Below are positions 1 to 64,000 of a stretch of 64,000 nt of DNA, in pieces. The translations under genes and the position numbers were made by a program. Source of the stretch: an uncultured Planctomycetota bacterium. GTDB taxonomy: Bacteria; Planctomycetota; PLA2; JAEUHO01. The notes below the pieces were generated by a model. It was not told where the DNA came from. It searched no databases and was given only the letters and a program-made list of their open reading frames with translations. Every line of letters begins with the position of its first letter. Within the stretch, counting starts at the first letter, position 1. The stretch lies in the NCBI GenBank assembly GCA_963752285.1, contig CAVVXN010000003.1, forward strand, positions 352,001-416,000, read 5' to 3'.

Positions 1-2973
1 TTCGGCGGTGGGGGCGGGGTGATCGTTCCCGACGAGATCGAGGCCCTGCACGCGTACGGCATCGACCGCATCTTCAGCCCCGAGGACGGTCGGAAGATGG
101 GCCTCCAGGGGATGATCGACCACATGATGCGTGTGGCCGACTTCGAGCCGCCGCACGACGTCTCCCTCGAGAGCGCGGCGCCCGACCTCTCCGCCGCGGA
201 CCACCGGCGCGTGGCCGGCCTCCTCACGCGGACCGAGCAGAGGGACTTCGGGGCGTCGCGCCTCGCCCAGTCGATCCGGGCCGCGCACGCGGCGCTGCCC
301 CGAGAGCGCCGCGCCCCGGTCCTCGGCATCACGGGCCCGGGCGGCGCGGGCAAGTCGTCTCTCGTGGACGAGATCGTGCTGCGGTTCCTCCAGGGCACGA
401 CGGACGCGACGATCGCGGTCCTCTCGGTAGACCCGTCCCGGCGGAAGACGGGCGGCGCGCTCCTCGGCGACCGCATCCGCATGAACTCGCTTCCGCACCC
501 GCGCGCGATGATGCGCTCCTTCGCGACCCGCGAGGCGCGAGGCGAGCTCGCGGAGGCCGTGAGGGACGCCGTCCGCGTGTGCCAGCTCGCGGGGTTCGAC
601 TGGGTCGTCGTCGAGACCTCGGGGACCGGGCAGGGCGACACGGAGATCGCCGACCTGGCCGACGTTTCGGTCTACGTCATGACGCCCGAGTACGGCGCCC
701 CGAGCCAGCTCGAGAAGATCGGGATGCTCGACTACGCCGACGTCGTGGCCGTGAACAAGGTCGACCGGCGGGGCGGCGAGGACGCGCTGCGCGACGTCAA
801 GAAGCAGGTCCAGCGCAACCGCAAGGCGTTCGAGGCCGACGAGGCCTCGCTCGGCGTGTTCGGGACCGTCGCCTCGAGGTTCTGCGACGCCGGGGTGGAC
901 GCGCTCTTCGTGGCGCTCGCCGAGCGGGCGCACGCGGTCGGCGGCCGGGACCCGCGCGTCCGTGCGCCGGGCCAGCTCCGGAAGTCCACCTCGGCGAGCG
1001 CGAGGACCACGGGCGGGGTGCCCCCGGAACGAATCGGCTACCTCGCGGAGATCGCGCGGACCGTGCGGGCGTATCGCGCGTGGGCCGAGGAGCAGATCGA
1101 CCTGGCCCGGGAGGTCGAGGGCCTCGGCCGCTCGAGGGCGGCCGTGGACGACCAGACGCGTCCCGGCGTCGAGCGCGCGCTGGATCGTGCGCTCCGCCGC
1201 ATGGACCCGCGCGCGAAGGAGCTCCTCGACGCGTGGCCCGAGCTCGTGAACCGACACGAGGGAGACGAGATCGCGTACGAGGTCCGCGGCAAGGAGGTCC
1301 GGGCGGCCACCGCCACCCGGTCGCTCTCGGGCACGCGCATCCCCAAGGTCGTGCTTCCGCCCGTCCAGGAACCCGGCGCGATCCTCCGCTTCCTTCTCCT
1401 CGAGCACCTCCCGGGTCACTTCCCGTACACGGGCGGCGTCTTTCCGTACAAGCGCACGGACGAGGACCCCAAGCGTCAGTTCGCCGGCGAGGGCCCGCCC
1501 GAGCGGACGAACCGCCGGTTCCACTACCTGACCCGGGGTGTGAAGGCGAAGCGGCTCTCGACGGCCTTCGACTCGGTGACGCTCTACGGCGAGGATCCCG
1601 CCGAGCGGCCGGACATCTACGGCAAGGTCGGCGAGAGCGGCGTCTCGATCTCCAACCTCGACGACATGAAGGCGCTGTACCGCGGCTTCGACCTCTGCGA
1701 CCGGAACACCTCCGTCTCGATGACGATCAACGGCCCCGCGCCGATGATCCTCGCCATGTTCCTGAACGCCGCGATCGACCAGCAGGTCGAAGCGTTCACG
1801 GAGGCGAAGGGGCGCCCGCCCAGCCCTCGCGAGCACGAGGAGATCGCCGCCCGGACGGTGTCCACGGTCCGCGGGACCGTGCAGGCGGACATCCTGAAGG
1901 AGGACCAGGCCCAGAACACGTGCATCTTCAGCACGCCGTTCGCGCTCCGGATGATGGGCGACATCCAGGAGTGGTTCATCGAGCACGACGTCAAGAACTA
2001 CTACAGCGTCTCGATCAGCGGCTACCACATCGCGGAAGCGGGCGCGAATCCCATCACGCAGCTCGCCTTCACGCTGTCGAACGGGTTCACGCTCGTCGAG
2101 ACGTACCTCGCGCGCGGGATGCACATCGACGACTTCGCGCCGAATCTCTCGTTCTTCTTCTCCAACGGCCTCGACCCCGAGTACACGGTCATCGGACGCG
2201 TCGCGCGGCGCATCTGGGCCGTGGCCATGCGCGATCGCTACGGCGGGAACGAGCGGAGCCAGAAGCTCAAGTACCACGTCCAGACGAGCGGCCGGTCGCT
2301 CCACGCGCAGGAGATCCAGTTCAACGACATCCGCACGACCCTGCAGGCGCTCCTCGCCCTCCAGGACAACTGCAACTCCCTGCACACGAATGCGTACGAC
2401 GAGGCCATCACGACCCCGACCGAGGAGAGCGTGCGCCGCGCGATGGCGATCCAGCTCATCTCCACGAAGGAGCTCGGCTGGCTCAAGTGCGAGAACCCGC
2501 TCCAGGGCTCGTTCTTCGTGCGTCGCCTGACCGACGAGGTCGAGGCGGCCGTCCTGGAGGAATTCGAGCGGCTGAACGACCGCGGCGGCGTGCTCGGCGC
2601 GATGGAGACGCAGTACCAGCGGGGCCGGATCCAGGAGGAGAGCCTCCTCTACGAGCGCCGGAAGCACTCGGGCGAGCTCCCGATCGTCGGCGTGAACACG
2701 TTCCTGCCGGACCACGCCGAGGACCTGACCAGCCACGTGAGCCAGCTCTCGCGCTCGACGGACGAGGAGCGCCGCCAGCGCCTCGCCGACCTCCAGGCCT
2801 TCCGGCGCCGGCACGCCGAGGACGTCCCGCTCGCCCTCGAGCGGCTGAAGGACGTGGCGCGCTCGGGCGAGAACGTGTTCGCGGAGCTGATGCAGACCGT
2901 GCGGGCCGCGACGCTCGGCGAGATCACGCACGCGCTCTACGAGGTGGGCGGGAGGTACCGTCGGAACCTTTGA
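1..2973 (+). CDS. icmF: Fused isobutyryl-CoA mutase / MeaB-type GTPase (IcmF), 5'-truncated by the window edge
   Basis: Frame is open from base 1 (FGGGGGVIVPDEI, end of the B12-binding domain). GTPase P-loop GITGPGGAGKSS, DPS..TGGALLGDRIRM and NKVD. Mutase motifs RLSTAFDSVTLYG, GTVQADILKEDQAQNTCIF and SLHTNAYDEA. Confidence 0.93.
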   Translation, partial: FGGGGGVIVPDEIEALHAYGIDRIFSPEDGRKMGLQGMIDHMMRVADFEPPHDVSLESAAPDLSAADHRRVAGLLTRTEQRDFGASRLAQSIRAAHAALPRERRAPVLGITGPGGAGKSSLVDEIVLRFLQGTTDATIAVLSVDPSRRKTGGALLGDRIRMNSLPHPRAMMRSFATREARGELAEAVRDAVRVCQLAGFDWVVVETSGTGQGDTEIADLADVSVYVMTPEYGAPSQLEKIGMLDYADVVAVNKVDRRGGEDALRDVKKQVQRNRKAFEADEASLGVFGTVASRFCDAGVDALFVALAERAHAVGGRDPRVRAPGQLRKSTSASARTTGGVPPERIGYLAEIARTVRAYRAWAEEQIDLAREVEGLGRSRAAVDDQTRPGVERALDRALRRMDPRAKELLDAWPELVNRHEGDEIAYEVRGKEVRAATATRSLSGTRIPKVVLPPVQEPGAILRFLLLEHLPGHFPYTGGVFPYKRTDEDPKRQFAGEGPPERTNRRFHYLTRGVKAKRLSTAFDSVTLYGEDPAERPDIYGKVGESGVSISNLDDMKALYRGFDLCDRNTSVSMTINGPAPMILAMFLNAAIDQQVEAFTEAKGRPPSPREHEEIAARTVSTVRGTVQADILKEDQAQNTCIFSTPFALRMMGDIQEWFIEHDVKNYYSVSISGYHIAEAGANPITQLAFTLSNGFTLVETYLARGMHIDDFAPNLSFFFSNGLDPEYTVIGRVARRIWAVAMRDRYGGNERSQKLKYHVQTSGRSLHAQEIQFNDIRTTLQALLALQDNCNSLHTNAYDEAITTPTEESVRRAMAIQLISTKELGWLKCENPLQGSFFVRRLTDEVEAAVLEEFERLNDRGGVLGAMETQYQRGRIQEESLLYERRKHSGELPIVGVNTFLPDHAEDLTSHVSQLSRSTDEERRQRLADLQAFRRRHAEDVPLALERLKDVARSGENVFAELMQTVRAATLGEITHALYEVGGRYRRNL

Positions 2974-3064
2974 CCGGGGGACGGGCCTTTGGTCCTCGGC
3001 TACCCTTCAGGAACCCTGAACCTCGCGCTTTCGGATCGGGCTGGACGATCGTAGGTTCATCGAC

Positions 3065-3514
3065 GTGGCACGCGGGCTGAATCTCCTCCTGGCGTTCCTC
3101 CTCGCCGTCCCGCTCGCGGGCGGGAACCGCATCCGTCCGTGCACGTGCCACCACGCTCCGCGCCCCGCCGTGGCCTCGTCCGCGGGATCCTCCCGCGGCG
3201 ACGCCCCCTGCTGTTGCGGGGGGATGGAGCGTGCGTGCCCCGATCCCTCGTCCGTGCCGGCGCGGCTCCCTGCGATTCGCCGCCCGCGGGCGCCCGGTGC
3301 GCCGTGTCGCGCGTGTTGCCAGCCGCCCGCGCCCATCGCGCCCGCGGGCGACGCCGTCTCCCCGCAGGTCGCTGTGCCTGTCGTGGGAGCCGCGCCCGCT
3401 GCGGCCGCGCTCGCGCCGGCCGCGAGCCGTTCGCTTCGGCCGCGCGCCGGACCCGGGGAACGGCTCGACCGATGGCGCCTCGAGCCGGCGGGTCTCGCCC
3501 TCCTCCTGATCTAG
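3065..3514 (+). CDS. Cys-rich small protein / candidate metal-responsive leader (uORF) of the Cus operon
   Basis: N-terminal hydrophobic stretch, 9 Cys (CTCHH, CCC, C, CRACC), Pro/Ala-rich linker and C-terminal LALLLI. TAGGTT -10-like box 7 nt before the GTG. Lies directly upstream of the TolC-CusBA genes. Confidence 0.6.
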   Translation: MARGLNLLLAFLLAVPLAGGNRIRPCTCHHAPRPAVASSAGSSRGDAPCCCGGMERACPDPSSVPARLPAIRRPRAPGAPCRACCQPPAPIAPAGDAVSPQVAVPVVGAAPAAAALAPAASRSLRPRAGPGERLDRWRLEPAGLALLLI

Positions 3515-3527
3515 CGGCGTCCCTTCC

Positions 3528-3549
3528 CGGGAACCCGTAGGGGTTCCCG
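3528..3549 (+). promoter_or_regulatory. Perfect 9-bp hairpin just after the leader ORF stop
   Basis: CGGGAACCC-GTAG-GGGTTCCCG. No U-tract, so a pause/attenuation element rather than a classic intrinsic terminator. Confidence 0.45.
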
Positions 3550-3689
3550 CGTCGTGCGACGTCGGTCGGGGAGCCGGGGCCTCCTTCTCCTCGCTCGTCG
3601 TCGCCTCGCCCCATCGGCACGTGGCCCACGACGGGAACGCGTCCGACCCGGGCAACCGGACGTCGAGGATCGGGAGGAGGGCACGGTTC

Positions 3690-5174
3690 GTGAACGCAAG
3701 AATGAGACACCCGCACCTCGCGACGCTCGTCCTGGCGTCGCCCCTCCTGCTCGGTGGTTGCCGGGCGAGCCTCGACCCCGAGGGGGCCCGGTCGTCCCTT
3801 CGGCGGGCCGAGGTGTCGGAAGCGCGCCCCGCGGTCGTCGTTCCCGCCGCGCCCGCGGATTCTCAAGGGCCGGCCCTCGCCACGCGTGTGGCGGTGTCCG
3901 CCGGGCGCACCGCGCCGGCGCCGGACGCGCGGTCCACCGCCGCCGCCACGCCCGCGCCCGGGTCGCTCCACGACGTGCTGGCCGCCGTCCTCGCGCGAAA
4001 TCCGGACGTCCAAAGGCTCCGGGCCGAGTGGCGCGCCGCGATCGAGCAGGTCCCCCAGGCGACCGCCCTCCCGGACCCGATGCTGTCGGTCCTCTCCTAC
4101 GTGGAGAGCGTCCAGACGCGCGTCGGGCCGCAGGACCAGGTGTTCACCTTCCAGCAGCGGATCCCGTGGCCGGGCAAGCTCTCGCAGGCGGGGCACGTCG
4201 CCGCCGAAGGCGCGCGGATCGCGGGCCTGCGCTATGCGGCGGGCGCGCGCGACGCGCTCGTGCTCGCGAAGATCGGTTGGTACGAGTACGGCTATCTCCT
4301 CCGCGCGCGCGACCTCGTTCGTCAGAACCAGGCGGTGGCGGAGCGGCTCGCCGGACTCGGGTCCGAGCTCCTCACCGAGGACCACGCGCTCCTGATCGAC
4401 GTCTTGAAGGCGCAGTCCCAGCTCGCCCAGCTCCAGTACGACCTCGTCACGGTGGAGGAGCTGATCTCCGCCGAGCGAACGCGCCTGAACGGCCTGATGG
4501 GCCGCGACCCCGAGGCGCCGATCGGCGCGCCGCCCGAGCCCGACTTCCCACGGATCCGCGTCCCGGTGACGGACCTCTACCGGCTGGCGGTACGAAACCG
4601 CGAGGAGATCCGGATCTCGAACCGCCGCATCGAGCAGGCGTTTTGGAAACAGCGTCTCGCGGCGAGCCAGCGCGCGCCCGACATCACGCTCGGGCTGAGC
4701 TACGTGCGCGTCGGGCCCAACGCGCCGCCGCTGATGACGCCCGCCGACAACGGGCAGGACGCGTGGGGCGTCTCCGTCGGGCTCACGCTGCCGATCTGGG
4801 ACACGAAGAACCGGGCCGCGACCCGCCAGGCCGAGGCGGAACGCGACGCGGCGGTCGCGGGTCGGACCGAGGTCGTGGCCGAGACGTACACCGGGATCAA
4901 GGACGGGTACGTCCGGCTCGCGAACGCGGAACGCCTGGTCCTTCTCTACCGCGACAGCCTGATCCCGCAGGCGGAGAAGGTGATGTCGTCGGCGGAGGAT
5001 CTCGCGCGGGACGACCGCATGCGTCTCGGCGACTACCTCGAGGCGCAGACGGTCTGGCTCAACTTCACGCTCGCGCGGGAGCGCGCGCTGGCCGACTACC
5101 AGCAGTCGATCGCGCGGCTCGAGCGGTGGACCGGCTCGAACCTCGCGCCCCAGACGTCGGAGGCGAGGAAATGA
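3690..5174 (+). CDS. TolC-family outer membrane efflux lipoprotein (CusC-like) 1
   Basis: SD GGGAGGAGG at 3672-3680 before GTG 3690 (alternative ATG 3702). Lipobox LGGC. OEP motifs LPDPMLS, QRIPWPGKL and GLTLPIW. Confidence 0.88.
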   Translation: MNARMRHPHLATLVLASPLLLGGCRASLDPEGARSSLRRAEVSEARPAVVVPAAPADSQGPALATRVAVSAGRTAPAPDARSTAAATPAPGSLHDVLAAVLARNPDVQRLRAEWRAAIEQVPQATALPDPMLSVLSYVESVQTRVGPQDQVFTFQQRIPWPGKLSQAGHVAAEGARIAGLRYAAGARDALVLAKIGWYEYGYLLRARDLVRQNQAVAERLAGLGSELLTEDHALLIDVLKAQSQLAQLQYDLVTVEELISAERTRLNGLMGRDPEAPIGAPPEPDFPRIRVPVTDLYRLAVRNREEIRISNRRIEQAFWKQRLAASQRAPDITLGLSYVRVGPNAPPLMTPADNGQDAWGVSVGLTLPIWDTKNRAATRQAEAERDAAVAGRTEVVAETYTGIKDGYVRLANAERLVLLYRDSLIPQAEKVMSSAEDLARDDRMRLGDYLEAQTVWLNFTLARERALADYQQSIARLERWTGSNLAPQTSEARK

Positions 5175-6688
5175 GGCGCGTCCTGGTCCTGCTCCCCTTG
5201 TGTCTCGTCGCCTGCCACGACGCGAGCGCGCTCCGACAGGAGTACGCCGCGGGGCAGGTGCCGGCCTTCGCGCGTCGCGCGCTCGCGGGGGAGACCACGG
5301 AGCCCGTGGCGTCGGCCCCCGAGTCGGCGGGCACGACGGACGCAGCCACGTTCGAGAAGGCCCGCCAGGCGCTCGAGGAGATCGCCGAGCGCTACCGAGC
5401 GGAGGCGGCGGGCCGCCCGTCGGATCCCGCCCGGCTCGGCTTCGAGGTCGCGGAGGGCATCACGCGCGACCGGCTCCGGCAGCCGCTCGATCTCCCCACG
5501 GTGCTCGGCGCGGCCTACGAGCTGAGCCCGGCCGTCCAGTCCTCGCGGGACTCGTTCCGTGCCACGGTCGAGCAGTTCAGCCAGGTGGCCTTCCTCGATC
5601 AGCTCCTCCGGCAGTACACCGCCTTCACGAAAGACCTCGACCTCCGCCTCGGCGCGCCGCGCCAGCGGGAGATGGTGGAGGCCTACTTCCCCTTCCCCGG
5701 GACGATGGCGCTCAAGAGCCGGGTCGTGGAGGCCGACGCGAAGGTCGCCCGGGCGGACCTCGTGCGCACCGTCCGCCAGACCCTCGTGGCGGCCGGGAGG
5801 GCGTACTTCCAGTACGTCTACGCCCAGGAGGCGATCGGGATCGTCAAGGGGAACATCGACCTCCTCCGCGGCGTGGTGCAGATCGCCGAGTCGAAGTACG
5901 GGGTCGGGCAGGCCAAGCAGGGCGTCGTCCTGAAGACCCAGACCGAGATCGCGACGCTCGAGGACGAGCTCGTCACGTTGGAGGAGGGTCTCGGCACGGC
6001 GCGCGCGCGCCTCGCGTCGATCCTCGGGCTGGAACCCGACTTCCCGCTCGGCGCCGCCTCGGCCGAACCCGCGGTCGCGCCGCCGAGGGACTGGGAGCCG
6101 CTCGCGAAGAAGGCCCTCGCCTCGCGCCAGGAGATCCAGGCGCTCGACGCGAAGATCGCGCGGACCGAGGCCCTGATCGAGCTGATGGAGACGCAGGCCT
6201 ATCCCGACCTCTCCCTCGGCTCCAGCCGGTTCGAGGAAGGGGCCGGGACGCGCGTGGGGGGCGCCCGGACGATGCCCCCGTTCGCCGACCAGCCCACCTC
6301 GCGCCCCAAGCCCTGGTTCGGCGAGAGCGCCTCGTACCTGCAGGAGGTGCGCCGCCGCCTGGAGGCGATGCAAAAGACGAGGGACGAGCTCGTCGCGCGC
6401 ATCGGCTTCGAGGTCAAGGACGCGTGGTTTCGGTGGGACGCCGCGTGGCGCCAGACGGAGCTGTACCGGGCGAGCCTCCTGCCGAAGGCCGAGCAGTCGT
6501 ACCGCGTGCTCGCCTCGGGTTGGCAGGAGGGCGTCGCGGAGTTCCTGGACGCCCTGGACGCGCAACGGACCTGGCTCAAGTTCCGCCTCCAGGAACGGGC
6601 GGCGGTCCGAGACGATCTCTCGGGACGTCTCGGGATGTTGGACGCCGTAGGGGCCGACCTCGCCCCCGCGGAAGGAAAGGACAAGTGA
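5171..6688 (+). CDS. TolC-family outer membrane efflux lipoprotein (CusC-like) 2
   Basis: ATG overlaps the previous stop (ATGA). Lipobox LVAC. FPFPG, YPDLSLG, LYRASLLPKA and FLDALDAQR, typical of heavy-metal TolC proteins. Confidence 0.85.
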   Translation: MRRVLVLLPLCLVACHDASALRQEYAAGQVPAFARRALAGETTEPVASAPESAGTTDAATFEKARQALEEIAERYRAEAAGRPSDPARLGFEVAEGITRDRLRQPLDLPTVLGAAYELSPAVQSSRDSFRATVEQFSQVAFLDQLLRQYTAFTKDLDLRLGAPRQREMVEAYFPFPGTMALKSRVVEADAKVARADLVRTVRQTLVAAGRAYFQYVYAQEAIGIVKGNIDLLRGVVQIAESKYGVGQAKQGVVLKTQTEIATLEDELVTLEEGLGTARARLASILGLEPDFPLGAASAEPAVAPPRDWEPLAKKALASRQEIQALDAKIARTEALIELMETQAYPDLSLGSSRFEEGAGTRVGGARTMPPFADQPTSRPKPWFGESASYLQEVRRRLEAMQKTRDELVARIGFEVKDAWFRWDAAWRQTELYRASLLPKAEQSYRVLASGWQEGVAEFLDALDAQRTWLKFRLQERAAVRDDLSGRLGMLDAVGADLAPAEGKDK

Positions 6689-6689
6689 G

Positions 6690-8669
6690 ATGAAGAGCTC
6701 GATCCTCCTCCCGGTCGCCGTCGCTGCGGCGCTCCTCGGGCTCGGCGGAGGCTACCTCCTCCACGCCGGTTTCGGCGCGCCGGCGGCCTCGAGCGGCGAG
6801 TCCGCCTCGTCGAGCCAAGGCGGCACGACGCTCTACACCTGCGGCATGCACCCGGAGGTGATCCAAGACCACCCCGGGACCTGCCCGCAGTGCGGCATGC
6901 AGCTCACGCCGCTCGAGGCGGAGGGGGAGTCGACGCCCGCCGCCGAGAAGCAGGACCGGAAGATCCTCTACTGGGTCGCGCCGATGGACCCGTCCTACGT
7001 TCGCGACGGGCCCGGCAAGTCCCCCATGGGCATGGACCTCGTCCCGGTCTACGAAGACGAGGTGAAGGGCGGCCCGACCGTCCGGATCGATCCCGCCACC
7101 GAGCAGAACATGGGGATTCGAACCGCGCCCGTCGTGCGGGGGCCGCTCGTCCACGAGGTCCGGGCGGTCGGGAACGTCCTCTACGACGAGCGGAGCATCG
7201 GCGTCGTCTCGCTGAAGATCGGGGGCTACGTAGACAAGCTGCTCGTGGACGAGACGGGTGTCGGCGTGAAGAAGGGGGATCCCCTCTTCGAGATGTACGC
7301 GCCCGACGTCGTCCAGGCCCAGGACGAGCTCCTCAGCACGAAGAAGAACCTCGACGCCGCGACGACCGACGAGCAGAGGAAGGAGTGGCAGAGCCTCTTC
7401 GATCACTCGCGAGAGAAGCTCCTGCGCTGGGACGTGTCGGAGGACCAGATCCAGGAGGTCCTGAAACGGGGCACATCCCAGAAGGACCTGGTCTGGCAGA
7501 GCCCGTTCTCGGGGATCGTGCTCCACAAGAACGTCCTCGAGGGCGCGTACTACAAGCCGGGCGAGGCGCTCTATCGCATCGCGGGACTCGACACGGTCTG
7601 GGTGAACGTGTCGATCTTCGAGTACGAGTTCCCGTGGGTCGAGGTGGGACAGCACGCGCGGATGGACCTTCCGTACTATCCGGGCGAGGTGTTCGAAGGG
7701 ACGGTGGACTTCATCTACCCCTACCTCGACCCGACGACGCGCGACCGGAAGGTGCGGCTCGTCTTCGACAACCCGGGGCGCGAGCTGCTGCCGGACATGT
7801 ACGCGACGGTCTACATCGAGTCGAAGCTCTCCGACGAGGCGGTGCTCGTGCCCGGCGAGGCCGTGCTCGACACCGGGACGAGGCAGATCGTGTTCGTCGC
7901 GAGAGGGAAGGGGACGTTCGATCCGCGCGAGGTCCGCGTGGGGCTCGAGGCGCGCGGCGGACAGCGGGAAGTCGTGAAGGGCCTGGTCCCCGGGGAGCAG
8001 GTCGTGACCTCGGGCCAGTTCCTCCTGGACTCGGAGTCGAAGATCAAGGAAGCCATCCAGAAGATGCTCGCGGGTCGGAAGGCGACGGCCGCCACCGGGT
8101 CCCCCGGTGCCGCGGCGCCGTCGCCCTCGGAACCGAAGCCGGGCCCGGAGCCGATCCCCTCCGAGACGCCGCCCGCGCCGCCCCCGTCCGCCTTTACCGC
8201 GCCGCCGGGTCTCGTGCCGGTCGTAGGAGACGTGTGTCCGGTCATGGGAGGCCAACCGGTCCCCGACGTGTACGTGGACTACCACGGCTACCGCGTCTTC
8301 TTCTGCTGCAGCGGCTGCCCGCCGCGCTTCCTCGCCGAGCCCGAGAAGTACATGGAGAAGCTCCGCCGGATGGGCGCGATCCCGTCGGGCGACGGCGAGC
8401 AGGGCGCCGCGGCTCCCGCTGCGGGCCCGAATCCCGAGGAGGCGCCGGCGATGGACGATCGCTTCCGCGCGCCCGCGGGTCTGATCCCGATCGTCCCGAA
8501 GGAGTGCCCCGTCATGGGCGGGGAGCCCGATCCCGAGGTCTACGTGGACTACAAGGGCTACCGCATCTACTTCTGCTGCGGCGGCTGCCCGGACCTGTTC
8601 CTGAAGGACCCGAAGCCGTACCTCGAGAAGCTACGCGGTCAGGGTCTGAAGATCGACATCCACGACTGA
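6690..8669 (+). CDS. cusB: CusB-like RND periplasmic adaptor with N-terminal heavy-metal-binding domains and two C-terminal YHS-like domains
   Basis: YTCGMHP..CPQCGM and [21 protein letters not shown] core ([30 protein letters not shown]). Two CPVMGG..YxGYRxxFCCxGC repeats. Confidence 0.9.
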
Positions 8670-8684
8670 TTCGCGGGAGAACCG

Positions 8685-11600
8685 ATGATCGGTCGCCTCA
8701 TCGCCGCCTGCATCCGGAACAAGCTCCTGGTGCTGCTCCTGGCGTTCCTCGCGTTCGCGGGGGGCATCTACTCGGCCTACGCCATCAAGCTCGACGCGAT
8801 CCCGGACCTCTCCGACGTCCAGGTGATCGTCTTGACGGAGTACCCCGGCCAGGCGCCGCAGGTGGTCGAGGACCAGGTCACGTACCCGTTGACCACGGCG
8901 ATGCTCGCCGTGCCGTACGCGAAGGTCGTTCGCGGTTACTCGTTCTTCGGTCTGTCGTTCGTCTACGTGATCTTCGAGGACGGGACGGACCTCTACTGGG
9001 CCCGTTCGCGCGTGCTGGAGTACCTGAACTTCGCACGCGGGAGGCTCCCCCCGGGCGTCACGCCGTCGCTGGGCCCGGACGCCACGGGCGTCGGCTGGGT
9101 CTACGAGTACAGCCTCGCGAACGGCTACTACTGTCCCGAGCACCCCCGCGGGATCTGGCACGACCCCGACGAGGACCGCTGGTACGAGAAGAAGGAAGAG
9201 GCGCCGCCGCGCCGTCAGGACGCTCTCCGGCGGGTGCGGGTGTTCGACGAGCCGGGCGTCTGCCCGCTCGACGGGAAGACCGAGCTCCGCCTGGCCCAGT
9301 ACGACCTCTCGGAGCTGAGGAGCCTCGAGGACTGGTACCTGCGCTACGAGCTGACCTCGGTGCCCGGCGTCTCGGAGGTGGCCTCGATCGGGGGCTTCGT
9401 CCGCCAGTACCAGGTCGTGGTGGACCCCGACAAGCTCCTCGCCTACGGGATCCCGCTCGGCAAGGTCAGGTCGGCGATCCAGAGCTCCAACAACGACGTG
9501 GGCGGCCGACTCCTCGAGCAGTCCGAGACCGAGTTCATGGTCCGGGGGCGCGGCTACCTGGGCGAGCTCACGGACAGAGAGCGCGCGGAGGCGAAGAGGG
9601 AGGGCGTCCCCCTCACGCGCGTGCGAAAGCGACAGGTCGTCGAGGACCTGCGGCAGATCCCCCTCGGGGCCACGTCGGCGGGGACGCCGATCCTGCTCGG
9701 CGACGTCGCTACCGTGCAGGTCGGTCCGGAGCTCCGCCGCGGACTCGCGGAGCGCAACGGCGAGGGGGAGGTGGCGGGCGGCATCGTCGTCATGCGCTTC
9801 GGCGAGAACGCGCTGGAGGTGATCCGTCGCACGAAGGCGAAGATCCAGGACCTCGAGAACGGTCTCCCCGCCGGGGTGACGGTTCGGACCGACTACGACC
9901 GCTCCGACCTCATCGAGCGCGCCGTGGACACGCTCAAGGAGAAGCTCCTCGAGGAGATGCTGGTCGTCGCGCTCGTGTGCGTGATCTTCCTGCTCCACGT
10001 TCGCAGCGCGTTCGTCGCGGTGTTCGTCCTGCCGACGGGCGTGCTCGTGTCGCTGATCCTCATGAACCTCCTGGGCATCAACGCGAACATCATGAGCCTG
10101 GGCGGGATCGCGATCGCGATCGGCGTGATGGTCGACTCCTCGATCATCATGGTCGAGAACGCGCACAAGCACTACGAACGGGAGAAGGGCGAGCGGAGCC
10201 ACGAGCAGATCATCACGGACGCGGCGAAGGAGGTCGGGCCGAGCCTCTTCTTCTCCCTCCTCGTCATCACGGTCTCCTTCCTCCCCGTCTTCGTGCTCGG
10301 CGAGCAGTCGGGCCGGATGTTCAAGCCCCTCGCGTACACGAAGACCTTCGCGATGGCCACCGCGGCCCTGCTTGCCGTGACCATGATCCCCGTGCTCATG
10401 GTGTTCTTCGTTCGGCGCCACGCCCTTCCCCCGGCGATGGCTCGGCGCGTGCGGTTCCGCATCATCACGCTGGCCGCGGCGCTGCCGCTGCTGTTGCTCG
10501 CGGGGTGGGCGCTGCTCGTCCCCAAGGACCTGAGCTCGCCCACCACCCGCTGGCTGGTGGACCACTGGCCGCTCGTGGGCCTCTCTTGGGTCGCCTTCGC
10601 CGTCGTGCTCCTCCTCCCGCAGCGGATCCTCGCCGAGCAGAAGAGCCCCGTCTCCCACGTCCTGATCCGTCTCTACGAGCCGTTCTTCTGGCTGGCCCTG
10701 AAGGGGAAGTGGCTGACCCTCGGGATCGCCGTCGTTCTGATGGCGAGCATGATCTACCCCTTCTCCAAGCTCGGCAGCGAGTTCATGCCGCCGCTCGAGG
10801 AGGGCGACCTCCTCTACATGCCGACGACCGACCCGGGGATCAGTGTCACGAAGGCGCGCCAGATCCTGCAGCAGACCGACAAGCTGATCGCGACCTTCCC
10901 GGAGGTCCAGAACGTCTTCGGCAAGATCGGGCGGTCCGAGACGGCGACCGATCCCGCGCCGCTCTCGATGATCGAGACCACGATCACGCTGCATCGCGAC
11001 CCGTCCAAGTGGAGGACCAGGAAGGTGCCCGGCTTCCTCGGCCTCGGGGAGGTCGAGCGCCCCATCACGATCCAGGAGCTCACCTACGGCTGGCACGACC
11101 CGGACGGGACCCACCACGAGGGCCTGAACGACGTCGTCCACTTCCCCGGCCTCACGAACGCGTGGACGATGCCCATCAAGACCCGCATCGACATGCTCTC
11201 GACCGGCATCAAGACGCCCGTCGGGATCAAGATCATGGGAGAGGACCTCGGGCAGCTCGCGGACCTCGCCCAGCGCATCGCCAGCGAGGTGCGGACCATT
11301 CCCGGCACGGTCTCGGCCTATCCCGAGAAGACGGTCGGCGGCAACTACCTGGACTTCGACGTGGACCGCGAGAAAGCCGCCCGATACGGGCTGACCGTGG
11401 GACAGGTCCAGGACGTGATCATGTCGGCGATGGGCGGGATGAACCTCACGACCACCGTCGAGGGGCTCGAGCGGTATCCGGTGAACCTCCGCTACATGCG
11501 CGAGCTCCGGGACAACCTCCCCGCGCTCGAGCGCACGCTGGTCTCCACGCCGGGCGGGGCACAGGTCCCGCTCGCCCAGGTCGCGAACGTCCGGATCCAC

Positions 11601-12368
11601 AAGGGCCCCCCGGCGATCAAGAGCGAGAACGCGCGCAAGACCGCGTGGATCTACGTGGACCTCTCCACGTCCGACATCGGGGGCTGGGTGGAGAAGGCGA
11701 AGCGGGTCGTCGCCGAGCACGTCGCGATGCCCTCGGGCTACACGCTCGCGTGGTCCGGGCAGTACGAGTACATGCAGGCCGCCACGAAGCGCCTCCGGCT
11801 GATCATCCCCATCACCCTCCTCCTGATCGTGCTCCTCCTCTACGCTTCCACGCGGAGCTGGTTCAGGACCGCGGTGGTGCTTCTCGCCGTTCCGTTCAGC
11901 CTCGTCGGCGCGATGTGGTTCCTCTACTTCTCGGGCTACAACCTCTCGCTGGCGGTCTGGGTGGGCATCATCGCCCTCGCGGGGCTCGACGCGGAGACCG
12001 GCGTCGTCATGCTGCTCTACCTCGACACCTCGTTCGAGCGATTCCGCAAGGAGGGGCGCATGCGCGATCGCGCCGACCTCCGTGCCGCGATCCACGACGG
12101 CGCGGTGAAGCGGATCCGCCCCAAGACCATGACGGTGGCCACGACCACGATCGGCCTGCTCCCGATCATGTTCGGGACGAGCGCCGGCTCGGACGTCATG
12201 AAGCGGATGGCCGCTCCGATGGTCGGGGGCCTCGTCACGAGCTTCCTGATGGAGCTCCTCGTCTACCCCGTCATCTTCCTCGTCGGGAAGGACATCCAGA
12301 TGCGCCTCGCCGCCCGGAGGGCCTCGCGGGCCGAGGCGTCGTCCCCGACCGCCCCGGAGTCTCGATGA
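8685..12368 (+). CDS. cusA: CusA-type Cu(I)/Ag(I) RND efflux permease with insertions
   Basis: [43 protein letters not shown] and [10 protein letters not shown]. Met triad equivalents in [16 protein letters not shown] and RIDMLSTG. Confidence 0.93.
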
Positions 12369-14737
12369 GCGAATCCCCGACCCTTCCGATCGACCCGGTC
12401 TGCGGCATGACGGTCGATCCCGAACGCGCGCCCGCGCGCGAGCACGGCGGGCGGACCTGGCACTTCTGCTGCGAGGGATGCGCGAAGCGATTCGCAGAGG
12501 ACCCCGGGCGCTACCTCGCGCCGAAGTCGCCCGAGGCGCCGCCGCCGGAGGCCGCGGCGGCCGCCGACGCGACGTGGACCTGCCCGATGCACCCGGAGGT
12601 GAGGCAGGACCACCCGGGCGCGTGCCCCCTATGCGGCATGGCCCTCGAACGGAGCGTTCCGGCCTCGGAGAACGAGGAGGAGAGCGCCGAGCTCGTCGAC
12701 ATGCGGCGCCGCTTCTGGGCGAGCCTCGTGCTCACGATCCCCACGGTGTTCGTCGCGATGGGCGAGGCGCTTCCCGGCGTGGATCTCGCGTTCCTCGGTT
12801 CGCACGCGACCCGGAACGTGATCGAGGGCGTTCTCGCGACCCCCGTCGTGCTCTGGGGCGGCTGGCCGTTCTTCGTCCGGGCGATCGCCTCGCTCCGGAC
12901 CCGGAACCTCAACATGTTCACGCTGATCGGCCTCGGGACCGGCGTCGCGTGGACGTACAGCCTCGTCGCGACCCTGGCGCCGGGGATCTTCCCCCCGGCG
13001 TTCTACGGTCCGGGGGGAACGGTGGACGTCTACTTCGAGGCCGCGGCGGTGATCGTGACCCTCGTCCTCCTGGGCCAGGTGCTCGAGCTGCGAGCGCGCA
13101 GCTCGACGGGCGCGGCGATTCGCGCGCTCCTGGGCCTCGCGCCCAAGACGGCGCGCCGGATCGAAGACGGGAGCGAGCACGACGTCCCGCTCTACGACGT
13201 GCGCGTCGGCGACCGCCTCCGGATCCGGCCCGGCGAGAAGGTCCCCGTGGACGGCGAGGTGGTCGAGGGCAAGAGCGCCGTGGACGAGTCGATGGTGACC
13301 GGCGAGTCGATCCCCGTCGAGAAGGGCCCGGGCGATCGGTTGATCGGAGCGACGGTGAACGGCACGGGCTCCGTCGTGATGCGTGCGGACAAGATCGGCG
13401 CGGACACGCTGCTCGCCCAGATCGTCCGCATGGTGTCGGAGGCCCAGCGCAGCCGGGCGCCGATCCAGAGGCTCGCCGACGTGGCGGCCGGCTACTTCGT
13501 GCCGGTGGTGGTCGCGATCGCGGTGGTCACCTTCGTGGTCTGGGCCTCGTTCGGCCCGACCCCGAAGATGGCGCACGCGATCATCAACGCGGTCGCGGTG
13601 CTGATCATCGCCTGCCCGTGCGCGCTCGGCCTCGCGACGCCGATGTCGATCATGGTGGCGACGGGCCGGGGCGCCCAGCTCGGCGTGCTGTTCAAGAACG
13701 CCGAGGCGATCGAGGTCCTCCGACAGGTGGACACGCTCGTCGTGGACAAGACCGGAACGCTGACGGAGGGGAAGCCGCGGCTCGTCGCCGTCGAGCCCGA
13801 GGGATCGATCCGCGAGGAAGACCTCCTCGCGTGGGCGGCCGCCGTCGAGAAGGGGAGTGAGCACCCGCTCGCCGCGGCGATCGTCGAGGGCGCCCGGGAT
13901 CGGGGTGCGGCGTCGCTGGACGCCCGGGACTTCGAGTCGGTGACGGGGAAGGGCGCCGTCGCGGTCGTCTCCGGCCGCCGGGTCGCGCTCGGGAACGCGA
14001 GGCTCCTCGCGGACGAGGGGATCGACGTCGGCCCCCTCGCGGACCGCGCGGAGGCGCTCCGCCGCGAGGGGCGGACCGTGATGTTCGTCGCCGTGGACGG
14101 CCGGCCCGCGGGCCTCCTCGGCGTCGCAGACCCGGTCAAGGCGTCTACTCCGGACGCGATCCGGGCGCTGTGCGAGGAGGGCCTGCGCGTGGTCATGCTC
14201 ACCGGCGACAACCGGACGACCGCGGAGGCGGTGGCGAGGCGGCTCGGCATCGAGGACGTCCTGGCGGAGGTGCTGCCCGAGGACAAGGCGAAGGCCGTGC
14301 GGCGGCTCCAGGCCGAGGGAGCCGTGGTCGCGATGGCGGGCGACGGCGTGAACGACGCGCCCGCGCTCGCGGCGGCCCAGGTCGGGATCGCGATGGGGAC
14401 GGGGACCGACGTCGCGATGGAGAGCGCGGGCGTGACGCTCGTCAAGGGCGACCTCCAGGGCATCGTCCGCGCACGCCGGCTCAGTCGCGCGACGATGCGG
14501 AACATCCGCCAGAACCTGCTCTTCGCGTTCGTCTACAACTCGCTCGGCGTCCCCGTCGCCGCCGGGGTCCTCTACCCCGTCTTCGGCCTCCTGTTGAGCC
14601 CGATCATCGCCGCCGCGGCCATGAGCCTGAGCTCGGTCTCGGTGGTAGCCAACGCACTCCGCCTCAAAACGACTCCCGACCCAGATTTTCGAGCAAAACG
14701 ACTCCCGACCCAGATTTTCGAGGAGACCACCCGATGA
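12365..14737 (+). CDS. copA: Cu(I)-translocating P1B-type ATPase with N-terminal YHS and heavy-metal-binding domains
   Basis: ATG overlaps the cusA stop. IDPVCGM..FCCEGC (YHS), [45 protein letters not shown] and MSLSS. Confidence 0.93.
14665..14722. repeat. Perfect tandem 2 x 29-bp direct repeat in the 3' end of copA
   Basis: CAAAACGACTCCCGACCCAGATTTTCGAG at 14665-14693 and 14694-14722. Much more AT-rich than its surroundings. Confidence 0.92.
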
Positions 14738-15498
14738 GATTCGCCCTCTCGAGCGCGACGCTGGCCCTGGCGGCGGCCCTCCTGGCGCCGACCCTGGCGC
14801 GGGCCGGCGACCCGGCCCCCGACCCCCTGTCCGCCGCGCGGGAAGCCGCCGGCTCCGTGAACGGCCTCTGTCCGGTCACGGCCCGCCTCGTCACGGCCGA
14901 CGCCGGCACGGCGACGTACCGCGACGAGAAGATCGGGTTCGCGACGTCCGACGCGCGGTCCACGTTCGAGTCCGACCCCGTGCGCTACCTCGAAACCCTG
15001 CGCGCCGACCCGGCGCGGTACGGGTACGTCTCCCGGTGGCCGACCACCGATGCGCTCGTCCGCGCGAAGACGGACGCGGGGACGGCCAACGGCCTCTGCC
15101 CCGTGATGCACCGCCCCGTGAAGAAGAGCGGCGGCGTGGTCGAGGTCGAGGGCCAGAAGATCGGCTTCTGCTGCCCCGGCTGCGTCGGGAAGTTCCGGGC
15201 GGCGACGGGGACGTACCTCCGCGAGATGCGGGCCGACCCGACGGCGTACGCGTACGACCGCCCGGGGCCGACGAACGCCGAGCTGCGACAGGCGCGCGAG
15301 GCCGCGGGCACGGCGAACGGTCTGTGCCCCGTCATGAAGCGGCTCGTCACCGCACGCGGCGGCACCGTCGAGTACGAGGGCCAGAAGTTCGGTTTCTGCT
15401 GCCGCGGCTGCGTGCAGAAGTTCGAGGCCGACCCCGCGGCCTTCGTGAAGGCGATGCAGGCGGAGCCCGGGGTCTACGGCTACCTCCCGTCGCCCTGA
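14734..15498 (+). CDS. Secreted protein with three tandem YHS/TRASH-like repeats (candidate periplasmic metal-binding protein)
   Basis: SD GAGGAG and ATG overlapping the copA stop. Signal peptide ending ARA. Three NGLCPV repeats; repeats 2 and 3 carry GFCCxGC, repeat 1 is degenerate (GFATSDA). Confidence 0.82.
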
Positions 15499-15532
15499 CG
15501 GATCCCTCGCCTTCCTCGGGTACGCTCTCGCC

Positions 15533-16513
15533 GTGGTCCTCTCCGCCTCCACCCCCCTCACCGGCACCGACGCCTCGCACGCGAACGTCTCCGTCGCGAA
15601 GCTGAGCGTCCTGACCGCCTCCAGCCTCGGCGTCTTGAAGCTCGCGGCCGCGATCTTCACGGGCTCCCTCGCCGTCGTGGCGTCGCTCGTAGACTCGTTC
15701 ATGGACGTCATCGCGTCCTCCGTCAACTACCTGGCGGTCCGTGTCGCGGGCCGCCCCGCGGACGAGGACCACGCGTACGGCCACGGGAAGGCCGAGGGCC
15801 TGGCGGGCCTCGCGCAGTCCGTCGTGGTCGGCTTCTCGGGCTTCTTCCTCCTGGTCGAGGGCGTCCGTCGTCTCATCGCGGGCGAGGGGATCCAGCACGA
15901 GGAGCTCGGCATCGTGGTCATGGTGATCTCGACGATTGCCAGCGTGTGGATCACGTGGCGGCTCCGTCGCACCGCGCGGCGCACCGGATCCGTCGCCATC
16001 GCGGCCGACGCGGTCCACTACGCGAGCGACGTGTGGACGAACCTCGGCGTGCTGGTGGCCCTGCTCTCGATCCGGCTCCTCGGCTGGCAGTGGATCGACG
16101 GGGTCGTGGCCACGGCCGTCGCGTTCGTGGTCCTCGGCACCGCGGTCCGGGTGCTGATGCGATCGGCGGACGAGCTGATGGACAAGGGTCTTCCCGAGGA
16201 GCACGTGACCGACTTGATCGAGGCCGTGCAGCGGCGGGTCCCCGAGATGCGCGGCCTCCACGACATTCGCACGCGCAAGGCGGGGCCGAACATCTTCATG
16301 GACTGCCACGTGCAGTTCGACCGCGACCTCTCGTTCGTCGAGGCGCATCGGCTCTCGGAGCGCGTGCGGATCGCGATCGAGAAGGAGCGGCCCGGCGCGC
16401 TCGTGAACGTCCACGCGGACCCCTATCCGCTCCTTCCCACGGACCTCGACGACGACGGCGGCACCCACGCCGACGAGAGCCACGTCGCCGGGTCGTCCCG
16501 CCCGCCGGCATGA
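15533..16513 (+). CDS. Cation diffusion facilitator (FieF-like) transporter
   Basis: SLVDSFMD, PADEDHAYGHGKAEGLA, ADAVHYASD and C-terminal HADP. TACGCT box 6 nt upstream. Confidence 0.9.
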   Translation: MVLSASTPLTGTDASHANVSVAKLSVLTASSLGVLKLAAAIFTGSLAVVASLVDSFMDVIASSVNYLAVRVAGRPADEDHAYGHGKAEGLAGLAQSVVVGFSGFFLLVEGVRRLIAGEGIQHEELGIVVMVISTIASVWITWRLRRTARRTGSVAIAADAVHYASDVWTNLGVLVALLSIRLLGWQWIDGVVATAVAFVVLGTAVRVLMRSADELMDKGLPEEHVTDLIEAVQRRVPEMRGLHDIRTRKAGPNIFMDCHVQFDRDLSFVEAHRLSERVRIAIEKERPGALVNVHADPYPLLPTDLDDDGGTHADESHVAGSSRPPA

Positions 16514-17343
16514 CGGTCGAGGTCCGGGTCCTCGGCACCACGCAGGACGGCGGCGTGCCCCACGCCGGCTGCGCGTGCGCGACCTGCGCCGCGGCGCGGG
16601 ACGACCCCGGCGCGCGCCGTCTCGTGGCTTCGATCGCGGTGATCGGCGCGAGCGGCCGCGTCCTCGTGGTGGACGCGACGCCCGACCTCCCCCTCCAGGC
16701 CGCGCGGCTCGGTCGAGACCTCGGCCTCGCGGGTCCGCGCCTCGACGCGCTGCTCCTGACCCACGCCCACGTGGGCCACTACCTGGGCCTCGCGTTCCTC
16801 GGCCGCGAGGCGATGGACGCGAAAGGCCTCCCGATCCACGCGACCCCGCGCATGGCGTCGTTCCTCGCGGGGAACCGCCCGTGGAGTCACCTGGTGGACC
16901 GGGCAGAGGTCACCCTCGAGACGATCGCGCCCGGCACGCCGCTCCCCTTCGACGGCGTCGCGGTCGTCCCCTTCGCGTCACCCCACCGCGGCGAGGACAC
17001 GGACACCGTCGGCGTCGAGGTGGTCGGGCCTTCGCGCCGCCTCGTCTACCTGCCCGACACGGACCGCTGGACCGACGATCTCGTCCAGCGCGTGCGGGGC
17101 GCGGACGTGGCCCTCGTGGACGGCACCTTCTACGACGCGAACGAGCTCCCACGGCGCGAGGTCTCGTCCGTGCCCCATCCGCTCGTCCGCCAGAGCGTCG
17201 TGGCCCTCGCGGGCGCCCGCGGCAGGGTCCACTTCACGCACCTGAACCACACGAACCCGCTCATCGATCCTGCCCCCGCGCGCCGTCCGACGTTGCCCCC
17301 GGGCTTCGAGGTCCTCGCGGAGGGCGCGGTCTTCGCACTCTGA
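16510..17343 (+). CDS. MBL-fold metallo-hydrolase, PqqB-like
   Basis: VLGTTQDGGVPHAGCACATC, DATPDL, LTHAHVGHYLGL, VDGTFY and FTHLNHTNP. Confidence 0.85.
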   Translation: MTVEVRVLGTTQDGGVPHAGCACATCAAARDDPGARRLVASIAVIGASGRVLVVDATPDLPLQAARLGRDLGLAGPRLDALLLTHAHVGHYLGLAFLGREAMDAKGLPIHATPRMASFLAGNRPWSHLVDRAEVTLETIAPGTPLPFDGVAVVPFASPHRGEDTDTVGVEVVGPSRRLVYLPDTDRWTDDLVQRVRGADVALVDGTFYDANELPRREVSSVPHPLVRQSVVALAGARGRVHFTHLNHTNPLIDPAPARRPTLPPGFEVLAEGAVFAL

Positions 17344-17371
17344 CCGGGCGCCCCGCGCGAAGGGCCGAGCC

Positions 17372-18574
17372 TCAGAGGGGCGCGCCGCAGCGGAGGCAGC
17401 TCTGGACGCGTCCCTGGAGCTCGGGCGGGATCTTGAGCGTCGCGCCGCACGTGGCGCAGTGGACCTTCTGGTAGCCCGCGCCCGCGAGGTACGCATCGGA
17501 GGCCTCGCGCAGGCGCGCCGGCTCGGACGGGGCATCGCCCGACGCGGCCGGCCGGGCCTCGGTCTCGGCGGCGTCCGCGAGCGAGCCCGTGCCGACCACG
17601 TGGTCCTTCTTCCCCTGGACCCGTCGCCACGCTTCGTCGTACGCGCGCGGGTCCGCTCGGCCGCCCATGCTGCGCAGGATCCGGATCCGCTTCTCGAGGG
17701 GCGGGTGGGTCGCGAAGGCCTCCGACAAGCTGCGGTGCTCGCCCTGCTTCAGCGGCCGGACGATGTACATCGGCGCCGTGACGCGGCTCTGGTCGGCCTG
17801 GGGGACCGACGCGCCGCCGAGCTTCTCGAGGGCGGACGCGAGTCCCTCCGGGTACCGCGTGAACATGGCCGAGGAGGCGTCCGCGAGGTACTCGCGGCGG
17901 CGCGAGAGCGCGAGGTAGATGAGCTGCGCGAGGATGGGGGCGAGGATCAGCAACAGAACGGACACGATCATCATCACGGCCTGCGCGCCACCCCCGCCGC
18001 TGTCCCGGGAGCGCCGAGACCCGCCCGTCCACCAGAGCGCGCGAAGCCCCACCTCGGCCAGGAGCACGATCGCCCCGGCCATGATGCCGGCCGTCGTCAT
18101 CAGCGCGACGTCCCGGTTCTTCACGTGACCGATCTCGTGGCCGATCACGCCCTGGAGCTCGTCGCGGTTCATGCGCTTCAAGAGCCCGATCGTCACGGCG
18201 ACGGCCGCCCGGTCCGGGTCCCGGCCCACCGCGAAGGCGTTGGGCGACGGGTCGTCCACGATGAACACGCGCGGCATCTGGCCGAGATTGGCCGCGATCG
18301 TCATCTCCTCGACGACGTTGAAGAGCTGTGGATGGTCCGCCTTCTGGATCTCCTTCGCGCCGGCCATCTGGAGCAGGATGTCGTCGCCCGAGCTCCGCAT
18401 CACGATCCACTGGACGAGCCAGAGCCCGAACGCGATGCCGCCGCCCCAGAGGATGCCCTGCCGCGTCCCGGCGAAGGTCGCGCCCAGCGCCATCCCCACG
18501 GCGACGAGCAGCACGCCCATCGCGGTCACCACGAAGACGCTGCGCCGCCGGTTCGATCGGATCTGGTCCCACAT
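17372..18574 (-). CDS. htpX: M48 family zinc metalloprotease HtpX with C-terminal Zn ribbon
   Basis: PNAFAVG, ELQGVIGHEIGH (HExxH), SRRREYLADA, LASALEKL and THPPLEKRI. C-terminal CATC..CLRC. Confidence 0.9.
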   Translation of the reverse strand: MWDQIRSNRRRSVFVVTAMGVLLVAVGMALGATFAGTRQGILWGGGIAFGLWLVQWIVMRSSGDDILLQMAGAKEIQKADHPQLFNVVEEMTIAANLGQMPRVFIVDDPSPNAFAVGRDPDRAAVAVTIGLLKRMNRDELQGVIGHEIGHVKNRDVALMTTAGIMAGAIVLLAEVGLRALWWTGGSRRSRDSGGGGAQAVMMIVSVLLLILAPILAQLIYLALSRRREYLADASSAMFTRYPEGLASALEKLGGASVPQADQSRVTAPMYIVRPLKQGEHRSLSEAFATHPPLEKRIRILRSMGGRADPRAYDEAWRRVQGKKDHVVGTGSLADAAETEARPAASGDAPSEPARLREASDAYLAGAGYQKVHCATCGATLKIPPELQGRVQSCLRCGAPL

Positions 18575-18583
18575 GGGAGGCGC

Positions 18584-19141
18584 TCAGCCCTGGCCGCCGA
18601 AGCCGACGGTGGGCACCGCGCGCTCCGAGACCAGCTCGACCCGGAAGAACTCGGCCCGGGGGAAGCCGCCCGCGATGAGGTTTGCGGGGAACACCTCCCG
18701 CGCGGTGTTGTAGCGCGTCGCCGCGTCGTTGTAGGCCTGTCTCGCGAACGCGATCTTGTTCTCCGTGCTGGTGAGCTCCTCCTGGAGGGCCAGGAAGTTC
18801 TGGTTGGCCTTGAGGTCCGGGTATGCCTCGACGAGCGCGAACACCCGTCCGAGCAGGGCGCCGAGCACGCCTTCGGCCGCCGACGCCTCCGCCGGGCCGT
18901 GGGCCGAGACCGCGGCGCTGCGCGCCTGGACCACCTGGTCCAGGACCTCGCGCTCGTGCTTCGCGTAGCCCTTCACCGTCTCGACGAGCGGAGGGATCAG
19001 GTCGTGGCGCCGCTTCAGCTGCACGTCGATCTGCGACCAGCCGTTGTCCTTCTCGTTCTTGAGGGCCACCAGGCGGTTGTAGATGGCCACAAACCACAGC
19101 ACGAGCAGGAGCGCGATCCCCAAGAGGATCCAGACGATCAT
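18584..19141 (-). CDS. lemA: LemA family protein
   Basis: N-terminal TM, YNRLV, WSQIDVQLKRRHDLIP and EAYPDLKANQNFLALQEELTSTENKIAFARQAYN. Confidence 0.95.
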   Translation of the reverse strand: MIVWILLGIALLLVLWFVAIYNRLVALKNEKDNGWSQIDVQLKRRHDLIPPLVETVKGYAKHEREVLDQVVQARSAAVSAHGPAEASAAEGVLGALLGRVFALVEAYPDLKANQNFLALQEELTSTENKIAFARQAYNDAATRYNTAREVFPANLIAGGFPRAEFFRVELVSERAVPTVGFGGQG

Positions 19142-19557
19142 CGCGTTCCCTCCTCGCGCGCCGGTGCGGAGAACCCGCCGAGGAAGCTCCGGATGCGGCG
19201 GAGCGGCGCGTCGTCCTCGCCGAGCGAGGCGGTGAGCAGCGCCTCCACCTCGCCGCGGTCGAACCACAGGCCGTGTCCGCGCCGGCAGCGGTCGAGCACG
19301 ACGGACTCGTCGTCCGGCCCGACGACCAGCTCCATCGGCGCCCGGCAACGCGGGCAACGTCGCCGGCGTCGCTGGTCCGCCTGCGCGTGGAGCTGCTCCT
19401 CGAGGTGCTCGAGCCCCTCGGGCGCGCCCGCGAGGTGGTAGAGCTGGCCGATCTCCTGCTTGTCGAACCAGAGCCCGTGCTTGGAGGGGCAGGCGTCGAG
19501 CTCGACGCCCTCGACCTCGACGATCACCATGGGCTCGCGGCAGGCGGGGCAGAGCAT
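19138..19557 (-). CDS. Double zf-TFIIB-like zinc-ribbon protein
   Basis: CPAC..ELDACPSKHGLWFD and CPRC..LDRCRRGHGLWFDRGE. SD GGAGG. Stop overlaps the lemA start. Confidence 0.82.
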   Translation of the reverse strand: MLCPACREPMVIVEVEGVELDACPSKHGLWFDKQEIGQLYHLAGAPEGLEHLEEQLHAQADQRRRRRCPRCRAPMELVVGPDDESVVLDRCRRGHGLWFDRGEVEALLTASLGEDDAPLRRIRSFLGGFSAPAREEGTR

Positions 19558-19642
19558 CGGGTCCTCCCGGGCCCCGAGCGGCCCGCACACGTCCTACGGG
19601 GGAGGGCGCCCCCCCGCAAGGGAGGGTGGACCTCGGCCCCCC

Positions 19643-20401
19643 TCACCGGACCTCGACGGTCCACGTGAGGGTCGCGGCGGCGGGGGGGGCGTCCTTCGGC
19701 AGGCCGTACGTGAGCATCAGCTGTTCGAGGGGGTGCCCGAACGGGAGGGTCTCCAGGTCCACGTGGTCGGGCTCGGGGGTCGGGTGGTCGATCGACCACC
19801 CTTCCTCGGCGAGGAGCTTCCCGAGCCGCAGGAGGACCGACTCGGGACGCTCCCGGGCTCCGATCTCGAGGTTCACCTCGCGCGCGCCGGGTCCCTTCCG
19901 GCCCGCGGCCACGATGTTCAGTCGTTCCGCCACCGACGCGCCGGTCTCCCGCGCCACGCGCAGGCGGAAGCGGTTGCCGTCCACGTCGTGGGCGGCGAGC
20001 GCGGTGGTCACGCCGAGGCCCGTCGTGCCCGCGCCCGCGCCCACGGACGACACGCGGGACAGGTGCACCGAGCTGCCGAGGGTCTCGGTGTCCTCCCAGC
20101 CCGCCTCGCGGCAGCGTTCCGCGAGCACGACCGCGACGTCCAGGGCGCGCGTGCCCGCCTCGATCGGCACCTGGAGATCGAGCGGCGGTCGCCCCTCGCC
20201 CGTCGCCGTGAGGTGGAACACCCCCGCGAGCGCGCCCCCTCCGGGCGCGGCCACGGTCACGGCGGCGTCGCCGCGGGCCGGCGGGACGGGGCCTTCGTGG
20301 ATCAGCGGCGCGAGGGTGAGCGCGCCGGCCGCTCCGATCAGGAGCACGAGCAGAACCAGGAGGAAGAGCCTCGGCCGTCCGGCGGACTGGAGCTCGGCCA
20401 C
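19643..20401 (-). CDS. Hypothetical membrane-anchored protein
   Basis: N-terminal TM segment and normal codon usage. Follows the SDR gene co-directionally. Confidence 0.6.
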   Translation of the reverse strand: MAELQSAGRPRLFLLVLLVLLIGAAGALTLAPLIHEGPVPPARGDAAVTVAAPGGGALAGVFHLTATGEGRPPLDLQVPIEAGTRALDVAVVLAERCREAGWEDTETLGSSVHLSRVSSVGAGAGTTGLGVTTALAAHDVDGNRFRLRVARETGASVAERLNIVAAGRKGPGAREVNLEIGARERPESVLLRLGKLLAEEGWSIDHPTPEPDHVDLETLPFGHPLEQLMLTYGLPKDAPPAAATLTWTVEVR

Positions 20402-20407
20402 GGGAAC

Positions 20408-21190
20408 CTATCGCAGCGACGTCAGCGCGCGGCCGCCGTCGAGGGGAAGGAGCCCACCGGTGATCCAGCGGGCCCGGTCGGACACGACGAACTGGACGAG
20501 ATCGGCGACGTCCTCGGGGTCGCCCACGAACCCGAGCGGGTGCGTGCTCTTCGAGCGCTCGAGGAACGCGTCGTAGTCGGACACCGCGTTCGACGCCCGG
20601 TGCAGGTTCGTCACCACCACGCCGGGGTTCACGGCGTTCACGCGGACGCCGTGCGGGGCGAGCTCGAGCGCGAGGCACTCGGTGAGCATGTCGAGGCCGG
20701 CCTTCGCCACGCAGTAGGGGCCGAGGTTCGGGTAGGGGCGGCGCCCCGCGACGCTCGAGACGTTGACGATAGCCGCGCCCGGACGCCCCTTCAGGTGGGG
20801 GACGGCGGCCCGGCAGAAGAGGAACGGGCCCGTGAGGTCCACGTCGAGGAGACGGTTCCACTCCTCGGTGGACGTCCCCTCGATGGGCCCGGACCCGATC
20901 ACGCCCGCGTTGTTGACGAGGATCGTGAGCCCCCCGAACGCCTCGACGGTCGCGAGGACCGCCTCCTCGGCGTGCCGTTCCTCGCGGACGTCGCCCGCCA
21001 CCGCGAGGGCCTCGCCGCCCGCCCCGCGGATCGAGGCGACGACCTCCGCGAGGACGGCGGCCCGCCGGCCCGTCACGGCCACGGCCGCGCCCAGGCCGGC
21101 CAGCCGCCCGGCGATCGCGCGGCCGATGCCCGACGTCGCGCCGGTCACCAGCGCCACGCGTCCCGACAGCTCGTGGTTCCCGTTCGTCAT
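20408..21190 (-). CDS. Short-chain dehydrogenase/reductase (SDR)
   Basis: TGATSGIG, LVNNAG, NVSS, YCVAK and RVNAVNPG. Confidence 0.92.
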   Translation of the reverse strand: MTNGNHELSGRVALVTGATSGIGRAIAGRLAGLGAAVAVTGRRAAVLAEVVASIRGAGGEALAVAGDVREERHAEEAVLATVEAFGGLTILVNNAGVIGSGPIEGTSTEEWNRLLDVDLTGPFLFCRAAVPHLKGRPGAAIVNVSSVAGRRPYPNLGPYCVAKAGLDMLTECLALELAPHGVRVNAVNPGVVVTNLHRASNAVSDYDAFLERSKSTHPLGFVGDPEDVADLVQFVVSDRARWITGGLLPLDGGRALTSLR

Positions 21191-21270
21191 GGCCCCGGTT
21201 CTACCGCGAAAACCGCGCGCGCGCACGGCGGGGACTTCGCGCTCGGCAACGGGCCGCGTAGGCTTCTCCC

Positions 21271-21963
21271 ATGACCGATCGAGACCTCGAGAAGCGCGCC
21301 GCCGCCCTCGCCGCCGTGGCCGAGGTCTCGGACGGGATGCGCGTCGGGCTCGGCTCCGGGAGCACCGCGCTTCACGCGGTCCGGGCGCTCGGCGTGCGGG
21401 TGGCCGAGGGCCTGAGGATCGTCGGGGTCCCGACGTCGCGCGAGACCGCGCGCGTCGCGACCGAGGTGGGGATCTTGCTCGACGACCTCGACCGGGAGCC
21501 GCGGCTCGACGTCACGATCGACGGCGCCGACGAGGTCGACCCGCGCCTTCGCCTCGTCAAGGGCGGCGGCGGCGCGCTGCTCCACGAGAAGGTCGTCGCG
21601 TCCGCCAGCGCGCGGATGATCGTGGTGGCCGACGCATCGAAGATGGTCGCGCGGCTCGGCGCCTTCCCCCTCCCCGTCGAGGTGATCCCCTTCGCCGCGA
21701 CGCTCGTGTCGGAGCGCGTCCGCGCGCTCGGTCTCGAGCCGAGGCTCCGCCGCGCGCGGGACGGCGCGCCCTACACCACGGACGAGGGCAACCGGATCCT
21801 CGACTGCGCGAGCGGCGGGATCGAGGACCCGGACGCGCTCGGCGCGGCCCTCTCGTCGATCCCGGGCGTGGTCGAGCACGGCCTCTTCCTCGGTCTCGCG
21901 AGCGAGATCCTCGTGGCGCGGGGCGAGGCGGTCGAGCGCGTGCTCGCCACCGCCGCGACGTGA
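21271..21963 (+). CDS. rpiA: Ribose-5-phosphate isomerase A
   Basis: GLGSGST, DGADEVD, KGGGGALLHEK and PGVVEHGLF. Confidence 0.95.
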   Translation: MTDRDLEKRAAALAAVAEVSDGMRVGLGSGSTALHAVRALGVRVAEGLRIVGVPTSRETARVATEVGILLDDLDREPRLDVTIDGADEVDPRLRLVKGGGGALLHEKVVASASARMIVVADASKMVARLGAFPLPVEVIPFAATLVSERVRALGLEPRLRRARDGAPYTTDEGNRILDCASGGIEDPDALGAALSSIPGVVEHGLFLGLASEILVARGEAVERVLATAAT

Positions 21964-21973
21964 GGGCGGGACG

Positions 21974-22408
21974 GTGCCGCGCGTCGCCGAGCCGATCCGG
22001 GTGAACGCGCGGGTCGCGATCCCCCCGGCGGAGGTCGCGCTCTCGTACGCGCGGTCCGGCGGCCCCGGCGGCCAGCACGTGAACAAGACGGCCACGAAGG
22101 TGTTGCTCCGGTGGAACCTCGACGACTCCGCGGCGCTCGGCGACGCGGACCGCGCGTGGCTCCGCCGTCGGCTCGCGTCGCGTCTCACGGCGGCCGGCGA
22201 CGTCCTCGTCGCGGTCGAGTCCCACCGCGACCAGAAGCGAAACGTCGAGGAGGCGATCGAACGATTTCGCGACCTCCTCGCGCGCGCGCTCGAGCGGCCG
22301 AAGCGTCGCAAGAAGACCCGGCCGACGCGCGCCTCGAAGGAGCGTCGCCTCGACGCGAAGCGCCGCCGCGGCGAGACGAAACGGACGCGCCGCGAGCCTC
22401 CCGCGTAG
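21974..22408 (+). CDS. arfB: Alternative ribosome rescue aminoacyl-tRNA hydrolase ArfB
   Basis: RSGGPGGQHVNKT (GGQ) and basic tail KRRKKTRPTRASKERRL. Confidence 0.93.
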   Translation: MPRVAEPIRVNARVAIPPAEVALSYARSGGPGGQHVNKTATKVLLRWNLDDSAALGDADRAWLRRRLASRLTAAGDVLVAVESHRDQKRNVEEAIERFRDLLARALERPKRRKKTRPTRASKERRLDAKRRRGETKRTRREPPA

Positions 22409-22490
22409 CGCTCCCGGGCCCTCGTGCCGTCATGCCCCAAGGAGAAGAACGGGGCTCGAACCCCGGCGGTTCGTGCGCGTTACGCCCCGC

Positions 22491-22592
22491 ATGCGACGCG
22501 CCCTCTTCCTCGCCCTCGTCTCCGTCGTCCTCTTCCCGGCGTCCGCGCCGCCCGCGCCCCCCGCCGCGCCGCGCGTCGCCCCGCGGCCGTAG
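22491..22592 (+). CDS. 33-aa ORF consisting of a signal-peptide-like segment (possible gene remnant or small membrane peptide)
   Basis: MRRALFLALVSVVLFPASAPPAPPAAPRVAPRP*. GC3-rich codon usage. Fills the gap between arfB and the ECF gene. Confidence 0.35.
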   Translation: MRRALFLALVSVVLFPASAPPAPPAAPRVAPRP

Positions 22593-22607
22593 GGCGCCCG
22601 CCGCGCC

Positions 22608-24920
22608 TCAGCGCTTCCTCGCGAGCCGGATCTCGACCAGGACGGGCGTCGCGTCGGACGTCGGGAACACGTCCTTCTGCTCGACGTCCGCGTAGCCCTC
22701 CGCGCGGACGCTCACCACGTGGGGCTCGCCGGGGGGAAGGGCGAGCATCCGCACCTCGCCGTCGCCGGACGCGCGGCCCGACCACCCGACGTTCCCCTCG
22801 AATCCCGCGATCGACGCCCGCGCGCGCTCGCGCGAGGCCGGCCGCGCCATGGCGGCCGCGCCGGCGACGGGCTTCCCCGTCTCGGCGTCCAGGATGCGGA
22901 CGAGGAGACGGCCGGCGGGGAGCTCGACCGCCACGACCTTCTCTTCGCCCGCGGCGACCGGGATCGGCTCCGGGGTGCGCAGCACGAAGTCGTCCACGAG
23001 GCTCGGGTCGCCGAGCCAGATCTCGGTGCGGAACGCGCCCGCCCCCTTGGCCGTGAACCGCGCGCGCCCGTCCGCGTCCGTGACGACGACCCGCCGCTCC
23101 TGCCCCTCGGCCAGGCTCACCGCGACGCCGCCGAGGGGCGTGCCGTTCGCCGTGACGCGGACCGCGATCCCTGCCCCGGACCCCGCGCCCGCGGGATTCC
23201 CGAGCTCGACCTCCGTCACCTCGCCCGACCGGACGTGGACCTTCTTCACGCCGGGCGGCCCCGCGCCGAGCAGCGCGATCGACTCGCCCCCCGGCCCGGG
23301 CTGGGCCGCCACGCCTTGGATCCGGAACGCGCCGTCGTCCCCGACCGGCGAGCGGAGGACGAGACCCTTCCGGCTCCAGACCACCTCCCCGCCGCGGGCC
23401 GGCTCGCCACTCGGACCGTACGCCTTCCCCTCGATCGTCGCCGTCCGCGCGACGCGGACCTCGTGGTCCCGTCCCGGGGCGATTCGCTCGAGGTCGAGGT
23501 TCGGGACGGCGGCCGCGCGTCCCGGCGCGATCACCCACCAGGTGGGGCCGCGCGCCGGCCGCTCGCCCGGCCGCGGGACGTAGACCGGCAGGTCGAGCTC
23601 GCCGCCCCTGTCCGCGACGAGCGACGCGCCCCGGAAGAAGGCGTCGTCGTCGCCTCGCTCGTGGAACGGCGTCACGGTCGCGCCGGCGAGCGCGTCGCCC
23701 GTCTCCTCGGCGAGGAGCCGGACGTGCACCGTCCTCGGATGGGCGGGGAGCGGGATCTCGAGCGGCACGGCCCCGTCGCTCGCCAGGACGGCGTCGCTGA
23801 GGAACGGCGCCGCGCCGGGCCGCGAGAGGAACACGCGCCACCGCCCCGGCTTCGGCGCCACGACGTCGCCGCCGTTCGCGCTCCAGGCGAGCGACGCGTC
23901 GGTCTGCCAGGCGTCCCGCGGGCCGAAGAAGCGCGCGAGGATCCCCTCGATGCCGCCGGCCTGGAGCGCCGCCTCGTTGACGAACGTGACCGACGCGGGG
24001 ATCTGGGCCGCCTCGTACCGACGTCGCACGTCCTCGCCGTCGATGGCCCGACCCGCTTCGTCCACGAAGCGGATCGCGACGCGGGGACCGGCCGTGGCGT
24101 CGGCTTCCGAGGCGGGCGCGTTCCCGGCGGGCGGCGGCGTCGCGACCGGGCTCTCGACGTCCGGCCCGGGAGCCCGCCCCACGAGCCGCGCGGGGTCCGA
24201 CGGGAGGCCTCGGGCGATCGGTCCCTCGTCGCGACCGACGCCCAAGCGCGTCGTCGTGACGAACCAGACCGCGCCGGCGAGGAGCAGGACCACCCCCGCC
24301 AGGACGAGGAGCTTCGCCTTCGTCGTACCCACGAGCACGCCTCCCTTCGAGAGCCACGAGAACCCGCCGCCGCCCGTTCCGCCCGCGATCGGGAGCAGCG
24401 CGGCGACCCAGAGCCGCCGGTCCCCCTTCGCCTCGCGATCGAGGTCCGCGCGAAGCCGGTCGAGGCCGCGCTTCACCCGCGTCCGGACGGTCGCCGCCGG
24501 GACCCCGGTGCACCGTGCGATCTCCCTCGTCGATCGCCCCTCGAAGTAGCAGAGGAGCAGCGTGCTCCTAAACGGCTCGTCGAGGGTCGCGACCCGTTGG
24601 ACGAGCGCGCGGTGCACCTCGGCCTCCGCCACCACCGCGTCGACGCCCTGGCCCTCGATCGCCTCGGGCCGGGCGACCTTCCGCTCGCGCGCGCGGCGCG
24701 CGCCCTCGCTCCGCCCGATGCGACGCGCTTCGTTTCGGGCGACGGTCCGGAGCCACGCGGGGAGCGCCTCGACCTGTGCCGGCGGGCGTGCGATCGCGGT
24801 GGCGAGGGTCGCCTGGGTGACGTCGTCGGCGTCCGCGTCGCCGCGGACGAGGACGCCGGCGAAGCGCCGGAGCCAGCCGACGTGGTCGAGCAGGTCCTGG
24901 GGATCGAAGGGGCGCGACAC
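22608..24920 (-). CDS. ECF sigma factor with TM segment and large extracytoplasmic C-terminal extension (carboxypeptidase-regulatory-like beta domains)
   Basis: Sigma region 2 (DADDVTQAT..WLRTVARN) and region 4 (YFEGRSTREIA..TVRTRVKRG). TM KLLVLAGVVLLLAGAVWFV. Repeats such as TDADGRARF and RILDAETGKPVAGA. SD GGAGG before GTG 24920. Confidence 0.87.
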   Translation of the reverse strand: MSRPFDPQDLLDHVGWLRRFAGVLVRGDADADDVTQATLATAIARPPAQVEALPAWLRTVARNEARRIGRSEGARRARERKVARPEAIEGQGVDAVVAEAEVHRALVQRVATLDEPFRSTLLLCYFEGRSTREIARCTGVPAATVRTRVKRGLDRLRADLDREAKGDRRLWVAALLPIAGGTGGGGFSWLSKGGVLVGTTKAKLLVLAGVVLLLAGAVWFVTTTRLGVGRDEGPIARGLPSDPARLVGRAPGPDVESPVATPPPAGNAPASEADATAGPRVAIRFVDEAGRAIDGEDVRRRYEAAQIPASVTFVNEAALQAGGIEGILARFFGPRDAWQTDASLAWSANGGDVVAPKPGRWRVFLSRPGAAPFLSDAVLASDGAVPLEIPLPAHPRTVHVRLLAEETGDALAGATVTPFHERGDDDAFFRGASLVADRGGELDLPVYVPRPGERPARGPTWWVIAPGRAAAVPNLDLERIAPGRDHEVRVARTATIEGKAYGPSGEPARGGEVVWSRKGLVLRSPVGDDGAFRIQGVAAQPGPGGESIALLGAGPPGVKKVHVRSGEVTEVELGNPAGAGSGAGIAVRVTANGTPLGGVAVSLAEGQERRVVVTDADGRARFTAKGAGAFRTEIWLGDPSLVDDFVLRTPEPIPVAAGEEKVVAVELPAGRLLVRILDAETGKPVAGAAAMARPASRERARASIAGFEGNVGWSGRASGDGEVRMLALPPGEPHVVSVRAEGYADVEQKDVFPTSDATPVLVEIRLARKR

Positions 24921-24938
24921 GGTGACCTCCACCCCCAG

Positions 24939-24964
24939 GATGCAGAGGCGGGCCGGTTCGTTCC
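24939..24964 (-). promoter_or_regulatory. ECF-type promoter upstream of the ECF gene (possible autoregulation)
   Basis: Minus strand GGAAC-N16-GCATC. Confidence 0.55.
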
Positions 24965-25085
24965 CGGGTTTCTCCGCCGCCCCCCGATCGACCGCGGGCG
25001 GAATCGCGCCGGAGGGCGCGTCGCCGTCGAGGGCGACGTAGACGTCCGGCTCGCCGGGTCCCGCGCGGGCGGCCGGGGCGCCGGA

Positions 25086-25952
25086 CTACCGGTAGGGGGC
25101 GAGGATCGGGGCGAGTCGGTCGAGGGTGGCGGCGGGGACCGCGTCGAGCGGGGTCACCATCGCCGTCTCGAGCGCGTGCATCTCGGGGAGGTCGCCCGCG
25201 GGCACGAGGGGGATCGCGGCGCGGACGATGTCGGTCGCGGCCATCGCGTTCTCCCGCAGCACGTCCAGGATCTCGGCGGCACGGACGCCCTCCTCCGCCT
25301 CCCGCCAGGCGTCGAAGTCGGTCACGAGGGAGAGCGACGCGAAGGCGATCTCGGCCTCGCGACAGAGCCGCGCCTCGCTGACGCACGTCATGCCGATGAC
25401 GTCGCACCCGACGCTCCGGTACCAGCGGCTCTCCGCGCGCGTGGAGAACTGCGGTCCCTCCATGCAGAGATACGTCCCGCCCTCGTGGACGGCGTGGCCC
25501 GCGCGGCTCGCGCCCTCGACGAGGGCGTCCCGCAGCGCGGGGCTGAACGGGTCGGCGAGCGAGACGTGGGCGACGAGGCCCTGGCCGAAGAACGTGTCTG
25601 GGCGGTGGCGCGTACGGTCGAGGATCTGGTCCGGCACGACCAAGGTCCGCGGCGGAAGGTGCTCCCGGAGGCTCCCGACCGCGCTCGGCGAGAAGACCTT
25701 CCGTACGCCCAGGGCGCGGAACGCCCAGACGTTCGCGCGGTAGGGGATCTCGGTCGGGAGGAGGGTGTGCTTCGGACCGTGCCGCGCGAGGAAGGCCACG
25801 CGCCGGCCCTCGATCGTTCCGACACGGATCGGGGCGGACGGTCTCCCGAACGGCGTGTCCACGACGACGTCCTCTACGTCCTCGAGCCCGGCCAGGTCGT
25901 AGAGCCCCGTCCCGCCGAGGACGCCGATCTCCGCTCGCGCACCGTCCCTCAT
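25086..25952 (-). CDS. mtnP: S-methyl-5'-thioadenosine phosphorylase
   Basis: IGVLGGTGLY, TPFGRPS, FLARHG, YRANVWA, EGPQFSTRAES, IGMT and VTDFDAW. Confidence 0.93.
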   Translation of the reverse strand: MRDGARAEIGVLGGTGLYDLAGLEDVEDVVVDTPFGRPSAPIRVGTIEGRRVAFLARHGPKHTLLPTEIPYRANVWAFRALGVRKVFSPSAVGSLREHLPPRTLVVPDQILDRTRHRPDTFFGQGLVAHVSLADPFSPALRDALVEGASRAGHAVHEGGTYLCMEGPQFSTRAESRWYRSVGCDVIGMTCVSEARLCREAEIAFASLSLVTDFDAWREAEEGVRAAEILDVLRENAMAATDIVRAAIPLVPAGDLPEMHALETAMVTPLDAVPAATLDRLAPILAPYR

Positions 25953-27082
25953 CGCTTCGGGTCCTCCGGCATGCGCCGCTCGGGCGCGACGTGCTTCAGC
26001 GCGCTCGCGAGCAAGCGGGCCTTGATCGTTCCGCTCAAGACCTTCTTGGGCTTTCCGTCGCGGTCGAGCACGACGACCGCCGGCGTCGCCTTGACGCCGA
26101 GCCGGGCGAGCGTGTCCGCGTTCGCGCCAGCTTCGAGGCGCACGCACGGGATCTGCCGGCCGAGGAAGCGCACCTCCGGGTCGAAGAAGACGTCGTGCTG
26201 GAGCGTGCGGAGCGCACCCTCGTCGGCGGCGTCCGCGCTCCAGAGCCAGAGCATCACACCGCCCTTCTTCGCGCCCGCCTCCGACCTCACGGCGGCCGCG
26301 AGATCGTCGGTCCAGTCGAACGAACGGTCGTCGCCCGCGGTGAAGCGACCGTCCATCACGTTCATCCACCAGTGAAGGTAGTCCACGAGCTGGTCGGGGA
26401 ACGCGTGGCCGAGACCGTTCTGGACGCGCACCTCCACGCTCCGGACCTTCCCGCGGAGCATCCCGACCGTCGCCTGGGCCGCGCGCAGGTTCGGGTCCTC
26501 GCTGCCCGCGAGCGCGATCACGCCCTGGTCCGTCGCCGCCCACTTCGGCACCTGTCCGCCCTGGAACCCCGCGGCGATCCACGTGGCGCTCGCCGGGTGG
26601 AGGTCGTCGTCGAAGGCCAGAGGGGTCAGGTGCCAGCCGCCGTTCGAGAACCCCACGACGTGGAGCCTCTTCGGGTCGATCGGGAGGACCTTCTCCAGGT
26701 GGAGCGCGATCCGCTTCGCCGCGTCGAGCTCCGACGGCTGCCAGTCGTTCGTGTGCGCCTGGGGCGCGACGACGACGTAGCCGTCCTGGGCCCAGCCGGC
26801 GAACGCGTGGGCCATGCCGCTCCCGGTTCCACCCGATCCGTGCATGACGAGGAGCAGCGAGCACCTCTTGTCGGCCGACATCTCGCTCGGGCAAACGAGC
26901 GTCGTCGAGAGTCCCTCGATCTCCGGGCTCGACTCCCCCGCGGGATACGGCGCGTCGTCCGCGCGCGCGGCCCCGACGGCGAGGACCGTAGGGAGAAGGG
27001 CGAGCGCGAGGATCGCCACGCGGGGTCGCAAACGCGGACGGTCCCGACTCGTCGTGGCCGGGGAGGACCGGGGTCGCGCCAT
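25949..27082 (-). CDS. Exported alpha/beta hydrolase (esterase-like) with C-terminal thioredoxin-like domain
   Basis: Signal peptide, MHGSGG, nucleophile elbow GFSNGG, GSEDP and GHAF. C-terminal LGVKATPAVVVLDRDGK without CxxC. Confidence 0.75.
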   Translation of the reverse strand: MARPRSSPATTSRDRPRLRPRVAILALALLPTVLAVGAARADDAPYPAGESSPEIEGLSTTLVCPSEMSADKRCSLLLVMHGSGGTGSGMAHAFAGWAQDGYVVVAPQAHTNDWQPSELDAAKRIALHLEKVLPIDPKRLHVVGFSNGGWHLTPLAFDDDLHPASATWIAAGFQGGQVPKWAATDQGVIALAGSEDPNLRAAQATVGMLRGKVRSVEVRVQNGLGHAFPDQLVDYLHWWMNVMDGRFTAGDDRSFDWTDDLAAAVRSEAGAKKGGVMLWLWSADAADEGALRTLQHDVFFDPEVRFLGRQIPCVRLEAGANADTLARLGVKATPAVVVLDRDGKPKKVLSGTIKARLLASALKHVAPERRMPEDPKR

Positions 27083-27174
27083 CGCGAGGATGATACCGCT
27101 CGTGTCTCGACGCCCGGGCTTGATCCCGCACCCGCCGGTCGGGGATGCTTGGGGCGAGGAGGTGGCCCCGCTCC

Positions 27175-28749
27175 ATGCCCGACCGCGCCGCGCTTCGCGT
27201 CCTCGACGCCTGGACCGATCGCCTCGAGCCGGCGGAGGAGGCGCTCGCGCGCGCCCGCTGGGACGCGGCCACCGACGCGACCGACGACCACCGCCGAGCC
27301 GTCGAGGCGGCGGCGAAGACGGTGGAAGCCCGCGCGCACGACGACGCCGGCTACGCGAAGATCGAGCAGAGCCTCCACGAGCGAATCGACGACCCGGTGC
27401 TTCGCCGCGCGCTCGAGCGCCTGCGTCTCCGGCTCCTCCCGCACCGTGTGCCGCGTCCCGAGCGCCTGATCGCGCTCGAGGCCGAGGTGCTCGAGCGCTT
27501 CGCTCGTCACCGCGGCGCGGTGGACGGGGTGCGACTCGACGGGAACCAGACCCGGGAGATCCTGGCCGAGAGCCGCGACGCGGCGCGCGTCGAGGCGGCC
27601 TGGCGCGCGGCGGTGGGCGTGGGCACCGAGGTCGAGGACGCGGTCCGCGAGACGACGCGCCTCCGAAACGAGCACGCGCGTGCGCTCGGCTTCGCCGACC
27701 ACCGTCGCCTCCGACTCGAGCTGGAGGAGGTCGTGCCGGCCGCCCTCGACGCCTTCCTCGCCGACCTCGATCGCGCGACGGAGGCGCCGTGGCGCGAGCG
27801 TCACGCGCGCCTCGACCGCGACCGCGCGGCGCGGTTCGGGATCGCGCTCGACCGGCTCGCGCCGTGGCACCAGGGCGACGTGTTCCTGCAGAGCCTTCCG
27901 GCGGCCGACGGCGTGGACGACCCGCTCGCGGCGCTCGACCCCGTGGCCCTCGCGCGCGCCACCTTCGACGGTCTCGGGTTCGACGTGAGCGCCGTCCTCG
28001 AGCGGAGCGACCTCCAGCCCCGCGAGGGGAAGCACCCGCACGCGTTCTGCCTGCACGTGGACCGCGCGGGCGACGTCCGCGTGCTCGCGAACCTCGAGCC
28101 CGGCGCGCGGAGCACGCGCACGCTGCTCCACGAGCTCGGACACGCGGTGTACGAGCTCGGGCTCGACCCCGACCTGCCGTGGATCCTCCGCCGCCCGCCC
28201 CACGCCGCCACGACCGAGGGCGTCGCGATGCTCTTCGGGAGGCTCGTCGAGGACGAGGCCTGGCGGCACGACGTCGCGGGCCTCGGGGCCGATCCCGACG
28301 CGGCGATCCGGCGCCGGGACGACCTGCTCTGCTTCGCGAGGTGGGGCCTCGCGGTCTCGCGGTTCGAGGAGCGTCTCTACGCGGACCCCGAGCAGGACCT
28401 CGACGCGGCGTGGTGGGACTGTCTCGAGCGCTACCAGGGCGTGCGCCGTCCCGAGGACCCGCCGCGAGGCGCGTGGGCGTCGAAGATCCACGTGTCGTGC
28501 TGGCCCGTCTACTACCACTCGTATCTCTACGGCGAGACCGTCGCGTCGATGCTCGACCACCACGTGCGGCACGACGTGTTCGGGCGCCGGCTGGTCGGGA
28601 ACCCGCCCGCCGGCGCGTTCCTCCGCGAGCGCGTGTTCCGCCCCGGCGCGTCGGTCCGTTGGGAGCGCCTCGTCGAGGAGGCCACGCTCGCGCGGGTGGA
28701 CCCTGCCGCGCTCGCCCGCGACGTGACCTCGCCCGCCCCGCGCGCGTGA
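27175..28749 (+). CDS. M3/M2-type zinc metallopeptidase (oligopeptidase/peptidyl-dipeptidase-like)
   Basis: REGKHPHAFC, LLHELGH (HExxH), TEGVA and WASKIH..PVYYHSY. Confidence 0.85.
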   Translation: MPDRAALRVLDAWTDRLEPAEEALARARWDAATDATDDHRRAVEAAAKTVEARAHDDAGYAKIEQSLHERIDDPVLRRALERLRLRLLPHRVPRPERLIALEAEVLERFARHRGAVDGVRLDGNQTREILAESRDAARVEAAWRAAVGVGTEVEDAVRETTRLRNEHARALGFADHRRLRLELEEVVPAALDAFLADLDRATEAPWRERHARLDRDRAARFGIALDRLAPWHQGDVFLQSLPAADGVDDPLAALDPVALARATFDGLGFDVSAVLERSDLQPREGKHPHAFCLHVDRAGDVRVLANLEPGARSTRTLLHELGHAVYELGLDPDLPWILRRPPHAATTEGVAMLFGRLVEDEAWRHDVAGLGADPDAAIRRRDDLLCFARWGLAVSRFEERLYADPEQDLDAAWWDCLERYQGVRRPEDPPRGAWASKIHVSCWPVYYHSYLYGETVASMLDHHVRHDVFGRRLVGNPPAGAFLRERVFRPGASVRWERLVEEATLARVDPAALARDVTSPAPRA

Positions 28750-28767
28750 AGGCCCGCGCGGGGCGCC

Positions 28768-29502
28768 TCAATCGGCGAAGGGGGGACGGACCCGGAGCGC
28801 GCGGTCCAGCGCCCGGAGGTCGTCCGGTACCGGCGCCTCGAACCGCACGCGCGCGCCGCCGACCGGGTGCGCGAAGGCGAGCCGCCACGCGTGGAGCGCC
28901 GGACGCGCGCCGCGCGGTCCACCGTACTTCGTGTCCCCCACGATGGGGTGACCGGCCACGGCGAGCTGCGCGCGGATCTGGTGCGACCGGCCCGTCGCGA
29001 GGTCGAGGCGGAGACGCGACGCCGTCGGGCCGACGCCGACCGTCGCGTAGGCGAGGCGGGCGGGCTTCGCGCCCGGATCGTCCGGCTGCGCCACGCGGGT
29101 GACGCCGCCCGAGCGCACGAGGCGGTGAAGGAGCTGCCCCTCCGAGGGATCCGGGCGGCCCGTGACCCAGGCGAGGTACGTCTTCTCGACGTCCTCGCGT
29201 TCGCGAAACGCCTTGGCGAGACGCGCCGCGGCCTTGGAAGTCTTCGCCACGACCAGCACGCCCGACACGTTGCGGTCGAGACGGTGGACCAGGCCGACGT
29301 ACGCGCGCCCGGGCTTGGCCTCGGACTCCCGGCGGTAGGCGTCCACGAGGTCGGGGAGCGAGACCACGCCCGGCGGGCCGCCCTGGGAGAGGAGACCCGC
29401 GGGCTTCGAGACCGCGAGGAGGTGGCCGTCCTCGAAGAGGACCGTGACCCCCTTCGCCTCGAGGCCCCGGAGCGCCATGCGTCGCAGGTCGCGCGGGTGC
29501 AT
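28768..29502 (-). CDS. RluA-family pseudouridine synthase
   Basis: KPAGL, VHRLDRNVSG, TGRSHQIRAQ and HPIVGDTKYG. Confidence 0.92.
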   Translation of the reverse strand: MHPRDLRRMALRGLEAKGVTVLFEDGHLLAVSKPAGLLSQGGPPGVVSLPDLVDAYRRESEAKPGRAYVGLVHRLDRNVSGVLVVAKTSKAAARLAKAFREREDVEKTYLAWVTGRPDPSEGQLLHRLVRSGGVTRVAQPDDPGAKPARLAYATVGVGPTASRLRLDLATGRSHQIRAQLAVAGHPIVGDTKYGGPRGARPALHAWRLAFAHPVGGARVRFEAPVPDDLRALDRALRVRPPFAD

Positions 29503-29613
29503 GGCCCCCTTCTATCCCGGCGTCCCCGCGAGGGGAGACCCTCTGTCGCCCCGGCGGGACGCGACGCCCGGACCCGGTCCCAAGCGCCCCGGAATCTCGG
29601 GGCTGGCGCACGA

Positions 29614-29629
29614 GGGCCCCACTCTTGCA
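29614..29629 (+). promoter_or_regulatory. Putative sigma54 (-24/-12) promoter of the PASTA gene
   Basis: GGGCCCCACTCTTGCA = GG-N10-GC with a TTGCA -12 box, ~35 nt upstream of ATG 29664. Confidence 0.5.
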
Positions 29630-29663
29630 GGATGCTCGCCCCGAACCCGGCCGGAGACCCGTC

Positions 29664-31370
29664 ATGCGCCGCCTGCTCCTCCCGATCCCCTTCCTGTTCC
29701 TCACCGCCGTCCTCCTCGCCCCCCCGGCGCTCGCGGACGCGGTCCGTGTGCCGAACGTGACCGGTCGCGAGATGGCCGACGCCGCCGAGCGCCTGTCCAG
29801 CGCGGACCTGGGCGTCGAGATCACATGGGTGGACGACGCCGGCGTCGCTGGCCGGGTCCTGGACCAGGACCCCACCGGAGGCACCGTCGTCGAGCGGGGA
29901 AGCGTGGTCCGGATCGCGGTCTCGCGTCCCGCCGCCGCGGCGATGGCGGTCGTCCCCAACGTGGTCGGGCTCGCGGAGGCCGACGCGCGCGCGCGCCTCG
30001 GGGCGGGCTTCGACGTCGAGGCCACGGACGTGGCCGCCGCGCCCGGCCAGGACGGGCACGTCGTCCAGCAGGATCCCGCGGCGGGCGCGCGCGTCGCGCC
30101 CGACAGCATCGTGCGGCTCCAGATCGGTCGCGCCGTGGCGGCGGGCGAGCGTGTCGTCATGCCCTCCGTGGTCGGCCTCGACCAGGCGAGCGTCGAGCAG
30201 ACGCTCCTCGATCTCGGACTGATCCCGGTCGCGTCGTACGCACAGACGCGGCGCGACCCGGCGTTTCACGTGATCGCGCAGCGCCCCCGCCCCGGCGAGT
30301 CCGTCCGGCCGTTCACCCAGGTCCTCCTGACGATCGAGCTGCCGTCCCTCGCGCCCTCCCTCGTGCGCGTCCCGAGCCTCTACGGCCTCTCGGGCGATCA
30401 GGGCGCCGCCGCGCTCCGCGCGCTCGGGCTCACCGGCCAGGTCGAGGAGGTCCCCTCGCGGCTCCCGCCCGGGACCGTGTTCGCCCAGGGGCCCCTCGCG
30501 GGCGCGATGGTCCCCCACGGCGCGCTCGTGCGCGCCCGCGTGGCGCGCGACCCGCAGCCCGGCGAGGCCATCCCCCGGGTCGCGTTGGCGAACCTCACGT
30601 CTCTGCCGCTCCCGACGGCCTTCGCGCGGATCCGGGCGCTCGGCCTGACGGCGCAGGTCCGGTCCCGCCTGGCGCCCGACCAGCCCGTGGACGTCGTGCT
30701 GAACCAGCTCCCCCAGGCGGGCCACCTGACGGTTCTCGGCCAGACCGTGGCGCTCCTGGTCCCCGAGACGGCTCAGGTGCCCGCGCTCGAGGGCCAGACG
30801 ATCGCCGACGCCGAGCGTCTCCTCCAGACGGCGGGGCTTCGTCTCGCCGTCGGCGGGGTGGGGCGTGCCCTGTCCTCCGCCCGCGTCCGCTCGCAGGCCG
30901 TGCCCGCGGGCACCACCGTCGCCGCCCAGAGCTCGATCCGGGTGAGCGTGCTCGAGGCCGTGCCCGGCGGTCTGGCCCGCGTGCCCGTCCTGACCGGCCT
31001 CACGGTCCGCGACGCGCGGGACGCCCTCGAGCGGTCCGGTCTCAGCGGGAGCTTCGAGGGACCGCGCGCCGTCGGGTCCGTACCCACGCGTGTCGTGTCG
31101 CAGTCGCCGGCCGCCGGCACGACGCTGCGCCGCGGTTCGTACGTCCGGGTGATCTACGAGGTCGTCTCGATCGTTCCGTCCCTGGTCGTCGTGCCCGACC
31201 TCTCCGGGCTCGACGGGCTGCAGGCGTTCCGGCGCGTCACCTTGGCGGGGCTCGTCGCCCGCCCGAGCTACGTCTCGGGCGGCGGCCCCCGCGGCGTGAC
31301 GGGCCAGTACCCGGTTCCCGGGTCGCGCGTCGCGAGGGGCACGGAGGTGCGCTACACCGTCCGGCACTGA
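29664..31370 (+). CDS. Secreted protein made of ~8 tandem PASTA domains
   Basis: Signal peptide. Repeats start VPNVTG, VPNVVG, MPSVVG, VPSLYG, LANLTS, VPALEG, VPVLTG and VPDLSG, each with a V..Q.P..G-like motif. No kinase or PBP domain. Confidence 0.85.
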   Translation: MRRLLLPIPFLFLTAVLLAPPALADAVRVPNVTGREMADAAERLSSADLGVEITWVDDAGVAGRVLDQDPTGGTVVERGSVVRIAVSRPAAAAMAVVPNVVGLAEADARARLGAGFDVEATDVAAAPGQDGHVVQQDPAAGARVAPDSIVRLQIGRAVAAGERVVMPSVVGLDQASVEQTLLDLGLIPVASYAQTRRDPAFHVIAQRPRPGESVRPFTQVLLTIELPSLAPSLVRVPSLYGLSGDQGAAALRALGLTGQVEEVPSRLPPGTVFAQGPLAGAMVPHGALVRARVARDPQPGEAIPRVALANLTSLPLPTAFARIRALGLTAQVRSRLAPDQPVDVVLNQLPQAGHLTVLGQTVALLVPETAQVPALEGQTIADAERLLQTAGLRLAVGGVGRALSSARVRSQAVPAGTTVAAQSSIRVSVLEAVPGGLARVPVLTGLTVRDARDALERSGLSGSFEGPRAVGSVPTRVVSQSPAAGTTLRRGSYVRVIYEVVSIVPSLVVVPDLSGLDGLQAFRRVTLAGLVARPSYVSGGGPRGVTGQYPVPGSRVARGTEVRYTVRH

Positions 31371-31386
31371 GCCGCGACCGGCCGCC

Positions 31387-31416
31387 CCGCCGAGCCTGGA
31401 TCGCGGGGCTCGGCGG
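31387..31416 (+). terminator. Possible terminator hairpin after the PASTA gene
   Basis: CCGCCGAGCC-N10-GGCTCGGCGG with only a weak U-tract. Confidence 0.4.
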
Positions 31417-31553
31417 CTTCGGCGCGGGGGCCCCAGGCGCCCTTCAAGTCCCGTGAACCGCGACCGTCCGGGCCGTGGCGGGTGGTCCCCCCTGCCGGTA
31501 GGGTACGCCGGCCCTGGCAGGAGGATGTTCTGCCGGGCCATGGGAGATTCCAG

Positions 31554-31994
31554 ATGGCCGATAGCACCCCGAACAAGGACGACTACGCGACCGTGATCGG
31601 GCCCGACGCCGAGTTCAAGGGCGAGCTCACGTTCCAGGGAGGCGTCCGGGTGGACGGGAAGTTCGAGGGCTCGATCAGCACGAGCGGCAAGGTGCTGGTG
31701 AGCAAGGGTGGCGAGCTCAAGGCGGAGGTCAAGTCGAACAGTCTCGTCCTCGAGGGGCGTCTGATCGGCAACTTGTCGGCCCAGGACCGCGTCGAGCTCC
31801 GCGCGACGGGCCAGATGCACGGTGACCTCAAGGCGGCGAAGCTGCTCGTCGTGGAGGGCGCGACGTTCGTCGGGCGCTGCGAGGTCGGCCCCGGCGTGAA
31901 GAGCGACGCCGCCACGAGCGGAAAGAACGGCAACGCCGAGGCCGCGCCGCAGATGCGGCCGCTCACGACGCCCGCCGCCGCCGCTCGGAAGTAG
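31554..31994 (+). CDS. Bactofilin (polymer-forming cytoskeletal protein)
   Basis: TVIGPDAEFKGELTF, VRVDGKFEGSI and GDLKAAKLLVVEGATFVGRC. Confidence 0.9.
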   Translation: MADSTPNKDDYATVIGPDAEFKGELTFQGGVRVDGKFEGSISTSGKVLVSKGGELKAEVKSNSLVLEGRLIGNLSAQDRVELRATGQMHGDLKAAKLLVVEGATFVGRCEVGPGVKSDAATSGKNGNAEAAPQMRPLTTPAAAARK

Positions 31995-32030
31995 GCTTGG
32001 GGGGGAGCGGAGCGCCGCTCCCCACCCGAC

Positions 32031-32450
32031 ATGCTGCGCGCGAAGTCACGGACCCCCCGAAGGACCCTCTGCACGCACTGCGACGCGCCACTCGACGTCG
32101 ATGCCGAGGCCAAGTCGGTCAGCTGCCCGCACTGCCACCAGCGGGTGATCACCGAGGCGTTGACGGTCAAGGAGTACGTCGCCGTGCGGCGGTTCCACAC
32201 CGCGAACCGCATGCGGATCACGAAGAAGGGGCTCGTGTACGCGACGGTCCGCGCGGACGAGCTCGAGATCGAGGGCACGCTCGAGGGCGGCGCGTTCGCG
32301 ATGGGCAAGATCCACCTCAAGAAGACCGCGAAGGTGAAGGGCGATCTCCGCGCGCGGTCGCTCCAGATCGACGTCGGCGCGACGCTGGTCGGCGAGGTCC
32401 GGATCGGCCCCGCCGAGGTCCCCGAGCTCGAGAACCTCGCCGATCCGTAG
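32031..32450 (+). CDS. Bactofilin with N-terminal zinc ribbon
   Basis: CTHC..SVSCPHC followed by bactofilin repeats (IEGTLEG, TAKVKGDLRARSLQIDVGATLVG). Confidence 0.82.
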   Translation: MLRAKSRTPRRTLCTHCDAPLDVDAEAKSVSCPHCHQRVITEALTVKEYVAVRRFHTANRMRITKKGLVYATVRADELEIEGTLEGGAFAMGKIHLKKTAKVKGDLRARSLQIDVGATLVGEVRIGPAEVPELENLADP

Positions 32451-32486
32451 CCGCCGGGGTCCGCCGATCGACGGAGTCGGGTCCGT

Positions 32487-33989
32487 TCAGACGGGGCGGG
32501 CGCCGGCGCTCGTGCGGTGGGGGAGCATCCGTGCCACGTCGCGCGCGATCTTGATGGCGCTCACGAACACGACGAAGAACTCGAGGCGACCGAGCAGCAT
32601 CGCGACCGTCTCGGTCCAGAGGACCGAGCCGGGCGCACCGACCGCGGTCACGCCGACCGACAGGCCCACGGTGCCGAGCGCGGACGCCGCCTCGAAGAGC
32701 GCGGGTGCGAGCGCGTAGCCGCTCGCCGTGATCACGCAAGCGGCGACGAGCCAGGTGGCCACGTAGAGGAACGCGAAGCTGCCGAGGCGCCACAGCTCCC
32801 CCTCCCGGAGCACGATCCTCGACTCTCCCTCCCATACCTTTGGGCGGTCCACCGCGGTCCGGGGCAGGAGCGCGCGGCGCACCTCCCAGGCGACGGCCTT
32901 TCCCAGGCGGTACACCCGCATCTGCTTCAAGCCCCCCGCCGTGGAACAGGTCCCGCCGCCGGCGAGCATCAGCACGATCAGGAGGAGCACGCCGAGGCCG
33001 TTCCACGCGCCGTACGACACCGTCGAGAACCCCGTGGTCGTCAGCGCGCTCGTGGCCTCGAACACGGCGACGCGGAACGCCTTCGGCAGCTCCGGGTACA
33101 GCCACCGGGTCGTGCCGAGGAAGAGGACCGCGATCGAGAGCGGCAGCAGCCACGCGGTGAGGCGTATCTCCCCGTTTCGCGCAACCGTGCCGAGGCGCCC
33201 CCGGATGAGCGCCCATGCGGTGAGGAAGCTCAGGTTTCCGAGGATCATGAGCGGGATCGTCACCGCCTCCACGGCGACCGAGTCCCAGTGGCCGATGCTC
33301 GCTCCCCAGGTCGAGAAGCCGCCCGTCGAGACAGCGGCGAACGCGTGGTTCACGGCGTCGAAGGGGGAGAGGCCCACGAGCAGGTAGGCGGCGACGCCGA
33401 GGACCGCGTAGCCGGCGTAGATCAGGAGAACGAGTCGCGCCGACCTTCGGACGTGCGGCACGAGCTGATCGCCCCGGCCCTCGGCCGCCGAGAACCCGGA
33501 TCCCTGCGGACCGAGCACCGCCGAGAGCATCAGGATCGCCAGGCCCGCGCCACCGGCGAGCTGAAGCACGCTCCGCCAGAGGAGGATCGTGCGGGGTGCG
33601 GTTTCGACGTCCACCACCGAGAGGCCGGTCGTCGTCCAGCCGCTGACCGACTCGAACACGGCCCGGGTCGCGTCCAGGTGGAGCACCGCCGCGAACGGCC
33701 ACGCGGCGAAGCATGCGGCCAGGACCCACGTGAGGAGGACGATCACGCCTCCCTCCTGCACCGTGAGCGCCGGAGGCGTGTCGGGACGCAGGAGGCGCCA
33801 GGCGGCGAGCCCGGCCACGATCTCCACGCCGGCAGGACCCAGGAACGCTCCCGCCAGGCCGGACTCCTCGGGACGGGCCAGGATCTCCAGGAGCGGTGTG
33901 AGCTCGAGCGCTCCCGCCAGCGCGAGGGTCACGCCCGTGTAGGACAGGAGCGCGCGGTACCGCGTCCGCAGCCACGTCGGCTCGCGCAC
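32487..33989 (-). CDS. trkH: TrkH family potassium uptake membrane protein
   Basis: Four pore motifs (FESVSGWTTTG, AAVSTGGFS, SALTTTGFS, SALGTVGLS), plus CSTAGGLK and MLLGRLEF. Confidence 0.93.
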   Translation of the reverse strand: MREPTWLRTRYRALLSYTGVTLALAGALELTPLLEILARPEESGLAGAFLGPAGVEIVAGLAAWRLLRPDTPPALTVQEGGVIVLLTWVLAACFAAWPFAAVLHLDATRAVFESVSGWTTTGLSVVDVETAPRTILLWRSVLQLAGGAGLAILMLSAVLGPQGSGFSAAEGRGDQLVPHVRRSARLVLLIYAGYAVLGVAAYLLVGLSPFDAVNHAFAAVSTGGFSTWGASIGHWDSVAVEAVTIPLMILGNLSFLTAWALIRGRLGTVARNGEIRLTAWLLPLSIAVLFLGTTRWLYPELPKAFRVAVFEATSALTTTGFSTVSYGAWNGLGVLLLIVLMLAGGGTCSTAGGLKQMRVYRLGKAVAWEVRRALLPRTAVDRPKVWEGESRIVLREGELWRLGSFAFLYVATWLVAACVITASGYALAPALFEAASALGTVGLSVGVTAVGAPGSVLWTETVAMLLGRLEFFVVFVSAIKIARDVARMLPHRTSAGARPV

Positions 33990-33991
33990 GA

Positions 33992-34651
33992 TCAGGCCTC
34001 GCCCGTGAAGACCTTGAGCACGGGCCCGTGGTTCTCCGGGAGCGTGACGAGGAGCACACGGTCCCTCGCCTCGAGACGGGTCGCGCCCCGCGGGACGATC
34101 GGTTCGCTGCCGCGGATCACGACCGCCACGAGCGCGCCTTCGGGGAGCGGCAGCTCGCTCAGCGTGTGCCCGGTCGCGGGGGAGTCCGCGGGAAGGACCA
34201 CCTCCGTCACGTTCACGCGCCCCTCGCCGAGCGAGAGCAGGTTCGTGATCGAGGCGAGCGAGACCCGCTGCTCGATGAGGTGCGATATCACCTCGACCGT
34301 CGAGAAGGCGGTGATGCCGAGCTGCTCGAACACGTTCCTGTTGTCCGGGTCGTTGGCGAGCGCGAGCGTCCGCGGCACCTCGTAGAGGAGCGAGGCGAGC
34401 TGCGCCGTGACCAGGTTGTCGTGGTCGCGGTCGGTCAGGGCGAGGACCACGTCCGCCCCGGCCGCTCCCGCCTCCCGCAGGATCCGGGGGTCGCTCCCGT
34501 CGCCGTGCACGACCACCGCGCCCAGGCGACGGGCGAGGTCCTCGCAGGTCGCCGCGTCCGGGTGGACGATCGTGACCCGGTCTCCGCGCGCGACGAGGCT
34601 TCGCGCGAGGAAGTAGCGTGCGGCGCCGCCGTCCACCAGGAGGATCCTCAC
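33992..34651 (-). CDS. trkA: TrkA family K+ uptake regulatory subunit (RCK-N + RCK-C)
   Basis: GDGSDPRILREAG, LTDRDHDNL and C-terminal TrkA-C (VVIRG..IVPRGAT). Confidence 0.88.
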   Translation of the reverse strand: MRILLVDGGAARYFLARSLVARGDRVTIVHPDAATCEDLARRLGAVVVHGDGSDPRILREAGAAGADVVLALTDRDHDNLVTAQLASLLYEVPRTLALANDPDNRNVFEQLGITAFSTVEVISHLIEQRVSLASITNLLSLGEGRVNVTEVVLPADSPATGHTLSELPLPEGALVAVVIRGSEPIVPRGATRLEARDRVLLVTLPENHGPVLKVFTGEA

Positions 34652-35094
34652 GGGCGGGCTCCTCCCGCCCGTGCCCGCCGGGCCGACGTCCTCTCGACGG
34701 TGTCGAGGAACAGCTCGGCCGCGACCGTGGTCGGGCAGATCGTCTCGATGCCGAGGCGCGCGTAGACGGCTTCCCGACTCGGGTCGTACACCCGCGCGAC
34801 CACGTGCGGGACGCCGAACACCCGTCGGGCGACCTGGGCCACCATGAGGTTCGCGTTGTCCGCGTGCGTCGTGGCGATCACCACGTCCGCCTTCTCCAGG
34901 CCCGCCTGCCGCAGGACCGCGAGGTGGGAGGCGTCACCTTCCACCCGAAAGCCCCCGAACGACGCCGGGAGCGCCGCGAGCCGCTGCGGGTCGCGGTCGA
35001 TCACGACGACCGCATCGCCCCGCCGGCTGAGCGCGTCCGCGAGACGCGACCCCAGGCGTCCGGCCCCGACGACCACGACGAAGAGCTCAGTCAC
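34648..35094 (-). CDS. trkA: TrkA family protein (RCK-N only)
   Basis: VVGAGRLG, VIDRD, GDAS, TTHADNANL and VARVYDP. Confidence 0.86.
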   Translation of the reverse strand: MTELFVVVVGAGRLGSRLADALSRRGDAVVVIDRDPQRLAALPASFGGFRVEGDASHLAVLRQAGLEKADVVIATTHADNANLMVAQVARRVFGVPHVVARVYDPSREAVYARLGIETICPTTVAAELFLDTVERTSARRARAGGARP

Positions 35095-35797
35095 GGCGTC
35101 GCTCCGACGGTGGCGTTCCGGGCTCCTGGGGCTCCTCCAACTGGATCCCACCGCCCGGGGCGAACGAGGTGATGCGGTCGAGGTTGCTCCACGCGGGCCC
35201 GTACCGGGGGTCGATCGACAGCGCGGCGCGGTAGAACCGACGGGCGGCCGGCGCGTCCCCGCGGATCTCGAGGACGGCGCCGAGGAGGTTGTAGGCCTCA
35301 GGTCGCGCGGGGTCCTCTCCCACGACCCGGCGGAGCACGGCCTCGGCGTCGGCGAAGCGGCGGTCCGTCACGTGACGCTTGGCGAGATGGATCAGGCTCT
35401 CGACGTCGGGATGCTCCGCCTCTTCCAGCGACTCGCGGTCCAGGATGGCCTGCACGAGCCCCCGGACGTCGTCGGGCCGGAAGGGCTTCTCGAGGAAGTC
35501 CACGGCCCCGAGCTTCATGGCCTCGACGGCGGACGCGACGGTGCCGTGCGCGGTCAGGATCGCGACGCGTACGCCCGGCCACCGGAGCCGAAGCCGGCGG
35601 AGGACCTCCAGGCCGTCGATCCCCGGCATCCTGAGGTCGAGGAGGACGACCGCGACGTCCTCCCGCTCGATCACGCACAGCGCCTCCTCGCCGTTCACCG
35701 CGGTCTTGACCGCAAGGCCCAGGCCCTGCAGCGCCTCCGAGAGCGTGAGGCGTATGTTGTGCTCGTCATCCACGATCAGAAGCGTGCGAGGCGCCAT
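35087..35797 (-). CDS. Response regulator with C-terminal TPR output
   Basis: LIVDDE, LLDLRMPGIDG, TAHG and KPF, then PEAYNLLGAVLE..YRAALSIDP. Confidence 0.88.
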   Translation of the reverse strand: MAPRTLLIVDDEHNIRLTLSEALQGLGLAVKTAVNGEEALCVIEREDVAVVLLDLRMPGIDGLEVLRRLRLRWPGVRVAILTAHGTVASAVEAMKLGAVDFLEKPFRPDDVRGLVQAILDRESLEEAEHPDVESLIHLAKRHVTDRRFADAEAVLRRVVGEDPARPEAYNLLGAVLEIRGDAPAARRFYRAALSIDPRYGPAWSNLDRITSFAPGGGIQLEEPQEPGTPPSERRRD

Positions 35798-37634
35798 GCC
35801 GATCCTCCTCGTCCGCCACGGGCAGCGTGAACGTGAACAGGCTGCCGTGTCCTTCCTTCGACTCGACCCAGATCGTCCCGCCGTGGGCGCGGACGATCTC
35901 CCGCGCGATGGTCAGGCCGAGTCCCGTCCCTCCCGACTCGCGCCCCCGGACCTGCACGAAGCGCTGGAAGATCCGCGACTGGTACTCGGGAGGGATCCCC
36001 GGGCCGTCGTCCCGGACCCCCACGTGCACGAACGCGCCGATCCGCCGGATCCCGATCTCGATGTGGCCCTTCTCCGGCACGTAGCGCAGCGCGTTCGACA
36101 CCAGGTTCGTGAGGACCCAGGTCGCCTTCGCGGCGTCGGCGCGGACGCGGGGAAGCCCGGCCTCTATGCGGCACGAGACCTCCACGCCCCTCTGCTCGGC
36201 CTGCGTGCGGAAGAGTGAGCGGACCCGGTCCACGAGATCGGTGACGTCCACGGGCTCGAACTCGAGGGCGATGCGTCCCGACTCGATCCGGGAGAGATCG
36301 AGCAGGTCCGAGACCAGGGCGACGAGCCTCTGCACCTCCTCGTGCGCGGCGGCCAGGAGACCCTGGTCGCGCGGTGCGAGCGACGCGGCCACGTGCTCGC
36401 GCAGCAGGTCGATGCTCATCCCGATGCTCGCGAGCGGCGTGCGGAGCTCGTGGGAGGCGGCCATCACGAACTCGCTCTTCAGCCGCTCGAGCTCCTTCAG
36501 GCGCGTCACGTCCTTCAGCAGGAGGACGATGCCGCGTCGATCCCCCGCGTGACCCCGAATCGGGGTGGCGGAGACGAGCAGGTGGCGCCGATCGCCGCCC
36601 CGCGCGACCGGCACGACGCGCTCGCGCTCGTCGGCAGGCGTGGTGCGCGGCGCCAGCGCACCTTTCACCAGGTCCACCAGCGGCGCCCCCGGGAGGAGGT
36701 CGGCGCACGTCCGGGGCAAGGGCTCGCCCGGCGGCAGCCCGAGGAGGTGACGGGCGGCCCGGTTCGCGTCGAGGACGCCGAGGTCCGGCGCCAGGACCAC
36801 CAGGCCGTCTTCGATGCTCTGGAGGACGGCCTCGCCCTTCTCCTGCTCCGCCAGCACCTTCTCGATGTTCAGCGCGTGGTACCTCTCGAGCTGCTCCGCC
36901 ATCCGGTTGAACTCGTGAGCCAGCGCCGTGACCTCGTCGCGGCCGGCCGTCGAGACGCGCACGGCGTAGTCGCCGGCGCCCACGCGACGCGAGGCCTGGG
37001 TCAAGGCCGCGAGCGGGCGGGTCACGCGCCCCGAGATCGCCCAGCCGAGGACCGCCGCGACGGCGAGGGCGGCGAGCGCGACCCCCAGCGTGGACCAGAT
37101 CGCGGTGCGCGCGACAAGGTCGGCGCGTTCGCTCGCGTCGTACATCGCGCTCTGGTTGAGGTGCCGGAGCTCGATGCACCTCTCGCGCACGGCGAGGAAC
37201 GCCGGCTGGATCTCCGCCGCGTACCGTGCGAGCGGCTCCGCAGTCGCCGGGGCCGCCGGCCCGACCGCGTCCGCCGAGAGGTCTCGGTAGGACCCGTACC
37301 GTCGCTCGATCGCCCCGAGGAGGTCCCCCTCGCCCGGCAGCGTCACGTTGTCCTTGGCACGTCCCAGCCAGAGCAGGAACACGCCCTCGTTCTCGTGGAA
37401 CGTGGCGCGCCCCTCGTCCGGGCGCCCCCCGAGGGAGAGCAGCACCGCGCTGTCCTGTCGCTCCAGCGAGGAGAGCATCCACTCGGCTGCGAGGATGCTC
37501 CGGTAGTTCTCGCGGAGGATGGCCCCGCTCGCCCGTCCGAGCGACACGAGGTGGAGGACGGCCCACGCGACCACGCCCACCAGGAGGAGCGCGGGGACGG
37601 CGTAGCCGGAGAGGATCTGTTGGCGCAGACGCAC
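35766..37634 (-). CDS. Membrane sensor histidine kinase (KinB-like: periplasmic 4-helix sensor, HAMP, PAS)
   Basis: ILRENYRSILAA..LERQDSA, HAMP (FNRMAEQL), H-box ASHELRTPL, NLVSNA, DDGPGI and GTGLGL. Confidence 0.9.
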   Translation of the reverse strand: MRLRQQILSGYAVPALLLVGVVAWAVLHLVSLGRASGAILRENYRSILAAEWMLSSLERQDSAVLLSLGGRPDEGRATFHENEGVFLLWLGRAKDNVTLPGEGDLLGAIERRYGSYRDLSADAVGPAAPATAEPLARYAAEIQPAFLAVRERCIELRHLNQSAMYDASERADLVARTAIWSTLGVALAALAVAAVLGWAISGRVTRPLAALTQASRRVGAGDYAVRVSTAGRDEVTALAHEFNRMAEQLERYHALNIEKVLAEQEKGEAVLQSIEDGLVVLAPDLGVLDANRAARHLLGLPPGEPLPRTCADLLPGAPLVDLVKGALAPRTTPADERERVVPVARGGDRRHLLVSATPIRGHAGDRRGIVLLLKDVTRLKELERLKSEFVMAASHELRTPLASIGMSIDLLREHVAASLAPRDQGLLAAAHEEVQRLVALVSDLLDLSRIESGRIALEFEPVDVTDLVDRVRSLFRTQAEQRGVEVSCRIEAGLPRVRADAAKATWVLTNLVSNALRYVPEKGHIEIGIRRIGAFVHVGVRDDGPGIPPEYQSRIFQRFVQVRGRESGGTGLGLTIAREIVRAHGGTIWVESKEGHGSLFTFTLPVADEEDRHGASHASDRG

Positions 37635-37645
37635 GGCGCCCCCGG

Positions 37646-37661
37646 AGCAAGTCCCGCGCCG
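37646..37661 (-). promoter_or_regulatory. Sigma54 (-24/-12) promoter of the kinase-RR-trkAAH operon
   Basis: Minus strand CGGCGCGGGACTTGCT (GG-N10-GC, TTGCT), directly downstream of a sigma54 activator gene. Confidence 0.7.
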
Positions 37662-37704
37662 CGCTGCGCGCGCCCGTGGCGTCGCGACCCGCTGGCGGCC
37701 CGCG

Positions 37705-37750
37705 TTGCGGAGCGCAAGACGTGCGGTGGGGGCGCCCTTGCGGATCGCAC
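37705..37750. promoter_or_regulatory. Paired palindromic enhancer (UAS) sites
   Basis: TTGCGGAGCGCAA (37705-37717) and TTGCGGATCGCAC (37738-37750), 33 bp apart and upstream of the sigma54 promoter. Confidence 0.62.
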
Positions 37751-37771
37751 GACCCGCGGGCCGGCCGCCGG

Positions 37772-39130
37772 TCAGATCCCGTACGACTTCCTGCGTCGCC
37801 AGAGCGTCGCGGGGTCGATCTCCAGGATCTCGGCGGCGCGCTGCAGCGAAGGCGTCGTCGCCAGCACGCGTCGGATGTGGAGCTCCTCCACCTCCGAGAG
37901 CGGGAGCGGATCGCCGAGCCGGGGCTCGCGGGCCCGCGGCGAGACGGTGCCCGGGAGGTCCTCCGCCCGCACGAGAGGGTCGGAACCGAGGATCACCGCG
38001 CGCTCGACCGCGTTCCGGAGCTCCCGCAGGTTGCCCGGCCACGCGTACGAGCGGAGGCGATCGGCGGCGTCGGGCGAGAAGCCCTCCACACGGCGGGCGC
38101 CGCCCCGGGCGGCGTGGCGGAGGTGCCGCGTTGCGAGCGGCAACACGTCCTCCGGGCGCTCGCGCAAGGGAGGCAGGACCAGGGTGATCACGTCGAGTCG
38201 ATAGAGCAGGTCCTCCCGGAACGAACCGTCGGCGGCGAGGGACTCGAGGTCGCGGTTCGTCGCCGCCAGGATCCGCACGTCCGCCTTTCGCGTGGTTGGG
38301 TCGCCCACGCGTTCGTACTCCCGTTCCTGTACGAAGCGGAGCACCTTGGCTTGGACGGCGGGGGCCAGGTCGCCGATCTCGTCGAGCAGCAGCGTGCCAC
38401 CCTCGCAGGTCTCGATCCGTCCGGGCTGGTCCCGCTCCGCACCGGTGAACGCGCCGCGCACGTGCCCGAACAGCTCGCGCTCGAGGAGCTCGGTCGGCAC
38501 GGCGGGGCACGACACCACCGCGAGCGGGCGGGCGGCCCTCGCGCTCCACGCGTGGAGAGCGCGCGCGAGGACGGTCTTCCCCGTCCCGCTCTCGCCCCGG
38601 AGGAGGACCGTGGCGTCCGAGGCCGCGGCGCGCCTCGCCGTGTCGAGGACCCGTCGCATCCCCGGCGACCGGCTCTCGAGGTCGGGCTCGACGTCGAGGC
38701 GTTCGAGGTCGGTGCGCAAGCGGGCGACCTCGGCCTCCAGCCCGCGCTGGCGCTGGACCAGCCGGGCGAGGGACTCGATCTGCGCCGCGGAGAACGGCTT
38801 CGCGACGTAGTCCACCGCGCCGCGTCGCATCGCCTCCACCGCCGTCTCGACCGACGCGTAGGCCGTGAGGACGACCACCTTCGTCCACGGGGAGGCGCGG
38901 CGGATCTCCGGCAGGAGGTCCAGCCCGTCGTCTGCGCCGAGGCGGACGTCGAGGAGGGCGAGGTCGAAGACCCGTCGCTCGATCTCGCGCCGGGCGTCCA
39001 AAGCGTTCCCGACGGCCACGACCTCGTGTCCTTGCGCCTCGAGGCAGTACGCGACGGTGCGCCTCAGGTTCGGCTCGTCGTCGATGACCAAGACCCGGAG
39101 CGGGGCGCTGTCGGAGGGCGTGGTCGGCAT
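37772..39130 (-). CDS. Sigma54-dependent response regulator (NtrC/AlgB-like)
   Basis: Receiver domain, GESGTGKT, ELFGHVRGAFTGA, LLLDEIG, WPGNLREL and a Fis-type HTH. Confidence 0.93.
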   Translation of the reverse strand: MPTTPSDSAPLRVLVIDDEPNLRRTVAYCLEAQGHEVVAVGNALDARREIERRVFDLALLDVRLGADDGLDLLPEIRRASPWTKVVVLTAYASVETAVEAMRRGAVDYVAKPFSAAQIESLARLVQRQRGLEAEVARLRTDLERLDVEPDLESRSPGMRRVLDTARRAAASDATVLLRGESGTGKTVLARALHAWSARAARPLAVVSCPAVPTELLERELFGHVRGAFTGAERDQPGRIETCEGGTLLLDEIGDLAPAVQAKVLRFVQEREYERVGDPTTRKADVRILAATNRDLESLAADGSFREDLLYRLDVITLVLPPLRERPEDVLPLATRHLRHAARGGARRVEGFSPDAADRLRSYAWPGNLRELRNAVERAVILGSDPLVRAEDLPGTVSPRAREPRLGDPLPLSEVEELHIRRVLATTPSLQRAAEILEIDPATLWRRRKSYGI

Positions 39131-39212
39131 GGGGCGGCGCCGCGGGCGTCGGGTACGAGGCCCGGGAGGTCTCCCCAGCCTACGCCGGCGCGAGCGGGGG
39201 CGACCCCGCGGC

Positions 39213-39932
39213 CTACCGCGGCGGGCGGATGCCGAGCGTCGCGAGGTCCTCGTCCATGCGGCGGGGCCAGTCGCGGTTTGCGGCGGGGCTGGCCGGGCTC
39301 GGGTGGAGGACGCGCCCGATCCGGAGGGCGCGGTCCGCGAGGGCTTCCCTCGCGCGGGCTTCCGCGAACGCGCCGATGCCCACCACCACCTGTGGCGCGA
39401 GGTGGTCGGCGACGGATCGGAGCGCCTCGTCGCACGCGGCGAAGAGCGGCGCACGCTCGCTCGGAGGGAGACGGTCGGGCGTTCGGTTCCGCCCCCCCGC
39501 CTCCAGGAACGCGAGGGGGCAGTAGTTCCACACGAAGAAGCGCCGGAAGAACCGCGCCGGCGTTCGGTACCGGTCGCGCGCCCACGACCAGAGACGCGTC
39601 CCGCTGACCTCGCTCCGCACGGAGCCAAAGCCCTCGACGGGGCGCTTCGGGTGCTCGCCCGCGGGCTTCGTGACCTCGCCCCCGATCCGGAGCCAGTCGC
39701 GGACCATCGCGACGTCGCCGAAGGGCACGCCCGTTTGCGCCATCCCGAACGGGCCGGGGTTCATCCCGACGAGGAGCACTTCGCGGGGCGCGGCCTCCCC
39801 GTACCGCTCGAGGTAGGCCTCGTGGGGCGCCCGCGCATACACGAGCGGGTCGTAGACCGCGGCCACCGGCGGGCCGAACTCCAGGGGCTCGACGGCGCGG
39901 ACGAGTCGGCGGCTCGTGGCGACCAAGGACAC
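39213..39932 (-). CDS. SMUG1-type (family 3) uracil-DNA glycosylase
   Basis: GMNPGPFGMAQTGVPFG, SEVSGTRLW, NYCPL and HPSPASP. Confidence 0.92.
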   Translation of the reverse strand: MSLVATSRRLVRAVEPLEFGPPVAAVYDPLVYARAPHEAYLERYGEAAPREVLLVGMNPGPFGMAQTGVPFGDVAMVRDWLRIGGEVTKPAGEHPKRPVEGFGSVRSEVSGTRLWSWARDRYRTPARFFRRFFVWNYCPLAFLEAGGRNRTPDRLPPSERAPLFAACDEALRSVADHLAPQVVVGIGAFAEARAREALADRALRIGRVLHPSPASPAANRDWPRRMDEDLATLGIRPPR

Positions 39933-40000
39933 GGTCGGGGAGGCTACCAGGGCGTTTCGAGGTATCCGTCTCGTTCGAGGGCGCGTACCGTCTCCTGGCC

Positions 40001-40846
40001 ATGGCCCTCCTCGACCGCATCCGCGCCATCACGCGCCACGACCCCACTCGCTACCGGCCCTTCGTCGTGGACGACGAGCCGATGGGGGCCGTCCGCGAGG
40101 ATCACCTGGTGCACCTCGCGCGGCACCCGAGGGTCTTCACGGTCGGTCCCCGCGTGGTGACGCTCGCCGGCGGTCACGCCACGCCCGGGGAGCGCACGGC
40201 GGCCGTGGACACCGTCGTCGAGGACCTCCACGCGCGCCGTCTCATCGCGCCCCCCTACGGTGAGCAGTTCCCGGTCGCGCGCTCGTTCGGCGAGAAGCCC
40301 CGGTTCCTCCTCGATCGCTCCGCGGTCACCTTCTTCGGGGTGCGCGCGTGGGGCGTCCACCTGAACGGGTACGTCGGCGAGGGCGACGCGATGGGCATCT
40401 GGGTCGCGCGCCGCTCGAGCCAGGTCCTCGTCGAGCCCGGGAAGCTCGACCACCTCACGGCTGGTGGGCAGCCGCACGGCATCTCCCTCCTCGAGAACCT
40501 GCGGAAGGAGGCCGAGGAGGAGGCCGGCATCCCCGCCGAGGTCGTCGAGCACGCGATCCCGACCGGCGTCGTCACCTACCGGTTCGACGCGGACGACGGC
40601 CTCAGGGACGACGTGCTCTTCACGTTCGACCTCGAGCTTCCGCTCGACTTCCGCCCGAAGAGCCACGACCAGGAGCTCGAGGACTTCGCGATCTGGCCCG
40701 TGGACCGCGTCCTCGCCATGGTGCGCGACACGCGGTCGTTCAAGTTCAACGTGGGGCCGGTCGTCATCGACTTCCTCGTACGCCACGGCCGGATCGGGCC
40801 GGAGGAGCCGGACTACGAGGCGATCGTCCGCGGTCTGAGGTCCTGA
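40001..40846 (+). CDS. DUF4743-type Nudix hydrolase
   Basis: GVHLNGYV, IWVARRS, PGKLDHLTAGG, KEAEEEAGI and FKFN..VIDFLVRHG. Confidence 0.85.
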   Translation: MALLDRIRAITRHDPTRYRPFVVDDEPMGAVREDHLVHLARHPRVFTVGPRVVTLAGGHATPGERTAAVDTVVEDLHARRLIAPPYGEQFPVARSFGEKPRFLLDRSAVTFFGVRAWGVHLNGYVGEGDAMGIWVARRSSQVLVEPGKLDHLTAGGQPHGISLLENLRKEAEEEAGIPAEVVEHAIPTGVVTYRFDADDGLRDDVLFTFDLELPLDFRPKSHDQELEDFAIWPVDRVLAMVRDTRSFKFNVGPVVIDFLVRHGRIGPEEPDYEAIVRGLRS

Positions 40847-41027
40847 ACCCGGCGCCGCGGGCTCGAGCCGGGTCGGCGGGCCCTCCGGCGGTACCGCGCG
40901 CGGGCCGATGGATGGTCTGGAGGCGCTCGCACCCCGGGCTCGCCCCCGCGTCCCGGGTAAGGTTCAAGTTCGCGGGAGGGACTTGCCGAAGGGGACGTAG
41001 AGACTCGCGTCCCGGAGCCCTTCCGTC

Positions 41028-41540
41028 ATGACTCGAATCGCGCGCGCGCTCCCCTTCGTCCTCGCCCTCGGCCTCGCGGCGTGCGGCGGCGGCGGCGACA
41101 CGCTGGTCGGGGCGAGCCCCCTTCCCCCGGGCGGCGGCACCGACATGTCCGCGCAGGAGCTCGACTGGGCGCAGCAGGTCTTCGCGCTCACGAACGTCGA
41201 GCGACAGAACCAGGGCCTCCCGGCGCTGGCCTGGGACGACGGGGCGGCCGAGGTCGCGTACCGCCACTCGCTGGACATGGACGTGCGCAACTACTTCGAC
41301 CACGTCGATCCGGACGGCCTCCAGCCCTGGGACCGCCTCACCGCCGCCGGCATCTCGTGGTCCTCGGCCGGCGAGAACATCGCGTACGGCTACGACTCGC
41401 CCGACAGCGTGATGACGGCGTGGATGAACTCCTCCGGGCACCGCGCGAACATCCTCCGGGCGGGCTTCACCCGGCTCGGGGTCGGCGTGCACTCCAACGG
41501 CACGACGATCTGGTGGACGCAGCTCTTCTACACGCCCTGA
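41028..41540 (+). CDS. CAP (SCP-like) domain lipoprotein
   Basis: Lipobox LAAC, HSLDM..YFDH, GENIA and WMNSSGHRANIL. Confidence 0.9.
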   Translation: MTRIARALPFVLALGLAACGGGGDTLVGASPLPPGGGTDMSAQELDWAQQVFALTNVERQNQGLPALAWDDGAAEVAYRHSLDMDVRNYFDHVDPDGLQPWDRLTAAGISWSSAGENIAYGYDSPDSVMTAWMNSSGHRANILRAGFTRLGVGVHSNGTTIWWTQLFYTP

Positions 41541-41672
41541 GGTCGTGACCGGGGACCGCGCGTCGCCCGTTCGACGCGCGCGACGTGGCGCGTGCAGAGC
41601 TTTTGCACGGCGGGCGTGAACCGACGGGGGCCGAGGGGGGTCGGATCCGTCGCCCCCTTCGGAGATCCCGGC

Positions 41673-42797
41673 ATGAAGACCCCCCGCGTCCTCCCCCTCC
41701 TGGCCCTCCTCCTCGCGCTCCCGCTCTCGGCGAGAGCCGGCGAGAAGGCCGACCCGCCTCCGCCGCGCCCCGTGGACCTCGTGCTCTGCCTCGACACGTC
41801 GGGCAGCATGGAGGGGTTGATCGACGCCGCCCGTCAGAAGCTCTGGGGCGTCGTGTCCGAGCTCGCGAGCGCGAAGCCCACGCCCGATCTCCGCGTCGCG
41901 CTCCTCACGTACGGAAGTCCCGGGAACGACGCCACGGGCCACGTCGTGCTCCAGTCCGGCCTCACCCGCGACCTCGACGGCATCAGCGAGCGCCTCTTCG
42001 CGCTCGGGACGGAGGGCGGCGACGAGTTCGTCGGCCGGGTCACGAAGCACGCCCTCGACCACCTCGCGTGGTCGAGCGACCCGCGGGCCCTGCGCGTCCT
42101 CTTCGTGGCCGGGAACGAGTCGGCCGATCAGGACCAGGCCGCGCCCTTCCGCGACCAGGCGCGCCGCGCCGCCCGCGAGGGGATCGTCGTGAACGCGATC
42201 TACTGCGGCGGTGCCGACGACGCCGACGCCTCCGGCTACCGCGAGCTGGCGGCGCTCGCGAAGGGCCGCTACGCGAGCATCGACCAGAACCACGGCACCG
42301 TGGCCGTCGCGACGCCGTTCGACGCCGAGCTGGCGGAGCTCTCCGAGAAGCTGAACACCACCTACGTCGCCTACGGCCGCGATGCGCCGGCGGCCCTGGA
42401 GCGTCAGTCCGCACAGGACGCGAACGCGGCGGGCGCGGGCGCGCCGGCGGCGGCGGAGCGCGCGGAGGCGAAGGCCGGGCGGCTCTACCGCAACGCCACC
42501 TGGGACCTCGTGGACCGCATGGGCGAAGAGGGCTTCGACCTCGCCAAGGTCCCGCCCGAGGAGCTCCCCGCCGAGATGCGCACGATGACGCTCGAGGAGA
42601 GGAAGGCCCACCTCGAGAAGAAGAAGGCGGAGCGCGCCGGGATCCAGGCGCGGATCCAGGAGCTCGCGAAGGGACGCGAGGCGTACGTCGCGACCGAGAT
42701 GTCGAAGCGCCACCTCGACGACTCGCAGGCCTTCGACCGCGCCCTCGAGGACGCGATCCGCGAGCAGGCGCGCGCGAAGGGCTTCACCTTCGAGTGA
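41673..42797 (+). CDS. Secreted von Willebrand factor A domain protein
   Basis: Signal peptide, MIDAS DTSGSM, GGDEFVG, FVAGNE and C-terminal WDLVD helical extension. Confidence 0.88.
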   Translation: MKTPRVLPLLALLLALPLSARAGEKADPPPPRPVDLVLCLDTSGSMEGLIDAARQKLWGVVSELASAKPTPDLRVALLTYGSPGNDATGHVVLQSGLTRDLDGISERLFALGTEGGDEFVGRVTKHALDHLAWSSDPRALRVLFVAGNESADQDQAAPFRDQARRAAREGIVVNAIYCGGADDADASGYRELAALAKGRYASIDQNHGTVAVATPFDAELAELSEKLNTTYVAYGRDAPAALERQSAQDANAAGAGAPAAAERAEAKAGRLYRNATWDLVDRMGEEGFDLAKVPPEELPAEMRTMTLEERKAHLEKKKAERAGIQARIQELAKGREAYVATEMSKRHLDDSQAFDRALEDAIREQARAKGFTFE

Positions 42798-42837
42798 GAG
42801 CCCGGCCCGCACGGCCTGGGTCGTGCGGGCCCGCTTC

Positions 42838-44313
42838 CTACCCGCCGGGCGAGGGCGGCTTCGAACCGTCCTCGCTCGGCGTGATCGTCGGGGCCGGGAG
42901 GATCGGCACGTCCACCCGGAACGCCGCGCGCTCGAGGAAGAGCACCGCGAAGCACGTGTCGAGCAGGTCGGTCGAGTACGCCGACGGACCGCGCATCCAG
43001 CTCCCCAGGAAGGGCGTCGGCGACCAGTGGCCGTCCGCCTTCTCCGCGTCCACGAGCATCGACGCGCCCTCGCGATACCAGTCGTGGGCGCCGAGGAGCT
43101 TCTTCCCCGCGATGACGCACGCTCGCTCCAGCGCGTAGAGGTAGTAGTAGTGCCAGACGGGACCCTCGTGGGGCGGGTTCTGTGCGATCGAGTAGTGGTC
43201 GGAGAGCCACGCGATCGCATCCCAGATGGCGCGGTCGAGGTCGGGGGCGTCCTCCCCCGCTCCGCCGAAGCGCTCGAGCCAGATCGCCTTCACGATCACG
43301 AGCGACGACAGGCCCGCGGCGGTCATCGAGCCGGTGGGGGGGCGGCCCGGGACGTAGCCGAACCCGCGCGCCTCGTCCACCGCGCGCGGCGGCCGCGTGA
43401 CGTTGCCGTACCGCGCGTCGGCTCCGGTGCGCGGGGGGACGGGATCCCACGTGCGGACGACGGAGGGCCCGTGCCCCTCCTGCCAGGCGAGCAGCCGCTT
43501 CGTGATGCGCCCGAGGGTCGCCTTGTCGATCTCGTACCCACAGCGGCTCCCGGCGTAGAGCGCGAGGAGGACGTACTGCGTGTTCGACATGTCCTCGTCG
43601 CCCAGGTCGGCGACGGCGGGCCCGCCCCCCGCGGGCGGGCCGCCGGCGGGCCCGCCGCGGGGACCCGCGGGCGGACCGCCGCGCGGCGCGTCCGGGAGCC
43701 CGCCGGGGTAGCGGAAGAGCCCCGCCTTCGACGCGCCCTCGAGGAGCCAGTCGAGCACGCGGTCGATGATCTCGCGGGCCCAGTCGGGGTAGTGGCAGGG
43801 GTTCCTCCCCTTCTCGATCCCCGCGCCGTAGCGCTCGCGGTCGCGCTTCGCGTTCGCGTCGGGCTCCTCGGCGAAGAGGGTGTGGAGCGCGAGCACGAAG
43901 AGCGAGAGGGAGTAGGCCGACGCCTGCGTCCAGTACTCGCCTTTCATCTGGGAGCGGTAGTGCTTCCGGAGGTACTGGAGGGCCTTCTTGACCTCCGGCC
44001 GGTCGGCCGACCAGCCGGCGTGCGCGAGCGTGTACGTCGCGAGGGCCGTCAGCCCGAACTCGTGCCGGCTCTCCCGCCACGGCCCCGCGGGTCCGTGGCC
44101 CGGCATCTCGAAGGCGCCGTCCGCCTTCTGCGTCGCGGCGACCCACGCCGCGCCGAGGTCGATCGCGCGCTCGATCCGGAGGTGAAGGACGAGGTCCTTC
44201 TTCCGCTGCTCGACGTCCTGGTCGTCCGCGCCGGCGCGCCGCGACGCGAGCAGGAAGGGCAGCGCGAGGAGCAGAGCGGCCAGGAGGACAGGGTGGCGCG
44301 GGCGCACGGACAT
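42838..44313 (-). CDS. Exported prenyltransferase/squalene-oxidase-repeat (alpha/alpha toroid) protein
   Basis: Signal peptide, QKADGAF, DMSNTQYVLLAL, GSMTAAGL, YYYLYALERA, HDWYREGA and DTCFAVLFL. Internal Gly/Pro repeat. Confidence 0.75.
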   Translation of the reverse strand: MSVRPRHPVLLAALLLALPFLLASRRAGADDQDVEQRKKDLVLHLRIERAIDLGAAWVAATQKADGAFEMPGHGPAGPWRESRHEFGLTALATYTLAHAGWSADRPEVKKALQYLRKHYRSQMKGEYWTQASAYSLSLFVLALHTLFAEEPDANAKRDRERYGAGIEKGRNPCHYPDWAREIIDRVLDWLLEGASKAGLFRYPGGLPDAPRGGPPAGPRGGPAGGPPAGGGPAVADLGDEDMSNTQYVLLALYAGSRCGYEIDKATLGRITKRLLAWQEGHGPSVVRTWDPVPPRTGADARYGNVTRPPRAVDEARGFGYVPGRPPTGSMTAAGLSSLVIVKAIWLERFGGAGEDAPDLDRAIWDAIAWLSDHYSIAQNPPHEGPVWHYYYLYALERACVIAGKKLLGAHDWYREGASMLVDAEKADGHWSPTPFLGSWMRGPSAYSTDLLDTCFAVLFLERAAFRVDVPILPAPTITPSEDGSKPPSPGG

Positions 44314-44352
44314 GAGAACGCCCTGGTTCTACCCCGCCCACGCGCGCCCCCC

Positions 44353-44574
44353 GGAAACGAGCCGGGCGAGCTCCCCGTCAGGAGCCCGCCCGGGTGTCTT
44401 CGAAAGGCCGTCCATGGGGTCGGCCAAAAGGCAGCCCCGTCAGTCGGACGGACCTCCCATGACACGTCTACCCATTGATCACCTCCTCTCGAAGCGGGGG
44501 CCGTCGGCCGCCCCCTTGGTCAAGGGGCCCGGCGCCCGTCAGCCACCGGGGTCACGGGGATCGGGTCCGTGACG
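44353..44574 (-). ncRNA. Putative structured small transcript (sRNA or small-peptide mRNA)
   Basis: TAGACT -10-like box at 44581-44586 (minus). Successive hairpins. 13-bp terminal stem at 44362-44393 whose G-U pair works only on the minus strand. CTGACGGG occurs three times. Confidence 0.55.
44440..44475 (-). CDS. 11-aa small ORF MGRRVMGGPSD
   Basis: Preceded by AGGAGGTGATC (44477-44487), complementary to 11 nt of the conserved 16S rRNA 3' end, at optimal spacing. Confidence 0.5.
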   Translation of the reverse strand: MGRRVMGGPSD

Positions 44575-44776
44575 CGCGCGAGTCTACCGGCTGCCCCCGG
44601 CGGCGCTGAGAACCATGTTCCGGACCCGACCCCGTCCGGACTCGACCCCCGGGGCGGACGGGGGCACGGGGCGGTGGACCGCGCGGGGCCCCACCGAACG
44701 GAACGCGAAGGCCGGCGCCCCTGCCGGCGTCCTCGCGTGGGCGATCGGCCGTAGAGTGGCCGCCGGAGGGGTCCGG

Positions 44777-46315
44777 ATGGACGAGCGAGAGGCCGGGCGG
44801 CGCGGGCCCTCGGGCGCGCGGCACCTCGTGGGGCGGGTCGTCGTGCCCCTCGCCGCCCTCCTCGTCTACCTCGCGCTGGACCTCGACCCCGGACACCCCG
44901 CTGTCACGCGGATGGCGGCGGTCGCCGTCCTGATGGCCGGCTGGTGGATCACCGAGGCCGTCCCGATCCCCGCCACCGCGCTCCTGCCCGTCGCGCTCTT
45001 CCCGCTCCTCTCGATCCTCCCGGGCTCCAAGACCGCGAGCCTCTACTTCAACTCGACGATCTTCCTCTTCCTCGGCGGGTTCCTCTTCGCGCTCGCGATG
45101 CAGCGCTACGGCCTCCACCGCCGGATCGCGCTCCGCATCCTCTGCGTCGTCGGCGCCGGGCCCAAGCGGACGCTCCTCGGCTTCATGCTCGCCACGTGGT
45201 TCCTGTCCATGTGGATCTCGAACACCGCGACCACGATGATGATGGTGCCGATGGCGGCGGCCATCGTGTTCCAGCTCCGCGAGTCGTTCGGAAAGGACGC
45301 GGTCGGGCGGTACCCGATCGCTCTCCTCCTCGGCGTCGCCTATGCGGCCTCGATCGGCGGCATCGCGACGCTCATCGGCACGCCGCCGAACCTGTCGTTC
45401 GTCCGGATCCTCAAGATCGTCTTCCCCCAGGCGCCCGAGGTCTCGTTCGCGACGTGGTTCCTCTTCGCGCTGCCCGCCTCGATCGTGCTGCTCGTCGTCG
45501 CGTGGCTCCTGCTCGGCCGGCTCTACGCGCCCGCCCGGGGCGCGCTCCGGGGCGGCGGCGCCCTGTTCGAGGACGCGCTCCGCCGCCTCGGCCCGCGCTC
45601 CCGCGAGGAGACCACGATCCTCGTCCTGTTCGGCGTCCTCGTGTTCCTCTGGATGTTCCGCGCGCCGATCGACCTGGGGGGCGTCCGGGTCCCGGGCTGG
45701 AGCGAGCTCCTCGAGACGCCGTCGTTCGTGGACGACGGCACCGTTGCGATCTTCGTCGCCTCGCTCCTGTTCTGGATCCCCGGTCGCTCCCCGAGCGGTC
45801 GGCTGATGGACTGGGAGGGCGCCGCGGGCCTGCCCTGGGGCATCGTGCTCCTCTTCGGCGGGGGCTTCGCGCTCGCGAGCGGCTTCAAGGAGTCGGGCCT
45901 CTCGGCCTGGCTCGCCGGCCAGCTCGCCTCGCTCGGAAGCCTCCCGCCGCTCCTGCTCGTGGCGGCCGTGTGCCTGCTCATCACGTTCTTGACCGAGCTC
46001 ACCTCCAACACCGCGACCACCGAGATGGTCCTTCCGATCCTCGCGTCGCTCGCGGTGGCGCTCCGGCTGAACCCGCTCCTCCTGATGGTGCCCGCCACGC
46101 TCTCCGCCTCGTGCGCGTTCATGCTCCCGGTCGCGACGCCGCCGAACGCGATCGTCTTCGGCACGAGCGAGGTCGGTATGCGCGACATGGTCCGCGCGGG
46201 CCTCTGGCTGAACCTCGTGGGCGTCCTCGTGGTCACGCTCGCGATGTACACGTTCGGCACGTCCCTCCTGGGCATCGACCCGACGACGCTCCCCGCCTGG
46301 GCCACGCATCCGTAG
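44777..46315 (+). CDS. SLC13/DASS family sodium-coupled anion (di/tricarboxylate or sulfate) symporter
   Basis: WWITEAVPIPATALLP, SMWISNTAT, IGTPPN, TELTSNTAT and FMLPVATPPNAIVF. Confidence 0.93.
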   Translation: MDEREAGRRGPSGARHLVGRVVVPLAALLVYLALDLDPGHPAVTRMAAVAVLMAGWWITEAVPIPATALLPVALFPLLSILPGSKTASLYFNSTIFLFLGGFLFALAMQRYGLHRRIALRILCVVGAGPKRTLLGFMLATWFLSMWISNTATTMMMVPMAAAIVFQLRESFGKDAVGRYPIALLLGVAYAASIGGIATLIGTPPNLSFVRILKIVFPQAPEVSFATWFLFALPASIVLLVVAWLLLGRLYAPARGALRGGGALFEDALRRLGPRSREETTILVLFGVLVFLWMFRAPIDLGGVRVPGWSELLETPSFVDDGTVAIFVASLLFWIPGRSPSGRLMDWEGAAGLPWGIVLLFGGGFALASGFKESGLSAWLAGQLASLGSLPPLLLVAAVCLLITFLTELTSNTATTEMVLPILASLAVALRLNPLLLMVPATLSASCAFMLPVATPPNAIVFGTSEVGMRDMVRAGLWLNLVGVLVVTLAMYTFGTSLLGIDPTTLPAWATHP

Positions 46316-46339
46316 GCCGGCCGGGTGGCGCGCGGACGG

Positions 46340-46996
46340 CTACTGGACGCAGCCCGTGCGCGCGCTTGCTGCGTACCGCCGGAGCGCCTCGGGCACGTGT
46401 CGCCCCTGGGTCTCGAGGAAGCGGTCGATCATCGCCCGGCCCGGATCGGGATGTCGGAAGACGATGTGTCCGAGGCCGTGGAGCGCGCTCTCCCAGCAGG
46501 CGGGCGCGTCGAGGGACAGCGCGTGCTCCAGCACCTGGTAGCAGGCGGGCACGAGGTGCTCGGGCCGCCCGAGCCTCGGGATGACGTCCAGACCCCCGTC
46601 CATGTCCCACAGCATGTAGCACGCCGTGCCCAGCGGGCGGGGGTCCTCCCCGACGCCCCTCCAGTCGGTCAGATGTCGCGCGAAGCAGTGCTCGTAGAGA
46701 CGCCGAAGACCGAGAACGGCATCCGTCGCGTGCCCGGGTTCCGCCTTCGCGACCTCGAACCAGACCTGGCGACCCGCGCCCATCAGGTACCAGACGAGGT
46801 CGCCCACCGCGTCCGCGCCGATCTCCTCCACATGCCGACCCGCCCGCGAGCAGAGCGCTTCGACGAGCTCCGCCAGCTGGTCGGGCGTCAGCGCGTCCAG
46901 GGCCTCCTGGTGGACGCGGCCCGCGGCGAGGTCCGCGGCCTGCCAGCTCTTCGCGAGGCCTCGGACGTGACCGAAGAGGGTCGGGTAGTCGATCAT
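46340..46996 (-). CDS. Hypothetical helical protein
   Basis: Protein-like composition (CYMLWD, CWESALHGLGH). Follows the spermidine-synthase-like gene co-directionally. Confidence 0.65.
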   Translation of the reverse strand: MIDYPTLFGHVRGLAKSWQAADLAAGRVHQEALDALTPDQLAELVEALCSRAGRHVEEIGADAVGDLVWYLMGAGRQVWFEVAKAEPGHATDAVLGLRRLYEHCFARHLTDWRGVGEDPRPLGTACYMLWDMDGGLDVIPRLGRPEHLVPACYQVLEHALSLDAPACWESALHGLGHIVFRHPDPGRAMIDRFLETQGRHVPEALRRYAASARTGCVQ

Positions 46997-47016
46997 CCGC
47001 GGCCTTGCGGCGTCGC

Positions 47017-47754
47017 TCAGGGGCCCGGTGGGCTGGCCGCGGCCGGCGTCGCGACGCGCCGTGCGAGGTAGATCGTGTTCGTGTCGGGACGTTCGACGCT
47101 CGGGTTCTCGAACCGGACGAGCTCGGCCCACGCCTCGCCGAAGACCTGCTGGAGCGTCCGGACGAACGACGGGTCCGGCGCGACGCCGGCCCAGAGCGCG
47201 AACACGCCCCCGGGACGGAGCTGGGCGCGGAGCGCCTCGAGACCGGCCTCCGTGTAGAAGCGGGCGTGTGCGCGGTGCAGCAGCGCCTCGGGCGAGTGGT
47301 CGATGTCCACGAGCACCACGTCCCACGCGGGCGGCGAGAGCGGCGCCTCGCCGACGACGGCGTAGAAGTCGTCCGCGACGAGTCGGCAGCGCGGGTCCTC
47401 GACGAGGGCGCGTCCGAGCGGGAGGAGCCCCCGCTCGTGCCATCCGATGACCTCGGGCAGGAGCTCCACGACCGTGACCGCGTCGGTCCGGGGGTCGTCG
47501 AGCGCGGCGCGCGCGGTGTAGCCGAGTCCGAGACCGCCGACGAGGACACGCCAGCGGCCGTCGCCCCGCGCATCGAGGGCGAGGCGCGCGAGGTCCGACT
47601 CGGAGTCGTGGACGAGACTCGACATCAGGAACGCCCCGCCGAGCGTGACCTCGTAGACCGGCTCGCGTTCGGACCCCGGCAGGGTGCGCCGCCGGAGGAC
47701 GAGGTCGCCGAGCGGCGTCGCGTGGTGGTCGAGCTCCTCGAATCGCGGTCCCAT
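47017..47754 (-). CDS. Spermidine-synthase-like SAM-binding protein
   Basis: FLMSSL, VLVGGLGLGYTA, VVELLPEVIGWH and LVDIDHSP. Confidence 0.85.
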   Translation of the reverse strand: MGPRFEELDHHATPLGDLVLRRRTLPGSEREPVYEVTLGGAFLMSSLVHDSESDLARLALDARGDGRWRVLVGGLGLGYTARAALDDPRTDAVTVVELLPEVIGWHERGLLPLGRALVEDPRCRLVADDFYAVVGEAPLSPPAWDVVLVDIDHSPEALLHRAHARFYTEAGLEALRAQLRPGGVFALWAGVAPDPSFVRTLQQVFGEAWAELVRFENPSVERPDTNTIYLARRVATPAAASPPGP

Positions 47755-47858
47755 GCCGGCATCGTATCGCCACGTGCCCGTGCCGCGCCGCCCCCCGACG
47801 TCGGGCCCCGTCTCGACCCCACCGGGGCTTCGGCCCGCGGCGGGGCTAGGCTTCACAG

Positions 47859-48473
47859 GTGGGCCTCGCGCACGTCGATCTCGTTCCCGTCGCGGGAGAC
47901 CTGCCTCCGCCGCTCGAGGCGCTCGTCCTCGAGGCGGGGCGCCGGATCGACGCGTTCGTCGAGGCGCGCGTGCGGCGGCCGATCTACGCGTTCGTGCCGA
48001 GCGACTTCCGCGTCGTGTACGGCGCGCTCTTGACCGTCCGCGAACGGTGGCTCGCGCCGGGAGACGAGTTCCTCGAGTGGGGGAGCGGCTTCGGCGTCGT
48101 CACGATGCTCGCGGCGGCCATCGGTTTCTCGGCCCGCGGGATCGAGATCGAACCGGACCTCGTGATCGAGGCACGTCGGCTGGCGCGCGACTTCGGCGCG
48201 CCGGTGGAGTTCTACGTGGGGAGCCTCCTGCCCGCCGCCGAGGTCGGGGTGACGCCGCCGGACGGCGAGGTCTCGTGGCTCGACACCACGGCGCAGAGCG
48301 CCTACGAGGACCTGGGGATGGACCTCGACGAGCTCGACGTGGTGTTCGCCTTCCCCTGGCCCGGCGAGGGGCAGGTCCTGCTGGACGTGTTCGAGGCGCA
48401 CGCGGCCGTCGGCGCGCTCCTCGTCACGTACGAGGGCATCGAGGGCGTCCAGACCTGGCGCAAGGTCCGCTGA
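47859..48473 (+). CDS. Class I SAM-dependent methyltransferase-like protein
   Basis: FVPSDF, FLEWGSGFG, GIEIEP and FAFPWPGE. Confidence 0.8.
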   Translation: MGLAHVDLVPVAGDLPPPLEALVLEAGRRIDAFVEARVRRPIYAFVPSDFRVVYGALLTVRERWLAPGDEFLEWGSGFGVVTMLAAAIGFSARGIEIEPDLVIEARRLARDFGAPVEFYVGSLLPAAEVGVTPPDGEVSWLDTTAQSAYEDLGMDLDELDVVFAFPWPGEGQVLLDVFEAHAAVGALLVTYEGIEGVQTWRKVR

Positions 48474-48594
48474 CCCCGCCCCGCGGGGTGGGGCGCCGAC
48501 GATCCCCCGCTTCCGCGCGCAAAGCCCCTTCGTGTGAGCTCGACGCGCGCGCCTCGCGCGCCTCCGCGCGGGCCGGCGGACCGACGGGTCGCGT

Positions 48595-49476
48595 TCAGGC
48601 CGGCTTGTCCAGGCGGTAGTGGCGCAGGCACTCCCGTTCGCGACCGCGTACCACGCGGCGTCCTTCGAGGGGGCCGCGCGTCTCCGTGACCACCGTCGCC
48701 TGACCCTCGCGCCCGTCCTGCTCGTAGAACACCACGACCCAGTCGTTCGTCGTGCCGAGCGCGTGGGCCCGCGCCGTGTTGGACCACATGGCGGTGAACG
48801 ACCAGCCTCCCCCCTCCGTGTGGAAGATCGGAAGCCAGGCCTCGCCCTTCGGGTTGAAGCGCCGCGGCGCGATCTTCCGCAGGCGGCCCGCCGCCGCGCG
48901 CTGCCGGTAGTCCGCGTCCACGTCGAGCAGCACCGTGACCGACGGCGCGGCCGCCGGCAGGCTCCGCGCGTCGATCCGGAGCGCGCGGCGACGGCCCGCC
49001 TGGCCGAGCAGCGTGGCGAGCGCGTCGCGCACGGCGTGGACGCGCCGGGGCCCGAACCCACGCACGTCGGCGAGGCGACCGTCGTGGGCGGCCATCTCGA
49101 GGTCCTCGAGCGAGTCGATCCCGAGCGCGTCGTGGATGCGCCGCGCGAGGTCTTCGCCGATGCCGGGCACCGTCGTGAAGAGGCCTTCCGGCCCGACCTC
49201 CCCTTCGAGGTGGTCGAGCAGCGCGAGGCGCCCGGTCACCAGGATCTCCCGCACGGCCGCCGCGATGGAGCGTCCGATCGACGGCAGGCCCTGGAGGCCC
49301 CTCTGCCCCTCCTCTTCGTACACCTCGAGAAGCGGGCGGGGCCACGTCCGCGCGGTCTGCGCCGCCGCGCGGTACGCGCGCACGCGCCACGCGTTCGCGC
49401 CCTGCGCGTCGAGGAGGTCCGAGACGCGCTCGAGCGCGTCCGCGACGTCGAGGTTGGTGGGGCGTACGGCGGGCAT
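48595..49476 (-). CDS. Helix-hairpin-helix DNA-binding protein (PolX N-terminal-like, no polymerase domain)
   Basis: [29 protein letters not shown] and C-terminal APRRFNP..WLPI, SNTARAH, DWVV. Confidence 0.82.
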
Positions 49477-49700
49477 GGATCGACCGGGGTCATTCTCCAA
49501 CGCAGAGGGGACGGGGCGGGTCACGGCCGCTCCCGCCCGGACGGAGGGCCGTGAGGCCGTACGGCTTGTCGGTCGGGGGGTACGGGCATACCCTTACCCC
49601 GTCGCCCGAGGGGACCGGACGGGGTCCGGCGCCGGGCTGCCGGCGCGGCGGGGACCCCGCGCGGTCCATGGCCGAGGGGCGGCGCCGGAGCCGCGCCGAG

Positions 49701-50132
49701 ATGAAGCACTACGACATCCTCGTCCTGTCCGGCGGGTTCGACCCGCTCCACGTGGGCCAGGTCCGGATGATCCAGAGCGCCCGCGAGCTCGCGGGCCTGG
49801 TCGTGGTGGGGGTCAACTCGGACGCCTGGCTCGAGCGGAACCGCGACGAGGCCAAGACGCCGTTCGAGGAGCGGCGCGAGATCGTGTCGAGCATTCGCGG
49901 CGTCACGAGCGCGGTCGGCTTCGACGACTCCGACGACACGGCCTGTGCCCTGCTTCGTCTGGTCAAGACGATGAGCCCGGGGGCGCGGATCGCGTTCGGG
50001 AACGGCGGCGGCCGGACCGAGGGCAACGTGCCGGAGGTGGCCCTCTGCAAGGAGCTCGGCCTGGACCTCGTCTGGGGCCTCGGAGGGGAGCGCGTGGGAG
50101 AGGGCTTCGAGCTGGTCCGCCGCCCGGTGTGA
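49701..50132 (+). CDS. Cytidylyltransferase/adenylyltransferase family protein
   Basis: [11 protein letters not shown] (HIGH-like), GVNSDAWL and [11 protein letters not shown]. Alternative start at 49668. Confidence 0.82.
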
Positions 50133-50161
50133 CCCTCCCGCTCGGGGCGCCGCCTCTCCTC

Positions 50162-50869
50162 ATGGACCGACCGCTCTACGAGGTCCGGGGTGTCTCTCGC
50201 GTCTTCCGCATGGGCGAGGTCGAGGTGGCCGCGCTCCGGGGCGTGGACCTGGACGTCGCGGCGGGCGAGCTCCTCGTCGTCCTCGGACCGAGCGGATCGG
50301 GGAAGAGCACCCTGCTCCACCTCCTGGGCGGCATGGACCGTCCGACGGAGGGGACGATCGCCTTTCGCGGCGAGGACCTCACGGGTCGCGACGAGCGGGG
50401 CCTCACCCGCTTCCGCCGCCGACACGTCGGGTTCGTGTTCCAGTTCTACAACCTCATCCCGAGCCTGACGGCGCTCGAGAACGTCGCGATGGCGACCGAG
50501 ATCGCGCCCGAGCCGCGCGACGCGCGGGAGATGATCGAGCTCGTGGGCCTCGCGGACCGCGCGGACCACTTCCCCTCGCAGATGTCCGGCGGCGAGCAGC
50601 AGCGCGTCGCCATCGCGCGCGCGGTCGCCAAGGCGCCCGACGTGCTCCTCTGCGACGAGCCCACGGGCGCGCTCGACTACCGCACGGGCCTCCTCGTGCT
50701 GGACGTGCTCGGCGAGGTGAATCGCCGGCTCGGCACCACCGTCGTCGTGATCACGCACAACGCCGCGATCGGCGAGATCGCCAATCGTGTGCTCCGGATG
50801 CGCTCCGGGCGGATCGTCGAGGTCAAGGAGAACCCCGCGCCCAAGGCGCCGCGCGAGATCACGTGGTGA
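50162..50869 (+). CDS. ABC transporter ATP-binding protein (LolD/MacB-like)
   Basis: [31 protein letters not shown] and CDEPTGALD. Confidence 0.93.
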
Positions 50870-53235
50870 TGCGCGCACTCGACCGAAAGCTCGTCCGCAA
50901 CCTGGCCACGATGAAGGGGCAGGTGATCGCGATCGTGCTGATCGTGGCGTGCGGCGTGGCCTCCTTCGTGACCGTGGTCACCGCGTACCGCGGCCTCGGA
51001 GGCTCGCTCGACGCGTACTACCGCCGCTACCGCATGGCCGACGTGTTCGCACCCGTGAAGCGGGCCCCGCGGCAGGTGCTCGACGAGATCCAGCAGATCG
51101 ACGGCGTCCGCGCCGCGGAGGGGCGCATCGTCTTCGACGTGACGATCGACCTCGCGGACCTGCCGCAGCCCGTCTCCGGCCGGGTCGTGTCGGTTCCCGA
51201 CCGCCACGGGAGCATGCTGAACGACCTCTACCTCGTGCGCGGCCGCTGGTTCGAGGGGGAGGGAACGCGGCAGGTCATCGTGTCGGACCGCTTCGCGCGC
51301 GCGCACGGCCTCGACGTGGGCGACCGCCTCTCCGTGCTCATGAACGACAAGAAGGAGGCGCTGACGGTCGTCGCGACGGCGCTCTCCCCGGAGTTCGTGT
51401 ACCTCATCCGCGAGGGCGAGATCGCCCCCGACCCGGAGCACTTCGCGGTCCTCTGGATGGCACGCTCCTTCGCCGAGGCCGTCTTCGACTTCGACGAGGC
51501 GGTCAACGACGTCGTGGTCACGGAGTCGCGCGGCGCCAAGACCGCCGAGGTGATCGACGGTCTCGACCGGGTCCTTCACCGCTACGGCGCGTACGGCGCG
51601 TACCGGCGGGCCGACCAGGCGTCCCACCGTTTCGTCTCGAACGAGATCGACGGCCTCGAGGCCTCGGCCACCGTGACCCCCTCGATCTTCCTCGCCGTCG
51701 CCGCGTTCGTGCTGCACCTGCTGATGGGACGGCTCGTGCAGACGCAGAGGAACCAGATCGCGGTGTTCCGCGCGTTCGGGTACGGTCGTGGCGACCTCGC
51801 GCGGCACTACCTGAAGCTCGCGTTGCTCGTCGGCCTCGTCGGCGCCGCGCTCGGGATCGGCATCGGTCTCTGGTTCGCGCGGCAGGTGCTCGAGATGTAC
51901 CGGGAGTTCTTCGACTTCCCCGTGCTCGCGTTCGGCGTCGATCCGGTGGCCGTGGGGGCGGGCGGGCTCGTGGCCCTCGGCGCCGCGGCCCTGGGCGCGC
52001 TCGGTGCCGCCCGGCGCGCCGCGAGGCTCGAGCCGGCGGAGGGCCTGCAGCCGGAGGCGCCGCCCGTCTACCGCCCCGCGTGGGTCGAGCGGATCACGTG
52101 GCTCTGGGGCCGACTCGGCTTCGGCCCGCGCATGGTGCTGCGACGCCTCGCGCGGACGAAGGCGCGCGCCGCGGCGACCGTGGCCGGCGTGGCCCTCGCC
52201 GTGTCGATCCTCGTCCTGACGTTCTTCTCGTACGACTCGTACGGCGTCATGATCGACGACCAGTTCCGCCTCATCGAGCGGCAGGACGTCCGCGTCACGT
52301 TCCACGCGGAGCGGGGGCGCGCGGCCCTGTACGAGGTGCGGCGGCTCGCGGGCGTCCGCCGCGCGGAGGCGGAGTGGGCGTTGCCGGTCCGGCTCGTCCA
52401 CGGCTGGCGGAGTCGTCGCACCGCGATCACGGGCATGGACGTGCCCCACGACCTCCACGCGCTCCTCGACCAGGACCTGCGGTCGGTCCCGCTCCCCGAG
52501 GACGGGCTCCTCCTCTCGAAGAAGCTCGCGGACCTCCTGCACGCCGGGCCCGGGGACGTCCTCGACGCGGAACGCCTGACGGGCGACCAGCGGACCTTCC
52601 GCGTTCCCGTCGCGGCCGTCGTGGAGGAGTACCTCGGCACCTCCGCGTACGCGCGGCGCGAGGCGCTCGGGCGATGGACCGGCGAGGGCGACGTGCTGGG
52701 CGGGGTCCTCCTGTCGGTGGACCCCGCGCGCTCGGACGCGGTCGGCCGCGAGCTGAAGGACCTGCCGGCCGTGGCCTCGGTCTCGTATCGCGCGGACCAG
52801 GCCAGGAACCTCCGAGCCCTGCTGGCGTCGTCCCAGGACATCATGCTCGGCGTGCTCGTCACGTTCGCCGGCATCATCGTCTTCGGTGTCCTCTACAACG
52901 CCGCCCGCATCGCGCTCGCGGAACGGCACCGCGAGCTCGGCGCGATGCGCGTGCTCGGCTTCACGACGCGGGAGGTGGCGGGCCTCCTCGTGGGCGAGAA
53001 CCTCCTCCTCGTCGCCATCGCGATCCCCTTCGGCGTCGGGCTCGGCGCGCTCTTCTCCAAGATGCTGACCTCCGCCTACGAGACCGAGCTCTTCCGCTTC
53101 CCGTTCGTGTTCTCGCTCGCGACCGTGTACCGTTCCATCGGGTTCACGATCCTGTTCGCGTTCCTCGCGAACGCGCTCGTGCTACGGCCGCTGTTCCGGC
53201 TCGACCTGGTCGAGGTCCTGAAGGCCCGGGAGTGA
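50869..53235 (+). CDS. ABC transporter permease (FtsX/MacB family, duplicated)
   Basis: Two MacB-PCD/FtsX halves (QRNQIAVFRAFGY, ERHRELGAMRVLGF) and ending DLVEVLKARE. Confidence 0.9.
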   Translation: MRALDRKLVRNLATMKGQVIAIVLIVACGVASFVTVVTAYRGLGGSLDAYYRRYRMADVFAPVKRAPRQVLDEIQQIDGVRAAEGRIVFDVTIDLADLPQPVSGRVVSVPDRHGSMLNDLYLVRGRWFEGEGTRQVIVSDRFARAHGLDVGDRLSVLMNDKKEALTVVATALSPEFVYLIREGEIAPDPEHFAVLWMARSFAEAVFDFDEAVNDVVVTESRGAKTAEVIDGLDRVLHRYGAYGAYRRADQASHRFVSNEIDGLEASATVTPSIFLAVAAFVLHLLMGRLVQTQRNQIAVFRAFGYGRGDLARHYLKLALLVGLVGAALGIGIGLWFARQVLEMYREFFDFPVLAFGVDPVAVGAGGLVALGAAALGALGAARRAARLEPAEGLQPEAPPVYRPAWVERITWLWGRLGFGPRMVLRRLARTKARAAATVAGVALAVSILVLTFFSYDSYGVMIDDQFRLIERQDVRVTFHAERGRAALYEVRRLAGVRRAEAEWALPVRLVHGWRSRRTAITGMDVPHDLHALLDQDLRSVPLPEDGLLLSKKLADLLHAGPGDVLDAERLTGDQRTFRVPVAAVVEEYLGTSAYARREALGRWTGEGDVLGGVLLSVDPARSDAVGRELKDLPAVASVSYRADQARNLRALLASSQDIMLGVLVTFAGIIVFGVLYNAARIALAERHRELGAMRVLGFTTREVAGLLVGENLLLVAIAIPFGVGLGALFSKMLTSAYETELFRFPFVFSLATVYRSIGFTILFAFLANALVLRPLFRLDLVEVLKARE

Positions 53236-53241
53236 TTCGGG

Positions 53242-54564
53242 ATGCGGAAGATCTGGATCGCCGTGATCCTCGTCGTGGGGGCCGCTCTCTCGTGGTGGTT
53301 CCTCCATGGCCGGCCCGCCGCGGTGGACCTCGCGAACGTGACGCGGGGTCCCGTGCGGGAGGTGGTGGAGGAGGAGGGCGAGACCCGCGTGACCGAGCGC
53401 TTCGTCGTCTCCGCACCGGTGGACGGGCGTCTCGAGCGCCTGGAGCTCGACGCGGCCGATCCCGTCGAGAAGGGGCAGGTGGTGGCGCAGATCGACCCGC
53501 TCCCGCTCCAGACCACGCTCGCCGAGACGCGCGCCCGGATCCGCTCGCTCGAGGAGCGCAAGTCGGGCGTGGACACGAAGCGGCCCAAGCCCGAGGAGAT
53601 CGAGCGCGCCAAGAACCTCGAGACCCAGGCGGACGAGGCGAGCGCGGTCGCCCGCCACCAGCTCGAGCAGCTCGTCGCCGCGCACGAGAAGGCCGGGAAG
53701 GACCTCGAGCGCGTGCGGTCCACCGTGCGCCAGCAGGTCGAGCCGGTCACCGAGCTCGACGCCGCGGTCGCCGCCGAGGCGGAGTCACGGGCCCAGGTCG
53801 AGGCCCAGGAGGTCCGCGTGAAGATCGCCGACCTCGCGACGGGCGCCGCCCGGCTCGAGCGGCAGGTGCTCGTGTCCCGACTCGAGGACTTCGACTGGGA
53901 GGAGAAGGACTACGCGCAGCAGATCGCCGCGCTGGAGGCCGAGCTGTCGAAGGTCGAGGACGACCTCCACCGGACCGACATCCGCGCGCCGGTCGCGGGC
54001 GTGGTGCTTCGCCGGGACAAGGAGAGCGAGCAGGTGGTCTCGGCCGGCACGTCGATCCTCGAGATCGGGAACCTCGCGCGCCTCGAGGTCCAGGCCGACT
54101 TCCTCTCGGAGGACGCGGCACACATGAGGAAGGGCATGCCCGCCGAGGTCTTCGGGCGCTCCCTCGGCACGCGGGTCGTCTCCGGCACGATCTCGAGGAT
54201 CCACCCGAGCGCGTTCACGAAGGTCTCCTCCCTCGGCGTCGAGCAGCAGCGCGTGACCGTCGTCGTGGAGGTGGACGCCGAGGACACGGGGCTCGGCGAC
54301 CGCTACCGCGTCCAGGTGCGCGCGATCCTCGACGCGCGAGACGAGGCGGTGCTCGTCCCGGAGGGCGCGCTCTTCCGCCAGGAGGGCACGTGGCACGCCT
54401 TCCGCGTAACGGACGGCGCCGCCGACCTGGTGGCGGTCACGACCGGGATCGGCGACGGGCGAAACCGCGAGGTCCTCTCGGGGCTCGCCCCCGGCGACCG
54501 GGTGATCCTCCACCCCGACGCGACGATCACGGAGGGCACCCCCGTGAAGTCCCTCCCCCCCTAG
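53242..54564 (+). CDS. HlyD-family efflux periplasmic adaptor
   Basis: N-terminal anchor, VSAPVDGRL, IRAPVAGVV and AFTKVSSLGVEQQRV. Confidence 0.9.
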   Translation: MRKIWIAVILVVGAALSWWFLHGRPAAVDLANVTRGPVREVVEEEGETRVTERFVVSAPVDGRLERLELDAADPVEKGQVVAQIDPLPLQTTLAETRARIRSLEERKSGVDTKRPKPEEIERAKNLETQADEASAVARHQLEQLVAAHEKAGKDLERVRSTVRQQVEPVTELDAAVAAEAESRAQVEAQEVRVKIADLATGAARLERQVLVSRLEDFDWEEKDYAQQIAALEAELSKVEDDLHRTDIRAPVAGVVLRRDKESEQVVSAGTSILEIGNLARLEVQADFLSEDAAHMRKGMPAEVFGRSLGTRVVSGTISRIHPSAFTKVSSLGVEQQRVTVVVEVDAEDTGLGDRYRVQVRAILDARDEAVLVPEGALFRQEGTWHAFRVTDGAADLVAVTTGIGDGRNREVLSGLAPGDRVILHPDATITEGTPVKSLPP

Positions 54565-54582
54565 ACATACGGAGCCAGAGCA

Positions 54583-55506
54583 ATTCGTCCGAATCGACGG
54601 CCGCCCCGGCCTGCCCACGGGTTCGTCCTCCTGGCGACCCTCGTCCTCGTCGTCGGGGCGCTGGTCGTCGTCCGCCTCGCCGCCAGCCGCGCGGCGGGCC
54701 GGACGTCCGGGGCGGCGCCGGCCCGGGCGCTCGACCTCCGCGTCGTCTCGTTCAACGTGTGGGGCGTGCCGCTCGCGCCGGACCTCCCGCGGCGTATCGC
54801 CGCGATGCCCGAGGCCCTGCGCGGGCTCGACGCCGACGTGATCTGCCTGCAGGAGGTGTGGACCAGCGACGTCCGCGGCGTGTTGGTGGACGGGCTCGCC
54901 CCGGCGTACGCGGCGACGCCCGGAGCCCGCGGCGGTCTCCTGGTCCTCTCCCGTTTCCCGATCGAGGCCGAGCGGTTCACGCGGTTCCCCTACGTCCGGG
55001 GCTCGTCGCTCGTCGAGACGCTCGCGGGGAAGGGTCGGCTCGACGTCGTGGTGCGAACCCCCCTCGGCCGCGTCCGCGTCGTGGACTCGCACCTGGCGGC
55101 GGGCGACGTGATGGCGCGGAACGCCGAGCTCCGAGTCCTCCTCGATCACCTGCCGCGCGACCTGCCGCTCGTCGTCGGCGCCGACACGAACTTCTGGTCG
55201 GTGTGGCAAGGCGAGCTCACGAGCGAGTACGAGTCGGTGATCGCCGCGGGCCTCGAGGACGCCAACCCGCCGCGGGTCCTCCCGAACGGTCGGCTCGATC
55301 CCGGGGCGCCCACGCGGCCCGGCTGGCCGCGGCCCGAGGGCGACCCGTGGGGACGCTCGTATCCCGACCACGTCTTCTACGCTCCGGGGGGTGGAATCGA
55401 CGTGCGCGTCGTCGCGTACCGCCAGGCGTTCGACGCGCCCGAGGACGCGCTCTCCGACCACGACGCGCAGGTGGTCGAGCTCCGTCTCGTTCGGACGAAG
55501 GACTGA
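54583..55506 (+). CDS. Membrane-anchored endonuclease/exonuclease/phosphatase (EEP) family hydrolase, probable ATT start
   Basis: LRVVSFNVW, DVICLQEVW, DSHL, GADTN, PDHVF and LSDH. The frame is open upstream of the first GTG through a TM segment to ATT 54583, preceded by GGAG. Confidence 0.8.
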   Translation: MRPNRRPPRPAHGFVLLATLVLVVGALVVVRLAASRAAGRTSGAAPARALDLRVVSFNVWGVPLAPDLPRRIAAMPEALRGLDADVICLQEVWTSDVRGVLVDGLAPAYAATPGARGGLLVLSRFPIEAERFTRFPYVRGSSLVETLAGKGRLDVVVRTPLGRVRVVDSHLAAGDVMARNAELRVLLDHLPRDLPLVVGADTNFWSVWQGELTSEYESVIAAGLEDANPPRVLPNGRLDPGAPTRPGWPRPEGDPWGRSYPDHVFYAPGGGIDVRVVAYRQAFDAPEDALSDHDAQVVELRLVRTKD

Positions 55507-55678
55507 CGCGCGCGCCCGGAACCGACAGGTGCCATCGGGGCCCGCGCGAGCACGCCGCGGCGTGCGCGGGCCACGCCCTCTGCACGCGCCGCGGAGCCGA
55601 CGCGCGTCGGGGTCCCCGGGGGACGCACCCGCGCGCGCGGATAGGATGCCCCGCTTCGGAGGTACAGGGAGCGTGCGC

Positions 55679-58600
55679 ATGGAACCGCAGTCCGGCTACT
55701 ACCGCCACCCGACGATCCACGGCGACCAGGTGGTGTTCGTCTGCGAAGACGACCTCTGGACCGTCCCGGTGACGGGCGGCTTCGCCCGACGCCTCACCGC
55801 GAGCACCGGCCGGGTCTCGTTCCCCGTGCTGTCGCCGGACGGCGCGTGGGTCGCGTACACGAGCCAGGACGAGGGACCGAACGAGGTGTGGGTGATGGAC
55901 GCGGAGGGCGGCGCGCCGCGCCGCCTCACCTGGCTCGGCCACCTCACGCAGACCGTCGGGTGGCGGCCCGACTCCAAGGCGATCGTCTTCGCGAGCGACT
56001 GGCGTCAGATCCGCCGCGGCCTCCAACATCTCGCCGAGGTCCCGGTCCAGGGTGGGCCGCCCCGTGCGCTCGAGGTGGGCCCGGCGCGGGCCGTCTCGTA
56101 CGAGCCGTCCGGGAAGGGCGTGGTCCTCGGCCGGAACAGCGGAGACCCGGCGCGATGGAAGCGCTACCGCGGCGGCACGGCGGGCACGATCTGGATCGAC
56201 CGCGAGGGCCACGGCTCCTTCGCGCCGCTCCTCGAGCTGGAGGGGAACCTCGCGAGCCCCATGTGGGTGGGCGACCGCATCTGGTTCCTCTCCGACCACG
56301 AGGGATACGGCAACCTCTACTCGTGCTCGCCCCAGGGCGGGGACGTCCGACGCCACACGGACCACGAGGACTACTACGTCCGCTTCCCCTGCACCGACGG
56401 AGCGCGGATCGTCTACCACGCCGGCGCGGACCTCTTCGTGTACGACCCGGCCGTGGACCGCGCGGCGCCCATCTCGATCCGCATCGCCAGCCCGCGTTCG
56501 TCCCGCTCGCGCCGGTTCGTGGACGCGGCCCGGTATCTCGACTCGTTCCACCTGCACCCGAAGGGACACTCCGCGGCCGTCGTCTCGCGCGGCGGCGCCT
56601 TCACGATGGGGCTGTGGGACGGCCCGGTGACCCGCCACGGCGAGGTGTCGCGCGAGCGCCGTCGTCTCGCCGCGTGGCTCGCCGACGGCTCGCGCCTCGT
56701 CTCGGTGTCGGACGCGCCGGGCGAGGAGGTGCTGGTGGTGGAGGACGCCGCGGGCGGCCCCTCGAAGGAGGTGGCGAAGGACGTCGGTCGTCCCCTCGAG
56801 CTCGTACCGTCCCCCGCGGCGCCGCACCGCGTGGCGCTCTCCAACCACCGCCAGGAGCTGTGGGTGGTGGACGTGGACAAGAAGACGAAGAAGAAGGTCG
56901 CGGAGAGCGGCTACGACCGGATCCAGGGCATGGCGTGGTCACCCGACGGGCGATGGCTCGCGTACGCCGTCCCGGTCTCGTACCGCGCCACGAGCCTCCG
57001 CCTCCTCGACGCGGACACGGGGAAGACGGTGGTCGTCACCGGCTCCGACTTCCTCGACGTCCGGCCGGCCTTCGACCCCGAGGGACGCTACCTCTACTTC
57101 CTCTCGTGGCGCGTGTTCGACCCCGTCTACGACAGCCACTACTTCGACCTCGGCTTCCCGCGCGGCGCGCGTCCGTACCTCGTCCTCCTCCGCGCCGACG
57201 ACGCCTCGCCCTTCGACGCGGCCCAGCGCGACCCGCGCGCGCCGTTCGACGCGCCCCCCGAGCCCCCGGGGAGCGTGACGAAGGCGGCCCCGGGCGCGAA
57301 GGGCGCCAAGGGGAAGGCCAAGGCGAAGGCGAAGTCGTCGGCCGCGGTCGAGGTCCGGATCGACGTCGCGGGCCTCGAGAACCGCATCGTCGCGCTGCCC
57401 GTCCCGGAGGGCCGCTACACGAAGGTCGCGGGCGCCCCCGGCCGCGTCCTGATGAGCCAGGTGCCGGTCGAGGGGACCCTCGACCGGCCGTGGCCCGACC
57501 CGGCCGAGCCGCCGTCGAAGGCCACGCTCGAAGCGTACGACCTGAAGCGCGAGAAGCGGGAGACGGTCGCGTCGGGCATCAGCGACTTCGAAGTCACGGC
57601 CGACGGCAAGACCCTCGGCCTCCGCGTGGGGAACCGCCTGCGCGTGGTGGGTGGCGGCGCCACCGCCGAGGAACTCGGCGCGAAGGAGAAGGAGCGAGGT
57701 CGCGCGAGCGGCTGGGTGGACCTCCTGCGCCTGCGCGCGGAGGTGATCCCCGGGCTCGAGTGGCGGCAGATGCTCCGCGAGGCGTGGCGCCTCCAGCGCG
57801 ACCACTTCTGGACCCCCGACATGTCGGGCATCTCCTGGACCTCGATCTACGACCGCTACCTGCCCCTCGTGGACCGCGTGGGGACGCGCGCGGAGCTCTC
57901 GGACCTCGTCTGGGAGATGCAAGGCGAGCTCGGGACCTCGCACGCGTACGAGATCGGCGGCGACTACCGGGCCGCTCCGCCCTGGTACCAGGGCTTCCTC
58001 GGCGCCGACCTCGAGTACCGCGCGCGCACGAAGTCGTGGCACGTCGTGCGGATCCCGCACGGCGACGTGTGGGACGAGCGGCAGTCGTCGCCCCTGTCGG
58101 CACCCGGTCTCGACGTCCGGGAAGGCGACCGCCTCGTGGCGATCGACGGTCGCGAGGTCGGGAAGGACGTCTCGCCCTACGAGCGGCTCGTGCACCGCGC
58201 GGGCCAGGCCGTCCGGCTGACGCTCGAGCGCGGCGCGGGGAAGGGGCGCGGCAAGGCGCGATCCGTGAACGTCGTCGCCGCGCCCGACGAGACGGCGCTC
58301 CGCTACCGCGACTGGGTCGAGGCGAACCGCGCCTGGGTTCACGCGAAGGGGAAGGGAAAGGTCGGCTACGTCCACATCCCCGACATGGGGCCCAACGGCT
58401 ACTCCGAGTTCCACCGCTACTACCGAATCGAGGTCGAACGCGACGGTCTGATCGTGGACGTCCGCTTCAACGGCGGCGGCCACGTCTCGCAGATCCTGAT
58501 CGAGAAGCTCCTCCGCCGCCGGATCGGCTACGACAAGGCGCGCTGGCAGAAGGTGCCGATTTCGTATCCCGACGCCGCGCCGAAGGGCCCGATGGTCGCG

Positions 58601-58996
58601 CTCATCAACGAGTACGCGGGCTCCGACGGCGACATCTTCAGCCACGCCTTCAAGGCGTACGGGCTCGGACCGCTCGTCGGGAAGCGGACGTGGGGCGGTG
58701 TCATCGGCGTCTGGCCGCGCCACGCGCTGGTGGACGGTTCGGTCACCACGCAGCCGGAGTTCTCGTCGTGGTTCGCCGACATCGGCTGGGGCATCGAGAA
58801 CCGGGGCGTCCCCCCGGACGTCGAGGTGGACATCCGACCGCAGGACTACCGGGCGGGCAAGGACCCCCAGCTCGAGCGCGGGCTCACCGAGGCCCTGGCG
58901 CGCGTGAAGGCGTCGAAGCCGCTCGTTCCCGACTTCGCCGACCGGCCGAATCTGCGCCCGCCCCGGCTCTCCGGGCCGAAGCGGACCCGTCGCTGA
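55679..58996 (+). CDS. Tricorn protease homolog (S41 family)
   Basis: Beta-propeller repeats, WKRYRGGTAG, GELGTSHAY, PDZ, GYVHIPDMG, AGSDGDIF and GKRTWGGVIG. Confidence 0.93.
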   Translation: MEPQSGYYRHPTIHGDQVVFVCEDDLWTVPVTGGFARRLTASTGRVSFPVLSPDGAWVAYTSQDEGPNEVWVMDAEGGAPRRLTWLGHLTQTVGWRPDSKAIVFASDWRQIRRGLQHLAEVPVQGGPPRALEVGPARAVSYEPSGKGVVLGRNSGDPARWKRYRGGTAGTIWIDREGHGSFAPLLELEGNLASPMWVGDRIWFLSDHEGYGNLYSCSPQGGDVRRHTDHEDYYVRFPCTDGARIVYHAGADLFVYDPAVDRAAPISIRIASPRSSRSRRFVDAARYLDSFHLHPKGHSAAVVSRGGAFTMGLWDGPVTRHGEVSRERRRLAAWLADGSRLVSVSDAPGEEVLVVEDAAGGPSKEVAKDVGRPLELVPSPAAPHRVALSNHRQELWVVDVDKKTKKKVAESGYDRIQGMAWSPDGRWLAYAVPVSYRATSLRLLDADTGKTVVVTGSDFLDVRPAFDPEGRYLYFLSWRVFDPVYDSHYFDLGFPRGARPYLVLLRADDASPFDAAQRDPRAPFDAPPEPPGSVTKAAPGAKGAKGKAKAKAKSSAAVEVRIDVAGLENRIVALPVPEGRYTKVAGAPGRVLMSQVPVEGTLDRPWPDPAEPPSKATLEAYDLKREKRETVASGISDFEVTADGKTLGLRVGNRLRVVGGGATAEELGAKEKERGRASGWVDLLRLRAEVIPGLEWRQMLREAWRLQRDHFWTPDMSGISWTSIYDRYLPLVDRVGTRAELSDLVWEMQGELGTSHAYEIGGDYRAAPPWYQGFLGADLEYRARTKSWHVVRIPHGDVWDERQSSPLSAPGLDVREGDRLVAIDGREVGKDVSPYERLVHRAGQAVRLTLERGAGKGRGKARSVNVVAAPDETALRYRDWVEANRAWVHAKGKGKVGYVHIPDMGPNGYSEFHRYYRIEVERDGLIVDVRFNGGGHVSQILIEKLLRRRIGYDKARWQKVPISYPDAAPKGPMVALINEYAGSDGDIFSHAFKAYGLGPLVGKRTWGGVIGVWPRHALVDGSVTTQPEFSSWFADIGWGIENRGVPPDVEVDIRPQDYRAGKDPQLERGLTEALARVKASKPLVPDFADRPNLRPPRLSGPKRTRR

Positions 58997-59097
58997 CCGC
59001 CGCGTCGCGATCCTGATACCGTAGCGGACCGTACCGAGCCCGTGGCCCGCCGTCCGACCCGACGCGGCGGAGCCCGGCTTCGACAGGGAAGCGCGCG

Positions 59098-61848
59098 ATG
59101 TCGAGAACCGTCTTCGCATTCGTCCTCGGAGTGGTCGTCGTGTGCGGGCGCGCGCCCGCCCGTGCGGCGGAGCCCGCCGACGTGGACATTCCGTTCACGA
59201 AGCACGTGCTCGGGAACGGGCTGACGCTCCTCGTCACCGAGGACCACCAGTCGCCGATCGTCGCGGTGGACGTCTGGTACCACGTCGGGTCGAAGAACGA
59301 GCGCCCCGGGCGCACCGGCTTCGCGCACCTGTTCGAGCACCTGATGTTCAACGGGAGCGAGCACCACGACGAGGACTGGTTCCGCGAGATGGCGCACATG
59401 GGCGCCACGCACGTCAACGGCACCACGAGCAACGACCGCACCAACTACTTCGAGACTGTTCCGAAGGGCGCGCTCGACGCGGTGCTGTGGCTCGAGTCCG
59501 ACCGCATGGGCCACCTCGTCGGCGCGATCGACGATGCGAAGGTGGACGAGCAGCGCGGCGTGGTCCAGAACGAGAAGCGACAGGACGACAACGAGCCCTA
59601 CGGCGAGGTTTGGGAGGTCCTGCCCTCCCTCACGTACCCGTCCGGCCATCCGTACTCGTGGCCGGTCGTCGGCTCCATGGCCGACCTCGACGCCGCCTCG
59701 GTGGACGACGTGAAGGACTGGTTCTTGACGTACTACGGCGCGGCGAACGCGGTGCTCTCGATCGCGGGCGACGTGGACACGGCCGAGGTCGTGAAGAAGG
59801 TCGAGCTCTACTTCGGCGACATCCCATCGGGGCCGCCCGTGATGCGGCCCAAGGCGTGGATCGCGAAGCGCACGGGCACGGCCCGCTTCGAGCTCGCCGC
59901 GCGGGTCCCGCAGGCCCGGGTCGAGCGGATCTGGAACACGCCGCCGTGGGGCTCCGTCGAGTCGGAGCTCCTGGACCTCGCCGCCAAGGTGCTCGGGCGC
60001 GGTGAGGGCTCGCGTCTCTACCAGCGTCTCGTCCGGAAGGACCGCCTGGCCACCGACGTCGAGGCGTACCAGGACGACAACGAGATCGGCGGCCAGTTCC
60101 ACCTCGCCGTGACGGCCGCGGAGGGCGTGGACCTCGCGCGCGTCGAGGCGGCTCTCGACGAAGCGCTCCGCCGGTTCCTCACGGACGGGCCGACCGCGGA
60201 CGAGCTGGAGATCGAGAAGACCCAGACCCGGGCCTCGTTCGTCCGCCGACTCGAGCGCCTGGGCGGCTTCGGCGGCAAGGCGGACGTCCTCGCGATGAAC
60301 CAGGTGTTCGCCGGACGACCCGACGCGTGGAAGGACTGGCTCGCCGAGGTCGCGAACGCGACGCCCCAGGCGGTGCGCGACGCCGCGGCGCGTTGGCTCT
60401 CGGACGGGGACGTCGTCCTCGACGTCCTCCCCTTCCCGAAGTTCGTGGCCGCGAAGTCCGGCGCCGACCGCGCGAAGATGCCCGAGGTGCGCACGTCCCC
60501 GGAGGCGCGGTTCCCCGATCTCGAACGCGCGACGCTCGCGAACGGGATGAAGGTGATCCTCGCCCGCCGCGCCGGCGTACCGCTCGTTCGGGCCGAGCTC
60601 CTGGTGGACGTCGGGTTCGCCGACGACCCGAGGGAGGGCCTCGGTACCGCGGCCCTGACGGGGACCCTGCTCACCGCCGGTGCGGGCGACCTCGACGCCG
60701 TGGCGATCCAGCGGACGGCCGACCGGCTCGGCGCGTCCCTCGCGGTCTCGACCGAGCCCGACTCGACGTCGATCACGCTCTCGGCCCTGCGCGAGAACCT
60801 CCGGCCGTCGCTCGCGCTCCTCGCCGAGATCGCGGTCCGCCCGACGTTCCCCGACGCCGAGGTGGACCTCGCCCGCGCCCGGCAGGTCGCCGCGATCTCG
60901 CAGGAGCGGATGGACGCCCGCGGGATGATGATGCGCATCCTGCCTCGCTACCTCTTCGGCGAGGGCGACCGCTACGCCGTGCCGTTCTCGGGCACGGGCG
61001 ACGCGGCGTCGGTCGGGAAGCTCACGCGGGCCGACCTCGTCCGGTTCCACGACCTCTGGTTCCGGCCGAGCCGCGCGACGCTCGTCGTGACGGGCGACGT
61101 CCTTCTCGACGACCTCCTGCCGCGTGTCCGGGAGGGGTTCCTGGGCTGGAAGGAACCCGCCGAGGCGCCGCCGGCCCGCGCGGCGGGCGCGGTCGAGGCG
61201 CCGCACTCCGCGGGGCCCGTCCTCCTGCTCCTCGACCGGCCCGGCGCGCCGCAGTCGGCCATCGTGGCCGCGCAGCTCGTGCCCGCCCGCGGTGACGCCG
61301 AGGAGCTCCCCGTAGACGTGATGAACGGGATCCTCGGGGGCGACTTCATGTCGCGCCTCAACATGAATCTCCGCGAGGGGAAGCACTGGGCGTACGGGGC
61401 GCGCTCCCGCATCCACGACGTCCGGGGGGTCCGTCCGCTCGTCGCGTCCACGTCGGTCCAGACCGACCGGACGGTCGAGTCCGTTCGGGAGATCCTCTCG
61501 GAGTTCCAGGGCCTCGCGGGCGCCCGGCCGGCGACCGACACCGAGGTCGCGCGCGTCGAGGCGTCGATGACCTTGAGCCTCCTCGGACGCTGGGACACGA
61601 GTCGCGCGCTCGGCGAGTCGATCGGCGAGATCGTCACCTTCGGCCTCCCGGACCGCTACTTCGACGGCTACGCGGCGCGCATCCGCGCGATCACGACGGC
61701 GGACGTAGCCCAGGTCGGGAAGCTGCTCCACCCGGATTCGCTCGTCTGGATCGTGGCCGGCGACCGCCGCCGCGTCGAGAAGGGACTCCGCGACCTCGGC
61801 GTCGCCGAGGTGCACGTCGTGGACCCCGACGGGAACGAGGTCGAGTAG
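59098..61848 (+). CDS. Secreted M16 family zinc protease (pitrilysin-like, two halves)
   Basis: Signal peptide, GFAHLFEHLMF (HxxEH), NGTT..DRTNYFE and SRLNMNLRE. Confidence 0.93.
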   Translation: MSRTVFAFVLGVVVVCGRAPARAAEPADVDIPFTKHVLGNGLTLLVTEDHQSPIVAVDVWYHVGSKNERPGRTGFAHLFEHLMFNGSEHHDEDWFREMAHMGATHVNGTTSNDRTNYFETVPKGALDAVLWLESDRMGHLVGAIDDAKVDEQRGVVQNEKRQDDNEPYGEVWEVLPSLTYPSGHPYSWPVVGSMADLDAASVDDVKDWFLTYYGAANAVLSIAGDVDTAEVVKKVELYFGDIPSGPPVMRPKAWIAKRTGTARFELAARVPQARVERIWNTPPWGSVESELLDLAAKVLGRGEGSRLYQRLVRKDRLATDVEAYQDDNEIGGQFHLAVTAAEGVDLARVEAALDEALRRFLTDGPTADELEIEKTQTRASFVRRLERLGGFGGKADVLAMNQVFAGRPDAWKDWLAEVANATPQAVRDAAARWLSDGDVVLDVLPFPKFVAAKSGADRAKMPEVRTSPEARFPDLERATLANGMKVILARRAGVPLVRAELLVDVGFADDPREGLGTAALTGTLLTAGAGDLDAVAIQRTADRLGASLAVSTEPDSTSITLSALRENLRPSLALLAEIAVRPTFPDAEVDLARARQVAAISQERMDARGMMMRILPRYLFGEGDRYAVPFSGTGDAASVGKLTRADLVRFHDLWFRPSRATLVVTGDVLLDDLLPRVREGFLGWKEPAEAPPARAAGAVEAPHSAGPVLLLLDRPGAPQSAIVAAQLVPARGDAEELPVDVMNGILGGDFMSRLNMNLREGKHWAYGARSRIHDVRGVRPLVASTSVQTDRTVESVREILSEFQGLAGARPATDTEVARVEASMTLSLLGRWDTSRALGESIGEIVTFGLPDRYFDGYAARIRAITTADVAQVGKLLHPDSLVWIVAGDRRRVEKGLRDLGVAEVHVVDPDGNEVE

Positions 61849-61995
61849 CCGAGCGACCGAGCCTTCTTCGCGCCGCGCGGCCGGGCGCACGGACCGGGGA
61901 TCGGGGCCACGTGATAGGGTGGGGATCGCGCGCGGGGCGCGCCGCCCTTCCTGCGCTCGCGGGGAGCGTGGGCGTCCGCTCGGCCCGCCCTCGAG

Positions 61996-63440
61996 GTGTT
62001 CGTGGTGCATCGATCCTCGCTGGCCGGAACGTGGTACCCGGCGGAGGCCGACCGCCTTCGCGAGGACGTGGAGCGTTACCTCGCGCCGGAGCCGCCCCAG
62101 GGCGCGACGCGCGTCCGCGCGCTCCTGCTCCCGCACGCGGGGTACCGCTGGTCGGGCCCCGTCGCGGGGCAGGCCGTCTCGATCTGGAAGGGGCGAAGGG
62201 TCGGACGGGTGGTGGTGATGGGCCCGAGTCATCGCGCCCGGCTGCACAACGCGATCGCGATGCCCTCGTCCGACGAGATCGAGACTCCGCTCGGACGGCT
62301 CGCCGTGGACCGCGGGTTCCTCGACGCCCTGTCGGTCGAGCCGGTCTTCCGGTGGATCCCCGAGGCGCACGTGGGCGAGCACAGCGTGGAGGTCGAGCTT
62401 CCCCTCCTCCAGCAGGCGCTGGGGACCTTCTCTCTCGTCCCGCTCGTCGTCGGCGACCTCGACCCCGACGCGGCGCGTCGGGCCGCCGCCGCGATCGCGA
62501 CACGCCTCGGGCCCGACGACGTCGTCGTCGCGAGCAGCGACCTCACGCACTACGGACCGCGCTTCGACTACGTACCCTTCGACGACGACGTGCCGCGGCG
62601 CCTGCGGGAGCTCGACCTGGGGGCCGTGGAAGCGATCGAGCGTTGCGACCCGGGCGCCTTCACCGAGTACGTGCGCCGCACGGGAGCGACGATCTGCGGA
62701 CGGAGGCCGATCGAGGTGCTGCTCCACATGCTGCCGGCCGACGCCACGGCTCGCCTCGTCGCGTACGACACCTCGGGCGCGATCGGGGGGACTGGGACAG
62801 CTCCGTCTCGTACGCGGCGATGGCGTTCGCGTTCGAGGCGTGGCGGGCACGCGAGGGCGACGCGTCCGATGCGACGGGACCGCGACTCGACCGCGACGAC
62901 CGTCGCGCGCTCCTCGCCCTCGCCCGGCACGCGATCGCGTACCGGCTGGCGAACGGCCGGGAGCCCGACGCGAGAGACCTCGGCTACGAGCCCACGCCCG
63001 GGACCGCCGCGCCTGCGGGGGCGTTCGTGACCCTGGAACGAAACGGTCGCCTCTGCGGCTGCATCGGCCGGCTCGCGGCGGACCGCCCCCTCTGGAAGAC
63101 CGTGGTGAGCGCCGCGATCGGCGCCGCCGTGGGCGACCTCCGCTTCCGGTCCGTCCGGCCGGACGAGGTGGACGCGCTCCAGGTCGAGATCTCCGTCCTG
63201 ACGCCGCTTCGGCCCGTGGCGGACGCCTCCGAGATCGTGCTCGGCCAGGACGGCATCGTGCTCTCGAAGGGCGGACGCTCCGCGACGTTCCTTCCCCACG
63301 TCGCCACGGAGATGCGCTGGGACCTCGCCGCGACGCTGTCCCACCTGGCCCAGAAGGCGGGCCTCGGCGACGACGAGTGGCGCGAGGGCGCGACGCTCCA
63401 GGTGTTCCAGGCCGAGGTGCTCGAGGAGCCGTGCGACTGA
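61996..63440 (+). pseudogene. AmmeMemoRadiSam protein B (MEMO)-protein A (AMMECR1) fusion, interrupted by a frameshift at a G6 run
   Basis: Frame of 61996: AGTWYP, PHAGY, GPSH, EHSVEVELP, ASSDLTHYG, TICG, YDTSG. Continues in the -1 frame with GDWDSSVSYA, GAFVTL, GCIG and ATFLP. One extra G at 62785-62790 restores a single ORF. Confidence 0.8.
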
Positions 63441-63472
63441 CCCCCGCGTCGGCACGTGCGCCCGAGGGCGGG

Positions 63473-64000
63473 TCAGCGGATGACGGCGCGGACCGCGGCG
63501 GAGCCGAACGCGGACGTCGCGAGCGTGAGGAGCGCGGCCAGGACGACGCTCGCCAGGAGCACGGAGACGATCTCGGCCCACACGACGGTGGCGACCTGGG
63601 CGCGACCGCCGCCGAGCTTCACGAGCGTCTCGATCTCGCGACTGCGGAGCCGGAGCGAGAGCAGGAACACGAGCGCCGCCACCGCGAGCACGGTCGCCCC
63701 GACCAGCACGAACGCCGCGACGACGTAGCTCTGGATCGTCACCACCGTACCGAGGAGGTCGTCGATCACGTCGCGCGGCGCGAGGATCTGCTCTCGCTCT
63801 TGGGGCTCGCCGTAGCGCCCCCGCAGGATCGTCCCGGACTTCACGTCCTTCGGGAGCGCCAGGACGGCGGTCAGGGGGAACGCGGCAGGGTCCCCGTGGT
63901 AGTGGAACGACGACTCGTTCTCGGGCGTCACCTCGTTGTACTGGACCACCGACGAGTTGCCGATGACCACGTCGCCCTCTTTCTTCAGCACCTGGGGCGC
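63473..64000 (-). CDS. ABC transporter permease (FtsX-like) C-terminal part, truncated by the window edge
   Basis: TM segments and LSLRLRSREIETLVKLGG. The frame runs off the window end. Confidence 0.75.
   Translation of the reverse strand, partial: APQVLKKEGDVVIGNSSVVQYNEVTPENESSFHYHGDPAAFPLTAVLALPKDVKSGTILRGRYGEPQEREQILAPRDVIDDLLGTVVTIQSYVVAAFVLVGATVLAVAALVFLLSLRLRSREIETLVKLGGGRAQVATVVWAEIVSVLLASVVLAALLTLATSAFGSAAVRAVIR

Follow-up and report, generated by a model that had tools for sequence, protein, structure and literature searches.

The window analysed here is a stretch of 64,000 nucleotides from an uncultured Planctomycetota bacterium (GCA_963752285.1, contig CAVVXN010000003.1). At 44353-44586 on its minus strand lies what is, judged by sequence and conservation, a real stand-alone, single-copy small RNA gene with a predicted transcription unit of ~215 nt. 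Read on that strand, the unit contains a conserved -10-like TAGACT, 5' hairpins, an extended Shine-Dalgarno (SD) sequence, an 11-codon ORF, covarying helices and an intrinsic terminator. An initial annotation made by eye had listed features of this kind, and on re-reading all of them were found on the minus strand where it had placed them.

The -10-like promoter hexamer TAGACT is read directly at 44581-44586 (minus strand), and transcription is predicted to start a few bases downstream, near 44575. In 12 of the 13 relatives with visible upstream sequence, the alignment puts a TAnnnT hexamer (TAGACT, TAGAAT, TAGGAT, TACATT, TAGCGT or TATGCT) at this position. A search for public RNA runs covering 43900-45100 listed none. 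No -35 element is evident upstream of TAGACT, and a consensus promoter scan returned 0 sites. The 5' domain begins with hairpin H0 (GTCACGG...CCGTGAC, 44551-44573), present in both the MFE and the centroid folds; relatives have a hairpin of different sequence at this position. Hairpin H1 follows at 44528-44550, with the stem CCCGGTG/CGCCGGG and a cap formed by the motif CTGACGGG, whose GACG tetraloop lies at 44537-44540 (direct reading and fold). The H1 stem covaries (RNAalifold, 15 relatives), for example at pair 37:49, which is GC in 6, CG in 4 and UG in 2, and an upstream GACG-capped hairpin recurs phylum-wide. Just 5' of the ribosome-binding site there is a variable hairpin region (44496-44527), which in the MFE fold forms CCCCTT-GACC-AAGGGG (44527-44512) or an alternative GGGGGC..GCCCCC. 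By eye, the hairpins of relatives end in CCCC right before TTCGAAAGG, each with a different sequence.

The extended SD GAGAGGAGGTGATC (44477-44490, minus strand) is complementary to the 3' tail of 16S rRNA, as seen by comparison with the 16S of the same genome, which ends in ...GGATCACCTCCTTTCT. It forms 11 contiguous Watson-Crick pairs with this tail, or 14 if one G-U pair is allowed. The 11-nt complement to the 16S 3' end described in the initial annotation is thus borne out: the window holds no other exact copy of AGGAGGTGATC (44487-44477), and its 9 matches with at most one mismatch compare with 0.95 expected. The idea that the extended SD is unique in the genome was rejected. The genome contains 54 copies of GGAGGTGATC where 7.3 are expected; most lie within coding frames, and for 8 of the 54 a start codon is no more than 6 nt away. 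Downstream of the SD, direct reading gives a mini-ORF of 11 codons and a TGA stop (44440-44475, MGRRVMGGPSD).

The segment at 44416-44443, located by MFE fold and motif search, holds a second CTGACGGG (44436-44443), which overlaps the stop codon, and the hairpin GGGGCTGCC-TTTT-GGCCGACCCC. The strand GGACGGCCTTTCGAA (44399-44413) supplies, according to fold and alignment, the 3' strands of two helices described below; its CCTTTC resembles CCUUUC of the 16S tail. Next to it, a conserved GACAC (44394-44398) can pair in the MFE fold with GTGTC of codons 4-5 (44461-44465), a pairing on which covariation is uninformative since GTG and CAC are invariant in alignment A2. The unit ends in an intrinsic terminator (44353-44393) whose stem (44393-44362) covaries in relatives and carries the third CTGACGGG (44374-44381) in its loop region. 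The terminal stem of the initial annotation is present, and its description as 13 bp with a TGACGG loop is better replaced by a 14-bp stem with a GACG tetraloop, followed by CTCGTTTCC. A simple terminator scan called only a minor hairpin (44452-44436) and missed the terminal stem because its T run is short. Terminators are present throughout the relatives, with T5-T8 tracts in the distant ones.

The earlier assignment to the minus strand is supported. The MFE is -124.9 kcal/mol on the minus strand (z -2.55) and -116.6 on the plus strand (z -1.72), the orientations of the T tract and of the ORF both fit the minus strand, and GACGG is in excess on the sense strand of 60 relatives. Taken alone, the fold z-score is modest, and it is the conservation and covariation seen among relatives that decide the matter.

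Relatives and covarying helices

The initial annotation had proposed looking for homologues and covariation. Relatives were found, and two helices covary strongly in them, helix B and a GACG-capped hairpin (both described below). Covariance models detected the element in 23 of 29 family genomes, in 27 of 40 from the class (the class sample being the same 40 genomes as the order sample) and in 33 of 151 genomes sampled from the phylum, with exactly one copy in each carrier. Among the matches listed in a collection-wide pattern scan, records titled Planctomycetota or Phycisphaerae also carry it; 80 of these loci were examined and 6 are true relatives. Most of the 80 are either strong SDs in front of ordinary genes or E-V-I codons read in frame, and the alphaproteobacterial matches listed by the same scan are not CC2171 genes.

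An SD complementary to the 16S tail is present in the relatives as well. With the caveat that the 16S tail was taken from a single genome (G000) for all 60 copies, their contiguous 16S pairs number 7-18, most often 14. Complementarity of at least 13 nt is found in 33/60 copies, of 13-15 nt in 29/60 and of at least 16 nt in 4/60.

One of the two helices supplied by the 44399-44413 strand, P_a, is specific to the family of the window. Its 5' strand TTCGAGAGG (44485-44493) overlaps the 5' extension of the SD and pairs with CCTTTCGAA (44399-44407). On A2, 92.4% of the P_a cells are paired, with one compensatory G-C to A-U change (L008) and G-U in 7 cells. The 5' strand of the other, helix B, is GGGAGGTCCGTCC (44446-44458), which lies within the ORF and holds an internal SD-like GGAGG; in the MFE fold it pairs with 44402-44413, the 3' strand being GGACGGCC. 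Across 60 sequences helix B has two-sided changes in 6/6 pairs, with 89% of cells paired. The post-ORF capped hairpin enclosed by helix B has them in 5/5 pairs, with 85.6% of cells paired. At this position most relatives form a CC-GACG-GG tetraloop hairpin, a form from which the copy of the window departs.

Taken together, helix B and the capped hairpin have two-sided changes in 11/11 pairs (103 cells). Their cells are paired in 87.5% of cases against 72.7% (sd 0.9) in shuffles, and the observed value was reached in 0/500 shuffles, a control that overstates significance because the sequences are related. When the partners were slid by 1-3 columns, 20.7-45.7% of cells could pair. All these counts come from an alignment fitted to the model. 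A further candidate, helix H3 (GTCC...GGAC around the stop codon), was rejected: on A2, 72% of its cells pair and the compensatory change in L011 favours helix B, which leaves H3 as a possible alternative pairing only. For the 3' half of the ORF there are alternative partners, which lie immediately behind the stop codon or beyond the capped hairpin.

The GACG motif, the mini-ORF and the neighbouring genes

Three copies of CTGACGGG (44374-44381, 44436-44443 and 44535-44542) and five of GACGG in the RNA had been noted before, and both counts were reproduced. The window as a whole contains CTGACGGG 6 times against 6.1 expected by chance, and what stands out is therefore only that three of the copies share a strand and lie within 170 nt of one another. 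Comparison of the 60 relatives indicates that the repeated CTGACGGG is a conserved GACG-tetraloop hairpin motif. GACG-capped hairpins of at least 4 bp are found in 41/60 copies (61 hairpins) and in 0/60 on the opposite strand, and GACGG occurs 129 times sense against 29 antisense. Both closing C-G pairs hardly vary (CG in 48 and 44 of 60), and the motif keeps to two positions, one upstream of the SD and the other immediately behind the ORF.

These regularities fit a non-coding sponge or scaffold RNA, in which two or three GACG hairpins bind protein or RNA and the SD-plus-ORF region is a structure or a dock for the 16S tail that is never translated. The initial annotation had offered a protein sponge with repeated motifs as one option; its motif does correspond to the conserved hairpin, and the lack of a conserved peptide fits as well. 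The same 4-bp rule, however, leaves 19/60 copies without a GACG hairpin, and the reading does not account for the behaviour of the ORF. A start codon stands at SD spacing in 60/60 copies (ATG 36, GTG 21, TTG 3; ATG in the window). By a fixed start rule, the ORF measures 10-12 codons in 51/60 copies and 9-13 in 56/60, while the other frames behave randomly: in a set of 33 copies, all 33 have their first in-frame stop at codon 10-12, and the first stops of the other two frames are scattered. Both indels seen inside the ORF are multiples of three, and TAG, TAA and TGA interchange at one aligned place. A purely untranslated sponge is consequently an unlikely reading, with the qualification that it and a ribosome-coupled mini-mRNA are mutually compatible.

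Stop codon usage is also skewed: the 60 copies end in TAG (34), TAA (17) or TGA (9), and among the long ORFs of the genome (n=1192) TGA accounts for 888 (74%), TAG for 296 and TAA for 8.

That start, stop and frame are all conserved could mean that the 10-12-residue peptide is itself the functional product of a small-peptide gene. A basic pair (RR, RG or KG) recurs at residues 7-8 in most lineages, and the authors of the work on the rre mini-mRNAs discussed below take RreB and RreR to be small proteins that are conserved inside their respective clades (PMC5711450). Yet codon positions 1, 2 and 3 have entropies of 1.07, 0.81 and 0.97 bits, so the third is not the most variable, and at codon 4 arginine and cysteine alternate through a single C/T change (CGT/TGT). 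The basic pair stems from a conserved purine run that is also a strand of helix B and shifts relative to the frame; the internal GGAGG slides by one base among copies. The peptides of different lineages have no alignable sequence in common. To the question raised by the initial annotation, peptide or structure, the 60 copies answer that structure is kept and peptide sequence is not. Given that variability lacks a third-position pattern and that peptides vary from lineage to lineage, the product is probably not the peptide itself, and a functional peptide gene appears highly improbable.

The gene at 42838-44313, which encodes a secreted prenyltransferase/squalene-cyclase-like protein, starts 40 nt downstream of the element on the same strand. 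A homologue comes next in the three loci closest to this one (L001, L002 and L004), SQHop_cyclase_C-like genes follow in L034 and L037, and attenuators classically consist of a short ORF and then a terminator, all of which agrees with the earlier suggestion of a leader for this gene. Elsewhere the association breaks down. The next gene is convergent, on the other strand, in 7/15 family loci, flanking genes are not conserved, and the Pfam families of the neighbours differ across the 60 loci, those across the phylum being unrelated. FTCD and ribosome-GTPase genes are recurrent neighbours. The single copy is kept whatever its neighbours. As the flanking genes of relatives differ and the next gene is often convergent, and with a strong terminator and no conserved anti-terminator pairing seen by eye, a leader or attenuator of 42838-44313 is scarcely credible and that suggestion is not supported.

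A possible ribosome-coupled mechanism

The reading we favour, with a rough probability of 0.65, is that the element would encode, as a gene of its own, a small structured mRNA of the 'rre' type some 215 nt long. Two options of the initial annotation, a small-peptide gene and a ribosome- or 30S-binding RNA, jointly describe such a mini-mRNA (extended SD, ORF conserved in length, rre-like); the part of the first that makes the peptide the product probably falls away.

In the folded RNA the ribosome-binding site and the first six codons form a long single-stranded bulge. In the family of the window, P_a clamps the 5' side of the bulge by joining the 5' part of the SD to CCUUUCGAA, which resembles the 16S tail. 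The 3' clamp is helix B, formed by the purine-rich, SD-like second half of the ORF and a downstream pyrimidine strand, and it encloses the stop codon and the GACG-tetraloop hairpin. From this arrangement we infer a sequence of steps, partly by analogy with rreB. 30S subunits would dock tightly on the extended SD and displace P_a. Translation of the mini-ORF, where it occurs, would have to melt helix B and the capped hairpin and would end at a stop codon readable by RF1. It may be the act of ribosome binding and translation that matters, and not the peptide, by setting the decay of the RNA and the exposure of the GACG hairpins and the pyrimidine strand, so that the RNA would work as a ribosome-coupled regulator or sensor.

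A bolder version, which we consider very unlikely, has the RNA regulate the small ribosomal subunit as a housekeeping function throughout the phylum, doing for ribosomes what 6S RNA does for RNA polymerase. The extended SD would dock on the whole 16S 3' tail, the GACGGG loops would make a second contact and translation of the mini-ORF to an RF1-type stop would serve as release or reset. The GACGGG loops are complementary to the decoding-site strand CCCGUC of 16S, and UGACGGGCG of the window copy matches CGCCCGUCA of the genome's own 16S; the partner of the second contact would be this 16S strand in immature or idle 30S, or a factor that reads the loops. If so, the RNA would signal or gate the maturation of 30S subunits, their idling or the capacity for termination.

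Comparison with known RNA families

At Rfam gathering thresholds the whole window gave 0 matches. With permissive E-values, Pxr, G-CSF_SLDE and sobemo_FSE appeared far below threshold and were set aside as chance. The best Rfam match of the window copy is the Myxococcus family Pxr (RF01812), mostly over the terminal stem-loop, at 24.3 bits against a gathering score of 80 (E 0.058); this resemblance is at chance level and reflects a GC-rich terminator. The verdict of the initial annotation that no known RNA family is present therefore stands for Rfam thresholds, but it overlooks the rre class and a resemblance of some relatives to RF01867 at about half its threshold.

RF01867 (CC2171) is a Caulobacter sRNA family, confirmed by Northern blot in Methylorubrum (bioRxiv 10.1101/2022.01.24.477521). 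The relatives L049 and L040 match it with 38.9 and 38.7 bits (E about 1e-5; gathering score 75), whereas the locus of the window has no match even at E up to 10 and a genuine member scores 88.8 bits. There are likenesses in layout: the RF01867 consensus begins with GAAAGGAGGUGAUCCAGUG, an outer helix forms between early codons of the ORF and the stretch that precedes the terminator, and a terminal hairpin stands at the end. Genuine members, in contrast, begin ~8 nt before the SD and lack 5' hairpins, their ORFs have 22-26 codons and they contain no GACG motif. The resemblance rests largely on the SD stretch and the terminator, and could be convergence, not common descent.

Ribosome-dependent attenuators such as trpL also place a short translated ORF amid alternative helices before an intrinsic terminator, and the liberated attenuator RNA rnTrpL is reported to act in trans too (PMC6614838). 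Unlike them, the element has no conserved downstream operon, regulatory codons or identified anti-terminator.

The closest known kind is the rre mini-mRNAs of alphaproteobacteria, as described by Hahn et al. 2016 (RNA Biol, PMC5711450): rreB of Bradyrhizobiaceae and rreR of Rhodobacterales, both with an extended SD. By that account rreB is a 165-nt mRNA with a 17-nt SD, a 14-codon GTG ORF and a UAA or UAG stop; it co-sediments with 30S subunits, is weakly translated and is stabilised when a stop codon replaces its start codon. The hallmark given there is perfect complementarity of 16-17 nt to the 16S 3' end, which extends into the start codon as far as its first base, and rre genes are reported there from four alphaproteobacterial orders only. 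Our literature search found no extension of rre-type mini-mRNAs to phyla beyond alphaproteobacteria.

The planctomycete element differs from this published picture in several respects. It sits in a different phylum, its ORF of 10-12 codons (51/60) is shorter than any published rre ORF (14-18 codons), and the family of the window starts with ATG where rre genes use GTG. The hallmark of 16-17 nt compares with 11 Watson-Crick pairs in the window copy, and at least 16 nt is found only in the 4 copies counted above. The element has in addition a 5' domain of two to three hairpins, the GACG-tetraloop hairpins and a covarying helix between the 3' half of the ORF and a downstream strand. No similarity between the peptides is apparent, and 30S binding and weak translation, demonstrated for rreB in that work, are here inferred. 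The analogy provides a ribosome-level mechanism and not a physiological role.

There are also likenesses to the published rre description. Both appear as stand-alone small transcripts with their own promoter and terminator, in the present case as predicted from sequence. In both the SD is extended on both sides and pairs with much of the 16S 3' tail, the ORF is very short and ends mostly in UAA or UAG, a conserved helix holds part of the SD, and the genomic context is not conserved beyond close relatives. Phycisphaerae-type copies even share GGAGGTGATCCAGTG, with complementarity that runs into the G of a GTG start.

The planctomycete family adds testable features to this type, namely two covarying helices, a conserved GACG-capped hairpin and a strong stop-codon bias, and its 60 aligned sequences are a basis for an Rfam-grade model of a probable mini-mRNA gene that current annotation of Planctomycetota genomes misses. 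That genomes from many families of a phylum so distant each keep a single copy speaks for a design, combining tight docking on the 16S tail with a tiny frame and an RF1-type stop, that is either ancient or repeatedly invented, and for strong selection on it. Super-long-SD mini-mRNAs are described only from alphaproteobacteria (PMC5711450), and the element would be a structurally richer version of them in a distant phylum.

The window copy and its neighbours

The element lies on the minus strand at 44353-44586, in a 460-nt gap separating two divergent genes. Read in its own direction, it comprises a TAGACT hexamer (44586-44581), three hairpins (44573 to 44512), the Shine-Dalgarno (SD) 11-mer AGGAGGTGATC (44487-44477), an 11-codon ORF (ATG at 44475, TGA at 44442-44440) and a long terminal stem (44393-44362) followed by CTCGTTTCC. 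All of these features had been listed in the initial annotation and were found on the minus strand at these coordinates. The SD had also been called the strongest noticed in the window; the 11-mer has no second exact copy there. A motif count recovered CTGACGGG at the three places claimed for it, but the window total of 6 matches the 6.1 expected by chance, so only the local cluster is out of the ordinary. The choice of the minus strand agrees with the predicted fold energy (-124.9 kcal/mol, z -2.55 against shuffles, versus -116.6 and z -1.72 for the plus strand), although this advantage is modest and by itself unconvincing.

The flanking genes were assigned from the Pfam families of homologous flanks. 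The minus-strand gene (42838-44313) encodes a secreted prenyltransferase/squalene-cyclase-like protein and the plus-strand gene (44615-46315) a DASS/citrate-type permease, whose true start probably lies beyond the first ATG. A putative vWA-like secreted protein (41592-42797, plus strand) was recognised by eye from its translation. The genes neighbouring the element look ordinary; the GC content is 73% and many long spurious ORFs overlap them.

The proposal that the RNA is a leader or attenuator of 42838-44313 was rejected. The flanking genes are common to close relatives only, their Pfam families are diverse over the 60 loci compared, and the downstream neighbour is convergent in 7 of the 15 loci of the family. 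Where upstream sequence is visible (13 relatives), all but one have a TAnnnT hexamer aligned with TAGACT, and a GC-rich hairpin with a T run (as long as T8 in distant members) closes the element in every lineage. Together with the single copy per genome, these features indicate that the element is a stand-alone transcription unit.

Some neighbours do recur. A gene for formiminotransferase-cyclodeaminase (FTCD), or for the cyclodeaminase only, lies directly upstream on the same strand at loci L026, L040, L041, L185, L187, L008, L012 and L013, which come from two genera of the window's family, the sister family and one distant family. This adjacency may be an ancestral arrangement, or may point to a connection with one-carbon/formyl supply. 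In several distant lineages the flanks encode translation or ribosome-assembly proteins: a Der/EngA-like GTPase (L189, L193 and L198, all from one family and therefore not independent cases), RsgA (L194), EF-Tu (L082), a release factor with a GluRS/GlnRS-type synthetase (L199), and bVLRF1 with ValRS (L192).

Distribution in Planctomycetota

BLASTN searches with the intergenic stretch were positive for 14 of the 24 other genomes in the family, for none of the 11 sister-family genomes and for none of 5 genomes drawn from elsewhere in the phylum. Fifteen loci could be aligned over ~220 nt, with near-identical blocks. R1, a covariance model of the element core, matched once and only once in 23 of 29 family genomes (the genome carrying the window included); at the level of the order, whose 40 genomes make up the entire class, 27 had a single match apiece. 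With the broader model R2, single matches were found in 33 of 151 genomes sampled over the phylum, many of them incomplete and with weak matches dropping out under stricter filters; among high-quality genomes the count was 27 of 94. R2 placed the element in all four sampled sister-family genomes and in over 20 additional families.

A pattern scan of species-representative genomes yielded at least six true relatives among the 80 loci examined, in records titled Planctomycetota, Planctomycetaceae, Phycisphaeraceae or Phycisphaerales. A weak R1 match (21.5 bits) falls at 1491-1675 of L076, a Candidatus Krumholzibacteriia record, with GGAGGTGATCCAGTG, a 15-codon ORF and TGACGGGG at the stop; this could represent a distant relative from a different phylum, or chance. 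The pattern-scan match in L107 (a Desulfotomaculum record, ~1424-1600) is a chance hit in CRISPR-array-like repeats (unit ~30 nt, ATTTCAATCCACGCTCTCGCGTAGAGAGCGAC, with spacers) and is unrelated to the element.

Conserved helices, extended Shine-Dalgarno and mini-ORF

Covariation was scored in 60 sequences aligned to R2 for two helices: helix B, formed between the 3' half of the ORF and a strand further downstream (in the window 44446-44458 with 44402-44413, minus strand), and the stem of the hairpin after the stop codon. Standard pairs fill 87.5% of cells against 72.7% (sd 0.9) in shuffles, none of 500 shuffles matching the observed pairing; the R2 alignment was fitted to the tested structure, and kinship of the sequences inflates this control. 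Sliding the partner strand by 1-3 columns, the stronger test since it preserves relatedness, left 20.7-45.7% of cells paired. Two-sided changes occur in all 11 pairs (103 cells); for example, pair 82:194 is UA in 24 sequences, CG in 17, GC in 5 and AU in 2.

The post-ORF hairpin carries a GACG cap, to which the CTGACGGG motif corresponds; the two C-G pairs that close it hardly vary. A second hairpin, lying 50-80 nt before the SD, bears the same cap, as does the terminator in the window's genus. Counting GACG closed by at least four pairs, 41 of the 60 RNAs have one or more such hairpins (61 in total), compared with 0 of 60 on the opposite strand; GACGG itself occurs 129 times in sense and 29 times in antisense. 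The window's cap TGACGGGCG (44535-44543, minus strand) is an exact complement of CGCCCGTCA in the 16S rRNA of the same genome, G000 (contig C5, ~590118), and in most relatives the cap is complementary over 7 nt (GACGGGC). We take this 16S stretch to be the conserved strand of the decoding site, around position 1400. The complementarity could be chance in GC-rich sequence.

In the window's family the 5' extension of the SD, TTCGARAGG, pairs with CCTTTCGAA (helix P_a). Pairing holds in 92.4% of its cells over 15 sequences; a G-C pair is replaced by A-U in a single compensatory change, and G-U pairs occur several times. CCTTTC in its 3' strand resembles the 16S tail. P_a and helix B are mutually compatible in the minimum-free-energy fold of one relative (L005), and in this model would frame a long, doubly clamped bulge containing the SD core, the start codon and about six codons. 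In several lineages the complement of the ORF's 3' half is present twice, right after the stop and past the capped hairpin, so alternative pairings are possible.

The 3' end of the G000 16S rRNA reads ...GGATCACCTCCTTTCT, with which the window copy forms 11 contiguous Watson-Crick pairs, or 14 allowing one G-U. Measured against this one tail for all genomes, contiguous complementarity ranges over 7-18 nt in the 60 copies (14 nt in 14 copies, 15 nt in 9, 16-18 nt in 4). GGAGGTGATC is not rare in G000 (54 copies versus 7.3 expected); most of them fall inside coding frames, and in 8 of the 54 a start codon is found no more than 6 nt away.

Taking the first start codon 4-13 nt past GGAGG, every one of the 60 copies has a mini-ORF (ATG 36, GTG 21, TTG 3), 10-12 codons long in 51 and 9-13 in 56. 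The four outliers have 5, 14, 16 and 33 codons, and an alternative start gives 11-12 codons in three of them. For the first 33 copies, the reading frame always closes at codon 10, 11 or 12, whereas the first stop of the other two frames falls anywhere from 0 to 125 codons. Both indels observed within the ORF are of three bases. Stop codons are TAG (34), TAA (17) or TGA (9), thus TAG or TAA in 51 of 60, against 888 TGA (74.5%), 296 TAG and 8 TAA (0.7%) among 1192 long coding-like ORFs of G000. The copies are related and do not represent 60 independent events; the bias is large despite this kinship.

The small-peptide gene suggested initially stands as regards start, stop and length, but not as regards the peptide sequence, which is unconserved across lineages. 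In 18 distinct 11-codon ORFs of the family the first, second and third codon positions have mean entropies of 1.07, 0.81 and 0.97 bits, without a third-position excess; codon 4 switches between CGT and TGT (Arg/Cys), a conserved purine run (GGAGG, AGAGG or AAGGG) moves by one base relative to the frame, and peptides from different lineages cannot be aligned. The peptide therefore does not look like a selected product. Inspection by eye shows that, in most copies, 6 nt separate the end of this internal SD-like run from the last sense codon.

Comparison with CC2171 and the rre mini-mRNAs

The initial annotation recognised no known RNA family, and in an Rfam scan of the window no family reached its threshold. 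The best local hit, to Pxr, scored 24.3 bits (gathering score 80) and was discarded as an identity. CC2171 (RF01867), a Caulobacter sRNA, had no match in the window copy; two relatives, L049 and L040, scored 38.9 and 38.7 bits (gathering score 75). Its consensus begins with GAAAGGAGGUGAUCCAGUG, and an outer helix ties early ORF codons to the pre-terminator segment. Four of five alphaproteobacterial genomes checked had a match, one above the cut-off (88.8 bits). Unlike the window-type element, these genuine or near members start ~8 nt before the SD and have ORFs of 22-26 codons, no 5' hairpins and no GACG motif. CC2171 is described as of unknown function, with Northern blot confirmation in Methylorubrum (bioRxiv 10.1101/2022.01.24.477521).

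In its predicted working the element most closely parallels the rre genes of alphaproteobacteria, whose function is described as elusive (Hahn et al., PMC5711450). According to that account, the 165-nt mRNA rreB combines 17 nt of 16S-tail complementarity with a 14-codon ORF that starts with GTG; it sediments together with 30S subunits, is weakly translated and is stabilised by start-to-stop codon replacement, and the stops in its published alignment are UAA or UAG only. A limited literature search, including Planctomycetes and Phycisphaerae, returned no report of rreB/rreR or extended-SD mini-mRNAs beyond alphaproteobacteria. Of the options raised initially, a ribosome- or 30S-binding RNA is favoured, jointly with the short gene of the small-peptide option: the extended 16S-complementary SD is present, and 30S docking is suggested by analogy with rreB. 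Combining the element's anatomy with the rreB experiments, we infer that a 30S subunit would dock tightly on the extended SD, that gated translation of the mini-ORF would follow, and that the act of translation, rather than the peptide, would remodel the RNA.

The rre hallmark of at least 16 nt of 16S complementarity is reached by 4 of the 60 copies, the window copy being below it. The ORF of the window's family is shorter than that of rre and starts with ATG, and the element adds a 5' domain, GACG-capped hairpins and helix B. Because of these differences the element, which may share ancestry with the alphaproteobacterial RNAs or may have arisen by convergence, is probably an rre-like variant rather than a member.
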